A DNA stretch of 64,000 nt from a virus. Lineage: Duplodnaviria > Caudoviricetes. Positions 1 to 64,000 of the stretch are shown in pieces (position 1 is the first letter of the stretch; every line of letters starts with the position of its first letter). Where the stretch lies: positions 143,795 through 207,794 of the IMG/VR virus record IMGVR_UViG_3300031994_000006. One strand, given 5' to 3'. The notes beneath the pieces are model-generated. The model was not told where the DNA came from, made no database searches, and saw nothing but the letters and a program-made list of their open reading frames with translations. The translations under genes were made by a program, and so were the position numbers.

Positions 1-531
1 GATGTTCTTGACGACGTCGGACGACACGGTTACGCTCACGGGATCCGGGTTGGGCCAGACGCCGTTCTTGAATTTGTCGTCCGAAATGACGATGAACTCG
101 GAAATCAGGAAGCACTTCATCTTCATGCGGAGGCTCTTCGAGCGGAAACGGACGTTGTCGGTCTGCAGCATCTCATTGCCCTGGCTGTCCTGTCCGGGAC
201 CGAAGTTGAAGGTCATAGTGAACTCGTCGGCGGTGGCGAACGCCTTGAACACGGCGACGAACTTGGAGAAGATCTTCAGGATACCGGCATAGACGATATC
301 GGTCAGGCCGTCGGGAATGACAGCCTCAAGGCCGGCCATCTCAAAGGAGATCTCGCCGCGGCGGACGAGCGCCTGATCCTGCGTGAACACCTTGGCGCAG
401 AAGCACTTCGCGGCCGGGTTAATCTCAAGGAGTACGCTGTTGTCAGACACGTCCCCTTCAAACTGCTCAAGCCATGACGTGAAATCGTTGACGTTCGCGC
501 CAGACTTTTTGATGAATTCGATTTTCTGCAT
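1..531 (-). CDS. putative DNA sliding clamp (gp45/PCNA-like), truncated by window edge
   Basis: Open frame from ATG at 531 to the edge (MQKIEFIKKSGANVNDFTSWLEQFEGDVSDNSVLLEIN...AKVFTQDQALVRRGEI), missing from the ORF track. The alpha/beta pattern resembles clamp N-termini; assignment by eye only. Confidence 0.5.
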   Translation of the reverse strand, partial: MQKIEFIKKSGANVNDFTSWLEQFEGDVSDNSVLLEINPAAKCFCAKVFTQDQALVRRGEISFEMAGLEAVIPDGLTDIVYAGILKIFSKFVAVFKAFATADEFTMTFNFGPGQDSQGNEMLQTDNVRFRSKSLRMKMKCFLISEFIVISDDKFKNGVWPNPDPVSVTVSSDVVKNI

Positions 532-585
532 TGTATAATCAGATTGGTGATTTCTCATTCATTTAACGCGGCCCGGGCCGGAGAG

Positions 586-1434
586 TCACAGGAATTCCGT
601 GACATAATCCTCCGGCCTGTGCCTGATGACATTAGCCTCATCCTTGTCGCCGTGTATGGATCCCTTCCTGAGATCGGGATCCTGCATGCAGAGCGGCGTC
701 GCCGCCATGCACCTCGTGAGGTTGCGTTCCCATTTGCCGCAGTGCACGCCGGCCTCGAGGACCGCCGGGTTACCGGGCACGGCCCATGTGTAATAGTCCG
801 GATTGGCGAGCCTCTCTTTCATGGACGCGATATAATAGCGCATCGCGTCGAAGCTCATATGGAACATGTCACAGTTCCATACCATGCCGTACGACGCGAG
901 CAGCCGGCGGGTATTCGGCATCCCTATCGGCCTGATGTGCGCGAACTTCTCCTGTTCCGGGGCGACGTACCCGTCGAACAGCGCTATGTCGTAGCCGAGC
1001 GCCTCCGACATCGTGTCGATGATAAGGTCCGGATCCCTGTGGAACACGACGTCGTCCTCGATGAACAGGACCTTGCCCGTGGAGTCGGGGAACCAGCTGA
1101 TGAGTTTCTCCATGACGCGGACCAGATTCAGCGAGTAGTCCCAGCACCTTATCTGTCTCTCTGAATAGGGATCCTCTCCCATATCGAGCAGCCTGCCGTC
1201 CTCGGCGAACCCGCGTACAATATTGTAGATGTACGGCATGCGTATCATGTCGGCGAAATCCCAGACGGGATCGCCACAGTTCGACCAGGTTATCTGGCCG
1301 TAGTCCATGAGCCTCCTCGATATGCGCTCCTTGCGCTCGGGAAGGCTCAGGCAGTTCAGTATGACCACCTTCTGGTACAGCGAGGCCCACTCATGCTCAG
1401 GCCTGGCGTTTATGTCCGTTATCGTCCTGCTCAT
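586..1434 (-). CDS. glycosyltransferase family 25-like protein
   Basis: N-terminal ILNCLSLPERKERI and VLFIEDDVVF motifs are typical of GT25. Confidence 0.6.
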   Translation of the reverse strand: MSRTITDINARPEHEWASLYQKVVILNCLSLPERKERISRRLMDYGQITWSNCGDPVWDFADMIRMPYIYNIVRGFAEDGRLLDMGEDPYSERQIRCWDYSLNLVRVMEKLISWFPDSTGKVLFIEDDVVFHRDPDLIIDTMSEALGYDIALFDGYVAPEQEKFAHIRPIGMPNTRRLLASYGMVWNCDMFHMSFDAMRYYIASMKERLANPDYYTWAVPGNPAVLEAGVHCGKWERNLTRCMAATPLCMQDPDLRKGSIHGDKDEANVIRHRPEDYVTEFL

Positions 1435-1949
1435 ATATTCCAGTACTTATGCGTTATGTCATCGACGGTAAAGGAATCGCCCGGCAAAACATCGGTAATG
1501 ACATACATACGCTGATTCGTGTCACGGCTGTCGAGTCCGCCGTGTCTCTCGTCATAAGGACCAACCTTGATATAGTCCCAGAGCACGGGATTGAGCGAGC
1601 TCTTGAATCCGTTCATCCTGCCGGGATCGTCGGTCTCATGGAACACGGTCGACCGGGACATGCCGGTCCACCAGGCGGTTTTCAGGTTCGAGGCCCTGCA
1701 GACGCGGGCCAGATCGTTCAATGCGTCTGTGTTGAATCCTCCCTGGAACGATACACATGTTATGCCGGGATTCCTGTTGATGAGATCCGCGAGCGCCTCG
1801 CCGGTGAGCTCGTCGCCCCTGTCCTCCCAGAGGTACTTGGAATGACAGCCCGGACAGTGGACCGTGCATCCCGTGATGTTGATGAGCAGCGAGATCTCAC
1901 CGGGTATCTCCCGGAATCCCACTGTCGCGTCTTCCTTGATGTATTTCAT
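1431..1949 (-). CDS. nrdG: anaerobic ribonucleotide reductase activating radical SAM protein
   Basis: FREIPGEISL, CTVHCPGCHS (CxxxCxxC), DYIKVGPY..GGL..TNQRMY; start moved to MKYIKE; nrdD nearby. Confidence 0.92.
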   Translation of the reverse strand: MKYIKEDATVGFREIPGEISLLINITGCTVHCPGCHSKYLWEDRGDELTGEALADLINRNPGITCVSFQGGFNTDALNDLARVCRASNLKTAWWTGMSRSTVFHETDDPGRMNGFKSSLNPVLWDYIKVGPYDERHGGLDSRDTNQRMYVITDVLPGDSFTVDDITHKYWNI

Positions 1950-1950
1950 G

Positions 1951-2274
1951 TCAGCCGTCAAGGGCGCATAGCGCCTGATGTTTGAATTTCTCATAGAATA
2001 TATGCCATGCGAACTTGATTTCCTCGGTATCCGAATCCTTCTTGTCCGGATGGCCGCACATTACATAGCTGTTGTCAAGACGGCCGCTCATCCATGTGTG
2101 CAGGACAGGGACGTCCCATGCATGCAGCGTCCCCTTGCAGTGCGGGCAGACATTGGTGCACCGCTCACTGCCGGCATAGCACGGCAGGCCGCTTCCCTTG
2201 CACTTCTCGTCCCAGACGACAAGGTGGAAGTCGGTCGTGATCTGTCCGGTCTTGTAGTCATATGTCGATGCCAT
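1951..2274 (-). CDS. hypothetical protein (Cys-rich)
   Basis: 107 aa ORF tightly packed in the minus-strand operon. Confidence 0.6.
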   Translation of the reverse strand: MASTYDYKTGQITTDFHLVVWDEKCKGSGLPCYAGSERCTNVCPHCKGTLHAWDVPVLHTWMSGRLDNSYVMCGHPDKKDSDTEEIKFAWHIFYEKFKHQALCALDG

Positions 2275-2477
2275 CAGCCTTTGTTTTTCAGATAATCACA
2301 GAGCGCGATTTTGGCAGTCCTGTATCCGTTATACCATTTCAGGCACGTATGGCAGTGCTCCTTGTCACATTTCTCACGAGTCTCATTCACAGTGCCGTCG
2401 CACTTAAAGCACCTGCACCATGTGGATGCGGCGTCCCTTGCGATCTGATCCAGTATTTCGTCTGTCTGTTGTGCCAT
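2274..2477 (-). CDS. hypothetical small Cys-rich protein
   Basis: 67 aa, CxxC motifs, abuts both neighbours. Confidence 0.55.
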   Translation of the reverse strand: MAQQTDEILDQIARDAASTWCRCFKCDGTVNETREKCDKEHCHTCLKWYNGYRTAKIALCDYLKNKG

Positions 2478-2975
2478 CTATTTGACCTTCTTCAGTTTAA
2501 TCGTACTGTAGTGCCAGGGGCCTCGTTTATAGTCACCGTTTTTGTCCCTGTACCAGCATGATGAGCTTCCCGTGATGGTCTCCTTCCCCTTCAGGCCGGG
2601 GAACATCTTGTAGAAGCGCTTCCATGCGGACTTGCGCTTGAGTTTCGGCACACGGATCATCGAACTGTGCGCCCAACTCTCGCCTTCGCCTATGAAGCTG
2701 CAATCATTGTCCTTCTGACGCTGCGGCTTCTTATAACTGTATGAATGACTCTGTACGTAATAATCGACGTTCTTCAGCATCGACTCCGCAATCTTCAGCT
2801 TCTCACGGATCTCCTCGTCTGTCGGCTTGTTATACAGATGAATCAGATATCCTACCCGCCAGTCCCTGTAACCGGCAAGCCATGCACGGCATACCTTGAC
2901 CTCACTCTCCCAGTTTTCCAGGAATCTCTTCCTGAAATCCTCATTATACTGCTCTATGGTATTCGTTCTCTTCAT
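2478..2975 (-). CDS. hypothetical protein
   Basis: 165 aa ORF with AT-rich upstream region. Confidence 0.65.
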   Translation of the reverse strand: MKRTNTIEQYNEDFRKRFLENWESEVKVCRAWLAGYRDWRVGYLIHLYNKPTDEEIREKLKIAESMLKNVDYYVQSHSYSYKKPQRQKDNDCSFIGEGESWAHSSMIRVPKLKRKSAWKRFYKMFPGLKGKETITGSSSCWYRDKNGDYKRGPWHYSTIKLKKVK

Positions 2976-3018
2976 AAGACAGAATTTTATATTATACGCG
3001 ACTATGCCTTGTCAATCC

Positions 3019-3420
3019 TCAGTTGATCAGGATGAAATTCTCACCGTATGCGGTATCCCTGTGACGGGGATCGTACCAGAGGTCCTCCCTCCAGCCAGGA
3101 CGGTCCATCCTGTCCCATTTCCAGGGACGCTTCCACTCCCATGACGGATGCATGGACCTGAGCTCGTCATGCGTCTTATGCCGGCGGAGCAGTACGGACC
3201 TGCCCTTCGTGAACATGCGGGCCTCGGGCCTGTTTGTACAGTATGATCCGTAATACTTCCAGTCGTCTGTAGGGACTATGTCCCCCGCCACGGCCCTGAA
3301 CAGCCCGTTCTTCACCTCGGCGGCTTCTGTGAAGAGTATGTAGCCCTCCCGGATCTCATGCCGCCTGAGCTCAGTATTCCACCTGCGCTCGAATACATTA
3401 TGTTTCCAGACTCTGATCAT
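3019..3420 (-). CDS. hypothetical protein
   Basis: 133 aa ORF downstream of a Bacteroidota-type promoter module. Confidence 0.6.
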   Translation of the reverse strand: MIRVWKHNVFERRWNTELRRHEIREGYILFTEAAEVKNGLFRAVAGDIVPTDDWKYYGSYCTNRPEARMFTKGRSVLLRRHKTHDELRSMHPSWEWKRPWKWDRMDRPGWREDLWYDPRHRDTAYGENFILIN

Positions 3421-3433
3421 ATTCTCTCTGTTT

Positions 3434-3502
3434 TATACCGCGAAGATAGCGCTTTTTTCCGGGAATAAAAAAATCCTGCAGCGTTTTTCTGCAGGATTCA
3501 GC
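3434..3502 (-). promoter_or_regulatory. conserved hairpin + Bacteroidota-type promoter module, copy 1
   Basis: GCTGAATCCTGCAGAAAAACGCTGCAGGATTTT followed by GCTATCTTCGCGGTATA; near-identical to copies at 14798 and 59319. Confidence 0.65.
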
Positions 3503-3504
3503 GT

Positions 3505-4017
3505 TTATCGGTATGATCTGAGCAGGCTGATTTCCACGTCCCAGTAGTCTATCCCGAGGTTCTCGGCGAATTTCCTGTCGCTGTCCGAGAAGTCGCCGGG
3601 CTTACCCGACGCGTCGCCTATCATCAGGCACCGGGACTTGAATCCGGGATCCTCAACCTCCTTGTACGGAATGTAGTGCGAGATGCAGTGTTCGGCCATG
3701 CCGGTGTTCGGCTTGCGCCAGGGATCCGCCTTGTCCTTCGAGCCGCAGTATACGGCCCAGGCCTCGCATCCGATGTAGTCTGCACAGGCGGCGGCCACAT
3801 ACTCAAGCTTCTTCCTGAAATAGTCCTCGTTCACGTATTCGCCGAGGCCTCCCTGGTTCGTCACGATGAAGAGCTTCTTCGGCTTGAGCTTCTTTATTCT
3901 CTCAAGGACGTCAATTCTGAGCTCCATGTCCCACACGCCCCTGGGGAACGTATCGCCGCTCCTGGTGCGGATGAGCGTGTCGTCCATGTCGGCGAAGATG
4001 TATCTGTACTCCTTCAT
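3505..4017 (-). CDS. HAD-family polynucleotide 3'-phosphatase (PNK3P/GmhB-like)
   Basis: DMDDTLI, VTNQGG, RKPNTGM and MIGDASG..SDSD..FA.N.G motifs. Confidence 0.85.
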   Translation of the reverse strand: MKEYRYIFADMDDTLIRTRSGDTFPRGVWDMELRIDVLERIKKLKPKKLFIVTNQGGLGEYVNEDYFRKKLEYVAAACADYIGCEAWAVYCGSKDKADPWRKPNTGMAEHCISHYIPYKEVEDPGFKSRCLMIGDASGKPGDFSDSDRKFAENLGIDYWDVEISLLRSYR

Positions 4018-6335
4018 CAGTCGAGGACCCCTCCTAAGGCCTGTTCAGCGTCCTGGTATACCCTGAGCTTCTGCTCCTCGCGCCTCGGCCTCGACCAGTT
4101 GTAGATCTTGGTGAGATAGCCGATGATGCGGTCCCAATGATCGATATGCTCGGATCCGCAGTGCGGGCACTTCGAGACGGGACGCTTGCCTATCCACCCG
4201 CAGTCGCGGCACTCGCTCTGGGGCACGTTATAGGTGAAGTAGCTGCATCCGGTCTCGCCTGCGTAGTTGAGCAGCTTCCAGTTCTGGTCCGCGTCGAGGT
4301 GCTCCGACAGGTTGATGTGCGCGGCGGATCCGCCGTCGAGGAAGTCGCCGATATAGTCGCGGCCGTGCATGCGCATCTTGTCCAGCGCGGACAGATCCGG
4401 GTTGTACGGTTCGAACACGTAGCTGGTGTAGAGGTTGACGTCATCAGGCACCCAGTAGCCGTCGGCCTTGTCCCAGTTGTAGTTCTTGGCCGCGAGCGAC
4501 TCAGCGGGGATAAGCTCGGTATTGAACGACAGCGTATGGTTGTTGAACTTGCCGGACGCCCTGGTGTTGCACTCCTTGATATAGCCGAACAGCGTCTGAC
4601 AGAACTCCTTGTATCCCTCGTTGTCGGTGCATTTGAGCCCCATGAACCTCGCGGCCTCGTTCAGGCCGTTCAGGCCGATCGTCAGGTACTGGCGGTTCAG
4701 GTCGATGAAGCCTGCCTCGTAGACGGGCAGCAGATGCGCATCGTAATGGTCCCACAGGATCTCGTTGTACGCTGTATGGTAACGGTACACATGCTTGAGT
4801 ATCTTGCCCAGGTACTCCTTGAAGCCGTCGTACCAGGCGGCCTTATCGGTCGCGAAGTCCGCGGTGTCCTCATCGGCGCAGTAGTCCTGCGTGATACGCG
4901 ACAGGTTGAGCGTGATGACGGACTTGGATCCGGTCATGATGCCCATATTGCCGTTCGTGAAGCTGAACTCCCTCGTCTTGAGCTTGTTCTTCAGGCGGCA
5001 GCAGCTCGACAGTGAATCGACGGTGTCGCTGATGTACGTGAAGAAGCTGTGTCCGCGGGCGTACTCCTCCGCGACGAACCTGGCGGTCTCCTCATCCTCG
5101 AATTTGCCGTCCCTGTAGATGAGCGAGAACGACTCGACGGGGAACGTCAGGATGGTCCTGAGGCGCTCGTCGTTGAACCACTGCATGAACTCGCGCTGTA
5201 TCCAGTCGAGGGACTCCCAGTCGGGCCTGGATCCGTCGGGAAACACGAACTCGCCGAACATGGCGTCGAAGAACGGATGGTCGAAATACGCGAAGTTTGT
5301 GAAAGCCGACTGCATGCCCCTGGCCGCGGCGGGCTGGTTTATGCCGTAAATCATGGACTGCCAGTACTGGCGGATCTGATACCTGATGGTCTTGATCCTC
5401 CTGCAGCCGGGGCCTGAGATGACCTCCTCGGGACGCTTCCAGAAGTCATCGCCCCATTCCTTCTTGCAGAAGTAGGTGAAGTAGAGCAGCGTCTCAGGCA
5501 GTGCGACGGCGCCCGCGAACTGAGCCGACAGCGCGAACACCAGGTTGACGTACATGCCGCAGAACGAATCGATGTTCTTCGGGGCGGCGGACAGTCCGCC
5601 GAGGTCCTTGATGCCGTTCAGTATGAAGGGGTACATGGTGGCGGCCACGCAGTACGGGCTGCCGGCGAACGCGAAGTTGGACTCGTCGTTCTTGTAGATG
5701 ATGCGTCCGCGGAGGTCGCGGAGGTACTGCTTGGAGTCCTTCTCGGGGAACAGGTCCTCGAGCTTGTCCATGATCATCTCACGGCTGATCTCCACGTTGT
5801 CAGCCTTGTGTATCTCGGCGTTCAGGATGCCGATGTTCTTGCCCTTGACGTTGCTGTTGTCGTCGATGGTCGCGTCGGCCGTGTTCTGCTGACGCTTGTA
5901 GTTCTCGACGTACGCCTTCTTCTTGGCCACGTAATCGCGCGTCTTCTTGCGGTCCGCGCGGAACAAGATGTAGGCCTTGGCCACGTCGGGGTTCTCCTTC
6001 ATCAGGAAGTACTCGATGACGTCCTGCAGGTCCTCGACGTGGATCTTGTCGTCATCGAACTTGTCGTCGAATTTGTCAAGGTAGTAGTTGAAGCGCCTGT
6101 AGAGGTTGGCGGGAATCTCCTGTCCCGCGTCGCCGTACGCCGCGGCGACCCCCTTCTTGATCTTCTTGATGTTGTATTTCTGGATTTTGCCGTTACGCTT
6201 GACGACCAACTTGATCTTCCTGGCGTAAGGGGCTTTCTCCTGTGTCTGTGCGGCGATAAGGCCCTCGCCGGAAGAGGCGTCGTCATATGACGACTTTGCG
6301 TTTTCACTGATTTTCTTCTTCATACGAACGGTCAA
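4017..6335 (-). CDS. nrdD: class III (anaerobic) ribonucleoside-triphosphate reductase
   Basis: ATP cone (VVKRNG), SSCCRL, ELIPAESL, CxxC...CxxC and the RIIGYL glycyl-radical motif. Confidence 0.95.
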   Translation of the reverse strand: MTVRMKKKISENAKSSYDDASSGEGLIAAQTQEKAPYARKIKLVVKRNGKIQKYNIKKIKKGVAAAYGDAGQEIPANLYRRFNYYLDKFDDKFDDDKIHVEDLQDVIEYFLMKENPDVAKAYILFRADRKKTRDYVAKKKAYVENYKRQQNTADATIDDNSNVKGKNIGILNAEIHKADNVEISREMIMDKLEDLFPEKDSKQYLRDLRGRIIYKNDESNFAFAGSPYCVAATMYPFILNGIKDLGGLSAAPKNIDSFCGMYVNLVFALSAQFAGAVALPETLLYFTYFCKKEWGDDFWKRPEEVISGPGCRRIKTIRYQIRQYWQSMIYGINQPAAARGMQSAFTNFAYFDHPFFDAMFGEFVFPDGSRPDWESLDWIQREFMQWFNDERLRTILTFPVESFSLIYRDGKFEDEETARFVAEEYARGHSFFTYISDTVDSLSSCCRLKNKLKTREFSFTNGNMGIMTGSKSVITLNLSRITQDYCADEDTADFATDKAAWYDGFKEYLGKILKHVYRYHTAYNEILWDHYDAHLLPVYEAGFIDLNRQYLTIGLNGLNEAARFMGLKCTDNEGYKEFCQTLFGYIKECNTRASGKFNNHTLSFNTELIPAESLAAKNYNWDKADGYWVPDDVNLYTSYVFEPYNPDLSALDKMRMHGRDYIGDFLDGGSAAHINLSEHLDADQNWKLLNYAGETGCSYFTYNVPQSECRDCGWIGKRPVSKCPHCGSEHIDHWDRIIGYLTKIYNWSRPRREEQKLRVYQDAEQALGGVLD

Positions 6336-6561
6336 ATATACGTTTGTATAGCTTTTGTGGTTCCCACAACGGAAACACGCGGATTATCTATCACATAAAT
6401 TAAACGTGAAAACAGGCAAAAATCACAGTTTTTTTACCAGTATAGCCGGTAAAAAACTGATAAAAAAATTAAGTTTTCCATAAATGTTTGAAAATCAGGA
6501 CCGGCAGTTTCCGTACAGAACGGACAAGGCTGAAATTTTAGCGTTTCGGCCCTGAAAATTT

Positions 6562-8103
6562 TCATGGATAGCCCGGTATGCCGAAATGGTTGATGCCCTG
6601 CGGGCCCCATGAACCGAGGAGGAAGGCGATCCACTGGAGGTTGTACACCTGCAGGTTCTCATAGCGGGGAAGCGGCTCGACCTCCTTCAGTATCATCATG
6701 AGCGGCTCGACGATGCGGCATATGGCCTGCGTGTTCATGTCAGACATGACGAGCCTCGCCCTGAACACAGGAGGCTCCATGAACCACTCAGGAGTCATAA
6801 TCGGCGGGAACGCGGGCTCGAAGGCCGCCAGGATGGCATCGGTCATCTCGGTCCCCTTGGACGTATTGCCCGAGTTGAGGCTCGGCAGCCTGTTGACGAA
6901 CTTGCCCGGTATCCTGACGAGCGACCTCGGCGTGAATCCGAAGTTGACGGAGTCCGGCTCTATCAGGAACGGGACCATGGACTCCACGGCCACCTTATAG
7001 ACGACCGCGAACGCGGCGTTCAACTGCGCGTTCAGGGCCGCCAGGGCCGCGATGCACGCCTCGACCCCTGCGAACAGGGCCTCCAGTCCCGCCGTGGCGC
7101 CGTCGGTCCAGTTCTTCTTCCTCGACAGGAGCTCCAGGATGAGGTCGTTCTTCCAGATGAGCACGTTGTTGATCTGGATCTTGACATAACACATCAGCAT
7201 GTTGGCCACGGTCTTGAAGTATACGGCGAATATGCCGTCGAATCCGCCGGCGCCGCCGAGTCCCTGCTCAAGGTCCTCATTGTCCCTGAGTCCTGATATA
7301 TTGCCCGAGCCTATGTCCTGCAGGCCCGTCGTCACTACGTCATTATACGAGTTATACCCGCCCACGGTGCCCGCATGCGCAAGGGCCGTCGCATTGATTC
7401 CGGCTCCGGCCGACGTCACCGCCCCAGCCGCCGACGTCACCGCCCCAGCCGCCGATGATACGGCCCCAGCCGCCGATGACACGGCGTTCTGTGCGGACTG
7501 GATGATGTTGCCCTTGCCCGGGATGAGCGCCGCGGCCTGTGACAGATCGGCCGAACCGACGGCAGACAGCACGGACTGCGCCGTCTCCAGGACGCTCAGC
7601 AGCTGGTTCGCGGCCTTGACCTGTCCCTTGATATTGCCTATGAGGCCGTCGTTGTTTACGCCCCTCCTGGCCTCCTGGAACTCCTTCCAGACGTCCGCGA
7701 CGGCCTGCGGCTTCATAAGGTTCATGGCCTGCCTGCACTTCCATGCGCCGCAGAGTCCGTCCTTCGACGGTTTAAGCAGGGGCCTGCCGCATATCGGGCA
7801 CGTGCCGAATCCGGTCGTGTCGCCGCGGTCCGTATGGATACGGTTGTCCAGGGCCGTGTCCTTGAGCAGGCTGAGGTTCTCGGTCACGGAGCCGCCGTTC
7901 CTGAGGAAGTCCTTGACGTCGAATCCGTCCGAGAACCTCTCCACGAAGTCGAGCTTCTGGAGCAGGGGAAGAGCCGGCGTGCCCGTGATGCCGGCGCCTT
8001 TGCCGCCATCCACCTCGAGATGCGCCTGAAGCACGGCGAATCCCTCTTCCGCCGCCCGTCCGGTCGTCACGTCATTGTTCTTGTCAAAAGCATCTTTGGC
8101 CAT
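6562..8103 (-). CDS. hypothetical, probably virion-associated protein with AAGAV(S/T)S repeats
   Basis: Long ORF, likely start MAKDAFD at 8103; divergent from the baseplate genes; 7-aa tandem repeat. Confidence 0.6.
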   Translation of the reverse strand: MAKDAFDKNNDVTTGRAAEEGFAVLQAHLEVDGGKGAGITGTPALPLLQKLDFVERFSDGFDVKDFLRNGGSVTENLSLLKDTALDNRIHTDRGDTTGFGTCPICGRPLLKPSKDGLCGAWKCRQAMNLMKPQAVADVWKEFQEARRGVNNDGLIGNIKGQVKAANQLLSVLETAQSVLSAVGSADLSQAAALIPGKGNIIQSAQNAVSSAAGAVSSAAGAVTSAAGAVTSAGAGINATALAHAGTVGGYNSYNDVVTTGLQDIGSGNISGLRDNEDLEQGLGGAGGFDGIFAVYFKTVANMLMCYVKIQINNVLIWKNDLILELLSRKKNWTDGATAGLEALFAGVEACIAALAALNAQLNAAFAVVYKVAVESMVPFLIEPDSVNFGFTPRSLVRIPGKFVNRLPSLNSGNTSKGTEMTDAILAAFEPAFPPIMTPEWFMEPPVFRARLVMSDMNTQAICRIVEPLMMILKEVEPLPRYENLQVYNLQWIAFLLGSWGPQGINHFGIPGYP

Positions 8104-8479
8104 ATACCGCATATCTATCGGCCTCGCGCGCGCATGCCGTGTACGCACATTCCCGCGCCATGCGCACAATGTGTATGCACACGCTTACGCGCACCTGTAC
8201 GTTAAGTCGCCGGCCGATTAAGTTTTTTTATTAAAGTAAATTACTTCTATTAACCCCTTTTCAGAATCTCCTATTAACAAATATTGATATCGCGCGCGTG
8301 AGAAAAGGTCACATGAATTTAAGCTAAAATTATTTGAATTTAATTATTTTTAGAGAATAAACGCAAATAGTCATATATATGCAGTTAAAGTATGGTCAAC
8401 TGCAAATTATACTAAACAGGTCCCGGACAGGCCTTTTCTGTAAAAACCGATATATACGATAACGGTATTTTCTGTCTAT

Positions 8480-11400
8480 ATGCTTACTGAAAACTTCAAT
8501 ATCCGCAAGGGATTCCAGTTCAAGGAGAGATTCGAGCGTGCGCCGTTCGAACAGAGGTGGGACGAGCCCACGTACCTCACCTTCAAGATTGAGTTCGACT
8601 TCGACGACGTCTATTCGAGACTGACGTCCGAGATGTCGTTCGACGACATCCCGCAGGGTCTGTTGATATTGCCCGTGACAAGGCTTGATCCGGATCCCGG
8701 CGAGACGCTCGAGCTGCTCGTCAAGGAACTTGATCCGTATGACGGACAGGGACAGGGCGCCGGTTTCGAGGAAAGCCTCATCGGCTCGGATTCAGGATAT
8801 AACCAGAGAATTAACAAATACATCGGCAATGTATCCGATGACAAGCGGTATTCGGCACTCGAGTACCTGCTGCGCCGAAATGAAGACTACCGTGCATGGT
8901 GCCTCGCCAGGTTCCTCCAGGGACTGACCGCGCTGCAGAACGAGTATCAGTACTACTTCCAGGAGATACAGGGCCTCGACGCGCTGTCGGGGCTGACGCC
9001 TGACAAGGGCTGGCAGATAGACAAGAACGCTGTAATCACCATCAAGTGCCTCGAGGGCCTCGATCAGAAGGTCAAGTACCTGTTCTACCTGTACCGTGAG
9101 GCCGCATGGGACGCCGAGTACCAGAGATGGATACTCCCCGACATATACAGGTACTTCAAGATGAATATATTCGTCTCGGAGATACGTACGTTCCACCAGT
9201 CGAACTTCGCCGAGTCCGGCGCAGCGGCCGACCTGTTGACGAGTATCGCGACGAAGTACGTCAACAAGTGGGCCAATCAGTTCCTTGACAAGGTCGCCGA
9301 CTGGACCAAGGGCGCGATCGACGTCAATGTCAATATGGATCTGCAGCGCCTTAACATCATATCGACGGCGGTGCCCATCACGTGTTTCCGCTGCGAGATG
9401 TGCGACTTTGACATAGCCCGCAATATGTACAGCGACTCCTATAGCATCAACAACGACAGGCCGGAGGAGTCGGTGCTCAAGATCAGGGTGAAGAAGTGTG
9501 AGATACTCAACCACTGGAAGATTGGCGGCAAGGACGGCATACTGCTCAAGAACCTGAAGAGCTGGCTCGAGCGTCAGTACGGCCCGGACAGGGCGCATGC
9601 CGCGTACGGCTTCATACAGGAGGGCATGCATGACGAGATGTGGTTCAACGGGACCGAGAACCTGTCGGATGATGACAAGTCCAGGGGGTACTCGAAGGTC
9701 ATAGCCGACGGATGGGGCATGAATGCCGCCAGAGGCGTGCTCGACACGCTCTCCGGCAAGAACGGATCCGGCATACTCGACATGGCCGCCGGCATATACT
9801 CGACGGTCAAGAACGCCGTGGCCGAGCGCAGGGCGACAAAGGGCGAGTATGTCGAGTCGGCCGCCACGAATCCGTCGGACGAGCAGGAGTCCGCGCTCAT
9901 ATCCCTGGTGCTGACGCAGATGTACGCGAATGCAATGGCCGCACCGGCCGGAACCCTGTCACAGGCCGAGCTCGAGGCGCTCAGGATAGCGGCGCATCCC
10001 TCGGAGAGGCTGAGCGACAGCTCGGTCTATGAGACCATCATAAACCAGGTGGCCATTATACCCCATACACACGAGCCTCTGTTCCAGGACGAGACCATTG
10101 ACGGCTCGGTCGTACAGTCCGCGATGCCTTCGTTCAATATGGCGGAGGTCGAGGTCGGACGCTTCAAGGACGTCAGCCTCAGGGACGTGTCCGTCTACGG
10201 ATTCGCCGACACTTCCGTCGAGTCGCCCGATCCTTCGATGATGCTGGCCGATACCTCGTTCAGAGGGGTTCCCTTGGGCGAGCTGGCCGATACGTCGTTC
10301 AGGGAGGTTCCCCTGGGCGAGCTGGCCGATACCTCGTTCCGTGAGGTGTCCGTCGGCAGGCTCGTGGATACATCGTTCCGCGGGGTGCCTCTCGGCAGGC
10401 TCAAGCCCACTTCGTTCAGAGAGGTGTCCGTCGGCAAACTCGCGGATACCTCGTTCCGTGAGGTTCCGCTCGGCGGGCTTTCGGATACGTCGTTCAGGGA
10501 GGTGTCCGTCGGCGTGCTCGCGGACGTCAGCCTTACCGGTTCAGGTCCCGGCGGATTCGCGGACGTCAGCCTTACGGGTTCCGAACCCGGCGGATTCACG
10601 GATGTCTCCATCTGGTCGCCCGGCGTTGATCCGATACTGTGGCCGCTCGGAATACCCGGAGATGTGGACGCGTCGACCGACTCATCGGTTGAGATCGGCG
10701 AGTATGAGATGCTCGGCCTGAGGGATCTCGACGGCGTCATCACGGGCACCGGTCCCGGCTCGTTCAGGCCGGTCGAGGTCAGCGGCGTCATGCATGAGAC
10801 GAGCGTCGGCGGACTGGACGGCGACTACAGCCCGTCATTCGCCGAGCAGGAGATGACAGGCACCTATAATGATCCTGACATGGGAGAATACAGCATGACC
10901 GGTGCCGAGCCCGGCGCCATGGCGGAGGTCATCGTCAGCTCGCCTGACAGGCCTGCGGGCCGGATAGAGACCGCGGTCGACAGCGCCGGCCGTGTCCCTG
11001 AGATGTACGAGACGGCCGTCCTGTCACCCGTACCGGTACCGGCGGAGGTCAGGGAACAGCAGATTGCCGGATACGAGGCTGACAACATACCGGTCCGCGA
11101 GGCCCAGATTACCGGATACGGCGACATACAGTCGGAGGTCAGGGAGACGCTGATTATGGGACCGGACTATTCGCCCATGGCGCCGCAGGTTCCCTCGATG
11201 CAGGCACCGGCAGTGCAGACGGAGCCCGGAGACGCCCGTCCTCAGGGAAGGGACTATGCACCCGTGATGTCGGAAGCCGGCGTCAGCTCGCCCGATCCTG
11301 ACATGAGCGTCGCTGAGCATGAGGTCAGCTCGCCCGCCCCGGAGATGCCGCAGGGAGAGACCAGGGTCGACTCGCCCGCCCCGGATATGAAAGTGAAGGA

Positions 11401-12151
11401 GGCTGGGGTCGACTCGCCCAGTCCGGATCCGGCGCAGAAGGAGACGAAGGTCGGGTCCGCCGACTACGAGCCTGCCCACAAGGAGGCCAGGGTCGAGAGT
11501 CCTGAATACACCCCCGAGCTGAAGGAGGCCGCCGTGAAGTCCCCCGACTATGAGCCTGCCCGCAAGGAGGCCAGGGTCGAGTCTGAGGAACCGTCCAACA
11601 GGATGAAGGAGGCCGTCGTCGTATCGCCCTATCAGGCCGCGGGCATGAGGGAAGCAAGGGTCGAGTCCCCGTCATATGAGCCCAGACTCAGGCCGCTGCT
11701 TGTCGGAGAGGACGGAATACCGGTCAGCGGCGAGCTCGTCGAACAGGAGGTCAGTTCGCCGGAACCTGAGCCGGAGCTTGACCGGTCAAGGCCCGAGGAG
11801 CCTGCAGAGGAGATACCCGAGGAGCCCAGGATACTGTCGGCCGCCGATATGTTCAGGTCGAACTACACACCGGCGCTCTCGCGTGCGGAGATAATAGATA
11901 AGTACGCGCATAAAAAGGAGCCTTCCGCCGTAAAGGAGACCGTGGCCTCTCCCTGGTCGGATCAGACGGTCAGGGACGAGCTCAGGGCTGACGGGACCGT
12001 CGGAGGCATGCTCGACGCGTATTCAAGGCTCAAGGAAGAGGGGCGGATAGGCCGTCCGGACAAGGTCGACGATCCGAAGGTCGGCTCCAATGATCCCAAG
12101 AGGCCGAGCGCCGCGGACAAGGGACGCAGGATAAACAAGCAGATACTATAA
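8480..12151 (+). CDS. large putative baseplate/tail protein with repetitive C-terminal half
   Basis: 1223 aa; globular N-terminus, 13-aa and 14-aa tandem repeats; directly upstream of the gp5-like gene; GATATATA motif at 8449. Confidence 0.65.
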   Translation: MLTENFNIRKGFQFKERFERAPFEQRWDEPTYLTFKIEFDFDDVYSRLTSEMSFDDIPQGLLILPVTRLDPDPGETLELLVKELDPYDGQGQGAGFEESLIGSDSGYNQRINKYIGNVSDDKRYSALEYLLRRNEDYRAWCLARFLQGLTALQNEYQYYFQEIQGLDALSGLTPDKGWQIDKNAVITIKCLEGLDQKVKYLFYLYREAAWDAEYQRWILPDIYRYFKMNIFVSEIRTFHQSNFAESGAAADLLTSIATKYVNKWANQFLDKVADWTKGAIDVNVNMDLQRLNIISTAVPITCFRCEMCDFDIARNMYSDSYSINNDRPEESVLKIRVKKCEILNHWKIGGKDGILLKNLKSWLERQYGPDRAHAAYGFIQEGMHDEMWFNGTENLSDDDKSRGYSKVIADGWGMNAARGVLDTLSGKNGSGILDMAAGIYSTVKNAVAERRATKGEYVESAATNPSDEQESALISLVLTQMYANAMAAPAGTLSQAELEALRIAAHPSERLSDSSVYETIINQVAIIPHTHEPLFQDETIDGSVVQSAMPSFNMAEVEVGRFKDVSLRDVSVYGFADTSVESPDPSMMLADTSFRGVPLGELADTSFREVPLGELADTSFREVSVGRLVDTSFRGVPLGRLKPTSFREVSVGKLADTSFREVPLGGLSDTSFREVSVGVLADVSLTGSGPGGFADVSLTGSEPGGFTDVSIWSPGVDPILWPLGIPGDVDASTDSSVEIGEYEMLGLRDLDGVITGTGPGSFRPVEVSGVMHETSVGGLDGDYSPSFAEQEMTGTYNDPDMGEYSMTGAEPGAMAEVIVSSPDRPAGRIETAVDSAGRVPEMYETAVLSPVPVPAEVREQQIAGYEADNIPVREAQITGYGDIQSEVRETLIMGPDYSPMAPQVPSMQAPAVQTEPGDARPQGRDYAPVMSEAGVSSPDPDMSVAEHEVSSPAPEMPQGETRVDSPAPDMKVKEAGVDSPSPDPAQKETKVGSADYEPAHKEARVESPEYTPELKEAAVKSPDYEPARKEARVESEEPSNRMKEAVVVSPYQAAGMREARVESPSYEPRLRPLLVGEDGIPVSGELVEQEVSSPEPEPELDRSRPEEPAEEIPEEPRILSAADMFRSNYTPALSRAEIIDKYAHKKEPSAVKETVASPWSDQTVRDELRADGTVGGMLDAYSRLKEEGRIGRPDKVDDPKVGSNDPKRPSAADKGRRINKQIL
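10170..10610 (+). repeat. 39-nt coding tandem repeat (LADTSFREVPLGE-like)
   Basis: Repeated GCCGATACCTCGTTCAGGGAGGT-like units. Confidence 0.85.
11270..11680 (+). repeat. 42-nt coding tandem repeat (KEARVESPDYEPAR-like)
   Basis: Repeated AAGGAGGCCAGGGTCGAGTC-like units. Confidence 0.75.
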
Positions 12152-12161
12152 GACAGCAGAC

Positions 12162-12926
12162 ATGGACGCACAGGTACCACAGGTAGACCCGAACAAGTTC
12201 TATACGGGCGAGATTATCGACAACAGGGATCCGGACAAGCGCGGCAGGTGCAAGGTCCGCGTCATGAACGTCATGGACGGATTCGACGACAACTTCGTGC
12301 CGTGGGCATACCCGGCCATGATGTCGGTGTTCGCGGGCGAGGCGGGCGGAAACCTGTCCGTACCGAAGAAGGGCACGACGGTCCGCGTCAAGTTCATCGA
12401 CGGCGACGTGGCGCAGCCCGAGTACTACGCGACGCAGAAGGTCGACCACAACCTGACCAGGGAGATCAAGGACGACTATATCGGCTCGCACGTGCTCCTG
12501 TACGACCATGAGAAGGACCTGGCCGTCATATACCAGCCGAACGCCGGCATACGCGTCTACCTGCAGGGCAGCTTCGTGCAGATAAGCGCCGACGGCATGA
12601 TTACGATAAACCATGCCGGTAATACGGGTATCATACAGCTGAAGAAGGAGGATATAGACGCCGTCGCCAAGAACGACATCACGATAAACGGACTGAACAA
12701 CGTCAGCCTCGAGTCGAAGGTCGTGAACATCCAGGGAGCCGAGGCCGTGAATATCCAGGGCGACAGGCCCGACGAGGTCGCGGTCAACGGAAGGGCGCTG
12801 ATAGACCTGCTCCTGTACATGGCCCAGATGATAGACACGAAGGCCTATATGACGCCGGGCGTGTGCGTCGGCGAGGTCGCGGCGAGGATCCCGGCGATCC
12901 TCAATGAGAAGATCCACTACACCTGA
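12162..12926 (+). CDS. baseplate central spike, T4 gp5/VgrG N-terminal OB-fold type
   Basis: YTGEIIDNRDPDKRGRCKVRV...PWAYP...SVPKKGTTVRVKFIDGD..QPEY, followed by beta-strand repeats. Confidence 0.85.
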   Translation: MDAQVPQVDPNKFYTGEIIDNRDPDKRGRCKVRVMNVMDGFDDNFVPWAYPAMMSVFAGEAGGNLSVPKKGTTVRVKFIDGDVAQPEYYATQKVDHNLTREIKDDYIGSHVLLYDHEKDLAVIYQPNAGIRVYLQGSFVQISADGMITINHAGNTGIIQLKKEDIDAVAKNDITINGLNNVSLESKVVNIQGAEAVNIQGDRPDEVAVNGRALIDLLLYMAQMIDTKAYMTPGVCVGEVAARIPAILNEKIHYT

Positions 12927-13116
12927 TATAGGAGCGGAGGTAATCCTCTGACACCTCTTTGTAGGCGCGCCTGTTTACGGATACGTAGACGGGCTTTCCC
13001 GTCTTCATATGGCAGCCGAGCGCCTGATCTGCCTCGGTGAACCATCTGGTGCCCCTGTCGAGGATTTTGCCGGTCGGGGTCCTGCCCTCGCCTACCCTGA
13101 ATATTATGTCGTCCAT
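12901..13116 (-). CDS. hypothetical protein
   Basis: 71 aa ORF with GGATATATA motif just upstream. Confidence 0.5.
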   Translation of the reverse strand: MDDIIFRVGEGRTPTGKILDRGTRWFTEADQALGCHMKTGKPVYVSVNRRAYKEVSEDYLRSYIRCSGSSH

Positions 13117-13184
13117 GCCCTATATATCCTGTGACTGTATGTCCTGCCGGACGTTTAAATTGATGAGATATAACCGTTTTTATA

Positions 13185-14378
13185 ATGAGACAGATTGTAT
13201 TGTGTATTGACTGGAGCAACATAGCGTTCCGCAGCCTCTATATGATGGGCGGATACGGCAGCGCCCCGGGATCGTTCGACACCAAGGACGAGTGCGACCG
13301 CTACATCGGCAAGATGGCGACGGACATCGCGTATATCGTAAGGTCGTTCATGCCGTCCAAGGTGATTTTCTGTACGGACTCCAAGCATTCGTGGCGCAAG
13401 GACGTCTACGAGGACTACAAGGCCAACCGTGAGCGTCCTGACACGTTCAACTGGGACAACATCTTCGACGCGCTCAACCGCTTCAAGGCCCATCTGGAGT
13501 CCAAGGGCTACCTGTTCGCCGAGACCGAGCATGCCGAGGCGGACGATCTGATGGCGCTCATCAAGGAGACCGTCATCGACGCGGGATATCCGGATCTCGC
13601 GAACATGAATGTCATACTGGTGTCGGCCGACGCCGATATCCGTCAGCTTATCACCTTCAACAAGGACACGCACCAGTACTGCGCGGTGTTCAATGAGATA
13701 GGCCGCGGACCCGGCGGCTTCAAGCACATCTACGTCACACCGGAGATGCTCGAGTGGTACAACGACACCACGACCGGCAACGACATCTTCTTCACTGGCC
13801 TCGACGCCGACCGTCAGTACCTCAAGGGCATACTCGACTCCAACCTCAAGATCCGCATCGAGGCGGTCGATCCGGAGTCGGTCCTGCTCACCAAGATATT
13901 CTGCGGCGACGACGGCGACAACGTGCCCGCGTTCTATGACTGGTACGGCAGTACCGGCAAGAAGGTCCGCGTGACGGCCACTAAGCAGAAGGCGCTGCTC
14001 GAGGCCCTTGGCGTGAATACGATGGCAGCGCTCGAGGCCGTAGGCCCTGAGGAGCTTCACAGCGCGCTCGAGACTGCGTGCAAGCGTGAGATTATAGATA
14101 TCAGCGCGCCTGAGCGGCTGGAGCGGCAGAAGAAGCTCGTCGAGCTCAAATCGTCCAATTTCCCGAAGTCCATCCGGCTGTACGCCGCCGACGTGCTTCA
14201 GATGCTTCAGGACGGCAGATACCTGCAGAACGTAATATCGCTCAAGATGGATGATCTCATCAAGGGTTCCGACTTCGAGCAGACGCTGAAGCACGGCAAC
14301 GCCAGGATGGCCGAGGTGTTCCAGGGACTCGACAAGTATATCGCCGACAACCAGATTCAAGTGACCAAGTTGCTCTGA
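13185..14378 (+). CDS. rnh: 5'-3' exonuclease / T4 RNase H-like (FEN family)
   Basis: CIDWSNIAFR, WRKDVYEDYKANR, EADDLM, SADADIRQL and GDDGDNVP motifs. Confidence 0.88.
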   Translation: MRQIVLCIDWSNIAFRSLYMMGGYGSAPGSFDTKDECDRYIGKMATDIAYIVRSFMPSKVIFCTDSKHSWRKDVYEDYKANRERPDTFNWDNIFDALNRFKAHLESKGYLFAETEHAEADDLMALIKETVIDAGYPDLANMNVILVSADADIRQLITFNKDTHQYCAVFNEIGRGPGGFKHIYVTPEMLEWYNDTTTGNDIFFTGLDADRQYLKGILDSNLKIRIEAVDPESVLLTKIFCGDDGDNVPAFYDWYGSTGKKVRVTATKQKALLEALGVNTMAALEAVGPEELHSALETACKREIIDISAPERLERQKKLVELKSSNFPKSIRLYAADVLQMLQDGRYLQNVISLKMDDLIKGSDFEQTLKHGNARMAEVFQGLDKYIADNQIQVTKLL

Positions 14379-14379
14379 C

Positions 14380-14778
14380 ATGGAAGATTACGAATATAAT
14401 GACAATCCGCGGAAGGGACTGACCGTTCCCTGGCCCGAGACCGTCGTCCGGTTCGGTTCCGCGATGATCAGGCTCGACTATGTGATGTCTCTGCAGTTCG
14501 GCGTCACGGGCCTCGATCAGGACATGTTCACACATTTCGTCAAGGTCATGTACGTCTCCAACCAGGAGCAGGTGCTGACGGGATCCCGTGAGGCGGTGTT
14601 CCACCTGCTCGAGCAGCTCGGCGACCGTAACTATTATGACAGGGTTACGCTCGCGTCTGTCACCAAGTTCGTACAGTCGCTTGACGATGTCAAGACACAG
14701 GAGGATGTTATGAAGGCTTTCGCGGCGGCGCAGGAGGCGCAGGAGGCGAAGAAACAGAAGAAGCCGAAGAATGACTGA
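14380..14778 (+). CDS. hypothetical protein
   Basis: 132 aa ORF coupled to rnh. Confidence 0.65.
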   Translation: MEDYEYNDNPRKGLTVPWPETVVRFGSAMIRLDYVMSLQFGVTGLDQDMFTHFVKVMYVSNQEQVLTGSREAVFHLLEQLGDRNYYDRVTLASVTKFVQSLDDVKTQEDVMKAFAAAQEAQEAKKQKKPKND

Positions 14779-14797
14779 TTCCGTAATGTGAGCGAAT

Positions 14798-14860
14798 GCT
14801 GAATCCTGCAGATAAACGCTGCAGGATTTTTCTGTTTCGGGGAAATCCGCTATCTTTGCG
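14798..14860 (+). promoter_or_regulatory. conserved hairpin + Bacteroidota-type promoter module, copy 2
   Basis: GCTGAATCCTGCAG-ATAAACG-CTGCAGGATTTTT, then TATCTTTG (14851-14858) matching the Bacteroidota -7 consensus TAnnTTTG. Confidence 0.7.
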
Positions 14861-14910
14861 CCGTTGAAATAACGAATAACAGGAATACGGTAACAAAAAA
14901 AGATCAGATT

Positions 14911-15270
14911 ATGTCACGCACATTCAAGAAGAACATCCGCTGCTTCGTATGCTGCGGCAGCAATACGGAGTATTACAGGGCACGCCGCCGCAAGGTACGC
15001 CGCCGCTGTAATCATCAGCTTCGTACCCTTATGGCGAACCGCCTCCCCGAGGACGTCGACGACCTCTGGACCGATCCCTGCCTGCCGAAGGAGGATCAGT
15101 GGGACGAGCCTACTGACGGCCACTGGCATGAGAACCTGGATACTCTTAAGATGAATATCCGCATCTACGGACCCAAGGGCCTCTACTATGCCGACATGAA
15201 GCAGTTCAAGTACTACCTCAAGCCCCGTGTAAGCAGGTTTAAGGAAAAGATTTGCATTTTTTTGCATTAA
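14911..15270 (+). CDS. hypothetical basic protein
   Basis: 119 aa ORF (MSRTFKK...) behind the promoter module. Confidence 0.65.
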   Translation: MSRTFKKNIRCFVCCGSNTEYYRARRRKVRRRCNHQLRTLMANRLPEDVDDLWTDPCLPKEDQWDEPTDGHWHENLDTLKMNIRIYGPKGLYYADMKQFKYYLKPRVSRFKEKICIFLH

Positions 15271-15327
15271 AACGGATTTTTTGGGAAAGTCCGTGAATAT
15301 ATAAAATGAATTCAATCTGACAAAGGT

Positions 15328-15441
15328 ATGATTTTCGCAATAACAAATATACGTCCGGTGAACGTCTACGGTAATGATGACCGCAGGCGCGAAGGTACGT
15401 ATGCAGAGGCCGGAAGGCCCGAGGGTTATACGGAAATATAA
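15328..15441 (+). CDS. putative attenuator leader peptide A (MIFAITNIRPVNVYGNDDRRREGTYAEAGRPEGYTEI)
   Basis: 37 codons; 34 of 36 post-start codons are read by tRNAs of the downstream array (counting Tyr via the aberrant GTA tRNAs); stop codon abuts the antiterminator arm. Confidence 0.75.
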   Translation: MIFAITNIRPVNVYGNDDRRREGTYAEAGRPEGYTEI

Positions 15442-15443
15442 TG

Positions 15444-15550
15444 ATCCTGTCAGAAATTCAAGTTCAGATGAGTGCTGATTAGAGATTTCGGAATTATTGA
15501 ATGATATGAACGGATGACAGGATTACCGGAGACGGGAATCCTGTTTTTTT
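15444..15550 (+). terminator. attenuator A: antiterminator arm plus intrinsic terminator
   Basis: ATCCTGTCA (15444-15452) is the exact complement of TGACAGGAT (15515-15523), the 5' arm of the terminator ACAGGATT-ACCGGAGACGGG-AATCCTGT-TTTTTT. Confidence 0.75.
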
Positions 15551-15656
15551 ATGCCTGACGATGTGACCGGCCGTAAACCGGAGCGTTTTATAGATACAAG
15601 GCGACTGCGGCCGCCTGGCAAGAAGGGCCTCAAGGGGTCCGGGCCGAAAACCGCGG

Positions 15657-15673
15657 AGTTCTTTGACATATTG
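15657..15673 (+). promoter_or_regulatory. rrn boxA-like antitermination site
   Basis: AGTTCTTTGACATATTG, recurring with small variations at 23864 and 30177 at the heads of tRNA runs. Confidence 0.65.
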
Positions 15674-15715
15674 ATACATGATATAGCAAGGGTGCGGATT
15701 CGTCCGCACCTGTCT

Positions 15716-15790
15716 GGGGGATTAGCTCAGCCTGGTTAGAGCGCCTGCATGGCATGCAGGAGGTCACGGGTCCGAATCCCGTATCCTCCA
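15716..15790 (+). tRNA. tRNA-Ala(GGC)
   Basis: Cloverleaf, anticodon loop ATGGCAT, T-loop TCCGAAT. Confidence 0.9.
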
Positions 15791-15803
15791 CACTATTTTA
15801 ATT

Positions 15804-15897
15804 GCCGAGATAACGGCGTTGGTCTGTAAAACCAATCTGCTTTAACAAATTGTCGTAGTGGACTCGCAGTAAGCAGGTTCGAATCCTGCTCTCGGCA
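15804..15897 (+). tRNA. aberrant tRNA-Tyr(GTA): no D-arm, long variable region
   Basis: GCCGAGA/TCTCGGC acceptor, TTGGT-CTGTAAA-ACCAA anticodon arm, perfect T arm; only 8 nt between acceptor and anticodon stem. Confidence 0.6.
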
Positions 15898-15906
15898 CAT
15901 TTATCT

Positions 15907-16356
15907 TAACAGAGCCTCCGTAAGCCGAGGAGAAAGGGCGTTGCAGAGCGGTCACCGGGACCTGTCATGAGTTCCGCCCGCCGATGACGCAGCCCGAATG
16001 CGGTGAAGTCCGATATACCGCATACCGTTGGCCGGCTGGGAATCGAAGGTGACGGCACGGAAGGGCGGACCTCCTGCCTGCAGGCACTGAGTTAGGGACA
16101 CAGATTCCGGGATGTCGGGAACACGGTCAAGGTAACGGACAGGCTCTGAACCATAACAGTATGACTGCTCTAATCCGGCGGACGCGCCGGTGGTAATGAG
16201 GCGCCCCATACGCGCTCTCCCCTCCATGGCCAATCGGGGAAGCTCTCGGGGACTGTGAAGGGAAGTCCTGTAGAAGCGACGGGGCGAAGGTCACAGCGGA
16301 AGGTCACGTCCGAAGGTCAAAGGGTGTGATTTAGCGTGCAAAGGCACATGCTGTTA
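15907..16356 (+). ncRNA. large (~450 nt) structured ncRNA candidate
   Basis: No credible ORF; long-range complementarities TAACAG/CTGTTA, CAGAGCCT/AGGCTCTG, TCCGCCC/GGGCGGA; lies between tRNAs. Confidence 0.5.
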
Positions 16357-16359
16357 TTT

Positions 16360-16431
16360 GCGGGTATAGCTCAGGGGTAGAGCGTCTGCTTGCCATGCAG
16401 AAGGCCGTGGGTCCGAATCCCATTACCCGCT
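16360..16431 (+). tRNA. tRNA-Gly(GCC)
   Basis: Cloverleaf, loop TTGCCAT, T-loop TCCGAAT. Confidence 0.9.
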
Positions 16432-16439
16432 CATACCTT

Positions 16440-16511
16440 GCCCTGGTAGCTCAGCGGTAGAGCGCCTGCCTTGTAAGCAGGATGTCGTCGGTTCGAATCC
16501 GGCCCGGGGCT
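16440..16511 (+). tRNA. tRNA-Thr(TGT)
   Basis: Cloverleaf, loop CTTGTAA. Confidence 0.92.
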
Positions 16512-16643
16512 CGTCGAAAGAGATTTGAGGCTCAACGTAACGTCGGCAGTCCCTGAAGCCGTAAGGCGTATTCAAACTGCTGCCCGATCGTAGGTGCGGG
16601 AAGATTCGGTTCCGTTTTCCGGTTATAATAACGGACATTTTCA

Positions 16644-16777
16644 TGCTGGTTTACGCAGTATATCGGCGACTGCACCGGGGCGTACATCCGGACCCTTTCT
16701 GGAAAACCGTCGCAACCGCGGATAAGCGGCGGTGACTATAGCGGGGGTATGAAGGTTCGACTCCTTCGAAGGCACCA
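16644..16777 (+). ncRNA. tRNA-like RNA (GTA loop) with very large variable arm and encoded CCA
   Basis: D arm GCAGT/ACTGC, CCGGG-GCGTACA-TCCGG, ~55-60 nt insert, GAAGG-TTCGACT-CCTTC, ends GGCACCA; imperfect acceptor stem. Confidence 0.5.
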
Positions 16778-16783
16778 AAACTC

Positions 16784-16996
16784 AGTGACGAAGTTTAACG
16801 GATGCTTCCACCTGGGATCCGTGGGGCGGCGCGAATCTGCAGAGCGCCGTGAAACCTGCGCAGCCAGGTTAAAAGGGACGGGATTAGAGGCCAAGCAAGC
16901 CATGGATAAAGCGAGGAGCCGAGTTGACCGTCTTGGAATGCGAAGAACTCCGGCGTAATGAGCCGGGAGTAGCGGGTTCGACTCCCGCCGTCGCTA
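16784..16996 (+). ncRNA. tRNA-like RNA with ~148-nt D-loop insertion (anticodon loop GTAATGA)
   Basis: AGTGACG/CGTCGCT acceptor, GTTT/GAAC D stem, CCGGC/GCCGG anticodon stem, canonical T arm. Confidence 0.6.
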
Positions 16997-17174
16997 CAAT
17001 CGGGATCGGCTGAACGCCGTCTGCTGCAGTCAGCCACGGAATTGCTACTCGTGGTAGCCTTGTGCATTTGTGTACAGGACGAACCGACGCAGGTTAAATG
17101 ACTGTTTACCGGTATGTCGGGTACCGGGGCGGTGAAGATGACGCGAGGCCTTGCGCAGGTCCCGAGCTTTATAC

Positions 17175-17304
17175 GGGGTGTTCCTGCAGTGTCTCAGGAC
17201 CGGGCCGGAGCGGTGAAAGCATGCTGTAGTAGCCGCAGGCCGTCGGTTCCGCACTCAAAAGAAGGGCACGTGTACATGACGCAGGATAAAGTGCACATCC
17301 CACC
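17175..17304 (+). ncRNA. structured ncRNA, paralogue 1 of a GAGCGG-TGAAA-GCATGCT-AGTAGCC family
   Basis: 7-bp terminal stem GGGGTGT/ACATCCC + ACC; core shared with 17605-17729. Confidence 0.55.
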
Positions 17305-17348
17305 CATGACGGCAGCCGGGCCTCCGTCTTATAAATTGTCCGGCACGA

Positions 17349-17421
17349 GGAGCAGTAGTTCAGCTGGTAGAGCGCCACCCTGTCACGGTGGAAGTCGCGG
17401 GTTCGAGTCCCGTCTGTTCCG
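17349..17421 (+). tRNA. tRNA-Asp(GTC)
   Basis: Cloverleaf, loop CTGTCAC. Confidence 0.92.
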
Positions 17422-17604
17422 CATTATGGAGAGACCCCGGGGTCCAAGTCCGCCCGAACACGCGGAAAGGTCGCGACGAGTACGTGTGCAAGGCTCGGGC
17501 CGGTATTACCATGGCGCCTGTGTTGATTCCGGACACAATGGCTCTCCACCTATACGGTTCGATTTGCCGGTCAGACGCCGGGTCCGTTCAAAACCCGGCA
17601 AGCC

Positions 17605-17729
17605 GGGATGCACAGGATAATCCTGTATGCGCTGAGCGGGGTGAAATGCATGCTAAGTAGCCTCCAGTAGGTGTATACAAGGAGAGTAAAAGGGCGATCG
17701 GCATATGCCTGTAGCGTCCGCGTCCCACC
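17605..17729 (+). ncRNA. structured ncRNA, paralogue 2 of the same family
   Basis: 7-bp terminal stem GGGATGC/GCGTCCC + ACC; shared core motifs. Confidence 0.55.
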
Positions 17730-17764
17730 GATACGGTTCCCGGTTCTCCGTGAAACCGGGCTAT

Positions 17765-17836
17765 GCGGAAGTAGCTCAGTGATAGAGCATCTGCCTTCCA
17801 AGCAGAGGGTCGCGGGTTTGAGCCCCGTCTTCCGCT
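17765..17836 (+). tRNA. tRNA-Gly(TCC)
   Basis: Cloverleaf, loop CTTCCAA. Confidence 0.9.
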
Positions 17837-17881
17837 CATACATGCCGGGTGATCCGCGGTTGCATCGCCGCGCCGGCTCCA

Positions 17882-17953
17882 GCTTCTGTAGCTCAGTGGT
17901 AGAGCAATTCACTGTTAATGAAAAGGTCGCAGGTTCGATCCCTGCCGGGAGCG
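17882..17953 (+). tRNA. tRNA-Asn(GTT)
   Basis: Cloverleaf, loop CTGTTAA. Confidence 0.88.
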
Positions 17954-17960
17954 CTTAAAT

Positions 17961-18036
17961 TGGGGTGTAGCTCAGTCGGTTAGAGCGGCGGACTGTTAAT
18001 CCGTGTCTCGCGTGGGTTCGATTCCCACCTCCCCAG
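17961..18036 (+). tRNA. tRNA-Asn(GTT)
   Basis: Cloverleaf, loop CTGTTAA. Confidence 0.88.
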
Positions 18037-18040
18037 CGTT

Positions 18041-18114
18041 TGTACTGTAGCATCAGCGGGCCTATGCACCCCGGTGGTCCGGGGAGATCGGCGGTTCGAA
18101 TCCGCCCGGTACAG
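18041..18114 (+). ncRNA. tRNA-like RNA lacking a 7-nt anticodon loop
   Basis: Acceptor, D and T arms intact; anticodon arm is CCCCGG-TGGT-CCGGGG. Confidence 0.6.
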
Positions 18115-18122
18115 CATAATAT

Positions 18123-18244
18123 GGGGTCTTCGTTCAATGGAAGGTAAGCGCGCGATTGAGGACCTGGCGGAAAGCCGGTCCCGATTTCCTGCCGAAGGAT
18201 GCCGGGGAGACCCGGTGATTGACGTTCGAATCGTCGAGGCCCCG
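18123..18244 (+). ncRNA. tRNA-like RNA with 61-nt D-loop and GAGA tetraloop in place of the anticodon loop
   Basis: GGGGTCT/AGGCCCC acceptor, CCGGG-GAGA-CCCGG, TGACG-TTCGAAT-CGTCG. Confidence 0.6.
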
Positions 18245-18377
18245 CATAGACGTTCGGAGCATCCTGTTTCGTAAGATGCATCGCACTCGGCAGGATCAAC
18301 CCGGATGCGAAGGAGGTGACCGGCACTTCGGCACAGCGCTCAATACCGGAAAATCCGGACCTCCTTTTTACACATAA

Positions 18378-18451
18378 GGGCCTGTAGCTCAGTTGGTTAG
18401 AGCAACAGACTCATAATCTGGAGGTCGTGGGTTCAAGCCCCTCCAGGCCCA
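18378..18451 (+). tRNA. tRNA-Ile2(CAT), probably lysidine type reading ATA
   Basis: Loop CTCATAA; GGGCCTG acceptor with A73 resembles bacterial Ile2; leader A has three ATA codons. Confidence 0.8.
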
Positions 18452-18455
18452 CTCT

Positions 18456-18541
18456 GGCAGGCTATGCGGTGCCGATACTTCTGCGGTGGCTGAACACATT
18501 CGACTGTAAATCGAACTTAAAACGGCCCGTAATCCCCTGCT
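18456..18541 (+). ncRNA. Y-RNA-like scaffold copy 1 (Tyr GTA anticodon-arm insert)
   Basis: GGCTAT...TACTTCT stem enclosing TTCGA-CTGTAAA-TCGAA. Confidence 0.6.
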
Positions 18542-18549
18542 TGTCTCTA

Positions 18550-18641
18550 ATAAACGGCTATACTCGGCGGCTACTTCTGCAAGCTGTAGTCAGCGCCTGA
18601 TTCGTAATCTGGAGAAACGCCCGCCGGTCCTTTCCGTTTAT
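18550..18641 (+). ncRNA. Y-RNA-like scaffold copy 2 (Thr CGT anticodon-arm insert)
   Basis: GGCTAT...TACTTCT...TTTCC enclosing CCTGA-TTCGTAA-TCTGG. Confidence 0.6.
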
Positions 18642-18649
18642 CCTATACA

Positions 18650-18721
18650 TGCGGCTATGTCATCCGTTACTTCTCAAAGAATGATCTGCAACATCGTGTC
18701 CCACGGATGACTTTTTCCGCA
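18650..18721 (+). ncRNA. Y-RNA-like scaffold copy 3 (Cys GCA anticodon-arm insert)
   Basis: GGCTAT...TACTTCT...TTTCC enclosing TGAT-CTGCAAC-ATCG. Confidence 0.6.
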
Positions 18722-18743
18722 GTTTTACGTATAATAAACGACT

Positions 18744-18816
<73 letters not shown>

Positions 18817-18818
18817 CT

Positions 18819-18901
18819 AAACGGCTATCCGGCATGCTACTTCTCAGCTCGATAAAGAATGTAAAGGGTACATGCTATTCCGCTTGCCGGGTTTTCCGTT
18901 T
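18819..18901 (+). ncRNA. Y-RNA-like scaffold copy 4
   Basis: AAACGGCTAT...TACTTCT...TTTTCCGTTT. Confidence 0.55.
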
Positions 18902-18908
18902 TCCATAT

Positions 18909-18983
18909 GTTCCCAAGGGCGATATAGGTCGAGCCACAGGACTTTCGATCCTGAAAAAGTGGGTTCGATTCCCACTGGGAATA
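18909..18983 (+). tRNA. tRNA-Glu(TTC)
   Basis: Cloverleaf, loop CTTTCGA. Confidence 0.85.
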
Positions 18984-18989
18984 CTCAAT

Positions 18990-19063
18990 GCTCCCATAGG
19001 CGAACTGGTTAAGCCGTCACACTCTCAATGTGGAGATTCCGGGTTCGAGTCCCGGTGGGAGTA
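18990..19063 (+). tRNA. tRNA-Glu(CTC)
   Basis: Cloverleaf, loop CTCTCAA. Confidence 0.88.
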
Positions 19064-19146
19064 CGCAAAGTCCCGGCTGGGCCTGCTGTTCATGCAGGAC
19101 TTAGGGGCCGGCGCCGTGGGGCCACCGTCAAAAACCCCACTCCTTC

Positions 19147-19221
19147 GGGGCGTTAGCTCAGTCCGGTCAGAGCACCTGCTTTGCAAGCAGGGGGTCGACG
19201 GTTCGAATCCGTCACGCTCCA
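19147..19221 (+). tRNA. tRNA-Ala(TGC)
   Basis: Cloverleaf, loop TTTGCAA, G3:U70. Confidence 0.92.
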
Positions 19222-19341
19222 CGAAAGGGAAAGCGTGTAGAAACCGGCGGCGGCCGGCGGAGCCTCAGGCAGGATATCCCCTCGGCATAACGGACCGGCT
19301 CTGACCGGTACCATGCCGTCAGTCTTTGGTCCTGTCAACCT

Positions 19342-19422
19342 GCCGGAATGGGACAGTGGTCGACTCCATCGGTATCGTAAACCGACTCGAAAGACACGGC
19401 GGTTCGAATCCGCCTTCCGGCT
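19342..19422 (+). tRNA. tRNA-Thr(CGT) with 12-nt variable arm
   Basis: Cloverleaf, loop ATCGTAA. Confidence 0.82.
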
Positions 19423-19427
19423 CCTAA

Positions 19428-19556
19428 GGCAGGCTATGGCCGCTGCTACTTCTCCTTAGCGGAGTACGCGAGAAGGCTCAGCGACGTGATTCATTGCACG
19501 TGTACCGGGGTTCGAATCCCCGCCCCGCTGTCAGTCGTCACGGTCTGTTCCCTGCC
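19428..19556 (+). ncRNA. Y-RNA-like scaffold copy 5 enclosing a whole tRNA-like cloverleaf (19458-19530)
   Basis: GGCAGGCTAT...TACTTCT...TTCCCTGCC; inner cloverleaf has an 8-nt loop ATTCATTG. Confidence 0.6.
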
Positions 19557-19565
19557 CCTGTACAG

Positions 19566-19666
19566 TCCGGCTATCCGCCTGTGGTTACTTCTGAAGCTGG
19601 TTACTCGTAGGTTCGAATCCTGCTTTTTCCGCCATGGGAAAAAAGTCACCGCACGGTCTTTCCGGA
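19566..19666 (+). ncRNA. Y-RNA-like scaffold copy 6 (T arm + loop-closed acceptor minihelix)
   Basis: GTAGG-TTCGAAT-CCTGC then TTTTTCC-GCCATG-GGAAAAA inside the GGCTAT/TACTTCT/TTTCC stem. Confidence 0.6.
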
Positions 19667-19776
19667 TTTCCATAAGCGTTCAGCCGCCCGGGCAGGTCAC
19701 ATACAGGCGACAAGCCCCGTGACTCCGGACGGGCCTGCGCGTTTAACGGTTATATACGGAAACCAAAGACATATCA

Positions 19777-20349
19777 ATGCGATACATTTTCTTCGACACC
19801 GAGACGACGGGCGTTCCCAGGAACTACAAGGCGCCGTCGACGGATACGGACAACTGGCCGCGGCTCGTGCAGCTCGGCTGGATCCTGGCGGACGGACCTG
19901 ACACAGTCGTCCATACGGGAAACCTGATCGTCAGGCCCGACGGATTCGAGATACCCGAGGAGGCCGCGAACGTGCACGGTATACACACGGCCGACGCTCT
20001 GGAGAAGGGCATACCCCTGGCCGACGCGATCAATCAGTTCATAGAGGATCTCAATCAGGCCGACCTGATTGTAGGACATAATGTCGGTTTCGACCTCAAG
20101 ATCGTGGGCGCCGAGATGGTCCGCCTGGGTATCGGCGACATGATGGAATCCAAGCCTCATTTCGACACGATGCAGGCGTCGACGAGCTACTGCGCCATCC
20201 CTGGCAAGTTCGGGTACAAGTGGCCGAAGCTCATGGAGCTGCATCAGAAGCTGTTCGAATGCGGCTTCGAGGATGCGCACGACGCCATGGCAGATATCAC
20301 GGCGACGGCCAGGTGCTTCTGGGAAATGATGAGAAGAGGCCTTGCATAG
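19777..20349 (+). CDS. DEDDh 3'-5' exonuclease (DnaQ-like)
   Basis: FFDTETTG, VGHNVGFD and HDAMADI motifs. Confidence 0.9.
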   Translation: MRYIFFDTETTGVPRNYKAPSTDTDNWPRLVQLGWILADGPDTVVHTGNLIVRPDGFEIPEEAANVHGIHTADALEKGIPLADAINQFIEDLNQADLIVGHNVGFDLKIVGAEMVRLGIGDMMESKPHFDTMQASTSYCAIPGKFGYKWPKLMELHQKLFECGFEDAHDAMADITATARCFWEMMRRGLA

Positions 20350-20350
20350 T

Positions 20351-20440
20351 ATGATAGTGATGAATACCGAGGCGATAGTCGCCGCCTGTGTGATAGGGGC
20401 GTGCCTCATAGCATGGATGATATTCCATAAGGACCGTTAG
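20351..20440 (+). CDS. small membrane peptide (29 aa)
   Basis: MIVMNTEAIVAACVIGACLIAWMIFHKDR, coupled to the exonuclease stop. Confidence 0.4.
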   Translation: MIVMNTEAIVAACVIGACLIAWMIFHKDR

Positions 20441-20449
20441 GTCCTGAAT

Positions 20450-20539
20450 GCACGGGTAAAGCGTAACTGGATGACCGCCCCGGTCTACGAAACCGGTCTA
20501 TCTGAAAAGAAGTTGCGGGTTCGAATCCCGCCCCGTGTA
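20450..20539 (+). tRNA. tRNA-Arg(ACG) with 18-nt variable arm
   Basis: GCACGGG/CCCGTGT acceptor, loop CTACGAA, canonical T arm. Confidence 0.8.
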
Positions 20540-20668
20540 CACAGACAGGGCAGCACTCCGTAGAGTCTGAGATTCACCATTCTCTTTGCGGACCATACTG
20601 TCCTTTGTCGCGGAATTCGCCGGCATGCCCGGTGATATATAAACCAAAATCAACCAAACAGCAAGACT

Positions 20669-21346
20669 ATGAAGAAGCTCATGGGCCTGGCGTTTATCTG
20701 CCTCATGGCCTGTATGACATTCATGCTCACCGGCTGCACCAAGTGTGCCGGAGACAAGACCGAGCCCGCCATGGACAGTGTCGCGACTGATTCTGCAAAG
20801 ACAGATACCGTCGTGACGGAGGGCTACAACGTGGAGCAGGTCATCTCCACCGATCGTCAGGCCATGTTCATGGCCTACAAGCAGGACTATCGCTGGTATG
20901 AGACCTGCATCGTCCTGAAGGACTTCCTTGACGAGGACTGCGACGGCACCGTCGTCGGCCTGTCCAATATCTTCCAGGTCGTCTTTGAGGAGGGCAACGG
21001 CGCCGATGTTTATGTCGTCATGTATGCGCATGCGGCCAACAAGGGCGATTCTGTGACGACCGTGCATTCATTCTGGATTGAAGATTATGACATGGGTAAG
21101 GAGCCTGTGAAGATGATTACGTTCGCAGAGGCCTTCCAGAAGATCCAGGAGACTAACTATCCGAAACCGCATTCCAAGCACTGCGTGCTCCGTAAGGAGG
21201 TGGGACCGAAGGACTGCAATCCTCAGTACATCTTCGGCAACGCACAGGCTCAGCTCTATGTGGACGCCGTAACCGGCAAGGTCAGTCCTGACAATCCCGT
21301 ATTCGAGGGCGTAAAGCTGGCCAAGCCTCTCGGTGAGTGGCCCTGA
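20669..21346 (+). CDS. lipoprotein
   Basis: Signal peptide MKKLMGLAFICLMACMTFM-LTGC lipobox. Confidence 0.75.
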   Translation: MKKLMGLAFICLMACMTFMLTGCTKCAGDKTEPAMDSVATDSAKTDTVVTEGYNVEQVISTDRQAMFMAYKQDYRWYETCIVLKDFLDEDCDGTVVGLSNIFQVVFEEGNGADVYVVMYAHAANKGDSVTTVHSFWIEDYDMGKEPVKMITFAEAFQKIQETNYPKPHSKHCVLRKEVGPKDCNPQYIFGNAQAQLYVDAVTGKVSPDNPVFEGVKLAKPLGEWP

Positions 21347-21451
21347 TAAAGGGACAGGATAACACATGATAAATTGCAGATTTGAAATATTCAAATCTGC
21401 AATTTTAGCATTTATGACCTCAGGTTATATAATGCGTTAAAATATTACAAT

Positions 21452-21524
21452 CGGGATGTAGCCCAGTAGGTAGGGCGCTACGTTCGGGACGTAGAGGTCG
21501 CTGGTCCGAGTCCAGTCATCCCGA
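21452..21524 (+). tRNA. tRNA-Pro(CGG)
   Basis: Cloverleaf, loop TTCGGGA, T-loop TCCGAGT. Confidence 0.9.
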
Positions 21525-21527
21525 CTT

Positions 21528-21663
21528 CGGAAGATGGTGTAGGCGCACAGCCGGGTTGGTCCGGCACCCGCGGAAATAAGAGGATCCGGAATACCGCGGA
21601 GCAATGGGCATTCGTGCAATGCCGTATGCGGTGACCGAAGCAGCGAGCGGTCTCTTCCGTCCA
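21528..21663 (+). ncRNA. tRNA-like RNA with 7-bp acceptor stem and encoded CCA, non-canonical interior
   Basis: CGGAAGA/TCTTCCG-T-CCA with several internal hairpins; abuts tRNA-Pro(GGG). Confidence 0.45.
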
Positions 21664-21737
21664 CGGGGTGTAGCTCAGTAGGTTAGAGTACGCGTCTGGG
21701 GGGCGTGAGGTCGTCCGTTCGAGTCGGATCACCCCGA
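21664..21737 (+). tRNA. tRNA-Pro(GGG)
   Basis: Cloverleaf, loop CTGGGGG. Confidence 0.9.
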
Positions 21738-21741
21738 CAAT

Positions 21742-21813
21742 CAGGATATAGCACAGCGGCAGTGTGCATGGTTTGGGACCATGCGGTCGGCGGTTCGAAT
21801 CCGTCTATCCTGA
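21742..21813 (+). tRNA. tRNA-Pro(TGG)
   Basis: Cloverleaf, loop TTTGGGA. Confidence 0.9.
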
Positions 21814-21994
21814 CAGATCAATGAGGATCCTCTGAGATGGGTGCTCCAAGGTAGAAGCTTGAGGATTTAAACGGATAATGTTTTATGCGACAACAAAAGC
21901 AGCTGTTCATTCAGCAGCGCCCGTGGGTATTAATCCCGATGAAAATATCGCCTCATTTGATTTAAACGGATACAAACAGACAAAGACATACAGT

Positions 21995-22438
21995 ATGAGA
22001 TTTCTTCGTTCAGAGACCGTCGTATCGGTCGAGGATCTTAAGGCACAGGGACTGCAGGAGCAGCGCGTGCAGACGGACTATCACGGCAAGAACCGTGAGA
22101 GCATGTGGGGCTATCTCCTCGGGGACGGCTCGGTCGTCCTGGTCAACACGCCGGTTGCCGCCCATCCGTTTCCGCTCTGGGGACTTGTCGCGTCGCCTGA
22201 GCATGTCAAGGACGGCGACGGCAAATGCAGGCTTGTCATTCTTGACGATATCATCAAGGAGACTCCGGACGAGGCGGTTATCACCCTGATGCAGGAGGCA
22301 TATGACTTCCTGAATGAGAAGGGCGAGCTCAAGGAGGACGGTACCCTTGATACAGGACTCTATATCGATCGCCGCAATGCGGAAATCGAGAAATTGCGCC
22401 TGGAGAAGGTCGACAGGCCTGAAGAGGATGAACGCTGA
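21995..22438 (+). CDS. hypothetical protein
   Basis: ORF with likely start MRFLRSE at 21995. Confidence 0.6.
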   Translation: MRFLRSETVVSVEDLKAQGLQEQRVQTDYHGKNRESMWGYLLGDGSVVLVNTPVAAHPFPLWGLVASPEHVKDGDGKCRLVILDDIIKETPDEAVITLMQEAYDFLNEKGELKEDGTLDTGLYIDRRNAEIEKLRLEKVDRPEEDER

Positions 22439-22439
22439 T

Positions 22440-22607
22440 ATGGAAGACGTCGACAAGGAGATATTGAACCGTGACAGGCACTGGAACGAGTTCATAGCAG
22501 AATGGGAGTCTGAACACGGCGTATCCGCGTCGGGCGAGGACTCTGAGGTCCTCTTCAGGGAGTTCATGACCTGGGAGGAGAACAGAGGTTTGAATCCGGG
22601 ACAGTAG
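22440..22607 (+). CDS. hypothetical acidic small protein
   Basis: MEDVDKEILNRDRHWNEF..., coupled to the upstream stop. Confidence 0.5.
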   Translation: MEDVDKEILNRDRHWNEFIAEWESEHGVSASGEDSEVLFREFMTWEENRGLNPGQ

Positions 22608-22617
22608 CCCGGGTTAT

Positions 22618-22691
22618 GTTCCCGTAGCTCAGCCGGTTAGAGTATCACCATGACAAGGTGGGGGTCGGCGGTCCGAATCCGCCCGGGAACA
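22618..22691 (+). tRNA. tRNA-Val(GAC)
   Basis: Cloverleaf, loop ATGACAA, T-loop TCCGAAT. Confidence 0.9.
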
Positions 22692-22692
22692 C

Positions 22693-22983
22693 ATGAGCAC
22701 GTTTGACGTATACAGATCCTGCGGCCGCGTGGTCGGCGGCAGGGAATCGAAGGCCGCGGCCGATCTCGCGTTCGGCAGATGTTCCTGGTGGAAACGGGGA
22801 TGGCTGCATTTCGTCGTATGGAACGAGAGGCGCAGGCGGTATAATGCCGCCGAGATCAGGCTGCCGGGTGACAGTCCGTGGTCCGGGTGCCTGCAGTCCG
22901 TATTTACCGCCCTCACGGCCCTGTTCTTCCTGTCGGTGCTCATATATGCGGCCGTGGAAATAATAGGATCGATGTTCCCGTAG
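22693..22983 (+). CDS. hypothetical membrane protein
   Basis: 96 aa with a C-terminal hydrophobic helix; the 3' end overlaps tRNA-Val(TAC) by 10 nt. Confidence 0.45.
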   Translation: MSTFDVYRSCGRVVGGRESKAAADLAFGRCSWWKRGWLHFVVWNERRRRYNAAEIRLPGDSPWSGCLQSVFTALTALFFLSVLIYAAVEIIGSMFP

Positions 22984-23048
22984 CTCAGCCGGTTCAGAGC
23001 ACCTGGCCTACAACCAGGGGGTCGGCGGTTCGAATCCGTCCGGGAACA
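22974..23048 (+). tRNA. tRNA-Val(TAC)
   Basis: Cloverleaf, loop CCTACAA (C33). Confidence 0.88.
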
Positions 23049-23055
23049 CAGACGC

Positions 23056-23129
23056 ACGCCCGTAGCTCAGCGGATCAGAGCGCCGGACTCCGGATCCGGA
23101 GGTCGCGGGTTCGAGTCCCGCCGGGCGTA
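23056..23129 (+). tRNA. tRNA-Arg(CCG)
   Basis: Cloverleaf, loop CTCCGGA. Confidence 0.92.
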
Positions 23130-23143
23130 CGGATATATACACC

Positions 23144-23848
23144 ATGATAAAATCAGTTCAATACTGTTTACATTGCGGTAAACCTTTGAATAAGACACAG
23201 AAAAAATTCTGTTCAAGATCTTGTTCAGCATCATTTACGAATAAGGGAAAAATTCACTCAGAGTCAAGCAGACATAAATGCAGTGAATCTGTAAAACGTA
23301 TCCGTAGGCATACTGAAAGAATCTGTAAAGTATGCGGATGTTCTTATTATTATGTCAAACATATATCCACTAAGATTTTCTGTTCTCATAAATGTTTTGA
23401 ATATTATAAATCACATAAGAATGAATTTCTTTCACCTGATTCAATCAGGCGGATGTCAGAAGGCGGACGGAAGAGCATGGATATACAAAAAGATTCCAGG
23501 AGATCCAGAAATGAAATAGAGTTCTGTTCATTATGTGAGGAAAAATTCGGTACAGCTGCAGTTTTGCATAATATACCTTACTTTAATGGATGGGATGCTG
23601 ATGTTATTATACCTGAATTAAAAATAGCGATATTATGGAATGGTGCCTGGCACTATAAACAGATATATGATAAAAGTTCATTGATTCAGATTAAGAATCG
23701 TGATAACATAAAAATATCTGAAATCAAAAAAGCAGGATTTATTCCATATGTTATTAAGGATTTGGGAAAGGCAAATTCTGAATTTGTCAAAAATCAATTT
23801 AATATTTTTTGTAAATGGATTGATGACCTTTCAGAATCTGTGCATTAA
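23144..23848 (+). CDS. putative homing-type endonuclease (Zn-finger repeats + Vsr/PD-(D/E)xK-like C-terminus)
   Basis: CLHCG..FCSRSC and CKVCG..FCSHKC repeats; DADVIIPELKIAILWNGAWHY; visibly AT-rich. Confidence 0.65.
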   Translation: MIKSVQYCLHCGKPLNKTQKKFCSRSCSASFTNKGKIHSESSRHKCSESVKRIRRHTERICKVCGCSYYYVKHISTKIFCSHKCFEYYKSHKNEFLSPDSIRRMSEGGRKSMDIQKDSRRSRNEIEFCSLCEEKFGTAAVLHNIPYFNGWDADVIIPELKIAILWNGAWHYKQIYDKSSLIQIKNRDNIKISEIKKAGFIPYVIKDLGKANSEFVKNQFNIFCKWIDDLSESVH

Positions 23849-23863
23849 ATATATAAATAGTTT

Positions 23864-23880
23864 AGTTCTTTGACTTATTG
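23864..23880 (+). promoter_or_regulatory. rrn boxA-like site
   Basis: AGTTCTTTGACTTATTG ahead of the Met/Met/Ala/tmRNA run. Confidence 0.6.
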
Positions 23881-23890
23881 AAACCTATAT

Positions 23891-23975
23891 AGCGGGATGG
23901 TGTAGTTGGTAACACAACAGCCTCATAAGCTGTGGACAGATAATGCTTGCGCAGGTTCGAGTCCTGCTCCCGCAA
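23891..23975 (+). tRNA. tRNA-Met(CAT), 1:72 mismatch, 17-nt variable arm
   Basis: Loop CTCATAA, canonical T arm. Confidence 0.75.
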
Positions 23976-23987
23976 CATAATTAACAT

Positions 23988-24059
23988 CGCGGTGGTGGTA
24001 GCAATGGTAGCTCGCAAGACTCATAATCTTGAGACGTGGTTCGAATCCAACGACCGCAA
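23988..24059 (+). tRNA. tRNA-Met(CAT), initiator-like C1:A72, imperfect T stem
   Basis: Loop CTCATAA; CGCGGT/ACCGCA acceptor. Confidence 0.6.
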
Positions 24060-24064
24060 CAAAG

Positions 24065-24142
24065 ATTCGGCTATTGGTTGGATTACTTCTGTAAACTTCT
24101 TAACCATGACATCCAGGAATTCATCCTTCCGTCTTTCCGAAT
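24065..24142 (+). ncRNA. Y-RNA-like scaffold copy 7
   Basis: ATTCGGCTAT...TACTTCT...TTTCCGAAT. Confidence 0.55.
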
Positions 24143-24238
24143 TGTTCTTTCCGGGGATGACGACATGTACGGCAACCGGTTGCCGTGAAACAGGTCCGTC
24201 TGATGACGTTTGTCCGGTGACGCATGTCCACCCGGGGT

Positions 24239-24336
24239 TTCCGGCTATCGGCCAGATTACTTCTATGCAGCGGGCGTTGACCGTCCGCGGCAGACCATCT
24301 TACACAGTCTTGTAACATCTGTCTGTATTTCCGGAG
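24239..24336 (+). ncRNA. Y-RNA-like scaffold copy 8
   Basis: TCCGGCTAT...TACTTCT...TTTCCGGA with two internal hairpins. Confidence 0.55.
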
Positions 24337-24340
24337 TTTT

Positions 24341-24414
24341 GGGGTATTAGCTCAGTTGGCCAGAGCGCTTGCTTCGCATGCAAGAGGTCGACGGTTCGAA
24401 TCCGTCATGCTCCA
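24341..24414 (+). tRNA. tRNA-Ala(CGC)
   Basis: Cloverleaf, loop TTCGCAT, G3:U70. Confidence 0.92.
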
Positions 24415-24415
24415 C

Positions 24416-24568
24416 TTTGACGAATGGCTATTGTACAGCATACTTCTCCAAAGTATGTTTCCAAGAGGCAGGTCGCGGGTTCGAATCCCGTCCGTCCCCA
24501 ACGGGGACGTAGCTCAGCGGTTCAGAGCGGCATCTATTACTGGGCTGTACGGCTTTCCAGGAGTCAAG
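24416..24568 (+). ncRNA. Y-RNA-like scaffold copy 9 with circularly permuted tRNA domain (YrlA-like)
   Basis: T arm, then CGTCCCC-AAC-GGGGACG closed acceptor, then D arm, inside the GGCTAT/TACTTCT/TTTCC stem. Confidence 0.7.
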
Positions 24569-24574
24569 GCAAAC

Positions 24575-24703
24575 ATATCCGGCTATTCGGGAGGATACTT
24601 CTGAGGGAATGTAGTGTCGCCGGTTCGAGCCCGGCTATTTCCGTGGGAAATATGGCGCAGGTGGTAGCGCATACGTGTATGGCCTGCTGGGGTTTCCGGA
24701 TAT
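24575..24703 (+). ncRNA. Y-RNA-like scaffold copy 10 with circularly permuted tRNA domain (YrlA-like)
   Basis: ATGTA-GTGTC-GCCGG TTCGAGC CCGGC-TATTTCC GTG GGAAATA-TG-GCGC AGGTGGTA GCGC-A-TACGT. Confidence 0.7.
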
Positions 24704-24719
24704 TTCAAACTGTATTGAT

Positions 24720-24902
24720 ATGGATAAAGGCGCGATTGAGAGGGTCAATGAGATCAAGATGCTTCCGATGTACTTCGTGACGATGATCTCGGCCGACGTT
24801 CTTACATCTGTAGAGGTCTGTGACAGGAATGAGAAGGACCTGCTGGAGACACTGGAGGAGATGCCGAAGACGGATCTCCCGGATGAGGAGAAATCCAAAT
24901 AG
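24720..24902 (+). CDS. hypothetical small protein
   Basis: MDKGAIERVNEIKML..., 60 aa. Confidence 0.45.
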   Translation: MDKGAIERVNEIKMLPMYFVTMISADVLTSVEVCDRNEKDLLETLEEMPKTDLPDEEKSK

Positions 24903-25183
24903 ATTGAAATGGGCAAGCGGGGCCTGAAGATCATCAGGCGCGATCGTAAGGATCTCAGGAAGGCCGGGAGGCTGACCGAGCCGCCGGAGCCCGAAGATAT
25001 TGACGCCTCCGCCGGTCATGAACGCCGGAGGATCGAATAAGCCGCAGGTTCCAGCCCTGCGGACCCGGAACGTGAGCCGGGACACGGTTGCGAACAGGTT
25101 TTCCGTGTACTTGAGAGGCTGATGCGGGGCCCACTGAGGGATGAGATGCCCCATAACCCGCAGAAACCTTTTCATCCTTATCT

Positions 25184-25629
25184 GGGCTTGTATTTGGGTT
25201 TGACGGGCGGAATGATAAGGAGGACATGCAGGAAGGCAGTTTCCATAAAGGCAAAGCCAATAACCGGCAACAAGAAAGCAAAGGTCGTCAAGATGACGGC
25301 AGCTCGCGCGACCATGAAGATGGCTGCTTAATCCGATAGGATTCAAGTTTCGCGCCTGGGATTGCAGGGGATCCCAAGGGACATAAGGGCGAGCCTTCGG
25401 GCAGCCTGCCCCCGCCGACGAGGTCTGGACGGCATCCCTTACCGCAAAGCCGTAACCTGGTGGAACAGTTGACCTCCGGTCAGCCCCTCAGCGGAAGATC
25501 CTCCGGGATCGTTTGACCGCACAGGAGAAGAATACTCCTGAGGCCTCCGGGCCTGAACAAATTGAAAAGCATGTACAATCCTCTGATGCTGAACGTTCGG
25601 ACGGGGGTTCGAATCCCCCCAGGTCCACC
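25184..25629 (+). ncRNA. ssrA: tmRNA
   Basis: GGGCTTG/CAGGTCC acceptor with G3:U70, TTTTGAC 5' motif, T arm GGGGG-TTCGAAT-CCCCC, tag ORF 25266-25331 GNKKAKVVKMTAARATMKMAA*. Confidence 0.9.
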
Positions 25630-25734
25630 CTGAAAGCGGTCCAATAGTCGGATCGTTTTTTATTATGACATGAGAAGAACCTGTCATAATAAATAATATG
25701 ACCAACCTGGCAAGGCATGCCTCAGGGCATGTAC

Positions 25735-25763
25735 AGGTCCTCCGGACAGGGGGACCTTTTTTT
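25735..25763 (+). terminator. intrinsic terminator ending tRNA array A / tmRNA
   Basis: AGGTCCTCC...GGGGGACCT followed by a T run. Confidence 0.65.
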
Positions 25764-25793
25764 ATTTCCGCGTAAAAAGATATATAGATTGTT

Positions 25794-26021
25794 ATGAAAC
25801 TGATTCAGCAGAGAATCGTCAGATATACCGACGAATCGGGCACTGACTGGTTTGCGTCGCAGTATATGACCGGTGGAACCTATAAATTCCGCACAGGGGA
25901 ATGGTTCCGGACCGAGGACGAGGCGAAATCCACGCTGATCTCACCCTGTCTGCTTAAGCCGTTGAAGACGGTTACCAGAGAATATCTTGACATCTGCGGG
26001 GTATACATACCTTCCGCTTAA
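25794..26021 (+). CDS. hypothetical protein
   Basis: 75 aa ORF after a GATATATA motif. Confidence 0.5.
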   Translation: MKLIQQRIVRYTDESGTDWFASQYMTGGTYKFRTGEWFRTEDEAKSTLISPCLLKPLKTVTREYLDICGVYIPSA

Positions 26022-26040
26022 TTTTTAAATAAAGACGAAT

Positions 26041-27357
26041 ATGAAAAAGTTTATTTTCTTTGCGGTGGCGCTTCTGTCTGTCCTGGTCTGGTCCTGTACC
26101 AGCCATGATATCGATACGCCCGACTGGTCCGCTCAGCAGAAGGCGGGCTATGCGAATGACTTCAACACTGCCTTTGGCGTCAGCGCGGCTGACTATGCCA
26201 ATCACCAGTGGGGAACCGACATCATCCCGATGATTGATATCACCGGTACCTCTCAGGCCCGTACCCGTGCGGCGGATCCGAAAGGCAACGAATGGGCGGC
26301 CAACGGCTATACCGTGCCCGGAGCCATCACGGCATCTGAACTCGAGGATGTCCTTGAGGTATTCAACAAGAAGGGCGATGCCACCTATACCTCACTGGTG
26401 GACTGGGACTGCTTCTTTGTGCAGCAGGTATACAAGGGCACCGCCAAGTATACGAATCACGCAGGCGGTCAGGTGACCGGTTCCGAACATATGGACTGGC
26501 TCTGCACCGTTACCAACAAGCATGTGGAGGTCGTCAGCTGGTGGCCCTATGAGGAGAAGATTACCATCGGCGCTGACTATGATGATCATATCAATAACTT
26601 CAACAACGGCAACTGCGGCGCATGGGACGGCCTGATGCTCATGGTCAATACGAATTCCAATAAGTTCGGATTCAAGAGCTCTGAGGACAACGGACATGTG
26701 TTCTACAACTTCCGCATGGAGAAGATCAAAGGCAATTACTATGTCGGATTCGACTTTGAGGCCGCGGGCGCCAATCCCAACGAGCAGGTCGACCGTGACT
26801 TCATCTATAATGACTGGATTGTGAAGATCGTGCCGGGTAAGGGCGTCACGCCTCCTCATCCCGACGTGGACCGCGTCCGTATCATGTGTGAGGACCTCGG
26901 TACAGCTCATTCGGACTTCGACTATAACGACGTCGTGTTCGATATCAAGTTCATCAAGAACGGCAGCACTGTTACGGCCGATATCGTACTGCAGGCCGCA
27001 GGCGGCACGCTGCCCCTGACCGTAGGTGGATATGAGGTTCATGAACTGTTCGATGTCGCCGTCACGGATATGGTGAATACCGGCGCAGGTCCCCAGCGCG
27101 ATCCCGTGCCCTTCACTGTGACGATGCCCCGCTCTGACTATGCGACCGCATGGGAGGCCATCAATGACCTGCCTGTCATCGTGCTCTACAGAGCGTCCGC
27201 TCCCATCACGCTTACCGTATCCCCGGGTACCCCAGCCGAGATGATTGCGGTGCCTTCTACGACCGCATGGCCCGGTGAGCGTCAGTCAATACGCAACAGG
27301 TATCCCGCGTTCGTCGACTGGATCAGCGATTCCACGGTGCAGTGGTGGAACGAGTAG
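26041..27357 (+). CDS. Bacteroidales-type lipoprotein (DUF4842/LruC-like C-terminal domain)
   Basis: Lipobox VWSC; RIMCEDLG..SDFDYNDVVFD..LQAAGGTLP motif, recalled from Prevotella lipoproteins. Confidence 0.7.
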   Translation: MKKFIFFAVALLSVLVWSCTSHDIDTPDWSAQQKAGYANDFNTAFGVSAADYANHQWGTDIIPMIDITGTSQARTRAADPKGNEWAANGYTVPGAITASELEDVLEVFNKKGDATYTSLVDWDCFFVQQVYKGTAKYTNHAGGQVTGSEHMDWLCTVTNKHVEVVSWWPYEEKITIGADYDDHINNFNNGNCGAWDGLMLMVNTNSNKFGFKSSEDNGHVFYNFRMEKIKGNYYVGFDFEAAGANPNEQVDRDFIYNDWIVKIVPGKGVTPPHPDVDRVRIMCEDLGTAHSDFDYNDVVFDIKFIKNGSTVTADIVLQAAGGTLPLTVGGYEVHELFDVAVTDMVNTGAGPQRDPVPFTVTMPRSDYATAWEAINDLPVIVLYRASAPITLTVSPGTPAEMIAVPSTTAWPGERQSIRNRYPAFVDWISDSTVQWWNE

Positions 27358-27376
27358 CATACAGCTGACAAATATG

Positions 27377-27404
27377 AAAAGGCCGCAGGAATGCGGCCTT
27401 TTTT
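27377..27404 (+). terminator. intrinsic terminator
   Basis: AAAAGGCCGCA-GGAA-TGCGGCCTTTTTT. Confidence 0.8.
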
Positions 27405-27451
27405 GTTTCTGTGCGTTATATGTTTATGAAAATATCAAGTAATACTGGCGC

Positions 27452-28099
27452 ATGATTATATGCGGATATGCCGGAATCGGCAAGAGCTGGCTCGGTCATA
27501 ACATGCCGGGCGTCATGGATCTGGAGTCCACGCCCTTTCAGAAGGACTGGGCGACATACTGCAGGTGCGCCATGCACTATCACAGCCAGGGCTATCTCGT
27601 CCTGTTGTCGTGCCACAGGGAGATCAGGGAGGCCGTGCACAAGGCCATTCATATGTGCTACTTCGACGAGGTGACGTTCATGCCGGATCCCGGTGACAAG
27701 GAGCTGTACATGAAGAAGTACGAGGAGCGCGGCAACACGCCGGAGTTCATCAGGATGCAGTCTGAGAACTGGGATAGGTGGCTTGACGAGCGGTCACAGG
27801 GGATCATCGCCGAGCATTGGGAGTACCTCAGGCCGGGTGAGAACCTGTACCAGGGTATACTCAGGCTGTCGGATCCCAATTACGCATGGAAATACTGCGC
27901 GGCTGATCCGTATTGCGTCGAGATGCCGCCCGTATGCCCGGCAATCGGCAACTGCTATAACCCGTTCAGGGACATAGTCGCCAGATGGCCCCAGGACGAG
28001 CTCCGGAAGGCCTGGGCTGACAATGCCAAGGAAAACGGCTGGAAACGCTCTGGTGAGACCGTAAGGCCTGTTAAGGAAGGCTATGGGAAATATGATTGA
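27452..28099 (+). CDS. P-loop NTPase/kinase-like protein
   Basis: N-terminal Walker A GYAGIGKS. Confidence 0.7.
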   Translation: MIICGYAGIGKSWLGHNMPGVMDLESTPFQKDWATYCRCAMHYHSQGYLVLLSCHREIREAVHKAIHMCYFDEVTFMPDPGDKELYMKKYEERGNTPEFIRMQSENWDRWLDERSQGIIAEHWEYLRPGENLYQGILRLSDPNYAWKYCAADPYCVEMPPVCPAIGNCYNPFRDIVARWPQDELRKAWADNAKENGWKRSGETVRPVKEGYGKYD

Positions 28100-28478
28100 G
28101 AACATAAACATCGGTATCATTAAGGACGGCGTCACGAAGGCCGGCAATGTCTGTGTCGCCGACGTCGCCGGCCGCGAGGTCAGGGTCTGCTATGTCAGCT
28201 GGCCGATACCGAAGAATGATCACGGGAAGGACTCGAACTATTCGGTCCCGTCATGGGCCGCAAGTCACCGGCAAGGCCCGGCGGATTTCCTCGCGTTCCA
28301 GCTCGGACGGTGTGAGACGGCCGTCAAGGTCATTCCGGTCAGGGAGGTGTCGAGGATGACTGTCTCGTTCAATGCGGACTACGGTCTCCTGCCGGTATCG
28401 TCGGTTTTCGGATGGACCGACAGGCCCGTACCGCTTGAGAAGCTGCCGCCGGGTCCCGTACAGAGAAAACTTCTATAA
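28092..28478 (+). CDS. hypothetical protein
   Basis: ORF packed in the plus-strand operon. Confidence 0.55.
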   Translation: MIENINIGIIKDGVTKAGNVCVADVAGREVRVCYVSWPIPKNDHGKDSNYSVPSWAASHRQGPADFLAFQLGRCETAVKVIPVREVSRMTVSFNADYGLLPVSSVFGWTDRPVPLEKLPPGPVQRKLL

Positions 28479-28490
28479 ACAGCTTGAGAT

Positions 28491-28808
28491 ATGAATACAG
28501 TGAGTGAAATAAGGAACGGAAACCCCAATAAGGTGAACTACCGTTACAACTATGCCATCGAGTATACCGATGAGACGAAGGACTGCGGCAGCAGGACCGT
28601 GTTGTCCGACAGGATGGAGGACGTCACGGAGGACGTCAGGAAGTTCATCCGTGATACCGTTGAGGATTTCAACAAGACTCCCCATGATACGCTCGGTATT
28701 ATCGATATCCGTGTATACGGCCTGTGCCGTACGGAGTACCCTCAGTTTGATCAGCAGGATTTCCATGAGAATGTCATAGTGCCGGCCTTAAAGGATGCCC
28801 TGAAATGA
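28491..28808 (+). CDS. hypothetical protein
   Basis: 105 aa ORF in operon. Confidence 0.6.
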   Translation: MNTVSEIRNGNPNKVNYRYNYAIEYTDETKDCGSRTVLSDRMEDVTEDVRKFIRDTVEDFNKTPHDTLGIIDIRVYGLCRTEYPQFDQQDFHENVIVPALKDALK

Positions 28809-29335
28809 AAAAGGACAGGGTTGTAAAGGCCTCGGCCGTCATGGCCCTTCAGAAGGATGCCGTCCGGACCGTAATTACGGTCCGGTCAGGCGATGTCATG
28901 GAGGTCGCCGACAAGGCGGTCGCCGATCTTACCAGGGATATTGACAGGTATCCTGAGATAATATGCAATGAGCTTATCAGGAATATTCTTCTCATGGCCG
29001 AGCACGGCGACTATTACATGAACTATGATACCGACAGGCTGTATGAGCTGCTTCCCGGATGGGATAAGGCCGAGCCGTCTGAGAAGAACGCGATAATCCG
29101 CAAGGTTGTGATCATGATGCTTGACGCGGGTTATATGATCAAGCCGTGCTATCTGTTCGGCGACGTGCTCTGGCACCTGGAGATCTCATGGTCGGACGAT
29201 ATGAGAAAGAAGGCTAACAGGAAGGCTGATAAGATACACAGAAACGAGCGCCGCCGTGAGTCTGTCAGGAAATTCTTCAGGGGTATCGCGGAATTCATGA
29301 GATGCGGTCTTTCATCGGAATACAGGAACCTATGA
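28805..29335 (+). CDS. hypothetical protein
   Basis: 176 aa ORF, ATGA overlap. Confidence 0.6.
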   Translation: MKKDRVVKASAVMALQKDAVRTVITVRSGDVMEVADKAVADLTRDIDRYPEIICNELIRNILLMAEHGDYYMNYDTDRLYELLPGWDKAEPSEKNAIIRKVVIMMLDAGYMIKPCYLFGDVLWHLEISWSDDMRKKANRKADKIHRNERRRESVRKFFRGIAEFMRCGLSSEYRNL

Positions 29336-29739
29336 AAAAGGACAGGAAGGTTACATGGACGCAGGTGTCGAACTGCAGCTTCAGATGCCCTGGCTGCTGC
29401 GAGATCTCGAATGCTTTCATAAAGACACTGGATGCCGAATGGGCTAAGTTCAGGGCGGACGAGGAAAGGAAACGGCAGTTTGAGTGCGTGCCTGATGTCG
29501 CGGTGATTATCGAGAAGATGATTCCTGAAATGGACGAAAGGATAAAGCAGGCCGCGGACTGCGGCAATTACAGGACGACGCTCTACCTGGATCATCTGGA
29601 CAGGCATCTTGAGTACTATAAGGCCAAATACAGTCCTGATGAGATATACAGCGAATTGCGTAAATATTATAAGTCTCGCGGATATAAGATGGATTCGGAC
29701 ATGAATCATGTACTCGGCTTCGAAATCTGGTGGAAATAA
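29332..29739 (+). CDS. hypothetical protein
   Basis: Start MKKDRKV, ATGA overlap; similar start to the upstream gene. Confidence 0.6.
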   Translation: MKKDRKVTWTQVSNCSFRCPGCCEISNAFIKTLDAEWAKFRADEERKRQFECVPDVAVIIEKMIPEMDERIKQAADCGNYRTTLYLDHLDRHLEYYKAKYSPDEIYSELRKYYKSRGYKMDSDMNHVLGFEIWWK

Positions 29740-29833
29740 TGCAAAAAAACGTTAAAAAGATAAATAAAAGGAGTTTTTTAAAGGATTCGGCGTCAGTACC
29801 GGCGTTAAATAGACAGAACAAAGCAAAGAAGAT

Positions 29834-29950
29834 ATGAGATCGTTGTTACAAAAATCATTCAGCTCAAAGTGCCTCCTTAAGGGCATTCAGAGTATGTCGC
29901 AGTTTACCTGCTGGCATATTCAGCTGGATAATATGTACACGGTCGAGTAG
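29834..29950 (+). CDS. putative attenuator leader peptide B (MRSLLQKSFSSKCLLKGIQSMSQFTCWHIQLDNMYTVE)
   Basis: 38 codons; 29 of codons 2-31 are read by tRNAs of the downstream array; the last codons form a pairing arm. Confidence 0.75.
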   Translation: MRSLLQKSFSSKCLLKGIQSMSQFTCWHIQLDNMYTVE

Positions 29951-30087
29951 CGAATCAGGAGTTCAGAGACTGTGTATGAATCCGGGAGAAAACGGAAAGA
30001 CGCAGTCAAGTAAAGGAACCCAATCACAAAGTTTCCATAATTTCCAAGGGACTGCGTAATCGAAAGAGGACGCAGTCCTGTTCTTTT
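29936..30087 (+). terminator. attenuator B: five alternating pairing segments ending in an intrinsic terminator
   Basis: TACACGGTC 29936, GACTGTGTA 29968, ACGCAGTC 30000, GACTGCGT 30050, ACGCAGTC 30070, then GTTCTTTT. Confidence 0.75.
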
Positions 30088-30094
30088 ATACATC

Positions 30095-30171
30095 GGGGGA
30101 GTAGCTCAGTAGGTAGAGCGCCGGACTGAAAATCCGGGTCGTTAGCGGCGGTTCGATTCCGCCCTCCCCCA
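30095..30171 (+). tRNA. tRNA-Phe(GAA)
   Basis: Cloverleaf, loop CTGAAAA, 9-nt variable region. Confidence 0.9.
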
Positions 30172-30176
30172 CTGAG

Positions 30177-30193
30177 AGTTCTTTGACATGTTG
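30177..30193 (+). promoter_or_regulatory. rrn boxA-like site
   Basis: AGTTCTTTGACATGTTG just after the first tRNA of array B. Confidence 0.6.
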
Positions 30194-30231
30194 GCACAGC
30201 TGAATGAACGGACGGAAGGCCGTCCGTATAT

Positions 30232-30307
30232 TGGGAGATAGTTTAGCAGGTTAAAATTTCGGTCTGATACACCGGCGTCCCGGGTTCGAATCCCGGCCTC
30301 CCAACCA
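30232..30307 (+). tRNA. tRNA-Ile(GAT)
   Basis: Cloverleaf, loop CTGATAC, encoded CCA. Confidence 0.85.
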
Positions 30308-30378
30308 AAACTAAATCATATTTGATCTATGGATAAACGTGATGACAAATCCGGTAAACGGATTACACCAGTCTAACA

Positions 30379-30469
30379 GCCTCCATCGTATATCGGTAAG
30401 TGTCTGGAGACAGGCGGATTACTTCGGTCTTTTAAACCGACAAGCAGGGTTCGACTCCCTGTGGGGGCA
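30379..30469 (+). tRNA. tRNA-Lys(TTT) with hairpin insertion in the D-loop
   Basis: GCCTCCA/TGGGGGC acceptor, loop CTTTTAA; 29-nt D-loop containing TGTC-TGGA-GACA. Confidence 0.75.
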
Positions 30470-30626
30470 CGATCAGTCAGGCCTGCGGCATAGGCGCCCA
30501 ATTTGCCGTAGGAGGACTGTGTAGTTGCGTAACGGCTTACACCAAACGTACGGGATACTTAGGGTCCGTGCGGAGCCCGGGTGGCGAAAAAATTCCCGCG
30601 CCGTGCCGAGCGATAGCGGCACATTC

Positions 30627-30700
30627 GCTCCGTTAGCTCAGTTGGTTAGAGTAGGTGTCTCTTAAACATCGGGTCCAGGGTTCGAATCCCTGCCGGAGCA
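30627..30700 (+). tRNA. tRNA-Lys(CTT)
   Basis: Cloverleaf, loop CTCTTAA. Confidence 0.9.
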
Positions 30701-30768
30701 CTTTCGTTCAGTGAATCGCCTCCGTTCAGTAATTGCTGAACGGAGCGGTTTTACTGAACGCCTTATAT

Positions 30769-30840
30769 TGGGGTATAGTATATCGGTTATTATTTCGGAT
30801 TCTGGTCCCGAAGAGCTCTGTTCGACTCAGAGTGCCCCAA
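30769..30840 (+). tRNA. tRNA-Gln(CTG)
   Basis: Cloverleaf, loop TTCTGGT. Confidence 0.82.
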
Positions 30841-30846
30841 CGACAC

Positions 30847-30917
30847 TGCCCTGTGGTGTAACGGCGGCACATCAGCTTTTGGATCTGACAGACCGGGTTC
30901 GACTCCCGGCGGGGCTG
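30847..30917 (+). tRNA. tRNA-Gln(TTG)
   Basis: Cloverleaf, loop TTTTGGA. Confidence 0.82.
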
Positions 30918-30946
30918 CGATACATAGGGAAATTTATTTGTAATAT

Positions 30947-31777
30947 ATGGATTTTGATTTCGACAGCCCCAGGAATGGAAGACAGATTGTCAATGAGGTA
31001 TTCGAGACCTTTTACGGTAATCCTGTAAGAACCTGTTATAGAATTTCAAGGATTGACAGATCTAAATGGACACGTCTTGACTACGCACTTGAACGATATA
31101 ATAATTATTTGTCAAAATATAATACGGTTTCATTCCAAGGTGATATTGACCGCGGTATATTACAGGAAGGACTTGTCCTTTCATATCCGGTAAAGAAAGT
31201 CATGGATGAAATCAGGAAATGTATGGAGTCTGACGGTAATATAATAGAGGCTTTAGCTGAATCTGAATCAGTTATAAAGATTCTTGTGGCTAAGGGATTT
31301 ACCGATAATGTCAAGGAATCTCTGAAATCTTTGATAGATTTATGTGGATGGCATCTGACAGGCAGCGGTGAATATTCCAAAGGACTTGATGTCATATATT
31401 ATGAGTCAAAATTTCCGGCGGATATTACGGATCTGATATATTCAAAATATAAAAAACTCTATCATATAACGCCTGCCCGGAATTTCAGGTCGATTGAGAA
31501 GAAGGGACTGATACCGAGATCCTATAACAAGAGATCGGACTATCCGGACCGTGTGTATTTCCTGAAGACTGATAATGCGGCAGAGTATGAAAACCTCGCG
31601 AAATCGTCGAATCCGGATATTCATGAATGGTCGCTCCTTGAAATAGACATCTCAAAGGAACCCGTCACCGGACGCCGGTACAGATTCTATAATGATCCGT
31701 TTACGAACAATGCAGTTTTCACATATGACAATATTCATCCCGGACTTGTAACCCTTAAGAGGACTTTCCGGGTATGA
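30947..31777 (+). CDS. protein with C-terminal ADP-ribosyltransferase-fold (Tpt1/KptA/DUF952-like) domain
   Basis: KLYHITPARNFRSIEKKGLIP...RVYF...LLEID...YNDP...AVFTYDNIHP; visibly AT-rich. Confidence 0.6.
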   Translation: MDFDFDSPRNGRQIVNEVFETFYGNPVRTCYRISRIDRSKWTRLDYALERYNNYLSKYNTVSFQGDIDRGILQEGLVLSYPVKKVMDEIRKCMESDGNIIEALAESESVIKILVAKGFTDNVKESLKSLIDLCGWHLTGSGEYSKGLDVIYYESKFPADITDLIYSKYKKLYHITPARNFRSIEKKGLIPRSYNKRSDYPDRVYFLKTDNAAEYENLAKSSNPDIHEWSLLEIDISKEPVTGRRYRFYNDPFTNNAVFTYDNIHPGLVTLKRTFRV

Positions 31778-31795
31778 TGCGTTTAATTTTAACAT

Positions 31796-31867
31796 GGGGG
31801 TCTTAGTTTAACGGTAGAATGACAGATTGTGGCTCTGCAGACGTAGGTTCGACTCCTACATTCCCCC
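31796..31867 (+). tRNA. tRNA-His(GTG)
   Basis: Loop TTGTGGC, G-1:C73; two acceptor mismatches. Confidence 0.8.
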
Positions 31868-31873
31868 CTTTAC

Positions 31874-31944
31874 TGGTCCATGGTGTAACGGTAGCACGTC
31901 AGATTCTGGCTCTGGAAGTGCGGGTTCGAATCCTGCTGGACCAA
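31874..31944 (+). tRNA. tRNA-Gln(CTG)
   Basis: Cloverleaf, loop TTCTGGC. Confidence 0.9.
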
Positions 31945-31966
31945 CGTTGCAGGGTCGCTCCCTGCC

Positions 31967-32037
31967 GCGCCGACGGCTGGTAAGCCGCGGTCCAGGACCC
32001 CAATCCTCACCGGGAGGTTCGATTCCTCTATGGCGTG
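31967..32037 (+). ncRNA. degenerate tRNA-like element
   Basis: T arm GGAGG-TTCGATT-CCTCT, AGGA-CCCCAA-TCCT arm, weak acceptor. Confidence 0.4.
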
Positions 32038-32127
32038 CAACTGGATATTTAAACGTTGAGGGCCGTGGAGGTCTTCGGTCCACCGGTAACCAGTCCGGCG
32101 TCCGGCCGTACGATAACGGCCGCATAC

Positions 32128-32198
32128 AGGCCTGTGGTGTAACGGTAGCATGCCGGTCTCCAAAACCGTCGGTCTTGGTTCGAGTCCTGGCAGGCCTG
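32128..32198 (+). tRNA. tRNA-Trp(CCA)
   Basis: Cloverleaf, loop CTCCAAA. Confidence 0.9.
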
Positions 32199-32354
32199 CT
32201 TCGTTCTGGTCACGAAGAGCGAGCTCCGTAAAGTTACCGAAACTCCGCCTGCGGCAATTCGCGATAGCCTGCAGACCGGTCACGAAAAGTAGGGAGGATG
32301 GGAGACGTAGGACTTGAGAAAACCCTAACGTATGGTAATGGGCAGGACGATTAT

Positions 32355-32428
32355 GCCGGCATAGCTTAGCGGTCTAAAGCGCAGCACTCATAATGCTGAG
32401 ATCGATGGTTCGAATCCATCTGCCGGTA
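32355..32428 (+). tRNA. tRNA-Met(CAT) (elongator Met or Ile2)
   Basis: Cloverleaf, loop CTCATAA. Confidence 0.85.
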
Positions 32429-32430
32429 CA

Positions 32431-32502
32431 GAGTAGTTGTCCGAGCGGTTTAGGTCGTGGTCTGCAAAACCACGCAGGTGGGTTCGACTCCCACACTGCT
32501 CT
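32431..32502 (+). tRNA. tRNA-Cys(GCA)
   Basis: Cloverleaf, loop CTGCAAA, U73. Confidence 0.9.
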
Positions 32503-32517
32503 CAAATTAAATTATAT

Positions 32518-32595
32518 AAAAAACGGTGTAACTTCGCGGGTGCGGAGCAGGGCCCAAAGCTCTGAAGACAGGTCCGAGTCCTGTACCCGTTTTTA
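32518..32595 (+). ncRNA. degenerate tRNA-like element
   Basis: AAAAACGG/CCGTTTTT stem, CAGGGC-CCAAA-GCTCTG, ACAGG-TCCGAGT-CCTGT. Confidence 0.4.
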
Positions 32596-32598
32596 TAT

Positions 32599-32682
32599 GC
32601 GCCTGTGGCGGAATTGGTAGACGCGCCACTTTGAGGTGGTGGTGCCCGAAAGGGTGTGCAGGTTCGAGTCCTGTCAGGCGTA
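32599..32682 (+). tRNA. tRNA-Leu(GAG)
   Basis: Class II cloverleaf, loop TTGAGGT. Confidence 0.92.
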
Positions 32683-32687
32683 CATGA

Positions 32688-32764
32688 GGTCCCGTAGCTC
32701 AGCGGATTTTCAGAGCATCAATCTTCTAAATTGAGGGTCGTTGGTTCGAATCCAACCGGGATCA
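32688..32764 (+). tRNA. tRNA-Arg(TCT)
   Basis: Cloverleaf, loop CTTCTAA. Confidence 0.9.
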
Positions 32765-32881
32765 CGCAGATACGGACTTGAGGACGTGGGTGAGACTCCC
32801 TTAAGTGCTCGGACGATAGTAAGTCCTTGAGCTGCCTGACAATAGTACGGCCCGAGTGATCATAGAGCCGGAAGTCCATTC

Positions 32882-32968
32882 GGAGAGTAAGCCCTGACGG
32901 TGATGGGTGCTCGTTGGAAGCGAGTTGGTGCGTGAATAGCGCATTCCGTTCGACCCGGATGCTCTCCG
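32882..32968 (+). tRNA. tRNA-Ser(GGA), 8/4 fold
   Basis: 8-bp acceptor GGAGAGTA/TGCTCTCC, 4-bp T stem TCCG/CGGA, loop TTGGAAG. Confidence 0.85.
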
Positions 32969-32979
32969 CATAAAATAAT

Positions 32980-33063
32980 GGAGGCTAAACCCTGACGGTG
33001 AGGGGGACTGTCTTGAAAACAGATCGTACCTTCGGGTATTCCGTTCGACCCGGATGGTCTCCG
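32980..33063 (+). tRNA. tRNA-Ser(TGA), 8/4 fold
   Basis: GGAGGCTA/TGGTCTCC acceptor, TCCG/CGGA T stem, loop CTTGAAA. Confidence 0.85.
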
Positions 33064-33068
33064 CATTT

Positions 33069-33155
33069 GGAGGGTAAGCCCTGACGGTGATGGGGCATGT
33101 CTCGAAAACATTGCGTACCTTCGGGTATTCCGTTCGACCCGGATGCCCTCCGCCA
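33069..33155 (+). tRNA. tRNA-Ser(CGA), 8/4 fold
   Basis: GGAGGGTA/TGCCCTCC acceptor, TCCG/CGGA T stem, loop CTCGAAA, encoded CCA. Confidence 0.85.
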
Positions 33156-33167
33156 GACATAACATAA

Positions 33168-33416
33168 TTGATTATGAGCTATAAGGAAAAAACGTTTTTG
33201 TTTATGGTCGCTGTCATAATGATGGGCATTTTGCTTTATCTGAAGGATCAAAATGAAAAGCATGACGCAGCCTTAAAGGCACAGCTTGAGAAGGATATTA
33301 AGGAAGATGCCGCTGAAAGGTGGAACCATGCCGTCGACAGTACCGTATTCGCCGGAGATCTGTGTATACAATGTCCGTACTGTGGCAGGATAATCAATTC
33401 AGACAGCTTCAAATAA
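33168..33416 (+). CDS. small membrane-anchored protein
   Basis: N-terminal hydrophobic helix, C-terminal CPYCG. Confidence 0.55.
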   Translation: MIMSYKEKTFLFMVAVIMMGILLYLKDQNEKHDAALKAQLEKDIKEDAAERWNHAVDSTVFAGDLCIQCPYCGRIINSDSFK

Positions 33417-33512
33417 GGAGAGGTACCCAAGTCGGTGAAGGGGTCGGTTTGCTAAACCGATAGGTCGGGAGATAACCCCGGCGCGCGGGTTCGAGCCCCG
33501 CCCTCTCCGCCA
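33417..33512 (+). tRNA. tRNA-Ser(GCT)
   Basis: Canonical class II cloverleaf, loop TTGCTAA, CCA. Confidence 0.92.
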
Positions 33513-33515
33513 TTC

Positions 33516-33601
33516 ACCCCCGTGCCGGAATTGGTAGACGGGCTTGACTCAGGATCAAGTGGGCCGGAAGGCCCGTGCGGGTTCGAGTCCCGCCGGGGGT
33601 A
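33516..33601 (+). tRNA. tRNA-Leu(CAG)
   Basis: Class II cloverleaf, loop CTCAGGA. Confidence 0.92.
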
Positions 33602-33624
33602 CTTAAAAATAAACGGACTTGCTT

Positions 33625-33873
33625 ATGATAGCCCATGATCTGAAGACAATCGTCAAAGGACGCGCGGATCTTGACTGTGTCAGGAGCGGAGGCGTCGCAA
33701 CATATCACATCACCGTCGCCGACGGCAGCGTGTATACGCTTGATATCGATATGACCGACAGGGCGGACGTGGGCGCCACGGCGTCGTTCATGGCCCATTA
33801 CGACAGGTCCGTCATACTCATGAGGTGGATCAGGCGCGCCTATGACAGGGGTGAGTTATACAGGATTCGCTGA
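33625..33873 (+). CDS. hypothetical phage protein
   Basis: MIAHDLKTIVKG...ILMRWIRRA; fills the gap between two tRNAs. Confidence 0.6.
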   Translation: MIAHDLKTIVKGRADLDCVRSGGVATYHITVADGSVYTLDIDMTDRADVGATASFMAHYDRSVILMRWIRRAYDRGELYRIR

Positions 33874-33879
33874 TATAAT

Positions 33880-33959
33880 ATCCCTGTGGCGGAACGGTCT
33901 ACGCAGCCGTCTCAAAAGCGGTCCCGGAAGGGGTCCGGGTTCGAATCCCGGCAGGGATA
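33880..33959 (+). tRNA. tRNA-Leu(CAA)
   Basis: Class II cloverleaf, loop CTCAAAA. Confidence 0.9.
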
Positions 33960-33967
33960 CATATCAC

Positions 33968-34060
33968 GGCCCTACAGCCGGACTGGTCAGCAGGCGCGGG
34001 ACTTAAAATCCTTGAGCGTATGGGGACATGCGCGTCCGGGTTCGAATCCCGGTGGGGCTA
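33968..34060 (+). tRNA. tRNA-Leu(TAA)
   Basis: Class II cloverleaf, loop CTTAAAA. Confidence 0.85.
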
Positions 34061-34310
34061 CGTTTGTGACTTCCGGGGTTTCCGGGCGTTAAACAGATAA
34101 ATATAGGGCTGTACTTCGTACGGCCTTTAAAAATAACATTTATACAGCGAGATTTCCCGCAACGGACGCGCCTTTCGTAACGGCGGCCGCGGGGAGGATT
34201 AGATTCCGGTTTTGCTTTTGCGGAGAGACATGCCAGGCGCGTAGAGTTCTTAGCGTAGCGCGTCCGGCGGGGATCCCGGGTCTGGGATGATACGGCCGCA
34301 GGTTTTTATT

Positions 34311-34751
34311 ATGATGAGAAGAATTATTTTGGCTGTCCTGATGGCCCTGTCGTTTTCGGCAACCGTCACGGCACGCCAGGCCGGTAGCACGGCCGTAAAG
34401 AGCGGAGAGTACCCATTGCAGCGCGTCATGGACGCGATCATACAGGTGGAGTCACAGGGAAACCCGAGGGCGCACAACAGGAACGGCGACTGTGCCGGAA
34501 TCCTGCAGATAACCCAGGTGCTCGTCAGGGAGGCGAATCAGATACTGAAGGACAAGAAGTCCAAGAAGAGGTATACGATGGCCGACAGGTATGACGCCGA
34601 GAAGTCGAAGGAGATGTTCAGGCTTATCCAGGCCAAGTACAATCCCGGCAATGACGAGGAGAAGGCGATGCGCCTGTGGAACGGAGGACCGGGATATTCG
34701 GTCAGGGCCACGGACGGGTATGTGAGGAAGGTACGAGCGAAGCTCAGGTAA
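34311..34751 (+). CDS. secreted lysozyme-like / lytic transglycosylase
   Basis: Signal peptide; MDAIIQVESQGNP, GILQIT and RLWNGGP motifs. Confidence 0.75.
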   Translation: MMRRIILAVLMALSFSATVTARQAGSTAVKSGEYPLQRVMDAIIQVESQGNPRAHNRNGDCAGILQITQVLVREANQILKDKKSKKRYTMADRYDAEKSKEMFRLIQAKYNPGNDEEKAMRLWNGGPGYSVRATDGYVRKVRAKLR

Positions 34752-34815
34752 CCAGAGAGCAGAGAGATCATGAGGGTTCGGCAGGTTAGGCCGGATCTTC
34801 ATTTTTTGTCTAACC

Positions 34816-34887
34816 GCCCCGGTAGCTCAGGGGTAGAGCGCTTCCTTGGTAAGGAAGAGGCCGGCGGTCCGAATCCGCCCCGGGGCT
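34816..34887 (+). tRNA. tRNA-Thr(GGT)
   Basis: Cloverleaf, loop TTGGTAA, T-loop TCCGAAT. Confidence 0.92.
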
Positions 34888-34915
34888 CTTATTCAGCTGT
34901 GCCTTTTTCCGTTGC

Positions 34916-35368
34916 ATGCGTTTAATGTATATGGAGAAGCATCGTTACAGTCATTTCGTCTATTTCTGGGTATCATATGTCGCCAGGCACAGGCTGTATG
35001 ACCATACTTCCAGCTATACGGATTACGGGAACTGCGTCGTCAGGCAGCCTGTCAGGCAGTTCGGCAAGGAATTCAACTCGGCGTATGTGACCGAGCTGCT
35101 GTCATACCAGCCGGAGCATCTCATGAAGAGCAGGTTCTATGACGGCATATACGAGCCGGGCTGTGACATAACCGTCATATCATTCATGCCGGCGACTAAG
35201 GACATGCTTACCGACCTGAACAAGTTCGATGCGCAGAAATGGCTTTACTTCGTACAGAAGAATATCAGGGAAAAGGCCGCGGCCGGTCCCGGTGAATACT
35301 CGAAGGAGCTGCCCAGGCTGATGACCGATCAGCGGTTCCATGAACTTGAGATGCTATATGATAGATAA
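34916..35368 (+). CDS. hypothetical protein
   Basis: ~150 aa ORF; the true start is probably MEKHRY. Confidence 0.6.
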   Translation: MRLMYMEKHRYSHFVYFWVSYVARHRLYDHTSSYTDYGNCVVRQPVRQFGKEFNSAYVTELLSYQPEHLMKSRFYDGIYEPGCDITVISFMPATKDMLTDLNKFDAQKWLYFVQKNIREKAAAGPGEYSKELPRLMTDQRFHELEMLYDR

Positions 35369-35371
35369 TAC

Positions 35372-35851
35372 ATGGAAGAGAAATTGGAGCCTGAGTTCCT
35401 CTGGCGTTATAAGGCGTGCGTATACAGGACGAAGATCGACGGCGTATCGGTGTTCCTGATGATATATCCGAGAAAGGACGAGGCGTACGGTCCCGACAGG
35501 ATCAAGTACACTGAATGGGCAGTCACGCTGCTCATATCCAGGAAGCGCGCCGTGAAGGAATTCAGCTTCGACAAGCTGAACTGGAACAAGTTCGAGAACA
35601 TGCAGACGGGATCCGGCACTGTAAAGGGACTGCTGTATGCAAAGAAGGCCCTGACGCATTTCCTGACCGTGTGGCTTCCGGATTACAGGAAGAGCAGGAC
35701 GGAAGCGTACAGGGACCGCGTATGCGTCTCCTGGACCGATAACAGGCGCCGTGACGTATACAGACGCTATCTGTCGGAGCTCGGCTTTACGGAAGGCAAC
35801 ATCGACCGCGAGGCGAGCTCGTGCATGTATGTCGACATAATGAAGATATAA
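35372..35851 (+). CDS. hypothetical protein (possible GNAT-like fold)
   Basis: TGSG..GLLYAKKAL...W.D.RRRDVY.RYL.ELGF pattern. Confidence 0.55.
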   Translation: MEEKLEPEFLWRYKACVYRTKIDGVSVFLMIYPRKDEAYGPDRIKYTEWAVTLLISRKRAVKEFSFDKLNWNKFENMQTGSGTVKGLLYAKKALTHFLTVWLPDYRKSRTEAYRDRVCVSWTDNRRRDVYRRYLSELGFTEGNIDREASSCMYVDIMKI

Positions 35852-35866
35852 ACCGAAGACGACAAT

Positions 35867-36400
35867 ATGATTTACAACTATGATCTGGAGGCCGCGATAG
35901 CCGGGGCGCTGTCGGCCTCAAGGGATGAGACCGGTAAGGTCGTGGACGAGCAGGCGGCGCTCAAGCTGTCCGTACTGAGGATGATGAAGACCGCCGTGCA
36001 GGAGGAGCTCAAGTCGCCCAAGCACAAGGGCTCACGCACAGAGCTCGATGAGAACGAGACCCTGCAGATATTCTACAAGGCGATGAAGACGCGCCGCAAG
36101 GCGGCGGGCATGTACCGTGACATGGGCGCGACCGTCAATGAGCAGAAGGAGTACGCCGAGATTGCCGTACTCGAGGCCGTGCTTAAGGAGATTGAGCCTG
36201 ACCTGCCTACGAAGGATGAGATATCCGCATTCATAACGGAGAAGTATCCGGAGTTCGGCGGCAATATCGGACTCTATATCAAGAAGGTCAAGGAGCTCTG
36301 GCCCAAGGCAGACACGTCGGATATCGCCGATATGGTCAAGGCGATGGGATCCGGTCCGGTGCCCGGGAAGACCCAGGGCGACTGGGAAATGCAAGGATAA
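35867..36400 (+). CDS. GatB/YqeY domain protein
   Basis: KLSVLRMMKTAVQEE...K.R..AA.MY...E..EIAVLE..LPTKDEI pattern. Confidence 0.7.
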   Translation: MIYNYDLEAAIAGALSASRDETGKVVDEQAALKLSVLRMMKTAVQEELKSPKHKGSRTELDENETLQIFYKAMKTRRKAAGMYRDMGATVNEQKEYAEIAVLEAVLKEIEPDLPTKDEISAFITEKYPEFGGNIGLYIKKVKELWPKADTSDIADMVKAMGSGPVPGKTQGDWEMQG

Positions 36401-36402
36401 AG

Positions 36403-36433
36403 AAATCCCGGAACCTCAGGTTCCGGGATTTTT
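36403..36433. terminator. bidirectional intrinsic terminator
   Basis: AAATCCCGGAACC-TCA-GGTTCCGGGATTT between convergent genes. Confidence 0.8.
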
Positions 36434-36436
36434 ATA

Positions 36437-37456
36437 TCAATCAGGACTCCATCTTTCCCATATGATTGTCGCGACGGTATCCGGATTGAACAAAATCAGG
36501 CTTTCCAGATCTTCATAGTTATACCGTCCGCCGCTCCAATGCTTTGTCTCGTTTACGATATCGACTATAAACGGATTTTCAGCCCCTATGTACAGATTGA
36601 CCGTTATGAAATTCGTCTCGATTCCTTCATCGGTCCTGTACTTTACGGGAAATCTCTCCAGGCTTCCGTAATACAGTTCGGGATATCGTTTATTCTCCTG
36701 ACGGCCGAACCATTTTATATGTTCGGGCAGTATTTCGACCTTGTGTACATGATATCCGGTGGTGAGCCTGTCTGAGATTATCTTGGTCCATGTCCGGAAT
36801 ATCTGCTCAGGGGCCGGTCCGGCCGAGTCGACGGCATCCCGGGCGGACTCCTTCTTCCTGGCAGTATTGCCGGCCCTGAAGGCCTCATTGACGGGTTTCG
36901 GTACAAACGGACATTCTGTCATGACAGGACTATCGGGATCCTCGATGATCGGCTCCTCATACATCAGCTGTCTTTGTATCTCGAACAGCGCCTCATGGAA
37001 CTTCCGGGCGAAATTCAACGTACTGACGCCCTGACAGGTACAGCTGAAGTAGTCATAGGTCTGTATGCTGTCACCGCGGATTTCCATCCCGCCGTCGAAT
37101 ACGTCGATTGCCATTACCCAGTCACACAGCTCGTTCTCATCCTGGTCACGCAGCCAGAAATGGACAGGTATGAACATCTCCCGGATCTCTTCATCATCGA
37201 AATCATCCGGAATGAGTTCACGCTCTATCATCTTCCTGTAATCATTTTCCCGATAGAATACAAGACGGACCGAATCTGTGGTGATATGAACCAGGAAATT
37301 GAACAGGTTCTTTTCCAGCCATTTCCTGACGAAATTCCTGTCGAACGGTATCTGGATACCTTCGACCGCATTCTGGGCGGATTCCTTCTTACGTGCCCGG
37401 TTACCCGCCTTGAACGCCTCTGTCAGCTGTCCGTATATCCTGTCAAGCCTCGGCAT
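36437..37456 (-). CDS. modular protein with 2 EAFxAGNxARKKES motifs
   Basis: Motifs at 37379-37420 and 36845-36886; N-terminus RLDRIYGQLTE shared with 38951-39553. Confidence 0.8.
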   Translation of the reverse strand: MPRLDRIYGQLTEAFKAGNRARKKESAQNAVEGIQIPFDRNFVRKWLEKNLFNFLVHITTDSVRLVFYRENDYRKMIERELIPDDFDDEEIREMFIPVHFWLRDQDENELCDWVMAIDVFDGGMEIRGDSIQTYDYFSCTCQGVSTLNFARKFHEALFEIQRQLMYEEPIIEDPDSPVMTECPFVPKPVNEAFRAGNTARKKESARDAVDSAGPAPEQIFRTWTKIISDRLTTGYHVHKVEILPEHIKWFGRQENKRYPELYYGSLERFPVKYRTDEGIETNFITVNLYIGAENPFIVDIVNETKHWSGGRYNYEDLESLILFNPDTVATIIWERWSPD

Positions 37457-37459
37457 ACC

Positions 37460-38083
37460 CTATCTGAGTGATTTGAAGTAGTCGATGATTCCCCTTGCGT
37501 GCACTTCGGCGATCTCGTCACGGCCCTCATCGCTCATTAGGAATCCGACGTCCTCCCTGTTGTCATGGAAGAAGTTCTCCGTCAGACAGCACGGGCAATC
37601 GGCTCCCTTGATTATCTGGAAGTTCGACTCGAAATCGGGATCTTTGTCAGACCTGTCGGCCCTGAGAATCCTGGCGGGCGTATTGTCCCAGTACCAGTTG
37701 GCACGGTTCCAGATACAGGTGGCGAGTACGTCGGACCTGTTCTGTCCCCTCGTCGTGTAGACGGACCAGCCGTGAGCCTTCATCCACTGTCCGTTACCGG
37801 ACGCGTTCGAGTGCACGGACACCATGACGCAGTTGCCGGCGCCGTACTGTGCACAGACGCGGTTGATGCGGCGTACGCGTTCGTTCAGCGATATGTCCTT
37901 CGTCTCAGGCACGACGATATGGACGTTGAATCCGCATGCCCTGAGAAGGGCTGTGGTCCTGTTGACGACGTCACGGGCGAACTCGGCCTCATGATACAGG
38001 CCGTCGGGCGAGCACTTTCCTCCGGTCAGGGGAGGCGTGCCGTGTCCGTTATCGAGTATAATACAGAATTTGCTCTTGTTCAT
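37460..38083 (-). CDS. N-acetylmuramoyl-L-alanine amidase (Amidase_3)
   Basis: ILDNGHG, HEAE, VSVHSNA and LTENFF zinc-amidase motifs. Confidence 0.9.
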   Translation of the reverse strand: MNKSKFCIILDNGHGTPPLTGGKCSPDGLYHEAEFARDVVNRTTALLRACGFNVHIVVPETKDISLNERVRRINRVCAQYGAGNCVMVSVHSNASGNGQWMKAHGWSVYTTRGQNRSDVLATCIWNRANWYWDNTPARILRADRSDKDPDFESNFQIIKGADCPCCLTENFFHDNREDVGFLMSDEGRDEIAEVHARGIIDYFKSLR

Positions 38084-38093
38084 GATATTTCGG

Positions 38094-38369
38094 TTATACT
38101 GTCTGGTCGACGACCTGTCCGCCGAGTTTTGTTATCTGGTCGATGAGCTGTGCGCGCTGTTTCTGATACGTAAGCGTGAGCTGGTTCAGCCTGAGCTGGA
38201 GCTGCTGCACCTGCTGCTGATTCTGCTGCTGGGACTGGGCCTGATCCTGCGCCTGCTTAGCGGCCGCGGCGGCCTGCTGCTGGTTCTGGACCGGCGTCTG
38301 GGCGGCCGCTACGTTCTGAGACGCCTTGCCGAAGTTCTCATACAGGCGGACTTTCACGTTCTTTGACAT
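38094..38369 (-). CDS. small Gln-rich coiled-coil protein
   Basis: 91 aa, RLYE near the N-terminus, GGATAAATA motif upstream. Confidence 0.6.
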   Translation of the reverse strand: MSKNVKVRLYENFGKASQNVAAAQTPVQNQQQAAAAAKQAQDQAQSQQQNQQQVQQLQLRLNQLTLTYQKQRAQLIDQITKLGGQVVDQTV

Positions 38370-38447
38370 AATTATACTGGTATTTTCAGGGATATTTATC
38401 CGGGGACCTGATAAATATCATTGCAATAGAAAAGGGTTTGAAAGACG

Positions 38448-38954
38448 ATGAATACCGAAAATACACAGGCCTTTGACAACGGCGGCAGGATCCTCGGATC
38501 CGTCGACAGTATGTCGTATCTCCCCGGATACGGCAGGCTGAGCCGTCTGCTGCAGCGGTGGCGCAGGAGGCATCATACCGGTATCGCGGATCAGTGGGTG
38601 TCATTCGGTGCCAGGGCGTTCGACATAGGTCTCGCATTCACGAAAAACGACCGCGCCTATTTCAGGCACGGCCGGATATCATACTATACGGAGTCGGTCT
38701 TCGGCGTCATGCAGGAGCTCAATCTCCGCAGCGCGATAGTCAGGCTGACATACGAGGGACCTGACTGTCCTGAGTTCAATAAGAAATGGCACGACAGGTT
38801 CCACAAGATGTGCAGGATGCTGGAACAGATTTATCCGAACATACTTTTCTGCGGCGGATGCGACCGCATGGGGAACCGCCTCTATACCTTCAACGGTGAC
38901 GGCCTGTCGGATCCGTCACTTATAGACTGGAATCTTAAGACGAGCAGGTTCTAA
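38448..38954 (+). CDS. PI-PLC-like phosphodiesterase-fold protein (possibly degenerate)
   Basis: DSMSYLP..., IADQW..GARAFDI..., FRHG pattern. Confidence 0.5.
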   Translation: MNTENTQAFDNGGRILGSVDSMSYLPGYGRLSRLLQRWRRRHHTGIADQWVSFGARAFDIGLAFTKNDRAYFRHGRISYYTESVFGVMQELNLRSAIVRLTYEGPDCPEFNKKWHDRFHKMCRMLEQIYPNILFCGGCDRMGNRLYTFNGDGLSDPSLIDWNLKTSRF

Positions 38955-39553
38955 CCGATCCGGTCACAGAAGCCGCTGTACCTGAGCCATTCGCTTCCGT
39001 ATATCCTGTAGTCGTCGTTTGGACGGATGACTTCATATCTGATATCTTGTCTCTTGACCCAGTCAAGAAGACCTTGTGAATTGATGATCCAGATTGACGA
39101 TATCGGTTTGATGAACAGTGATTTCGGAAGCTCGTCAATTCCGGGACAGTCGACTATATTCAGGTTGCCCGTGACATGCACGCGTTCCGGGAATGCCTTT
39201 AAGGGAAGATTCTTTATCAGCAGGTCACAGTCGAAAGTCAGGTCATTCGCAAGCTGTTTGAAATTCGGGCAGCTGTCGATAATCACGGTATAATAGAAAT
39301 GCGTTTCCGGCGGTATTACCGTGAACTTCTCGTCATTCTCCATTACAAGTCCCCTGTTGACCAGGTATTCGCCCGATCTCGAATCGATGTCAGGCTTGAT
39401 ATTCGTCTGTTCTGTGAACAATTCGAGCATCTTCTCCCTGCCGGAAACCTGCAAGGTATCCACGGTACCGGCGGCAGACTCCTTCTTACGCGCCTGATTG
39501 CCGGCCCTGAAGGCCTCGGTCAGCTGTCCGTATATCCTGTCAAGTCTCATCAT
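38951..39553 (-). CDS. LRR module protein with 1 EAFRAGNQARKKES motif
   Basis: Motif at 39476-39517; short LRRs. Confidence 0.8.
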   Translation of the reverse strand: MMRLDRIYGQLTEAFRAGNQARKKESAAGTVDTLQVSGREKMLELFTEQTNIKPDIDSRSGEYLVNRGLVMENDEKFTVIPPETHFYYTVIIDSCPNFKQLANDLTFDCDLLIKNLPLKAFPERVHVTGNLNIVDCPGIDELPKSLFIKPISSIWIINSQGLLDWVKRQDIRYEVIRPNDDYRIYGSEWLRYSGFCDRIG

Positions 39554-42537
39554 CCGTTATATCCTCCTTCACGATATTCCTCGAATTTCTCAGGATGCTC
39601 GACGGCATCGACAATCCTGTCGAATACGTATTCAAGACCCTGTGAATCGACTTCATCACCATCATACATATACGTCTCAAGTCCTTCGACGGAGAACATC
39701 ACATGTATGCTGTATATGCCGGTTTTCTCCAGCGGATAGATTGATATATTGAAATAGAACTCAAAATCACACGGCATATCGACATAGAATGAAATCGCGT
39801 CCCCGCCGATGTTCTTGACGTCATCGGGACTTACAAGATCCCTGAGCCTGTTCATCTGGGTATTCAGGACCGGAATGTCTGAATAGTGGAGTTCCTCGAA
39901 ACTGCCCTGTGCGGCATCGGCGGCAGACTCCTTCTTACGGGCCTGATTACCCGCCTTGAAGGCCTCGTCCATGTCATAGTCGTCATAAACCGACATCCTT
40001 TCAGTGACTTCTTTATTCCAAAATTCAATACAGTCGATAATTTCCTCTATGGATTCACTGACAGCGTCTTCAAATGTATCGTATATATTGTATGACTCAT
40101 TGACGTCCCTGCCGTCACAGGCTCCGCCGATTGAGAACGCGTATCCGTCTTCAGGATTCACCGGCACATAGATGAATATGTATCCGGCCGCATATCCGTT
40201 TTCGAAATCTATATCAAAATCATCAATGCAGCCGCCCCAGCTGTCGACTTTGATACGGTGCATATAATAATGTTCCTTAGGAGCGTCATCGATTTCGATA
40301 TTGTCGCCGAAGTTCTCAGCAGTCCATATGTTCGATTCGGCTGAAGCCTTATTGACGGCCTTGACGATCTCAGCGGCCCACCTGGTCAGCTGACCCTTCG
40401 GACTGTCGTCTTCAGTACCCTGGACGGCGTCGGTGGCGGATTCCTGTTTTCTTGCCCGGTTGCCGGCCTTAAAAGCTTCATTCGCATTAAGAATTTTATC
40501 AGCCAGACGGCGTTTTTTCATCCAGTCTATTTGTTTGATATTATGTCTGACCTGTGAATGAAGGGGACTGTTAGGTCTAACCGGCGGTGTAATTACCGGT
40601 ATATTGAGTTTTTCAATAAAAGGCATAAGACTGTCCGGAATATCAAAAATACTCCCTAAGTCAGTCTTGCTGCCTGAAAAGGCGTTTTCAAAGTTTAAAT
40701 CTGATGGAAGAGACGTCAGCTTATTGCAGTTTTTAAGATTTAAATGACCGAAATTAATAGTCAGTCCATGCGGCAGAAAGGTCAGTTCCGTACATCCCTC
40801 AAGATCTAAATCACCGACGGTCATTCCCTGTGGAAGTGAGGTAAGTCCGGTGCAGTCTTTAAGTATCAGATTATATTTTATAGTCAGTCCATCCGGTAAT
40901 GAAGTCAGTCTGGTGCAGCCTTCAAAATTCAAGCTATTAGGAACTGTAATTCCTTGTGGAAATGAAGTCAGTCCGGTACAGCCTTTAAGGTATATGTCTC
41001 TTCCGACCAGCAGATCAGCCGGCAAAGATACCAGTCCGGTACAGCCGGTAAGATCTAAACTGTCTCCGACTGACAGACCTTTGGGTAATGACGTCAGTCC
41101 GGTGCATCCGGTAAGATTTAAATTACATCCGATATTTTTTCCGACAGTCAGATTATCGGGCAATGACGTCAGTCTGGTACAGCCTGTAAGATTTAATGCA
41201 CTTTTAACAGGTAATCGTGGAAATGAAGTCAATCCGGTACAGTTCTCAAACTCTATACCATAACGAATGTTCATGTCATTCGGCAGATATTTCAATCCGG
41301 GACAATTCTTGACGGACAGAACACCTTCAGGAACGGCCAATTCATTCGGCAGTGCAATTAATTTAGGACAGTCTGAAATATACAGCGAGCCTCCTTTAAT
41401 AATTAATTTATCAGGTATGGATTTTAATTCGGGTATATTTTTAATAATACAATCAGGAACTGAATCATCCTGATAATAAGGCACACCGTTTTCATCAACA
41501 AAAAGCTCAATATTAGTCAGTTTTTTAAATCGTTGAATCTGTGCATCCAAACTCCCAATTTCTTCAGGAACAGCATCTGCAGCAGACTCTTTCTTACGTG
41601 CACGATTACCTGCATGAAAGGCCTCTTCTATATGAGATCCGTTCAATAAACCGGATATCATAGACCGATTCAGTCTGAACCAGAAATCGGGGCCCCATGA
41701 TTTTATAAAATCATCAATCGGATAAGCTAACTCCGCGTCAGGTGTAATATAAGTTGTTACAAATTTTACAATATATTCATAAGCCCATCTCACCGGACGC
41801 GATGAACGCGTTGAATCTGTAGAAACGATATCTTCACACCATGAAGCATAACTGTCATCATTATCATCTTCTTCAGGATCTATGAGTTCAACACCATAAT
41901 TAGGATTGAATTTTGTCCTTCTGCCATAGCCTGTTATATTAATATAAAGAAAATTATTCGGATCATCTGGATTTCCGTTATTGAATTCTTCAATAGAATA
42001 TTCAAAAGGCATTGCGGCATCAGGCATGTCCCGGTCGACGATTGTCATGGCGATTCGTGTCCATGGACAATCCTTAGGTACCCTTTTTATTATAATTGTA
42101 TAAAGATAGAGATTGCCAACGGTTCCGGCACTATAGAATTCATTTGTCCTGAGTTCCCAATCAGGATGCTGTTTTACGACACTTCGACAGAAGTTTCCTA
42201 AAAATTCATGACGCTGTCTGTCAAAATTTTCAAAATCCTTTTTATTTCCAAGCTGAAAATACTTAACAGGAAAATCTACTACACCATTTGCAGTATCGGC
42301 AACTGACTCTTTCTTGCGTGCCCGGTTGCCGGCCCTGAACGCCTCGTTCAGTTCCTCCCTATCGGATCTGCAGAACAGGCGGAACAGCCTGCCGGGGATC
42401 TTCTGGAGCCCGAAGTTCCTGTTCATCCATGCGCGTATGAACGTCCTGGGCGGCATCGCGTCCGCGTCGCCCTTTGCCGACCTGTAGCCGGTAATGCAGT
42501 CCGAGACCATCCTGGTCCACTCTATCCTGTCTTTCAT
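39550..42537 (-). CDS. modular polyprotein-like protein with 4 motifs, including a 21-aa LRR block
   Basis: Motifs at 42304, 41584, 40438, 39925; LxLxGCTGLTSLP repeats. Confidence 0.85.
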   Translation of the reverse strand: MKDRIEWTRMVSDCITGYRSAKGDADAMPPRTFIRAWMNRNFGLQKIPGRLFRLFCRSDREELNEAFRAGNRARKKESVADTANGVVDFPVKYFQLGNKKDFENFDRQRHEFLGNFCRSVVKQHPDWELRTNEFYSAGTVGNLYLYTIIIKRVPKDCPWTRIAMTIVDRDMPDAAMPFEYSIEEFNNGNPDDPNNFLYINITGYGRRTKFNPNYGVELIDPEEDDNDDSYASWCEDIVSTDSTRSSRPVRWAYEYIVKFVTTYITPDAELAYPIDDFIKSWGPDFWFRLNRSMISGLLNGSHIEEAFHAGNRARKKESAADAVPEEIGSLDAQIQRFKKLTNIELFVDENGVPYYQDDSVPDCIIKNIPELKSIPDKLIIKGGSLYISDCPKLIALPNELAVPEGVLSVKNCPGLKYLPNDMNIRYGIEFENCTGLTSFPRLPVKSALNLTGCTRLTSLPDNLTVGKNIGCNLNLTGCTGLTSLPKGLSVGDSLDLTGCTGLVSLPADLLVGRDIYLKGCTGLTSFPQGITVPNSLNFEGCTRLTSLPDGLTIKYNLILKDCTGLTSLPQGMTVGDLDLEGCTELTFLPHGLTINFGHLNLKNCNKLTSLPSDLNFENAFSGSKTDLGSIFDIPDSLMPFIEKLNIPVITPPVRPNSPLHSQVRHNIKQIDWMKKRRLADKILNANEAFKAGNRARKQESATDAVQGTEDDSPKGQLTRWAAEIVKAVNKASAESNIWTAENFGDNIEIDDAPKEHYYMHRIKVDSWGGCIDDFDIDFENGYAAGYIFIYVPVNPEDGYAFSIGGACDGRDVNESYNIYDTFEDAVSESIEEIIDCIEFWNKEVTERMSVYDDYDMDEAFKAGNQARKKESAADAAQGSFEELHYSDIPVLNTQMNRLRDLVSPDDVKNIGGDAISFYVDMPCDFEFYFNISIYPLEKTGIYSIHVMFSVEGLETYMYDGDEVDSQGLEYVFDRIVDAVEHPEKFEEYREGGYNG

Positions 42538-42538
42538 A

Positions 42539-45500
42539 TTATCCGAATTTCTCTATGTATTCTCTTAAATCCGCATTGAGCGAATCAATGCCTTCCAGGT
42601 GTACCTCAAGTATGCCGGGCAGATTCCTGTATGCGTACAGCAGTCCCGGCATGCCAGTATCCATCGATCCCGTCAGCACGCAGACATAATCACGGTTATA
42701 CTGGACGATCAGCCGGGACACGCTGTAGTTCTTGTCATCGGTTATCTGGACGCCGTCACATGTGTCATCCGTGAATGCGACCTCGGCCTTCAGCATATCC
42801 TTATAACCGCACAGCTCCAGTATCCTGTCCAGGCAGTCCGCGATGCACTGACCGGTTATGGACCGGTCATACCTTCTGTATATCCTGCCTGAGATAGGTC
42901 CCTCTTCCGGATCGATAACCGAATCTATGACGTCCTTGAACAGTTCCCTGGTGACCGGCCTGTATTCTCCGGCCGTCTGTACGGTATCCCGGGCCGTCTC
43001 CTGTTTCCTCGCCCTGTTGCCGGCCCTGAACGCCTCGCGTACGGCGCCGGCCTCTTTGAACTTATAGCATCGCGTGTACACCAGGTCCGGGACGAACTCG
43101 AGATTCGGATCACATGCCGCCTCGGCGATGTTACCGAACATGTTCGGCCATACCGCCGGTATGCTGTTGTCCGTAAGGGCCTCCCTGTTCCTCGGCTTGC
43201 CGTATCTGGTGCCGTCGGGCTTCTCCCAGGCATCGAACCATTCCGATGAGCAGTTCAGGAACTGTACTTCTGTCAGATCTGTGACATCGGGCTTTATCCT
43301 GTAGTACATCCTGTCCGCCGTGGCCTCTATCTCGAGCGTAAGCCCCGTGTCATGGAATCTGCGCCATGTTTCATCCCACATGGGATGACGGCCGAGCGAG
43401 ATCCTTATAATGTTGCCGCCGTTGTGAGGATTCCCTTCGTTTATGCTGACGTAGTACTTCAGCGAACCGTTCAGCTGTTTGTACGGCTCTTTTATATCGA
43501 TGGTCTTCTCATATCCGAGGCCGTCGAGGAATACCGCAAGTCTCTTGATCAGCTCGGCAGGTCCGTCGATCGCGACAGGGTGCTTGTCACCGACGCTTTC
43601 GACCGTATCTGCGGCGGACTCCTTCTTCCTCGCCCTGTTGCCCGCCCTGAACGCTTCCCGCATTCCGTTTTTCCAGGCATTCCACTTGCTGAAATCGCAT
43701 ATGTGCCATTTTCTCGGATTAGCGGGATTATTGGTCCCTTCTGTCGTATATCCGATATCATTCCTGATGAAGAACCTGTGCAGTTCAGAATCAGGCGAGA
43801 ATACTATACGGCCTCTGACAAGATTCGCGCCTGTCGGTATCTCTTTTATATTCGGGCAATCCTCCAGGTCAAGGTCTCCATAGTTGACGGTGAAATTAGA
43901 AGGCAGGCTTTCCAGGCCGGTGCATCCGTTAAGGTACAGGTCGAATCCGACATACAGATCCTCCGGCAGCCGCCTGAGGTTTTTGCACCGCTCGAGGTTC
44001 AGGTGATCCTCCACGTACATGTTGTCGGGAAGGTGTGTCAGGCCGTCACAGTTGATCAGGTTGACGAGCGCGTTGCACTGGACCTTCTCCGGGAAATGTA
44101 TCTCGTACGGATAGTCCGTGAAGTCCACGATGCTGCGTATGACGACGGTGCCGTCGGGCTCGATCCTGAACACATCGTCGATGCCGTCCTCATAGTACAC
44201 ACCGACGGGGACCTCGTTGTCCTTGCCCGGATTGACCGTGTCGTACCGTACGTCGTTTCCCTGCTGGATGAGCCATTCGCGGTATTTCATGACGTCGGCC
44301 ATGAACAGCTTGACCTGCTGCTCGGGCGTCAGGCCGACCGAGACGGTATCGCTGACAGACTCTTTTTTGCGCGCGCGATTGCCTGCCTTGAATGCCTCCT
44401 TGAGGTATCCGTGAGCTTTTTGCCATTCGCGCCAGTCTGACGCCTTTGTTTGTCTGTTATTGTTGTAACATGGTATCCCGAGTTTATTGAAGAACGGTGT
44501 CAGCGCACCATGGTGTATAATAAGATAGTCAGGATTGACAACCAAGTCAAACGGCAGGCTTGTCAGTGAGTCTGCCACCCACAGGTCTCTTCCGACTTTC
44601 AACCCGTCAGGCAGGCTTGTCAGTCCGGTACAGCGAGCCAGACTCAGTTCTCCCTGAACTGTCAGGCCTGCAGGCAAGTCTGTCAGTCCGGTGCAGCCTG
44701 TCAGATCCAGGTTTCTTCCGACTTTCAACCCGTCAGGCAGGCTTGTCAGTCCGGTACAGTCATACAGATCCAGGTCTCCTCCGACTTCCAACCCGTCAGG
44801 CAGGCTTGTCAGTCCGGTGCAATATTCCAGATTCAACCTTTCTCTGACTTTCAGATCATCAGGCAGACTTGTCAGTCCGGTGCAATATTCCAGATTTAAC
44901 CCTTCTCCGACTTTCAGGCCGGCCGGCAGGCTTGTCAGTCCGGTGCAATATTCCAGATTCAAGTCTCCTCCAACCTCCAGGTCTCCTGGCAGGCTTGTCA
45001 GTCCGGTACAGCCTGACAGGTTCAGCTCTCCATTGACTTTCAGGCCGGCCGGCAGGCTGGTCAGTTCGGTCCAGCCTTCCAGATTTAACCCTTCTTCAAC
45101 TTCCAGTCTGTCAGGCAGACCTGTCAGTCCTTCGGTGTCATCTGACAGATATAGGTATCCGTTAAAGTATGGATGTCCGTCCCTGATTTCGAGTTCCATG
45201 TCGGTCTGCTTCTTGAACAGATCAATCTGCGCCTGTATGGTATCGACCGTCTCAACGGCATCCTGTGCGGACTCTTTCTTGCGTGCGCGGTTACCTGCTC
45301 TGAAGGCCTCGTCCGTCTTACCGATGAGATGGCGGCGTTCCATCCAGTCTTCGGCGGCGACTTGTCCGTGTTTGTCGATTTTGATGCCGAGCCGGTTCAG
45401 GAAAGGCTTCAGGCTGTCAGGGACGTTGTATATTGAATTGCTCTGGATATCCTTGATTTCGATTTTCAGATCGGCGGGCAGCTCGGTGATGCCGTCGCAT

Positions 45501-47725
45501 TCACTGAGTCTGAGGGATCCCGTGATGTACATCCCGTGAGGCAGCGACGTCAGTCCAGTGCACCGGTGCAGGTTCAGGTATCCGTAGACAGTCAGCCCGT
45601 CGGGGAGCTTTTTCAGTCCGGTGCATCCCGCGAGGTTCAGGTTGCCGTGGACGATCAGCCCGTCGGGCAGCCTTGTCAGCTCCGTGCAGTCCTTGAGATT
45701 CAGCCAGGTGCCGAACGGCCTGCCCTGTTTAATCTCAAGCTTCGCGCCGGTCACCTTCTCGAACTCCCTGACCTGCTCCTCCAGGCTGTCGACAGACTCG
45801 ACAGTATCCTGTACGGATTCCTTCTTGCGCGCAGTATTGCCGGCCCTGAAGGCCTCCTTGAGGTATCCGTGAGCTTTTTGCCACTTACGTGCACGATTAC
45901 CTGTCCTGAAGGTCTCCTTGTGGTATCCGTGAGCTTTTTGCCACTTGTGCCAGTCTTCTGCCTTTGTGTCGCCTTCATCGTCAACTGGTATCCCGAGTTT
46001 CCTGAAGAACGGTGTCAGTATACCTTTGTGTTCAATCCAATTACCACAAACAACCAAGTCAAACGGCAGGCTTGTCAGTCCGGTACAGCCTTTCAGAACC
46101 AGTGATTTTCCGACTTCCAGTCCTGCAGGCAGGCTTGTCAGTCCGGTACAGCCTGTTAGAGACAAATCTCTTCCGACTTTCAGGCCTGCAGGCAAGCCTG
46201 TCAGTCCGGTGCAGTCATCCAACTGCAGGCTTCCTCCGATTTCCAGGCCGGCAGGCAGGTCTGTCAGCCCGGTGCAACCATTCAGATACAGACTTTTTCC
46301 AACTTTCAGGCCTGTAGACAGTCTTGTCAGTCCGGTACAGTCCATCAGTGACAGATACCCGTTAATCTCCAAGTTGTCAGGTAGGTCTGTCAGTCCGGTG
46401 CAGCCGTCCAAATCCAGATCTTTATCAAAGTACGGATGTCCGTCCCTGATCTCAAGCTCTATGCCGGACTGTTTCTTGAAAAGGTCAATCTGTGCCTGCA
46501 TGTTATCGACCGACTCGACTGTATCCTGTACAGATTCCTTCTTGCGTACACGGTTGCCGGCCCTGAACGCCTCATTCGCTGTAAGCATATTATGGATCTT
46601 GTCGAAGTCGGGCTTGCCGACGGTCCTCCACCGGTTCCATGAGAATCCTATGATACGGTTCTCAAAATCCGGCCTGTAGTCGGAACCGGCGTTGACCGTC
46701 AGGGGCTGGAGGCCGCAATCCTCCCTGAAGAACCTGTCAAGATCCTGATCATGCGGGCCGTAAATTATGAACGATCCTGTTATATTGGTATCCTTGGGCA
46801 CCTTCTTTATGCCGGAATGCGTCAGTTTCAGATCACACGCCGTTATGTCCGGCGACAGCTCAGTCAGCTTCTTGCAGTCCTCCAGGTTGAGCATTCCCGT
46901 CACGGTCAGTCCGGCCGGCAGTTTTTCCTGCTCTATGCTTACGGAGAAATCGCCTTCGACGAACGTGTTGTCGGGTATGTCGGCATTTCCTGAGAAGTCC
47001 ATACAATTCCCTTTGTAATAGGGACGGCCGTCCTTTATCTCAAGCTTGATACCGGTCTGTTCCCTGAACCTGTCAATCTGATCCTGGAGCGGATTGTGCA
47101 TGTCCGCCGCGGCATCGCTGACAGACTCTTTTTTGCGTGCCCGATTACCGGCCCTGAAGGCCTCCTTAAGATATCCGTGTGCTTTTTGCCACATACGCCA
47201 GTCCGACGCCTTTGTGTCTCCCTCTTTGTCAACCGGTATCCCGAGTTTCTTGAAGAACGGTGTCAGCACACCTGTATGTTCAATCCAAACACCCTGAACG
47301 ACCAGGTCAAACGGCAGTCCTGTCAGTCCGGTGCAGCCTGTCAGATCCAGGTTTTTATTGACCTTCAGACCGGCCGGCAGGCTTGTTAGTCCTGTACAGT
47401 CTATCAGATTCAGGTATCCATTGACTTCCAGGTCTGCAGGCAGGCCTGTCAGACCGGTGCAGTTATTCAGACACAGGTCTCCGTTGACTTTCAGGTCTGC
47501 AGGCAGGTCTGTTAGCTCGGTATAGTTTTCCAGATGTAAATATCCGTTATAGTACGGACGTCCGTCTCTGATCTCGAGCTCTATACCGGTCTGCTTCTTG
47601 AACAGGTCAATCTGAGCCTGTATGTTATCGACTGACTCGACTGTATCAGCGGCGGACTCTTTCTTGCGTGCCCGGTTGCCAGCCCTGAAGGCCTCGTTCA
47701 TTGTATCGAAGTCCATCCTGTCCAT
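42539..47725 (-). CDS. 1728-aa modular polyprotein-like LRR protein with 8 full + 1 truncated motifs
   Basis: Motifs at 47654, 47123, 46532, 45884 (truncated), 45815, 45269, 44357, 43616, 42995; many 63-nt LRR units. Confidence 0.88.
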   Translation of the reverse strand: MDRMDFDTMNEAFRAGNRARKKESAADTVESVDNIQAQIDLFKKQTGIELEIRDGRPYYNGYLHLENYTELTDLPADLKVNGDLCLNNCTGLTGLPADLEVNGYLNLIDCTGLTSLPAGLKVNKNLDLTGCTGLTGLPFDLVVQGVWIEHTGVLTPFFKKLGIPVDKEGDTKASDWRMWQKAHGYLKEAFRAGNRARKKESVSDAAADMHNPLQDQIDRFREQTGIKLEIKDGRPYYKGNCMDFSGNADIPDNTFVEGDFSVSIEQEKLPAGLTVTGMLNLEDCKKLTELSPDITACDLKLTHSGIKKVPKDTNITGSFIIYGPHDQDLDRFFREDCGLQPLTVNAGSDYRPDFENRIIGFSWNRWRTVGKPDFDKIHNMLTANEAFRAGNRVRKKESVQDTVESVDNMQAQIDLFKKQSGIELEIRDGHPYFDKDLDLDGCTGLTDLPDNLEINGYLSLMDCTGLTRLSTGLKVGKSLYLNGCTGLTDLPAGLEIGGSLQLDDCTGLTGLPAGLKVGRDLSLTGCTGLTSLPAGLEVGKSLVLKGCTGLTSLPFDLVVCGNWIEHKGILTPFFRKLGIPVDDEGDTKAEDWHKWQKAHGYHKETFRTGNRARKWQKAHGYLKEAFRAGNTARKKESVQDTVESVDSLEEQVREFEKVTGAKLEIKQGRPFGTWLNLKDCTELTRLPDGLIVHGNLNLAGCTGLKKLPDGLTVYGYLNLHRCTGLTSLPHGMYITGSLRLSECDGITELPADLKIEIKDIQSNSIYNVPDSLKPFLNRLGIKIDKHGQVAAEDWMERRHLIGKTDEAFRAGNRARKKESAQDAVETVDTIQAQIDLFKKQTDMELEIRDGHPYFNGYLYLSDDTEGLTGLPDRLEVEEGLNLEGWTELTSLPAGLKVNGELNLSGCTGLTSLPGDLEVGGDLNLEYCTGLTSLPAGLKVGEGLNLEYCTGLTSLPDDLKVRERLNLEYCTGLTSLPDGLEVGGDLDLYDCTGLTSLPDGLKVGRNLDLTGCTGLTDLPAGLTVQGELSLARCTGLTSLPDGLKVGRDLWVADSLTSLPFDLVVNPDYLIIHHGALTPFFNKLGIPCYNNNRQTKASDWREWQKAHGYLKEAFKAGNRARKKESVSDTVSVGLTPEQQVKLFMADVMKYREWLIQQGNDVRYDTVNPGKDNEVPVGVYYEDGIDDVFRIEPDGTVVIRSIVDFTDYPYEIHFPEKVQCNALVNLINCDGLTHLPDNMYVEDHLNLERCKNLRRLPEDLYVGFDLYLNGCTGLESLPSNFTVNYGDLDLEDCPNIKEIPTGANLVRGRIVFSPDSELHRFFIRNDIGYTTEGTNNPANPRKWHICDFSKWNAWKNGMREAFRAGNRARKKESAADTVESVGDKHPVAIDGPAELIKRLAVFLDGLGYEKTIDIKEPYKQLNGSLKYYVSINEGNPHNGGNIIRISLGRHPMWDETWRRFHDTGLTLEIEATADRMYYRIKPDVTDLTEVQFLNCSSEWFDAWEKPDGTRYGKPRNREALTDNSIPAVWPNMFGNIAEAACDPNLEFVPDLVYTRCYKFKEAGAVREAFRAGNRARKQETARDTVQTAGEYRPVTRELFKDVIDSVIDPEEGPISGRIYRRYDRSITGQCIADCLDRILELCGYKDMLKAEVAFTDDTCDGVQITDDKNYSVSRLIVQYNRDYVCVLTGSMDTGMPGLLYAYRNLPGILEVHLEGIDSLNADLREYIEKFG

Positions 47726-47729
47726 ACCC

Positions 47730-48062
47730 TTAACGTCCGAGTTCGGCGCCGATGGCCGTGCATACGAGTCCGGAGGTCAGCAGCTTGCCGAGCGTGCCGT
47801 GCTCGCTGACGCCGAGCACCTTGCAGAGCGCGCGCCCTATGGCAGGGCCGAGCGCCGCGCCGGCGGCCGCGCCGAGCAGTCCGGTCAGAAGTCCCTCATC
47901 AAGCTCGTCATCGAGTGACGTGCCCTTGAGCTCCGCCATCTCGGCCGACTCGAGCAGGTACGAGTAGAGCTCCTTGGCCTTCTGTATCTGCCTGGGCGTC
48001 GATCCGGTCACATCCGCTCCCTCGAAGAGCGCCTTGGTGGTTATCTTGTATTTCTGATTCAT
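47730..48062 (-). CDS. small protein with Gly-zipper C-terminus, possible head/ejection protein
   Basis: ELDE-GLLTGLLGAAAGAALGPAIG; first gene of the polyprotein operon; GGATAAATA at 48088-48096. Confidence 0.6.
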   Translation of the reverse strand: MNQKYKITTKALFEGADVTGSTPRQIQKAKELYSYLLESAEMAELKGTSLDDELDEGLLTGLLGAAAGAALGPAIGRALCKVLGVSEHGTLGKLLTSGLVCTAIGAELGR

Positions 48063-48154
48063 ATAATACGGCTATATAGTTTCCGGGTATTTATCCATAT
48101 GACCGGACCCAGCCCGGCGCGTTAAATCATTAGAGAATTTTTGTATTTCAGGGA

Positions 48155-49822
48155 ATGAAGATACATCAGATAAGCTTCCGGAACATCGGAAGCTACGGAG
48201 ACAAAATCCAGACCATCGACTACGATCTGCCGGGCAGGCTTGTACTTATTCACGGCAAGTCAGGCTCCGGCAAGTCGACGCTCATAGGCATGCCGAGCCT
48301 GTTGCTCTACGGTAAGATCGAAGGATTGAAGCAGGCCGGTATCGTCAACCGTATTAATAGGAACGGATGGATACGCGGCACGCTGACGAACGGCGATCAC
48401 GAGTACGTCATCGAGCGTACATTCGCCCCCAACGGCGTCAGCGTCTGGCGCGACGGCGAGAATATCGATTCATTTGGCGTCAAGGACGCACAGGAGTTCA
48501 TACAGAACACCGTGGTCGGCATGCCCTATGCAATATTCAACAACATCGTCAGCCTCAGTATGACCAAGTTCAGGTCGTTCCTGAAGATGACGGCGACCGA
48601 CCGCCGTGAGATAGTCGACAGGATGTTCAGCCTTGAGGCCGTCAATGAGATCTCGAACGCGGTCCGCAAGGAAATGCGCGATACGGGCGCCTTGATCAAT
48701 ACCGACAACGGCCGCATATTCACGCTCAACGACAATATTGGCCGGGCGGAGGCCGAGCTTGCCCGTATCAGCGAGCAGACGAACATATCGCATGACGCGT
48801 CCGTATCAGAGAACAATGCCATCATAGAAGAGGCCAGCAGGAATATCGAGACGCTGAATGCCAAGTCGCAGCAGGTGTCACAGCTGTACTCACAGTATTC
48901 CGCGGGATATCAGCGGATACAGTCGGAACTCAGCGATCTGGGATACAGGCGCCGGACCGTCCAGTCGAGCCTTGACCTGTTCGCACAGGGGAGATGCCCG
49001 ACGTGCGGCACCTCGTTCGACGGCGACGCGTTCACGCCGGTCAAGGAAGGACTCGTGACACAGGCGCAGGCGCTTGACGCGTCGATAGGCCAGCTGAACG
49101 AGTCGTTCGCCCAGGCGCAGAACGACATTACGAAGATTACACAGGCTCAGACCGAGCTGTCCTCCAGGATCTATCGGGAACGCGGCCGCATCGACAAGGC
49201 GCAGGCCGAGAATCGTGCGTTCCTGACGGCCGCGTCGCATACGACGGACTTCCAGTCCGTGCGCCGCATGGTGGACGACTACAAGGGGCAGCTGTCCGAG
49301 GCCGAGGGCGTGAAGGCGCGGCACGACGAGACGATGTCCGACCTGAACATCCTCAATGCGATATACTCAGGCGACGGCGTCAAGGCCCGTGTCATATCGA
49401 ACTACCTCCCGAGGCTCAATGCCGAGATAGCCAGGATGCTGCCGCTGCTCGAGTTCCCCTATCAGCTGGAGTTCGATGCGGCGTTCGAGCCGGTGCTTAC
49501 GTCGAACGGTCAGATAATCGGCCAGGAGACGCTGTCGGACGGCGAGCACAAGCGCGTCGACCTGGCGGTCCTGTGCTGCATATACAAACTGCTCAAGCAG
49601 AAGTATCCTGATATTAACATACTGTCGCTTGACGAGGTGGTGTCGTCGATAGATCCTGAGACCATATCGAGTGTGCTGACATGCCTGTCTGATTTCGCCG
49701 AGGAGATGGGACTCGCGGTGTTCGTGGTGACGCATGTACTCGTCGACGCCCGGTACTTCAGCCGGTGCATCCAGGTTACGAAAAGCCTCGGTTTTAGTGA
49801 TTTTGAAACCCTGGATGTATGA
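48155..49822 (+). CDS. recombination ATPase, T4 gp46/SbcC/Rad50 family
   Basis: Walker A GKSGSGKS, coiled coil with CPTC hook, LSDGE signature, LSLDE Walker B, VVTH. Confidence 0.92.
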   Translation: MKIHQISFRNIGSYGDKIQTIDYDLPGRLVLIHGKSGSGKSTLIGMPSLLLYGKIEGLKQAGIVNRINRNGWIRGTLTNGDHEYVIERTFAPNGVSVWRDGENIDSFGVKDAQEFIQNTVVGMPYAIFNNIVSLSMTKFRSFLKMTATDRREIVDRMFSLEAVNEISNAVRKEMRDTGALINTDNGRIFTLNDNIGRAEAELARISEQTNISHDASVSENNAIIEEASRNIETLNAKSQQVSQLYSQYSAGYQRIQSELSDLGYRRRTVQSSLDLFAQGRCPTCGTSFDGDAFTPVKEGLVTQAQALDASIGQLNESFAQAQNDITKITQAQTELSSRIYRERGRIDKAQAENRAFLTAASHTTDFQSVRRMVDDYKGQLSEAEGVKARHDETMSDLNILNAIYSGDGVKARVISNYLPRLNAEIARMLPLLEFPYQLEFDAAFEPVLTSNGQIIGQETLSDGEHKRVDLAVLCCIYKLLKQKYPDINILSLDEVVSSIDPETISSVLTCLSDFAEEMGLAVFVVTHVLVDARYFSRCIQVTKSLGFSDFETLDV

Positions 49823-49896
49823 TTTTTCAGGTATTAACGCGTTTAATATATAGGAAAATATTTTATTTAAAATAATCTGAGAAGAATATTGTTTAT

Positions 49897-50235
49897 ATGC
49901 CGAAAGTAGTACCCCCTAATGTGCCTATGCCTGGAACAACGAAGAAAACAGCAGCTCCTATACCGTCAAGGATTATGAAGGATCAGTGCAAGTCCGATAT
50001 AGACTGGATGCTGTCGGATTATGATCCGGACGAAATGGGTGATCTGGGAATGGATGAGATCTCAAATCTTATTGTCCGTCCGTATATCAGGCAGGCATGG
50101 ATGCTCGGCTATCAGGCCGGCCTTGCCGACGGCAGGAACGGCGACGGCGCACCCATGAGGCTGCACGGCGAGACAGGTCCTCTGAGGATCATAAATCATA
50201 GACTGACCGAGACTGTGGTCAAGACAAGGAAATGA
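49897..50235 (+). CDS. hypothetical protein
   Basis: 112 aa ORF. Confidence 0.6.
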   Translation: MPKVVPPNVPMPGTTKKTAAPIPSRIMKDQCKSDIDWMLSDYDPDEMGDLGMDEISNLIVRPYIRQAWMLGYQAGLADGRNGDGAPMRLHGETGPLRIINHRLTETVVKTRK

Positions 50236-50456
50236 ACATACCTGACAGTAAGTACATAGCAGACAGGTCTTCTGAGCTCTGGAATCAGATTTCAAGGGAA
50301 GTCGGATACGGAACCGCTACGGAATCAACGGTATTCTCATTAAAGACCGTCAGACTGCTTGTCCGCGATTTCTATATGAAGGGGTTCGTGGACGGCATGA
50401 ATCATTCATGCGGTACATACAAAAGTCATATAGTCAACCATCATAAGAAACCTTAA
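50232..50456 (+). CDS. hypothetical protein
   Basis: 74 aa ORF, ATGA overlap. Confidence 0.55.
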   Translation: MNIPDSKYIADRSSELWNQISREVGYGTATESTVFSLKTVRLLVRDFYMKGFVDGMNHSCGTYKSHIVNHHKKP

Positions 50457-50469
50457 CATATCATTAATC

Positions 50470-50913
50470 ATGGCACGTAAAGTAAAGGAATATAAGAATG
50501 ATGTCTCCGAACTGAAGGTCGGCGACATATACTATGCAGTTGAGACGCTCCAGGGCCGCAGGTCCTTCGGAATGTTCAATATCAATCCGGTCATAGGACG
50601 CAAGGTCGTGATATCGGAAATCAAGCCGGATTCTGATAATTCCGGTCTGCTTGAGATTTCGTTCAAAGACGGGAACGATTCCCTCTGCTATACCGGTCAT
50701 TTCACGCCTGATACGCCTAACTGGCACCTGGAGATGCCGCATATCGACCTGTACTCGAGTCCTGAGCAGGCGATGTATGTGATGCGCCCGAGGGCCGCCG
50801 CTCCCGTGGAGGAGGCGTACAAGAAACTGACCGAGATGCAGATTGATATCGCCAGGGATCTGGCCCGTGCATCGGTCGAGTTCGGACTGGTCGAACCTGT
50901 CAAAAAGAAGTAG
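50470..50913 (+). CDS. hypothetical protein
   Basis: 147 aa ORF. Confidence 0.65.
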   Translation: MARKVKEYKNDVSELKVGDIYYAVETLQGRRSFGMFNINPVIGRKVVISEIKPDSDNSGLLEISFKDGNDSLCYTGHFTPDTPNWHLEMPHIDLYSSPEQAMYVMRPRAAAPVEEAYKKLTEMQIDIARDLARASVEFGLVEPVKKK

Positions 50914-50919
50914 AGTCCT

Positions 50920-51621
50920 ATGAAAATCGACAATAAGACCATAGAGAGGCTGACGCCCAGGAAGGTGCAGCTCTCAAAGAGTCTCAGGCGGAGCGGCAGG
51001 ACATACCTGTTCCTGATGTTCGAGCTCTGGGACCGGCTCTACCGTGAGTCATATCCGCCGATACTGTTCAGGGATCTCTATGATGAGGCGCCCTGGGTCA
51101 AGCATAATCATCTGCCCCGCGGCCTGTGGGATTCGCTCAGCAAACCCGAGCTTGAGGAGTTCAAGAAACTGTTCAAGTGGAAGACCGAGCTGCCGGCCGA
51201 CTGTTTCCTGTCGGTCGATGAGGCGCAGGTATTCGGATTCGCCAAGCAGGTTAACTGGGATGGCCACAACATCAGGGATTCGAGATTCCGTGAGATAGTC
51301 GACGACTTCTTCAGGGAGAAGCGCATCCGCGGATGGGAGCGCTCCGGCATGGAGTTCGAGGCATACCTGGGATGCGGACCGTCGTCGCATGAGGACAAGA
51401 TACTGCAGAAGCTTGCGGACGAGGGCGTACTGTGGCCGAACATGTCGCCCAAGCAGGTGATGGACGAGGACGGCAACCTGGTCGACCGCGGGATGTGGGT
51501 GACCAAGGAGGACATCGCCAGGGCCCGTAAGGAAGAACAGAAGAAGGCGCCGAAGGTCCCGGGCCGTAAGCGCGGACGTCCCCGTAAGACTGAACAGCAG
51601 AAGACCGATGGAGAAGTTTGA
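50920..51621 (+). CDS. hypothetical protein with C-terminal AT-hook-like motif
   Basis: 233 aa; RKRGRPRK near the C-terminus. Confidence 0.65.
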   Translation: MKIDNKTIERLTPRKVQLSKSLRRSGRTYLFLMFELWDRLYRESYPPILFRDLYDEAPWVKHNHLPRGLWDSLSKPELEEFKKLFKWKTELPADCFLSVDEAQVFGFAKQVNWDGHNIRDSRFREIVDDFFREKRIRGWERSGMEFEAYLGCGPSSHEDKILQKLADEGVLWPNMSPKQVMDEDGNLVDRGMWVTKEDIARARKEEQKKAPKVPGRKRGRPRKTEQQKTDGEV

Positions 51622-52522
51622 CAGGGTTCTTTTCATACCGGACGTGCACGGCCGCAGGTTCTGGAAGAAGGCCTGTGAGGATTTCCTCGCAGACAAAAGG
51701 CCCGGCCATATCGTGTTCCTCGGCGACTACCTCGATCCGTATGAGTTCGAGGGTATATCATGGCGCCAGTGTATCGAGAATTTCAGGGAGATCACAGACT
51801 TCGCGAAGAAGCATCGGGACACGGTCACGCTTCTGCTCGGTAACCATGACATGCATTATTGGACCAAGGAGCCTTCGGATCACTGCAGATACAGCTATGT
51901 ATATTGTGACGCGATCCGGGAAAAGTTCCATGAGGATGAGTCCCTGTTCAGTATCGCATGGGAATGCGAATGCGGCGGCAGGCGGATACTCGCGACGCAT
52001 GCAGGCGTGACATCCGGATGGCTGCTCGCATGCGATCAGCTGCGTGAGCGGATGACCGACGAGAAGACCGGGAGCATGCCGGAGTTCCTGTCACCAGAGG
52101 CTGACGCAGAGACGCTGAACGGTATACTGCAATCCGCGTCTGAGCATGACAATGACGACATACTTTCGCCGTTCCTGATGATTTCAAGGGATCGGGGCGG
52201 ACGCTGGTGGTCGGGCTCATGCATCTGGGCCGACGCGACGGAGCATCTCCAGTCATTCGGCAAGCTGCGCACCGGGGCATACCAGGTCTTCGGACATTCT
52301 CTTTCATTTCCGCTCTATGAAAACTTCGACATGATTGAGGTGAATGAGAGATTCGCCATGCTCGACGGCCGCGCCGCGGTGCTTATGACGCCGGGCGAGG
52401 ACTATCCGAGTTTCATACGGATACCTTCTGATGAGCCGCTTGTGGACCGCGTGAGAAGCAATCCCCAGGACTTTACGGACATTGTGAAGGCCAGACCTAT
52501 AAAAAATCGACAGAAAGACTGA
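51608..52522 (+). CDS. calcineurin-like metallophosphoesterase
   Basis: DVHG, GDYLD, GNHD, THAG and FGHS motifs. Confidence 0.9.
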   Translation: MEKFDRVLFIPDVHGRRFWKKACEDFLADKRPGHIVFLGDYLDPYEFEGISWRQCIENFREITDFAKKHRDTVTLLLGNHDMHYWTKEPSDHCRYSYVYCDAIREKFHEDESLFSIAWECECGGRRILATHAGVTSGWLLACDQLRERMTDEKTGSMPEFLSPEADAETLNGILQSASEHDNDDILSPFLMISRDRGGRWWSGSCIWADATEHLQSFGKLRTGAYQVFGHSLSFPLYENFDMIEVNERFAMLDGRAAVLMTPGEDYPSFIRIPSDEPLVDRVRSNPQDFTDIVKARPIKNRQKD

Positions 52523-52724
52523 AATTTTTTAGAAAAACTTACATTGTTTCAGGTCTGGCCAGAATATATAAGGCAGAGATTCACAGTCAGTAAGACTGTT
52601 TTCATAACTCTCAACTCTTTTCTTAGCTATTTTCCGGCCCCGGTCCTGATGTGATATCACGACCTGGGTTTTTTTAATGCCGATATATAAGGCGACAACA
52701 GAAACGTAACCAAACAACAATATA

Positions 52725-53033
52725 ATGATCAAGATAACCGTTTACAAGTTCTCAGCGCCCTGGTGCTCTCAGTGTAAGGTGCTGAAGCCGATATTCGACA
52801 GGATCGCCGAAAAGCATCCGGAGCTCGATTACCAAGAGATTAACGTCGATGACGAGTCCAGTGAGCCGCTTGTCGATCAGTTCGGCATCAAGACGCTTCC
52901 GACTGTCGTAATTACTGACAATTCCGGAACCGACAGGAAGATTACCGGCATGCAGCAGGAGGCGGCGCTTGAGGAATTCATCCTTGCATCGGCCGACTAC
53001 ATACGTGAGTACGGCAACGAAATTGAAGGATAA
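52725..53033 (+). CDS. thioredoxin
   Basis: FSAPWCSQCK and IKTLPT motifs. Confidence 0.9.
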   Translation: MIKITVYKFSAPWCSQCKVLKPIFDRIAEKHPELDYQEINVDDESSEPLVDQFGIKTLPTVVITDNSGTDRKITGMQQEAALEEFILASADYIREYGNEIEG

Positions 53034-53042
53034 ATCCGTCCT

Positions 53043-53489
53043 ATGCCGTACATCTATGACATGGATGCCCGGTGCTCCAAGGTCTATACCATGAAGGTAT
53101 CCCCGTACGGATGGATCAATAACCCGATTGAAATCGAATACGGCATAACGGTCACGTCCCCGACGGATCCCGGCAAGACCATGTGCATGAGGGTGAAGGG
53201 CGTGCCGCATGTCTGGGCGGATTTTGAGCAGGTCGTAAACAGGAACTCAAAAGGGAACTATGAAAGGTACTTTACGGGAATACTCGAGGAATTCCGCCTG
53301 GAGTTCCTTATGTGGGTTCATACGGAGGATTACTGGGAGCTTCCGTGGTTCAAGGAATACTACAGTATGTTCAAGGACAGATTCTACGACTTCTCCGATG
53401 ACGAGCTGCGTCAGTTCGAACAGGCCAGAAGAGACGGTAATCCGTTCAAGGATAACAGAGGTCAGGGCGCGCCCGGTGGCGATTCCTGA
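53043..53489 (+). CDS. hypothetical protein
   Basis: 148 aa ORF. Confidence 0.65.
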   Translation: MPYIYDMDARCSKVYTMKVSPYGWINNPIEIEYGITVTSPTDPGKTMCMRVKGVPHVWADFEQVVNRNSKGNYERYFTGILEEFRLEFLMWVHTEDYWELPWFKEYYSMFKDRFYDFSDDELRQFEQARRDGNPFKDNRGQGAPGGDS

Positions 53490-53526
53490 CTGAAGTTATA
53501 TAAGCAAAGCATAACCGAAAACAACT

Positions 53527-54522
53527 ATGAGGAATAACAAGACGATACTGCTCCAGTACCTCAGGGGCGAGAAGATAGGCCAGATTGTCGAGGCCGTCGG
53601 CGTGGACCGTGAGGAGGACATGACATTTATCGAACTGTCTGACAATTCGAGGATGAACGCCGATCTGATAGGTTCGCCCAATGACGTGGCGGCGTACCAG
53701 CGCGGGCTCGTCATGGTGCAGATACCGGACCGTAACAATCCCTGGACGCTGAAAGAAGACACCGTCACGGCCGAGGATCGTATGCTGACGGACGACAAGT
53801 CAGGCCAGCAGTTCCAGACGCTCGATCCCTATGCGTTCGGCAAGGAGGGCGGAGAGTCCAAGCTCAGGAATCAGAAAATCATGCTGCCTCCGAAACGCCT
53901 GCAGGCGTTCTGGATGCGTCATAACGGCCAGGCCGCGGCCGGTGTCATAAACGGCGTAGAATACAGCAACCTGGTCAAGGAGATGTCAACGCTCAGTCCG
54001 GATCAGTGGTCCGGATCCACGGCGCAGTTCTATGACCTGGAGAAATTCCAGACCGCCAAGGATCTGTATATCATGGTGGATCCGTCGACCAACATGCCGA
54101 CGTTCGACATCAGGCAGCTTGAGGGTGACAAAGGCGGATTCGACTTCGACAGCAAGCCCGCGGCGCCCGTACAGCCGGTCATCGAGGCGAAGCCTGAGGA
54201 TCTCGATCTCTGTGTACAGCAGCCTGCCCGTCCGGCACAACCGGCTCCGGTGCCTGTACAGGTGCCTGTTCCTGCGGCACCGGTCAAGGATATGTCGGGA
54301 AGTCCGGTCTACAATATCGTGTCCAAGTGCAAGAAGCGGCATGTCGACATGCCGCTGACTATTAGCCTTGACATTCCGGGCAAGACCATATACAATCTTA
54401 TCAAGGAGGAGTATGAGGATGGATGCCTGAAGGACTTCTTCGACATCATCATCAATGATCTGTCGATAGATGATATCCGCAAGGCCCTGCGTGAAGCGCT
54501 CGAGCAGTCGTATGAGGCCTGA
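53527..54522 (+). CDS. hypothetical protein
   Basis: 331 aa ORF with Pro-rich linker. Confidence 0.7.
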   Translation: MRNNKTILLQYLRGEKIGQIVEAVGVDREEDMTFIELSDNSRMNADLIGSPNDVAAYQRGLVMVQIPDRNNPWTLKEDTVTAEDRMLTDDKSGQQFQTLDPYAFGKEGGESKLRNQKIMLPPKRLQAFWMRHNGQAAAGVINGVEYSNLVKEMSTLSPDQWSGSTAQFYDLEKFQTAKDLYIMVDPSTNMPTFDIRQLEGDKGGFDFDSKPAAPVQPVIEAKPEDLDLCVQQPARPAQPAPVPVQVPVPAAPVKDMSGSPVYNIVSKCKKRHVDMPLTISLDIPGKTIYNLIKEEYEDGCLKDFFDIIINDLSIDDIRKALREALEQSYEA

Positions 54523-54551
54523 AAAACAGTCGATATGATATATAAAAGGAC

Positions 54552-55043
54552 ATGAGGTTTTACATGACAGCTGAGTCCCAGGACAAGATCAGGGCGACGT
54601 TCCTGAACTTGAACATGTACTATATCCTGGATACGTCCGAGGTAATCAAGAACCTCGGACTGGATCTTACAAAGCCGTCCAATGTCTACTTCATATCTGA
54701 ATACATCGAGAAGACCATCGAGCAGTACTCCAAGAGCAAGCGCCTCTGGGGTATCATCTATATCAACCCGAATCTGAATCCGCAGCTCGTGTCCGCATTG
54801 AACGCGATGCTGAGGAGGATAGCGGACAGGTGTGAGGGGTGCCGTATAGACGGCACGGTCCTGATGGACCGTCAGTATTTCCCGAAGCTCAGGAATATGT
54901 GGAAACTGTTCGAGGAGGTCATGTTCTTCCCTGAGGTAAGGCGTGTGAAAATGATTGAGTGCCGGTCGTTCCTGCCTGAATCATTCTTTAAAAACGAAAA
55001 TGACGGAAATGATGGAAGCGACGGAGAAACCGAGGACTCATGA
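54552..55043 (+). CDS. hypothetical protein
   Basis: 163 aa ORF after GATATATA. Confidence 0.65.
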   Translation: MRFYMTAESQDKIRATFLNLNMYYILDTSEVIKNLGLDLTKPSNVYFISEYIEKTIEQYSKSKRLWGIIYINPNLNPQLVSALNAMLRRIADRCEGCRIDGTVLMDRQYFPKLRNMWKLFEEVMFFPEVRRVKMIECRSFLPESFFKNENDGNDGSDGETEDS

Positions 55044-55248
55044 CTGGGAAATAATCAGGATCCTTGACAAGGCTATGGCCGGAGACATAGAAGGCATGAA
55101 ACGGTATGCGAGGAGACTGGCTGTCAAGTACCGTGACGTCTATCGTGAGCCGGATTTTACGATGTGTATACTGAGCGCAATTGGCGACGTGAAGGTCCCG
55201 ATGGCGACGATGGACAAATGTGAGGAAAAATATAAGGACGGAACTTAG
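55000..55248 (+). CDS. hypothetical protein
   Basis: Short ORF; start uncertain. Confidence 0.45.
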   Translation: MTEMMEATEKPRTHDWEIIRILDKAMAGDIEGMKRYARRLAVKYRDVYREPDFTMCILSAIGDVKVPMATMDKCEEKYKDGT

Positions 55249-55258
55249 GTTCCGTCCT

Positions 55259-55798
55259 TTATAATCTGTATTTCTCAAGCAGACATTCATCAGACCAGGT
55301 GGATACCGTTTTGCCGTCCTTCTCAGTCGTCCAAGGCCAGGTGGATCTCGCGTTCATAAACACAGTCCAGCGACGCTGATTCTTCACGTCTGCGTAATAA
55401 TGCCACCATAGCCATTGCTCCCAGTAGTCGTCCTGATGGAATCCGTCGACGCCTTTCGGATACCAGACAATCTTGAATCTGACACGTCTCAGGATGACAA
55501 TCTCGAAATACGGGTTATGCTCGAACCTCGGCGTGTCGAACTTGTCCTTCCACCCGACGCCTATGATATTGACCTCGAGCAGCCTGCCGTACCTTTCGGA
55601 AGAATATGCAAACGGGCTCCTCTGGGCCTCGAATTCCTTCTGGGTTTGCAGTTTTACGAACGGCGACCTCCAGACCCACCAGAGGTCCGAAAACAACTTG
55701 TATGACGTCCAGTCGAGCAGTTTGTTATGCTTCAGCCTGTACGTCAGTCTCCAGATCCTATTTCTTAAGCGTCTCATCCAGTTCATTGTCGATTTCAT
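55259..55798 (-). CDS. hypothetical Trp-rich phage protein
   Basis: GWKDKFDTPRFEHNP...YWEQWLWW. Confidence 0.65.
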   Translation of the reverse strand: MKSTMNWMRRLRNRIWRLTYRLKHNKLLDWTSYKLFSDLWWVWRSPFVKLQTQKEFEAQRSPFAYSSERYGRLLEVNIIGVGWKDKFDTPRFEHNPYFEIVILRRVRFKIVWYPKGVDGFHQDDYWEQWLWWHYYADVKNQRRWTVFMNARSTWPWTTEKDGKTVSTWSDECLLEKYRL

Positions 55799-56240
55799 TC
55801 AGTTTCGGTATTATGTCGGTCCATGTGTCCATGAATTCATCAACGGGCATTTCGTTCCGCACGAGCAGCTGTGTCCGTCCTTTGTCTTTCGGGCATTTGA
55901 AAACGGAGAACATAATATTCTCGGGTATGTCCGGATCCTCCTCTATGTACGGGGCGGACGAGACGGACAGCCACAGCCTGTATCCGTGCCGGAACTCGAG
56001 TATGAGATCGATTACGATACACGGATTATGGTCGTTGCCGTCATCGTCCCATGTCTCATGATACGCCTGTATACAGCAGTCCTTCACAGGCAGGGCCGAC
56101 AGCTCCCATATAAGCCGTTCGGATCTCCCGGTGCACCATTCGATCTCACCGTCATACAGGCCGAGCTTATCGTCAAGATACCTGGTATAACTCCGCATCA
56201 TCATCTCCATGCGGTCACGCCGTTCAGGGGTCATCCTCAT
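55758..56240 (-). CDS. hypothetical protein
   Basis: Likely start MRMTPE, overlapping the upstream stop. Confidence 0.6.
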   Translation of the reverse strand: MRMTPERRDRMEMMMRSYTRYLDDKLGLYDGEIEWCTGRSERLIWELSALPVKDCCIQAYHETWDDDGNDHNPCIVIDLILEFRHGYRLWLSVSSAPYIEEDPDIPENIMFSVFKCPKDKGRTQLLVRNEMPVDEFMDTWTDIIPKLNEIDNELDETLKK

Positions 56241-57124
56241 AACAGACCCGCCTGTTTGATTTCCGGCATGCACGGACGGTCCTGACAGTACAGGAGATTG
56301 AACTCCGCGAATTTATCCCTGATGGAGAAGTCAAGCTTGGTCCATGTCTTCTTAAGGAGTTTCCTGGACATCGGCGTGGACTTGTCCGCCGCGGCTATCG
56401 AACCGGCGATACATGCCATCGTATCGGTATCGCCGCCCATCCATATGGCGTTGCGGAGCACGTCATCGAAACAGAACGCATTCAGCCAGCATTCAATAGA
56501 CTCGGGCACCGACTTGTCACATGACACCTCGAACTTGTAGTCCTTCTGTTTCATCACAAGAGGTACTGTCAGCAGGTCGGGATAATAATCCGCCTTGATC
56601 TTGGCGATGACGTCGCCGCGGTCCCATCCGCTCTTCATGAGGAATATCGCGACGGCGACGGCCTTGGCGGCCCTGATCGCCTGCTCGCTGTTGTGCGTCG
56701 GCATACATGACATCTCGGCGAGCTGCATGGCGTCCTGCTCGGAATCGGCCCACCAGCCGACCGGCGACACGCGCATCGCGGCCCCGTTGCCCCATGAGCC
56801 GTACGGTTTGCGAAGTTCCTGGTCGGTCCGGAACCATTCCTTGAACTTCGGCCCGTAGCCTACCTTGCCGAGATATTCACGGCACCAGGCGACGAGCTTG
56901 TTTTCAAGATCCCCGGCGTTCAGCGATCCCTCGAGGATCCAGTCGGCGACGGCGGCCGTACAGACCGTGTCGTCGGTAAAACGGCCGGGCACGAGCTTAA
57001 GCCCGCGCTCAGCCTTCTTTCTTGTGCCGTCCTCATTCTTCGCGAACTCCCACTCACTGCCGCACATATCGCCTGCGGCGGCGCCGAAGAGTCCCGGACA
57101 GCTGTAGTCTATAAGGTATCCCAT
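56237..57124 (-). CDS. ADP-ribosylglycohydrolase (DraG/ARH family)
   Basis: GAAAGDMCGS, FTDDT, SWGNGAAMRVSP and GGDTDT motifs. Confidence 0.92.
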   Translation of the reverse strand: MGYLIDYSCPGLFGAAAGDMCGSEWEFAKNEDGTRKKAERGLKLVPGRFTDDTVCTAAVADWILEGSLNAGDLENKLVAWCREYLGKVGYGPKFKEWFRTDQELRKPYGSWGNGAAMRVSPVGWWADSEQDAMQLAEMSCMPTHNSEQAIRAAKAVAVAIFLMKSGWDRGDVIAKIKADYYPDLLTVPLVMKQKDYKFEVSCDKSVPESIECWLNAFCFDDVLRNAIWMGGDTDTMACIAGSIAAADKSTPMSRKLLKKTWTKLDFSIRDKFAEFNLLYCQDRPCMPEIKQAGLL

Positions 57125-57125
57125 A

Positions 57126-59297
57126 TTACAATAGCGATTTCATTGTAGGCCCGGCCGGACGGGGATCCGGGATGTAGTCGGCCGACGGATCCCGTACCGG
57201 CTCCTCTTTCGAGGGACGGGGCACCCCGTATGTATCGAGGAATTCATCCTCGGTCAGAATGGTCAGTCCGAGGTCCCTGGCCTTGGACACCTTGGCCGGA
57301 CCGGGGTTGTCGCCGGTCACCAGGCACGTGAGCTTCTTGCTGACGCTGTGTCCGCACTTGGCGCCGTAGGACTCGAGCACGGCCTCCACCATATCACCCT
57401 CCCAGTAGCGGGACTTGCCGGTGAACACGAGCTGCACGCCCTTGAGCGCCTCACCCTTCATCTGGGCCTCGTCCTGTCCCTCGGCGTAGACGGTCGCCAT
57501 ACCGTAATGCTCGAGCATGTTCAGCCAGTACTCACCTTCCTCCTGCATGAACGCACGGACGTTACAGGCCTTGACAGGACCGAAGTCCTCGATGGCCGCA
57601 AGTTCGTCCTCTGACGCGGCGATAATAGCCTTCAGGCTCTTGAAGTGCTGCGCGAGCCTCTTGGAGTGACGCTTGCCGATGCCGTCTATCGACATGCCGT
57701 AGATGATGCACTCGAGCGGCTTGGACATCGACTTCTTGATCTCGTCGAACAGCTTCTTGACGGATCTCTCACCGTATCCCTCACCGAGCTGTGAGGCGAT
57801 AAAGCCCGGACGCTGATTTGTCGCCATATCATAGAGGTCGAACGGCTCGACGGCGATGTTCTTGCTGACCAGGTCGTCGGCGGTGGACTCGCCCATGCCC
57901 TCGATGTTCATGCAGTCCTTGGCGCACCACTGCATCAGGCGGCGGACGGTCTGCGCGGGACACTGACGGTTGGGGCATTCCCAGATCTCGCCGTTCTTCT
58001 CGAGCGGGGCGCCGCAGTCGGGACATACGGTCGGGAACTCGATGCCGATCGGGGCATACGGGTTGGGGCCGGGAGTCGAATCCGGAGAGGTCAGCCTGCA
58101 CCAGTCCTCATAGGACGACTTGCCGACGACCTTCGGGATAACGCCGCCTGAACGGACGATCTCCACATAGTCGTTGACATGGAGGTCGAACTTGCGGATA
58201 TACGACTCATTGGGCAGGATGACGTTGCTGATGGTCACGCCGTCACACTGCACTGGATCGAGCACGGCGACCGGCGTGATATGACCGGTACGGCCGGTAA
58301 AGAAGTCCACACGCTGGATACGGGTGATACAGGCGCGCTCTTCGTTCCATTTACGTGCGATACCCCATCCGATGGCACGGTGCGCGTCACGGTTGAAGTC
58401 CTCACGGTCCCGGTTCATGTCAAGCTTGACGACGATGCCGTCATAGTCCCAGTCGACCTTGCCGTCCAGGTGCTCCTCCTTCCACTCGGTCACGGCCGTG
58501 CAGAAGCGGCGGATGCCGCCCTCGCCCACGACGATGCGCTCCGGCATGGTGCCTTCCTCGAACTTGAATCCCTGCTGGCTCAGGAACAGCATGCGCTCAT
58601 AGTGCGACTGCAGTCCGTCCTCACCGGGCATATAGGCGTCCCATGCACGGAAAATAAGGTTGCGTGATGCCGTGACGGCCGGATTGAGCTGCTTGAGCGA
58701 TCCCGCACAGGCGTTGCGGGTATTGGCGAACGGCTTCTCAGCGGTCCTGTTAAGCTCGGCCAGCACGCTCTTCGGCATGAGGACCTCACCGCGGATGAAC
58801 ACGTCGCCCTTCAGGCCCTGGACACGAAGGGGGATATCCTTGACGGTACGCGCATTGGCGGTCACGTCATCGCCTACGGTCTTGTCGCCGCGGGTAGAGG
58901 CTGATACGAGCACGCCGTTGCTGTAGTGCAGCTCGAGCGACACACCGTCATACTTCGGACTGATGGTGAACGCGACGGCGCCATTTGAAGAACCGATGAT
59001 GCCGGTCACCCAGTCACGGAGCTCCTCGTCGTTATAGGTATTCTCGATGGTCAGCATGGGCACCGGATGCCTCACCTTGCCGAAACCGTCCTGAAGGTCG
59101 GATCCGACGCGGAGCGTAGGCGAATAGGGAAGCGCGACACCCGTCCGGCGCTCCATCTGCTGGAGCTTCTTCAGCTCCATGTCGAAGGCCTCGTCGGTCA
59201 TCAGCGGAAGGTTCTTAACGTAATAGGCCTCGGATGCTACCGCGAGGCGGTCGGTGAGCTGTCTCTGCTCTTCTGATACTGTACCTGAAATTCTCAT
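57126..59297 (-). CDS. ligA: NAD-dependent DNA ligase
   Basis: KYDG adenylation motif, STRGD, RGEV, DGIVVK, Zn finger, HhH, C-terminal BRCT. Confidence 0.95.
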   Translation of the reverse strand: MRISGTVSEEQRQLTDRLAVASEAYYVKNLPLMTDEAFDMELKKLQQMERRTGVALPYSPTLRVGSDLQDGFGKVRHPVPMLTIENTYNDEELRDWVTGIIGSSNGAVAFTISPKYDGVSLELHYSNGVLVSASTRGDKTVGDDVTANARTVKDIPLRVQGLKGDVFIRGEVLMPKSVLAELNRTAEKPFANTRNACAGSLKQLNPAVTASRNLIFRAWDAYMPGEDGLQSHYERMLFLSQQGFKFEEGTMPERIVVGEGGIRRFCTAVTEWKEEHLDGKVDWDYDGIVVKLDMNRDREDFNRDAHRAIGWGIARKWNEERACITRIQRVDFFTGRTGHITPVAVLDPVQCDGVTISNVILPNESYIRKFDLHVNDYVEIVRSGGVIPKVVGKSSYEDWCRLTSPDSTPGPNPYAPIGIEFPTVCPDCGAPLEKNGEIWECPNRQCPAQTVRRLMQWCAKDCMNIEGMGESTADDLVSKNIAVEPFDLYDMATNQRPGFIASQLGEGYGERSVKKLFDEIKKSMSKPLECIIYGMSIDGIGKRHSKRLAQHFKSLKAIIAASEDELAAIEDFGPVKACNVRAFMQEEGEYWLNMLEHYGMATVYAEGQDEAQMKGEALKGVQLVFTGKSRYWEGDMVEAVLESYGAKCGHSVSKKLTCLVTGDNPGPAKVSKARDLGLTILTEDEFLDTYGVPRPSKEEPVRDPSADYIPDPRPAGPTMKSLL

Positions 59298-59318
59298 ATT
59301 ATACTGGTTTTAAAATTC

Positions 59319-59386
59319 TATACCGCAAAGATAGCAGTTTTATTTGAAACGACAAAATCCTGCAGCGTTTTTCTGCAGGATTCAGC
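59319..59386 (-). promoter_or_regulatory. conserved hairpin + Bacteroidota-type promoter module, copy 3
   Basis: Hairpin identical to copy 1; GCTATCTTTGCGGTATA upstream of ligA. Confidence 0.7.
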
Positions 59387-60028
59387 TTAATATTGCAATG
59401 TAAGCGGACCGGAGAGCACCATAATCTCGTTTCCCCTCTCCAGCCGTATCTTGCCAAGCCATATATCGGACGCCCGGCCTTTCCTTATGTCTTCATTATA
59501 TGCAGCGACCTTGGCCTTAAGCAGCTGCATGCCCACACGCCTGTTCTCTGTTATGTTACGCGATCTGACGGAAAGGACCTGGAGCCCGGTCGGCACGTGC
59601 GTCAGCCTGACAGCGGATTCGACCCTGTTCAGGTGCTGCCCGCCGGCGCCGGCCCTGTTGCTCAGCCGCTCTATACGGACGTCCTTCTCATCGAATTCGG
59701 CGGGGTTGTCAGTGAACTCGAAGAACTTCACGCCGATATACCAGTTCTTCCTCTTATGCTCGGGCCTGATCTCGTTCCTGGTGCATACGTATTTGACGGT
59801 GCCTTCCCATTCCTGCATCATGACAAGCATATCGATATCGTCGACGTCGTCCAGTCCGACCGTAATAGACTTGTATCCGCACATGTCACCGTCAGTATAT
59901 TCAATGATGCTGAACGACAGACGGTCGTGCCTCTTCTTGAACTCGCGGAACACAGCGGCACAGGCGGCCTCGCACTCGGCGGGTCCCCGGCCTGCCGAGA
60001 ACTGTATGAAATAACGGAAATCCTTCAT
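59387..60028 (-). CDS. prfH: peptide chain release factor H-like ribosome rescue factor
   Basis: QFSAGRGPAEC N-terminus, W.GT...C....RP.HKRKNWYIGV, GAGGQHLN, SAVRLTHVPTG. Confidence 0.8.
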   Translation of the reverse strand: MKDFRYFIQFSAGRGPAECEAACAAVFREFKKRHDRLSFSIIEYTDGDMCGYKSITVGLDDVDDIDMLVMMQEWEGTVKYVCTRNEIRPEHKRKNWYIGVKFFEFTDNPAEFDEKDVRIERLSNRAGAGGQHLNRVESAVRLTHVPTGLQVLSVRSRNITENRRVGMQLLKAKVAAYNEDIRKGRASDIWLGKIRLERGNEIMVLSGPLTLQY

Positions 60029-60108
60029 AATGATTTAACGCGTATAAAAGAAAAAAGCCCGCTGACACGGGCTTTTATTCTTCTTTATTCTCCTTTATTC
60101 TTCCTTAT

Positions 60109-60573
60109 TCAACTGATGAACTCGGAAGGATGTGAGATCATGCTCGGATCCGGCTGACGGGCCTCCGGGACGTCTATCACACCGGGAACCGGACACATCA
60201 CCTTGGGCATGTCGGGCTGATAGGTGTTATCATGCGTGGCCATCCAGTCGGCGAGCGCGCCGGTCATGTCGTTACGGAGCCTGATGATTTCCGCGACCTT
60301 GTCGAATGCCTTCATGATGCCGTCCTTCATGCCCTCGTACATGTCCCTGGAAGAACACGGACACTCCTTCCAGTTATCGATGGCGCCTTCGACGGCCTGA
60401 CGGAGATATACGAGATCCTTGCCGGCATCCTCTGTAATCGAGTACAGCACCTGCGGAGCCTCATACGGCTCTATGGTGTCGTTATCGAGCCTTACCCGAA
60501 CCTCCTCGAGGTATGAGGGATCCCAGCCGTAATCGTTGAATTCGACTTTACAGTCGTTGAGCTGATATTCCAT
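60109..60573 (-). CDS. hypothetical protein
   Basis: 154 aa ORF. Confidence 0.6.
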   Translation of the reverse strand: MEYQLNDCKVEFNDYGWDPSYLEEVRVRLDNDTIEPYEAPQVLYSITEDAGKDLVYLRQAVEGAIDNWKECPCSSRDMYEGMKDGIMKAFDKVAEIIRLRNDMTGALADWMATHDNTYQPDMPKVMCPVPGVIDVPEARQPDPSMISHPSEFIS

Positions 60574-61307
60574 TTGAATTTCCTTTTGATGAAAATAGGT
60601 ATGCGGTTCTTATACATTCCGATTTCGACCTTTTTCCTGTGAATGAACCTGAACTTGCCGTCAAGCGGCTGATTGGATTCGGAAAAACCGGCCGGAATCG
60701 TCCATCCGGTCAGTGTCAAGGTGCCCGGTACAGCGGAAGCACCGTCCGGCTCCTGTTCCGCCTGGCGCCAGGGCCGGTTCTGATACGGCCAGCACCATCC
60801 GCCGGAATTAGGATATCCGTTCCCGGGGCATCCGGGGAAGTCTCCTACCCTGAACATGTCCGCTTGGCAGTCATCGACTGTAATAGAATTCTGGACGCAT
60901 TCGTTTGCATTGAGATAATATCCGTTGACGGCGGAGTCTGCATTGATGGCCGTAATGGCCGTAACGGCATTGTTTGCCGTATTAACCTGATATACTGACG
61001 CCGCGCAGTTCGGACCGGCCTCAACCGTATAGGCACGTGCTGCAATATCGCTTGAGACGACTTTCAACTTACCCGCGTCCGTCTCGATTGACAGATTGCC
61101 GTCGGCGTCCGCCGTGATGCTGTTGACCGTCATCGGCTTGATGCAGTCCTCGATTTCCATGGAAATATGATGGTTCATCTCCATGCAGGCAATTATATCC
61201 GATTGTCCGCCACCCTTTATAATACAGTCGGCGGCGACCGGCGCGGTCTTGGCCTGTGCTACGGTCCCGATACAGACTGTATTATTTTTCTGCTTCTTAT
61301 GAGCCAT
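60492..61307 (-). CDS. hypothetical protein
   Basis: 271 aa ORF; the 3' end overlaps the next gene. Confidence 0.55.
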   Translation of the reverse strand: MAHKKQKNNTVCIGTVAQAKTAPVAADCIIKGGGQSDIIACMEMNHHISMEIEDCIKPMTVNSITADADGNLSIETDAGKLKVVSSDIAARAYTVEAGPNCAASVYQVNTANNAVTAITAINADSAVNGYYLNANECVQNSITVDDCQADMFRVGDFPGCPGNGYPNSGGWCWPYQNRPWRQAEQEPDGASAVPGTLTLTGWTIPAGFSESNQPLDGKFRFIHRKKVEIGMYKNRIPIFIKRKFKWNISSTTVKSNSTITAGIPHTSRRFG

Positions 61308-61319
61308 CCCATAGGCAGG

Positions 61320-61670
61320 TTATTTTTTCACGGTGTCCGTGATACCGGGGATGGGAGTATCGCCGAAGTACTCCATATAGGTCTCAATGGCGATCTCGCG
61401 CTGCTCCTTCAGGTCGACGAGCTCGCCGCGGACGGTCAGGATGTCCTTGATCCACTTGGCGGCGTCGATATCGGGGATATCGAGGGAGTCCTTGGACTTG
61501 GGCGCGAGGTCGGTGAGCTGGAACTCCTTCATCTCACGGTCCGCGATCTCATTGTCGAGCTGCATCAGGTATGATGCGAACGTGTTACGTACACGGGCGT
61601 TGAGGTTACCCGCTCTCTGCTGCAGGACGGCATCGCCGCCCTTTGCAATCTGGTCAAGAAATTTTCCCAT
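61320..61670 (-). CDS. hypothetical coiled-coil protein
   Basis: 116 aa ORF with strong codon bias. Confidence 0.7.
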   Translation of the reverse strand: MGKFLDQIAKGGDAVLQQRAGNLNARVRNTFASYLMQLDNEIADREMKEFQLTDLAPKSKDSLDIPDIDAAKWIKDILTVRGELVDLKEQREIAIETYMEYFGDTPIPGITDTVKK

Positions 61671-61709
61671 AATTTTCTGGATTTGATTGTTGTTTAAACT
61701 ATATATTAA

Positions 61710-62276
61710 TCACTTGATTTCCTTGCAGTATTCAGGGGATTCGTATACCGTCTGGTTACAGTGCGGACAGATGCATCCCTGCTTGTTATGGTACATCGGC
61801 ATCCAGTCCGAGTCCCTGTTCTGGAAGACATGCCCGCATACCGGACACGTGACCTCCCAGTTCTTCGGGAACTCCTCGTCGGCCACCCTGTATGATTTGT
61901 CCTCAATGTCCCGGATCCTGTCATGGAGCTCCCTGATACGATTCTCCATACACTCATACCTGGTCGTGAACAGCTTAAGGGACCGGTTCTCGATATGTCC
62001 CTGTGCGTCGCGGTAGGTATAGTATACCAGGGTATTCGTTATATCCGGATTACAGGTGAACAGATCGATGTTCAGCAGCCATCCGTCACGTCTGTCGCCG
62101 CGTATGCCGCACTCATGCAGTGTCGGATACAGATGGACCCTGAGCAGATCTGATATTTTGTTTATGACCTTAGCTTCCTGAAGAGTGTCGTCGACCGACA
62201 TCCACCACAGGCTGTCGCCTTCATTGACGTCAGAGAGGGACTTCAGATGCACCTTTGCGATATTCAGTCTGCCCAT
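61710..62276 (-). CDS. hypothetical protein with C-terminal Zn ribbon
   Basis: CPVCG...CPHC; likely start MGRLNIAK. Confidence 0.6.
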   Translation of the reverse strand: MGRLNIAKVHLKSLSDVNEGDSLWWMSVDDTLQEAKVINKISDLLRVHLYPTLHECGIRGDRRDGWLLNIDLFTCNPDITNTLVYYTYRDAQGHIENRSLKLFTTRYECMENRIRELHDRIRDIEDKSYRVADEEFPKNWEVTCPVCGHVFQNRDSDWMPMYHNKQGCICPHCNQTVYESPEYCKEIK

Positions 62277-62277
62277 G

Positions 62278-62445
62278 TCACTTGACCTTCCAAATCTTGT
62301 ATATGCAATAACCAAGGCCTGCAGCTATGATCCACCAGGGGATCAGTTTGAAAGCCAGCCAGATAAGCGCCAGTATCAGTGCGGCAATCACGGGTACCGC
62401 AAACACAACCAGATACGCACTTGCAGGAATTTTAGGTTCTTTCAT
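62278..62445 (-). CDS. small membrane protein (55 aa)
   Basis: MKEPKIPASAYLVVFAVPVIAALILALIWLAFKLIPWWIIAAGLGYCIYKIWKVK; not in the ORF track; fills the gap exactly. Confidence 0.6.
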   Translation of the reverse strand: MKEPKIPASAYLVVFAVPVIAALILALIWLAFKLIPWWIIAAGLGYCIYKIWKVK

Positions 62446-63053
62446 TATCTTAAATCGTTTTCGTTGGTAAACTCAATTACGGTCGTGCCCTTGCCGATCT
62501 TGACACGTCTCAGCAGGCCGTTGACGCCTTTGTCTATAAAGGCCTTCAAGAGTTTCGGCTGGATCGGATATGCCGAGGATATCTTCTTCACATTTTCCAC
62601 AGCATCGTCATAATTCGAATAGCCACATGCGTCACTGTCCCATCTGAACGAGTAACCGCTGCTGATAGACTTCCAGCGGCCGAGGCCGTTACGGCCCTGT
62701 ATGACGAATTTGCCGCCGCTGTTCTTGATGATACGGTAACCCGTGACGGTATGGCCGTTGATGAATACCGTCATCATTATCAGCCGGCCGATTATCATCA
62801 TTGAGAATACGGACATCGCTATTACCATGGAATCCTTAAATGCTGCCGAGGCTTCTCCTCCTGTGCATAATATTACAATATAAATAATCAGCATTGCAAA
62901 AGCGATTATTGCCGTCAGAACGGAGAAAATCGTATTCAATGTAACATCCATGTCATTGACCGTGTAGTCAACCGTCCGGTATTCATATCCTTTGTATTTC
63001 TTGTAGCTCATATGAATTAAACGACGGACGTGTCCGAAGGCCACATCCGTCAT
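62445..63053 (-). CDS. membrane protein (2 TM)
   Basis: Two hydrophobic helices followed by TGYRII; paralogue-like to the next gene. Confidence 0.65.
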   Translation of the reverse strand: MTDVAFGHVRRLIHMSYKKYKGYEYRTVDYTVNDMDVTLNTIFSVLTAIIAFAMLIIYIVILCTGGEASAAFKDSMVIAMSVFSMMIIGRLIMMTVFINGHTVTGYRIIKNSGGKFVIQGRNGLGRWKSISSGYSFRWDSDACGYSNYDDAVENVKKISSAYPIQPKLLKAFIDKGVNGLLRRVKIGKGTTVIEFTNENDLR

Positions 63054-63056
63054 ATT

Positions 63057-63626
63057 CTATGTAAACTCTATCAGCGTTTTTTCGTTTTTGCTGAACTCGT
63101 CGATACACGTCCGCCGCAGGACCGCGTCAAGTCCCTGCTTCCTGGCCTCCCAGTAGTCGATATCGACCGGATGGGTCTTCATGCGTTTCTTAAGGAATTC
63201 CTCGGCGTCCTTGTATGCCTTATACGTACTCGGATGCTTCTTGGTATCGGCATCGCTCAGCAGGTTGCCGTAGCTTGACAGATCATTCCACTCATGATAA
63301 GCGTCACGCTGCTGTACCGCATACTCGACATATCCCTCCTTCCATGTAGGCCTGCGGACCTCGATGATACGGTATCCGGTGGGCACGCGTCTCTGTATGT
63401 CACCGACCTTATACAGCTGATCCATGGCCAGCAACAGAAGACCGCCGACGCTCATGCCGGCGAGCAGCATCAATACCGAATAATGGAAGAACATGTCACC
63501 ATGATGCACGGCCGATGAAATTATCACCACGACGACTAATATCAACGGGAAGAACAGCATTGTATAACCGAATGTCCCAAGGCCGGACTCGCCGGGTTTG
63601 CCGTATTTGTAATAATATGATTTCAT
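63057..63626 (-). CDS. membrane protein (2 TM)
   Basis: Two hydrophobic helices, PTGYRII, ends LIEFT like the neighbour's VIEFT. Confidence 0.65.
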   Translation of the reverse strand: MKSYYYKYGKPGESGLGTFGYTMLFFPLILVVVVIISSAVHHGDMFFHYSVLMLLAGMSVGGLLLLAMDQLYKVGDIQRRVPTGYRIIEVRRPTWKEGYVEYAVQQRDAYHEWNDLSSYGNLLSDADTKKHPSTYKAYKDAEEFLKKRMKTHPVDIDYWEARKQGLDAVLRRTCIDEFSKNEKTLIEFT

Positions 63627-63649
63627 TTATAATAATTTTAAGCAAAACA

Positions 63650-64000
63650 CTATTCCTTGTCAAGGCATACTATACCGATTCCGGCAAGCAGCAGGTAATA
63701 CTGGGTGACTGCTATCTCATTGACAGCCGGGAATTTCTTCCTGAGCCTGTCCGTCAGTTCGACAAGCCTGTTGTTCGCGTCAGGCTCCTTCTCAAGTATG
63801 CTGATAATCTCATTGATAACGGCATTGTCATCATCTGACAGGTGACTCCTGAGCTCGTCGAGCAGGGCCTCCTTCTGCTGTTCAGGAGGCAACTGCTCGA
63901 CCATGGCGTACCACTCCTCGAATCCCTCACGGTCAGGACCGGTCTTCTCGGCGGCGGTCGCCCCGGATAAAAGAAGATTCCTGACGCCGTCAGGTCTCAG
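63650..64000 (-). CDS. hypothetical protein, 5' end outside the window
   Basis: Frame stays open from 64000 to the stop at 63650. Confidence 0.55.
   Translation of the reverse strand: MRPDGVRNLLLSGATAAEKTGPDREGFEEWYAMVEQLPPEQQKEALLDELRSHLSDDDNAVINEIISILEKEPDANNRLVELTDRLRKKFPAVNEIAVTQYYLLLAGIGIVCLDKE

What the first reader, a model, noticed from the sequence alone, without database searches (positions are those of the whole stretch)
36437..48096. Polyprotein-like genes built from modules that each begin with E-AF[RK]AGNxARK[KQ]E[ST]
Seen: 15 complete and 1 truncated copy of a 14-aa motif in four genes (2+1+4+9), each followed by a different domain: LRR blocks or unrelated ~100-250 aa domains. 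The motif Glu is usually in a hydrophobic-x-E context (LTE, VNE, LNE, IEE, MDE, MNE, LKE, MRE, VRE). Synonymous positions vary, so the peptide is what is conserved. The operon starts behind a GGATAAATA motif like those before the virion genes. Established: T4 gp21-type prohead proteases cut after [ILV]-x-E in head-packaged proteins. Inference: these are capsid-packaged polyproteins cut into ~15 effectors that share one basic N-terminal tag (for packaging, DNA binding or ejection), i.e. an expandable cassette of injected, possibly anti-defence, proteins.
Basis: partly seen in the sequence, partly recalled or inferred. Interest (0 to 1): 0.85.

Follow-up and report, generated by a model that had tools for sequence, protein, structure and literature searches.

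The report
Tag-punctuated phage cargo polyproteins
A giant uncultured Prevotella-type phage joins many unrelated small proteins into long chains with one 20-residue peptide that follows a predicted head-protease cut site, probably a way to load, cut apart and deliver many proteins with the DNA, but no cutting or packaging has been shown.

Summary
The window holds 15 full copies and 1 truncated copy of [LVMI]-x-E|AF[RK]AGNxARKKES[AV]xD[TA]V in four minus-strand genes. The whole 208-kb record holds 41+1 copies in 12 genes.

- **Peptide, not DNA, is conserved.** Synonymous codons vary freely.
- **Modules are mostly unrelated.** Without the tag, 26 modules are singletons and 12 are LRR paralogues.
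- **The upstream part fits the T4 gp21 cut rule.** P1 is always Glu and P3 is hydrophobic in 29 of 33 independent contexts (P=4e-13).
- **The phage has the matching protease.** It is gp21-type, and its scaffold-like tail is the genome's densest carrier of such sites. A tagged polyprotein lies between the portal and protease genes.
- **The tag lies outside the fold.** AlphaFold places it as a low-confidence extension of a confident LRR core.
- **Modules move at tags.** Relatives carry 1-, 2- and 4-module versions of the same genes with breakpoints in the tags. An AT-rich two-module block was inserted tag-to-tag here.
- **Bacteria carry the tag too.** Bacteroidota-type contigs encode an HExxH protein that starts Met plus the tag.

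Best reading (0.55): capsid cargo polyproteins cut by the head protease, each product keeping an address tag. Cleavage, packaging and injection are untested. The "operon" is two late-type units. This scan noted the same system in other windows of this genome, and similar ones in other megaphages.

The parts
48088..48096 (-). GGATAAATA late-promoter-like motif, 26 nt upstream of the first gene of unit 1
   Evidence: The core GATAAATA lies 31-44 nt upstream of the portal, protease and about 8 other large genes.
47730..48062 (-). First gene of unit 1: 110 aa, no tag, Gly/Ala-rich hydrophobic C-terminal half (possible membrane protein)
   Evidence: No Pfam or PHROG family.
42539..47725 (-). 1728-aa polyprotein: 11-aa leader, 8 full tags + 1 truncated tag, six LRR modules and two unique modules (207 and 164 aa)
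   Evidence: LRR_EndoS Pfam hit. PDB sequence hits fall only on the LRR parts.
39550..42537 (-). 995-aa polyprotein: 65-aa untagged N-terminal module, then 4 tagged modules (unique 240 aa, LRR 382 aa, unique 171 aa, unique 137 aa)
40477..42342 (-). AT-rich two-module block (GC3 0.31-0.33 against 0.55-0.86 around it), inserted tag-to-tag
   Evidence: Relatives P0055 and P0017 have the same gene without this 622-aa block, and the alignments break inside the tags.
38951..39553 (-). 200-aa stand-alone gene: 13-aa leader (MMRLDRIYGQLTE), tag, divergent LRR-type module
   Evidence: Orthologues of 197-198 aa exist in relatives.
38393..38401 (-). Second GGATAAATA motif, 24 nt upstream of unit 2
38094..38369 (-). 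First gene of unit 2: 91-aa Gln-rich protein, no tag
   Evidence: only a weak PHROG hit.
37460..38083 (-). Endolysin (N-acetylmuramoyl-L-alanine amidase, Amidase_3), no tag
   Evidence: Pfam PF01520 E=1e-22. phrog_435 E=2e-36.
36437..37456 (-). 339-aa gene: 13-aa leader (MPRLDRIYGQLTE), then two tagged unique modules (178 and 148 aa)
   Evidence: Orthologues at 75-86% identity keep the leader, both tags and the module order.
36403..36431 (-). Terminator-like hairpin (13 pairs) just after the last tagged gene
47654..47695 (-). Tag 1 (TMNE|AFRAGNRARKKES)
47123..47164 (-). Tag 2 (YLKE|AFRAGNRARKKES)
46532..46573 (-). Tag 3 (TANE|AFRAGNRVRKKES)
45824..45943 (-). 60-nt tandem duplication of a module junction. 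The upstream unit holds the truncated, decayed tag (YHKE|TFRTGNRARK, 45884-45916). The downstream unit runs into full tag 4.
   Evidence: 51/60 nt identical. The decayed copy has changed P3 (L to H), P1' (A to T) and +4 (A to T), all positions that are fixed elsewhere.
45815..45856 (-). Tag 4 (YLKE|AFRAGNTARKKES)
45269..45310 (-). Tag 5 (KTDE|AFRAGNRARKKES)
44357..44398 (-). Tag 6 (YLKE|AFKAGNRARKKES)
43616..43657 (-). Tag 7 (GMRE|AFRAGNRARKKES)
42995..43036 (-). Tag 8 (AVRE|AFRAGNRARKQET)
42304..42345 (-). Tag 9 (ELNE|AFRAGNRARKKES)
41584..41625 (-). Tag 10 (HIEE|AFHAGNRARKKES)
40438..40479 (-). Tag 11 (NANE|AFKAGNRARKQES)
39925..39966 (-). Tag 12 (DMDE|AFKAGNQARKKES)
39476..39517 (-). Tag 13 (QLTE|AFRAGNQARKKES)
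37379..37420 (-). Tag 14 (QLTE|AFKAGNRARKKES)
36845..36886 (-). Tag 15 (PVNE|AFRAGNTARKKES)

Best explanation
The four genes encode precursors of proteins carried inside the phage head.

Each junction has two parts. The first is a short cut signal, hydrophobic-x-Glu, read by the phage's T4 gp21-type head-maturation protease. The second is a roughly 20-residue peptide, AF[RK]AGNxARKKES[AV]xD[TA]V, that becomes the new N-terminus of every released module.

Stand-alone genes and the first modules of chains carry a 9-14-residue removable leader that ends in the same cut signal. This is the layout of the T4 capsid-targeting sequence.

The proposed course of events is as follows. The chains are made late and enter the prohead core. 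The protease cuts them into about 15 modules from this window (41 genome-wide). Each module keeps the tag as a flexible N-terminal handle. The handle probably serves as a shared address, for retention on a common partner in the head or for exit with the DNA.

Because every module begins with the same in-frame peptide, whole modules can be inserted, deleted or duplicated at the tags. This makes the set an expandable cassette.

Shown here: the motif, its selection at peptide level, the cut-rule signature, the protease gene, the tag lying outside one fold, and module gain and loss at tags. Inferred: cleavage, packaging, injection and what the modules do.
For: 1. The motif is two-part.
- P1 Glu is present in 41/41 copies.
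- P3 is L/V/M/I/F in 29 of 33 independent contexts, against a background of 0.27 (P=4e-13).
- P2, P4 and P5 are hydrophobic in only 2-4 of 33 contexts.
- This equals the L/I-x-E rule of T4 gp21, which was first seen at a Glu-Ala bond (PMC9026906).

2. The genome encodes the matching protease.
- It is a gp21-family protease: PF03420 E=2e-12, phrog_207 E=1e-38, and an alignment to T4 gp21 structure 5JBL.
- Its 580-aa acidic tail holds most of the 18 [LIVMF]xE[AGS] sites in the whole 766-aa protein, against 3.2-3.8 expected (P=8e-9). This is the highest density in the genome, as for the T4 core proteins that gp21 chops up.
- The capsid protein has SLNE68|A, close to the T4 gp23 cut at residue 65 (PMC9026906).
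- None of these other sites carries the tag, so the tag is not needed for site recognition.

3. Gene order points to the head. The order is portal, then a 4-tag polyprotein, then the protease. A 10-tag polyprotein lies beside the capsid gene.

4. Both units in the window start behind GGATAAATA. The core GATAAATA also precedes the portal and protease genes.

5. Nine of 12 tagged genes start with a 9-14-aa leader ending in the cut signal. The T4 capsid-targeting sequence is 10 aa (PMC9026906).

6. In the AlphaFold model of an LRR module with both flanking tags, the core (residues 31-185) has pLDDT 85-98. The tags have pLDDT 38-56 and appear as helical extensions.

7. The redundant duplicated junction has decayed exactly at P3, P1' and +4.

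8. Relatives differ by whole modules.
- A profile search of 1.84 billion proteins found 43 hits, nearly all multi-tag proteins of relatives, and every phage-type (multi-module or leader-bearing) copy has x-x-E before the tag.
- These relatives carry 1-, 2- and 4-module forms of the 995-aa gene and a 4-module form of the 1728-aa gene, with breakpoints in the tags.

9. Bacteria carry the tag without the cut signal.
- Bacteroidota-type contigs encode a 377-aa HEMMH protein that begins Met-AFKAGNRARKKETAQD, with no Glu or hydrophobic residue before it.
- Removal of Met before Ala is the rule (PMC10052503). It would give the same N-terminus as the predicted cut, so the functional tag starts at Ala.
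Against: - There is no proteomic or biochemical evidence of any kind. The phage is uncultured.
- The window's cluster is not in the head-gene region. It lies beside an SbcC-like gene and contains an endolysin.
- GATAAATA is missing upstream of the capsid gene and of three other tagged genes.
- The module bodies are acidic (median pI 5.15), unlike the basic T4 internal proteins.
- The leaders show no sequence similarity to the T4 capsid-targeting sequence.
- The closest named relatives, Lak-A1, Lak-B4 and LR756500, lack the tag and show no repeated peptide near their portal genes.
- Twenty conserved residues on the P' side have no precedent at gp21-type sites, and their partner is unknown.
- The second structure model (the 339-aa gene) was too poor to judge.
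Confidence: 0.55

Rival explanations
1. The chains are cut at the tags, but the products work in the infected cell late in infection, for example in host take-over, lysis timing or superinfection exclusion. They are not packaged. On this reading the tag is a shared handle for a cytoplasmic partner.
For: The window's cluster lies with an endolysin and a possible membrane protein rather than with head genes. The modules are acidic. No virion data exist.
Against: gp21-type proteases are known to act inside the assembled prohead (PMC9026906). Other tagged polyproteins lie between the portal and protease genes and beside the capsid gene. The short leaders have the layout of the T4 capsid-targeting sequence.
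Confidence: 0.13
2. The motif is not cut. It is a flexible inter-domain linker that also binds one common partner (DNA, a host protein or a phage hub), and the proteins act as beads on a string.
For: The tag is predicted as a low-confidence helix between domains. The core is basic (+4). Twenty conserved residues fit a binding peptide better than a cut site.
Against: The conservation of P3 and P1, but not of P2, P4 or P5, in 33 unrelated upstream contexts has no explanation in a linker. Stand-alone genes keep a 9-14-aa leader before the tag. The bacterial copies start exactly at the Ala. Relatives have single-module versions.
Confidence: 0.12
3. The tag is a docking peptide that fixes many alternative binding modules, chiefly LRR, to one site on the outside of the virion (tail, fibres or capsid surface). 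This would resemble the conserved N-terminal anchors of multi-tailspike phages.
For: Twelve modules are BspA/EndoS-type LRR solenoids with 3 to about 13 repeats, a typical binding fold. A shared N-terminal anchor with variable C-terminal parts is the pattern of receptor-binding proteins (my own knowledge).
Against: Most modules (26 singletons) are small, non-repetitive and acidic. The cut signal belongs to the head protease. No tail or baseplate family was detected beside any of the tagged genes scanned.
Confidence: 0.08
4. The tag exists mainly as a recombination joint. On this reading it is a conserved in-frame sequence kept because it lets modules shuffle, and the peptide has no biochemical role of its own.
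For: Module insertions and deletions among relatives break inside the tags. One inserted block has foreign composition. A junction is tandemly duplicated.
Against: Third codon positions are only 57% identical, and Arg switches between the AGR and CGN codon families. Selection therefore acts on the peptide, not the DNA. The bacterial HEMMH proteins keep the peptide at a single N-terminus where no shuffling is involved.
Confidence: 0.04

Closest known systems
Phage T4 internal proteins IPI, IPII, IPIII and Alt, with their capsid-targeting sequence, processed by prohead protease gp21 (PMC9026906, PMC3012670)
   Same: Both have a gp21-family protease and a cut after hydrophobic-x-Glu, often before Ala. 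Both have a roughly 10-residue removable N-terminal leader on otherwise unrelated, fast-evolving proteins. In T4 these are head-packaged proteins that enter the host with the DNA.
   Different: In T4 the conserved address lies before the cut and is discarded. Here the strongly conserved 20 residues lie after the cut and would stay on the product. T4 proteins are single genes, whereas here up to 10 modules are chained. T4 internal proteins are basic, and these modules are acidic. The leaders share no sequence with MKTYQEFIAE. T4 has about 4 such proteins, and this genome has 41 modules.
Polyvalent proteins of phages and conjugative elements (Iyer, Burroughs, Anand, de Souza, Aravind 2017, PMC5512222)
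   Same: Both are long phage proteins that combine many unrelated domains, thought to be delivered on invasion and processed into units.
   Different: Polyvalent proteins are defined by a known domain set (MPTase, ParB-like and methylase domains, among others) and by an embedded zincin peptidase for self-processing. None of these was found here. Processing here would be in trans at a repeated junction peptide.
Ejection and inner-body proteins of giant phages phiKZ, 201phi2-1 and SPN3US, cut by gp21-like proteases at A/S/G-x-E (PMC10052503, PMC5694885)
   Same: These are large-genome phages with many head-internal proteins and a diverged gp21 homologue. Cuts fall after x-x-Glu, with several cuts per substrate.
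   Different: In those phages the N-terminal parts are propeptides that are destroyed. No conserved retained tag and no chains of unrelated domains are described there.
Encapsulin cargo-loading peptides
   Same: In both, a short conserved peptide on diverse cargo would bind the inside of an HK97-fold shell. This is a working analogy only.
   Different: Encapsulin peptides are usually C-terminal, are not linked to proteolysis and are not found in phages. No binding to the shell was tested here.

Membership tests
T4-type capsid-targeted, gp21-processed internal proteins | The phage encodes a gp21-family (Peptidase_S77) prohead protease | tested here: met
   PF03420 at 50 bits, over the cut-off. 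phrog_207 E=1e-38. Aligns to T4 gp21 structure 5JBL, with ELDHP and VSSRA opposite the chain's GELNAP and VASRG.
T4-type capsid-targeted, gp21-processed internal proteins | Cut signal L/I-x-E at the end of a short N-terminal propeptide | tested here: met
   Sequence level only. Nine of 12 genes have 9-14-aa leaders ending [LIVMF]-x-E|A. P3 is hydrophobic in 29/33 contexts, P=4e-13.
T4-type capsid-targeted, gp21-processed internal proteins | Leader resembles the T4 capsid-targeting sequence (MKTYQEFIAE) in sequence | tested here: not met
   Leaders are MxRLDRIYGQLTE, MDRMDFDTMNE and similar. They are like the T4 sequence in length and end only.
T4-type capsid-targeted, gp21-processed internal proteins | Proteins are present in virions in cleaved form and are ejected | not testable with these tools
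   The phage is uncultured and no proteome is available.
T4-type capsid-targeted, gp21-processed internal proteins | Late expression together with head genes | tested here: inconclusive
   GGATAAATA precedes both units, and GATAAATA precedes the portal and protease genes. It is absent before the capsid gene and three other tagged genes. No transcript data exist.
Polyvalent proteins (Iyer et al. 2017) | Two to 15 unrelated domains in one phage polypeptide | tested here: met
   There are 9 and 5 segments in the two large genes. Twenty-six of the genome's modules have no similarity to each other.
Polyvalent proteins (Iyer et al. 2017) | Characteristic domain set with an embedded MPTase or other peptidase | tested here: not met
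   Pfam, PHROGs and PADLOC find only LRR and one weak GNAT hit in the tagged proteins.
Leucine-rich repeat proteins (BspA / EndoS type) | Tandem 21-residue LxxLxLxxCxxLxxLP repeats that fold as a solenoid | tested here: met
   PF23952 E=1e-17 and PF13306 E=1e-30. Tandem repeats of 63-nt period. AlphaFold core pLDDT 85-98. PDB hits are LRR proteins only.

The most novel reading that the evidence does not exclude
Megaphages of this lineage use a transferable two-part addressing code. A head-protease cut signal exposes a retained 20-residue N-terminal tag, and that tag alone routes any protein into, or out of, the capsid. This lets the phage assemble, swap and expand dozens of delivered proteins as in-frame cassettes. 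Host Bacteroidota have copied the exposed form of the tag onto a zincin-like protein, either to enter the same route or to intercept its partner, as a defence.
Probability: 0.3. Interest if true: 0.85.

Novelty: new variant of a known kind. Interest (0 to 1): 0.72.

Why it matters
If the reading holds, it extends the T4 capsid-targeting principle in three ways.
- It moves from a handful of single proteins to a cassette system that carries about 12% of a giant phage's coding capacity.
- It would be a retained address peptide, in contrast to the discarded T4 capsid-targeting sequence.
- It gives a simple sequence rule for listing the delivered protein repertoire of uncultured megaphages from sequence alone.

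The tag would also be a candidate tool for loading foreign proteins into large capsids. The bacterial proteins that start with the exposed tag would point to a host counter-measure aimed at the cargo route. About 30 function-unknown modules would become a catalogue of candidate early-acting phage proteins.

Tried and rejected
**Searches for relatives and copies**
- Megablast of the 13-kb region against GenBank phages found no match.
- A back-translated tag pattern found no other IMG/VR record.
- The relaxed pattern in 185,579 species genomes gave one hit, in a Faecousia contig outside any ORF. About 0.3 chance hits were expected, so I reject it as chance.
- A portal-based locus search in IMG/VR returned only 23-25% identical fragments.

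**Lak-type relatives**
- The Lak-A1, Lak-B4 and LR756500 whole records have no match to the tag profile.
- There are no peptide 6-mers repeated three or more times within 15 kb of their portal genes.
- They have no homologue of the AT-rich inserted block.
- I guessed an alternative tag (GLNxKxKKF) from other members of the bacterial HEMMH family. It is not found in those phages.

**Function of the unique modules**
- Pfam, PHROGs and PADLOC gave nothing.
- PDB sequence hits fall only on LRR parts.
- The ESM Atlas gave no usable hit for two modules.
- Foldseek on the LRR model gave only generic LRR chains at E>0.1.
- The AlphaFold model of the 339-aa two-module gene was too poor to use (mean pLDDT 45).

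- Rfam found nothing in the region.
- The HEMMH protein is absent from IMG/VR.
- One search was a mistyped reference and a mis-set search term. Neither ran.
Full report
**What is there.** The window is bases 143,795-207,794 of a 207,794-bp linear IMG/VR phage record, which CheckV rates 76% complete. An identical protein also occurs on a 443,820-bp contig, so the true genome may be much larger.

On the minus strand between 36,437 and 48,096 lie seven genes:
- a 110-aa gene;
- a 1728-aa gene;
- a 995-aa gene;
- a 200-aa gene;
- a 91-aa Gln-rich gene;
- an Amidase_3 endolysin;
- a 339-aa gene.

The motif E-AF[RK]AGNxARKKES occurs 15 times in full and once truncated. All copies lie in frame in the 1728-, 995-, 200- and 339-aa genes, and none lies anywhere else in the six frames of the window. 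An alignment of the 15 copies shows E, A, F, A, G, N, R, K and E invariant, with weaker conservation continuing to about +21.

**Is it more than chance, and what is conserved?** In the whole record there are 41 full copies and 1 truncated copy in 12 genes. These genes total about 8,570 residues, or 12% of the DNA.

Codon positions 1+2 are 89% identical between copies and position 3 only 57%. The invariant Arg at +9 uses AGG, CGT, CGC and AGA. Selection therefore acts on the peptide.

With the first 22 residues removed, the modules fall into one family of 12 LRR modules, two pairs, and 26 singletons with no BLAST similarity to each other. In the window, 8 modules are LRR and 7 are unique. Module sizes range from 135 to 382 aa.

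**The upstream half is a protease cut signal.** The residues before the Glu belong to unrelated leaders or to the C-termini of unrelated modules. Even so, P3 is L/V/M/I/F in 36 of 40 copies. After collapsing related contexts it is hydrophobic in 29 of 33, against a background of 0.27 (P=4e-13). P2, P4 and P5 are hydrophobic in only 2-4 of 33.

This is the L/I-x-E rule of T4 gp21, which was first recognised at a Glu-Ala bond (PMC9026906). Related giant-phage proteases cut after A-x-E (PMC10052503).

The genome has a 766-aa protein whose first 190 residues are a gp21-family protease:
- PF03420 at 50 bits;
- phrog_207 at E=1e-38;
- an alignment to T4 gp21 structure 5JBL.

In that alignment the motifs ELDHP and VSSRA lie opposite the positions that read Ala in the crystallised chain. 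I take those positions to be the mutated catalytic His and Ser. This is an inference from memory of that entry.

The rest of the protein is a highly acidic, scaffold-like tail. The whole protein carries 18 [LIVMF]xE[AGS] sites where 3.2-3.8 are expected. This is the highest density of any gene in the genome (P=8e-9). It parallels the way gp21 fragments the T4 core proteins.

The major capsid protein (phrog_138) has SLNE68|AQV. T4 gp23 loses 65 residues (PMC9026906). None of these other candidate sites is followed by the tag, so the tag is not required for site recognition and should have a job of its own.

**Context.** Elsewhere in the genome the gene order is portal (phrog_213), then a 1072-aa polyprotein with four tags, then the protease. 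A 2103-aa, 10-tag polyprotein lies divergent to the capsid gene. In T4 the core genes gp67 and gp68 occupy the portal-to-protease position (my own knowledge).

The portal is 44-46% identical to those of the Prevotella Lak megaphages, and more distantly related to T4-like portals.

The window's cluster is not in the head region. It forms two transcription units:
- **Unit 1.** GGATAAATA at 48,088-48,096 lies 26 nt before the 110-aa gene, which is followed by the three tagged genes.
- **Unit 2.** A second GGATAAATA at 38,393-38,401 lies 24 nt before the Gln-rich gene, the endolysin and the 339-aa gene.
- **Between them.** A plus-strand 168-aa gene with normal codon bias and its own TGATAAATA motif separates the units.
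- **At the end.** A 13-pair hairpin follows the last gene.

The core GATAAATA lies 31-44 nt before the portal, the protease and about eight other large genes. It resembles the T4 late-promoter box TATAAATA (my own knowledge). It is absent before the capsid gene and before three other tagged genes, so this support is partial.

**Leaders.** Nine of the 12 tagged genes begin with a 9-14-residue leader that ends in the cut signal. Two genes in the window and one elsewhere share MxRLDRIYxQ[LI]TE. The two largest polyproteins share M-x-x-[MI]-DFD-x-MNE.

The T4 capsid-targeting sequence is the first 10 residues of IPIII. Its residues 4 and 7 serve targeting, and residues 8 and 10 (P3 and P1) serve processing (PMC9026906). 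The layout here is the same, but the sequence is not.

**Is the tag part of the fold?** I modelled the first LRR module with its leader, its own tag and the next tag, using 14 aligned paralogues and homologues.
- Residues 31-185 form a confident solenoid with caps (pLDDT 85-98).
- Residues 1-30 score 49-56 and residues 186-215 score 38-68. Both are drawn as helical extensions.

The model of the 339-aa gene was poor (mean pLDDT 45). It shows the same tendency, with tags in segments below 50, but it carries no weight.

**Cassette behaviour.** Three observations from this window show modules moving at tags.

1. **A foreign block.** Modules 1-2 of the 995-aa gene (40,477-42,342) have GC3 of 0.31-0.33, against 0.55-0.86 for every other module. 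The switch falls at the tags.
   - Relatives P0055 and P0017 (376 aa) match residues 1-88 and 686-995 of this gene. The two alignments overlap in the tag, so this phage has a 622-residue tag-to-tag insertion of foreign composition.
   - P0028 (189 aa) has only the first and last modules.
2. **A shorter form of the 1728-aa gene.** P0005 (839 aa) contains, in order, homologues of modules 2, 7, 8 and 9 (67-90% identity) and none of the other LRR modules.
3. **The truncated tag.** It is one unit of a 60-nt tandem duplication of a junction, 51/60 nt identical. The redundant unit has changed at P3, P1' and +4, which are fixed everywhere else.

**Outside this genome.** A profile of the 15 tags, searched against 1.84 billion representative proteins, gave 43 hits at E<=0.001. 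Twenty-six of them scored E<=1e-10. Nearly all are multi-tag or leader+tag proteins from metagenomes, and all have x-x-E before the tag. The tag is therefore specific to a small group of related phages. It is absent from other IMG/VR records and from the Lak genomes.

Four hits are different. P0041, P0042 and P0043 begin Met-AF[RK]AGN; P0040 has the same Met-AFKAGN after a 23-residue extension that is probably a miscalled start. P0043 carries an HEMMH motif.

A metagenome scan found this family on 20 contigs. On a 49-kb contig the 377-aa member starts MAFKAGNRARKKETAQD. Its neighbours are bacterial:
- a Bacteroidota-type hybrid two-component regulator (Reg_prop, Y_Y_Y, AraC);
- a DUF4369-thioredoxin protein;
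- a ComM-type ATPase;
- a GH88 glycoside hydrolase;
- two AAA ATPases.

There are no phage genes on that stretch. A second contig repeats the same seven-gene arrangement. Other family members have unrelated N-termini.

These bacterial copies lack the Glu and the P3 residue and begin at the Ala. After the usual removal of Met before Ala (PMC10052503), they would expose the same N-terminus as a cut module. I read this as evidence that the functional tag starts at Ala and works in trans. Why the bacterium has it (entry into capsids, decoy, or substrate mimic of a tag-directed peptidase) is open.

**What the modules do.** This is unknown.
- Only LRR families are recognised (PF23952 and PF13306). 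PDB sequence hits are LRR parts of plant NLRs, SspH1 and a flagellar-motor LRR protein.
- One untagged N-terminal module elsewhere in the genome is weakly GNAT-like.
- The modules are acidic, with median pI 5.15. The 171-aa module of the 995-aa gene has net charge -25.
- That charge would suit DNA mimics or binders of host proteins, but this is speculation.

**Comparison with known systems and novelty.**
- **T4 internal proteins.** The nearest known system is the T4 capsid-targeting sequence with gp21 and the internal proteins, described as a diverse set of defence proteins with only a conserved targeting sequence (PMC3012670).
- **Polyvalent proteins.** These share the idea of many domains delivered in one chain, but rely on an embedded zincin peptidase and a defined domain set that are absent here (PMC5512222).
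- **What differs here.** The address-like peptide is retained and lies after the cut. Unrelated modules are chained, up to 10 in one polyprotein elsewhere in the genome and 8 in the largest gene here. The scale is 41 modules. Module exchange at the tags is demonstrable.
- **Literature.** A full-text search for the tag sequence found no relevant paper.
- **This scan.** Follow-ups on other windows of this genome reached similar readings, and notes on at least 17 other genomes, mostly megaphages, describe comparable tag-punctuated polyproteins. These are unverified AI notes and I do not count them as evidence.

**Verdict.** The mechanism is a well-supported inference with no experimental test. 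It is a new variant of the T4-type cargo system, with confidence 0.55 and interest 0.72.

Noticed in passing
window 38448-38954 (+): A 168-aa plus-strand gene with normal codon bias (GC3 0.72) and its own TGATAAATA motif sits between the two minus-strand units, back to back with the second GGATAAATA. It has no Pfam family.
   Followed up: partly
window 47730-48062 (-): The 110-aa first gene of unit 1 has a Gly/Ala-rich hydrophobic C-terminal half, like a glycine-zipper membrane segment. Together with the Amidase_3 endolysin at 37460-38083, it may be part of a lysis set that is interleaved with the tagged genes.
   Followed up: no
window 36437-37456 (protein P0045): The identical 339-aa protein is on record on a second contig of 443,820 bp. 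The phage may therefore be a megaphage of 444 kb or more, and this 208-kb record a fragment despite CheckV's 76% estimate.
   Followed up: no
genome 29386-31686 (L003:9386-11686, minus strand): The head protease is fused to a 580-aa acidic tail with two near-identical repeats of about 35 aa (TKPNAVKDGKLGSEADNIGKQAREKEKK) and a Cys-rich CxxC cluster. This looks like a protease-scaffold fusion.
   Followed up: partly
L022:9376-16814 and L025:203-7520: Two bacterial contigs share a seven-gene block: a 171-aa protein, the tag-bearing HEMMH protein, a variable protein of about 370 aa, 180-aa and 332-aa proteins, and two AAA ATPases. It may be a defence island. PADLOC does not know the HEMMH protein; the other genes were not scanned against PADLOC.
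   Followed up: partly
genome 102922-103623 (protein P0037): A 233-aa gene starts with a leader and a degenerate tag (LWE|AFNAGNRARKKES). It has a homologue, P0038, in a relative with EAFQAGNKARRKES. This makes a 42nd tagged module, slightly off consensus.
   Followed up: no
window 44582-45130, 46065-46345, 47313-47548: The LRR arrays are 63-nt tandem repeats at 72-79% identity. Repeat number ranges from 3 to about 13 between paralogous modules, which suggests ongoing expansion and contraction.
   Followed up: partly
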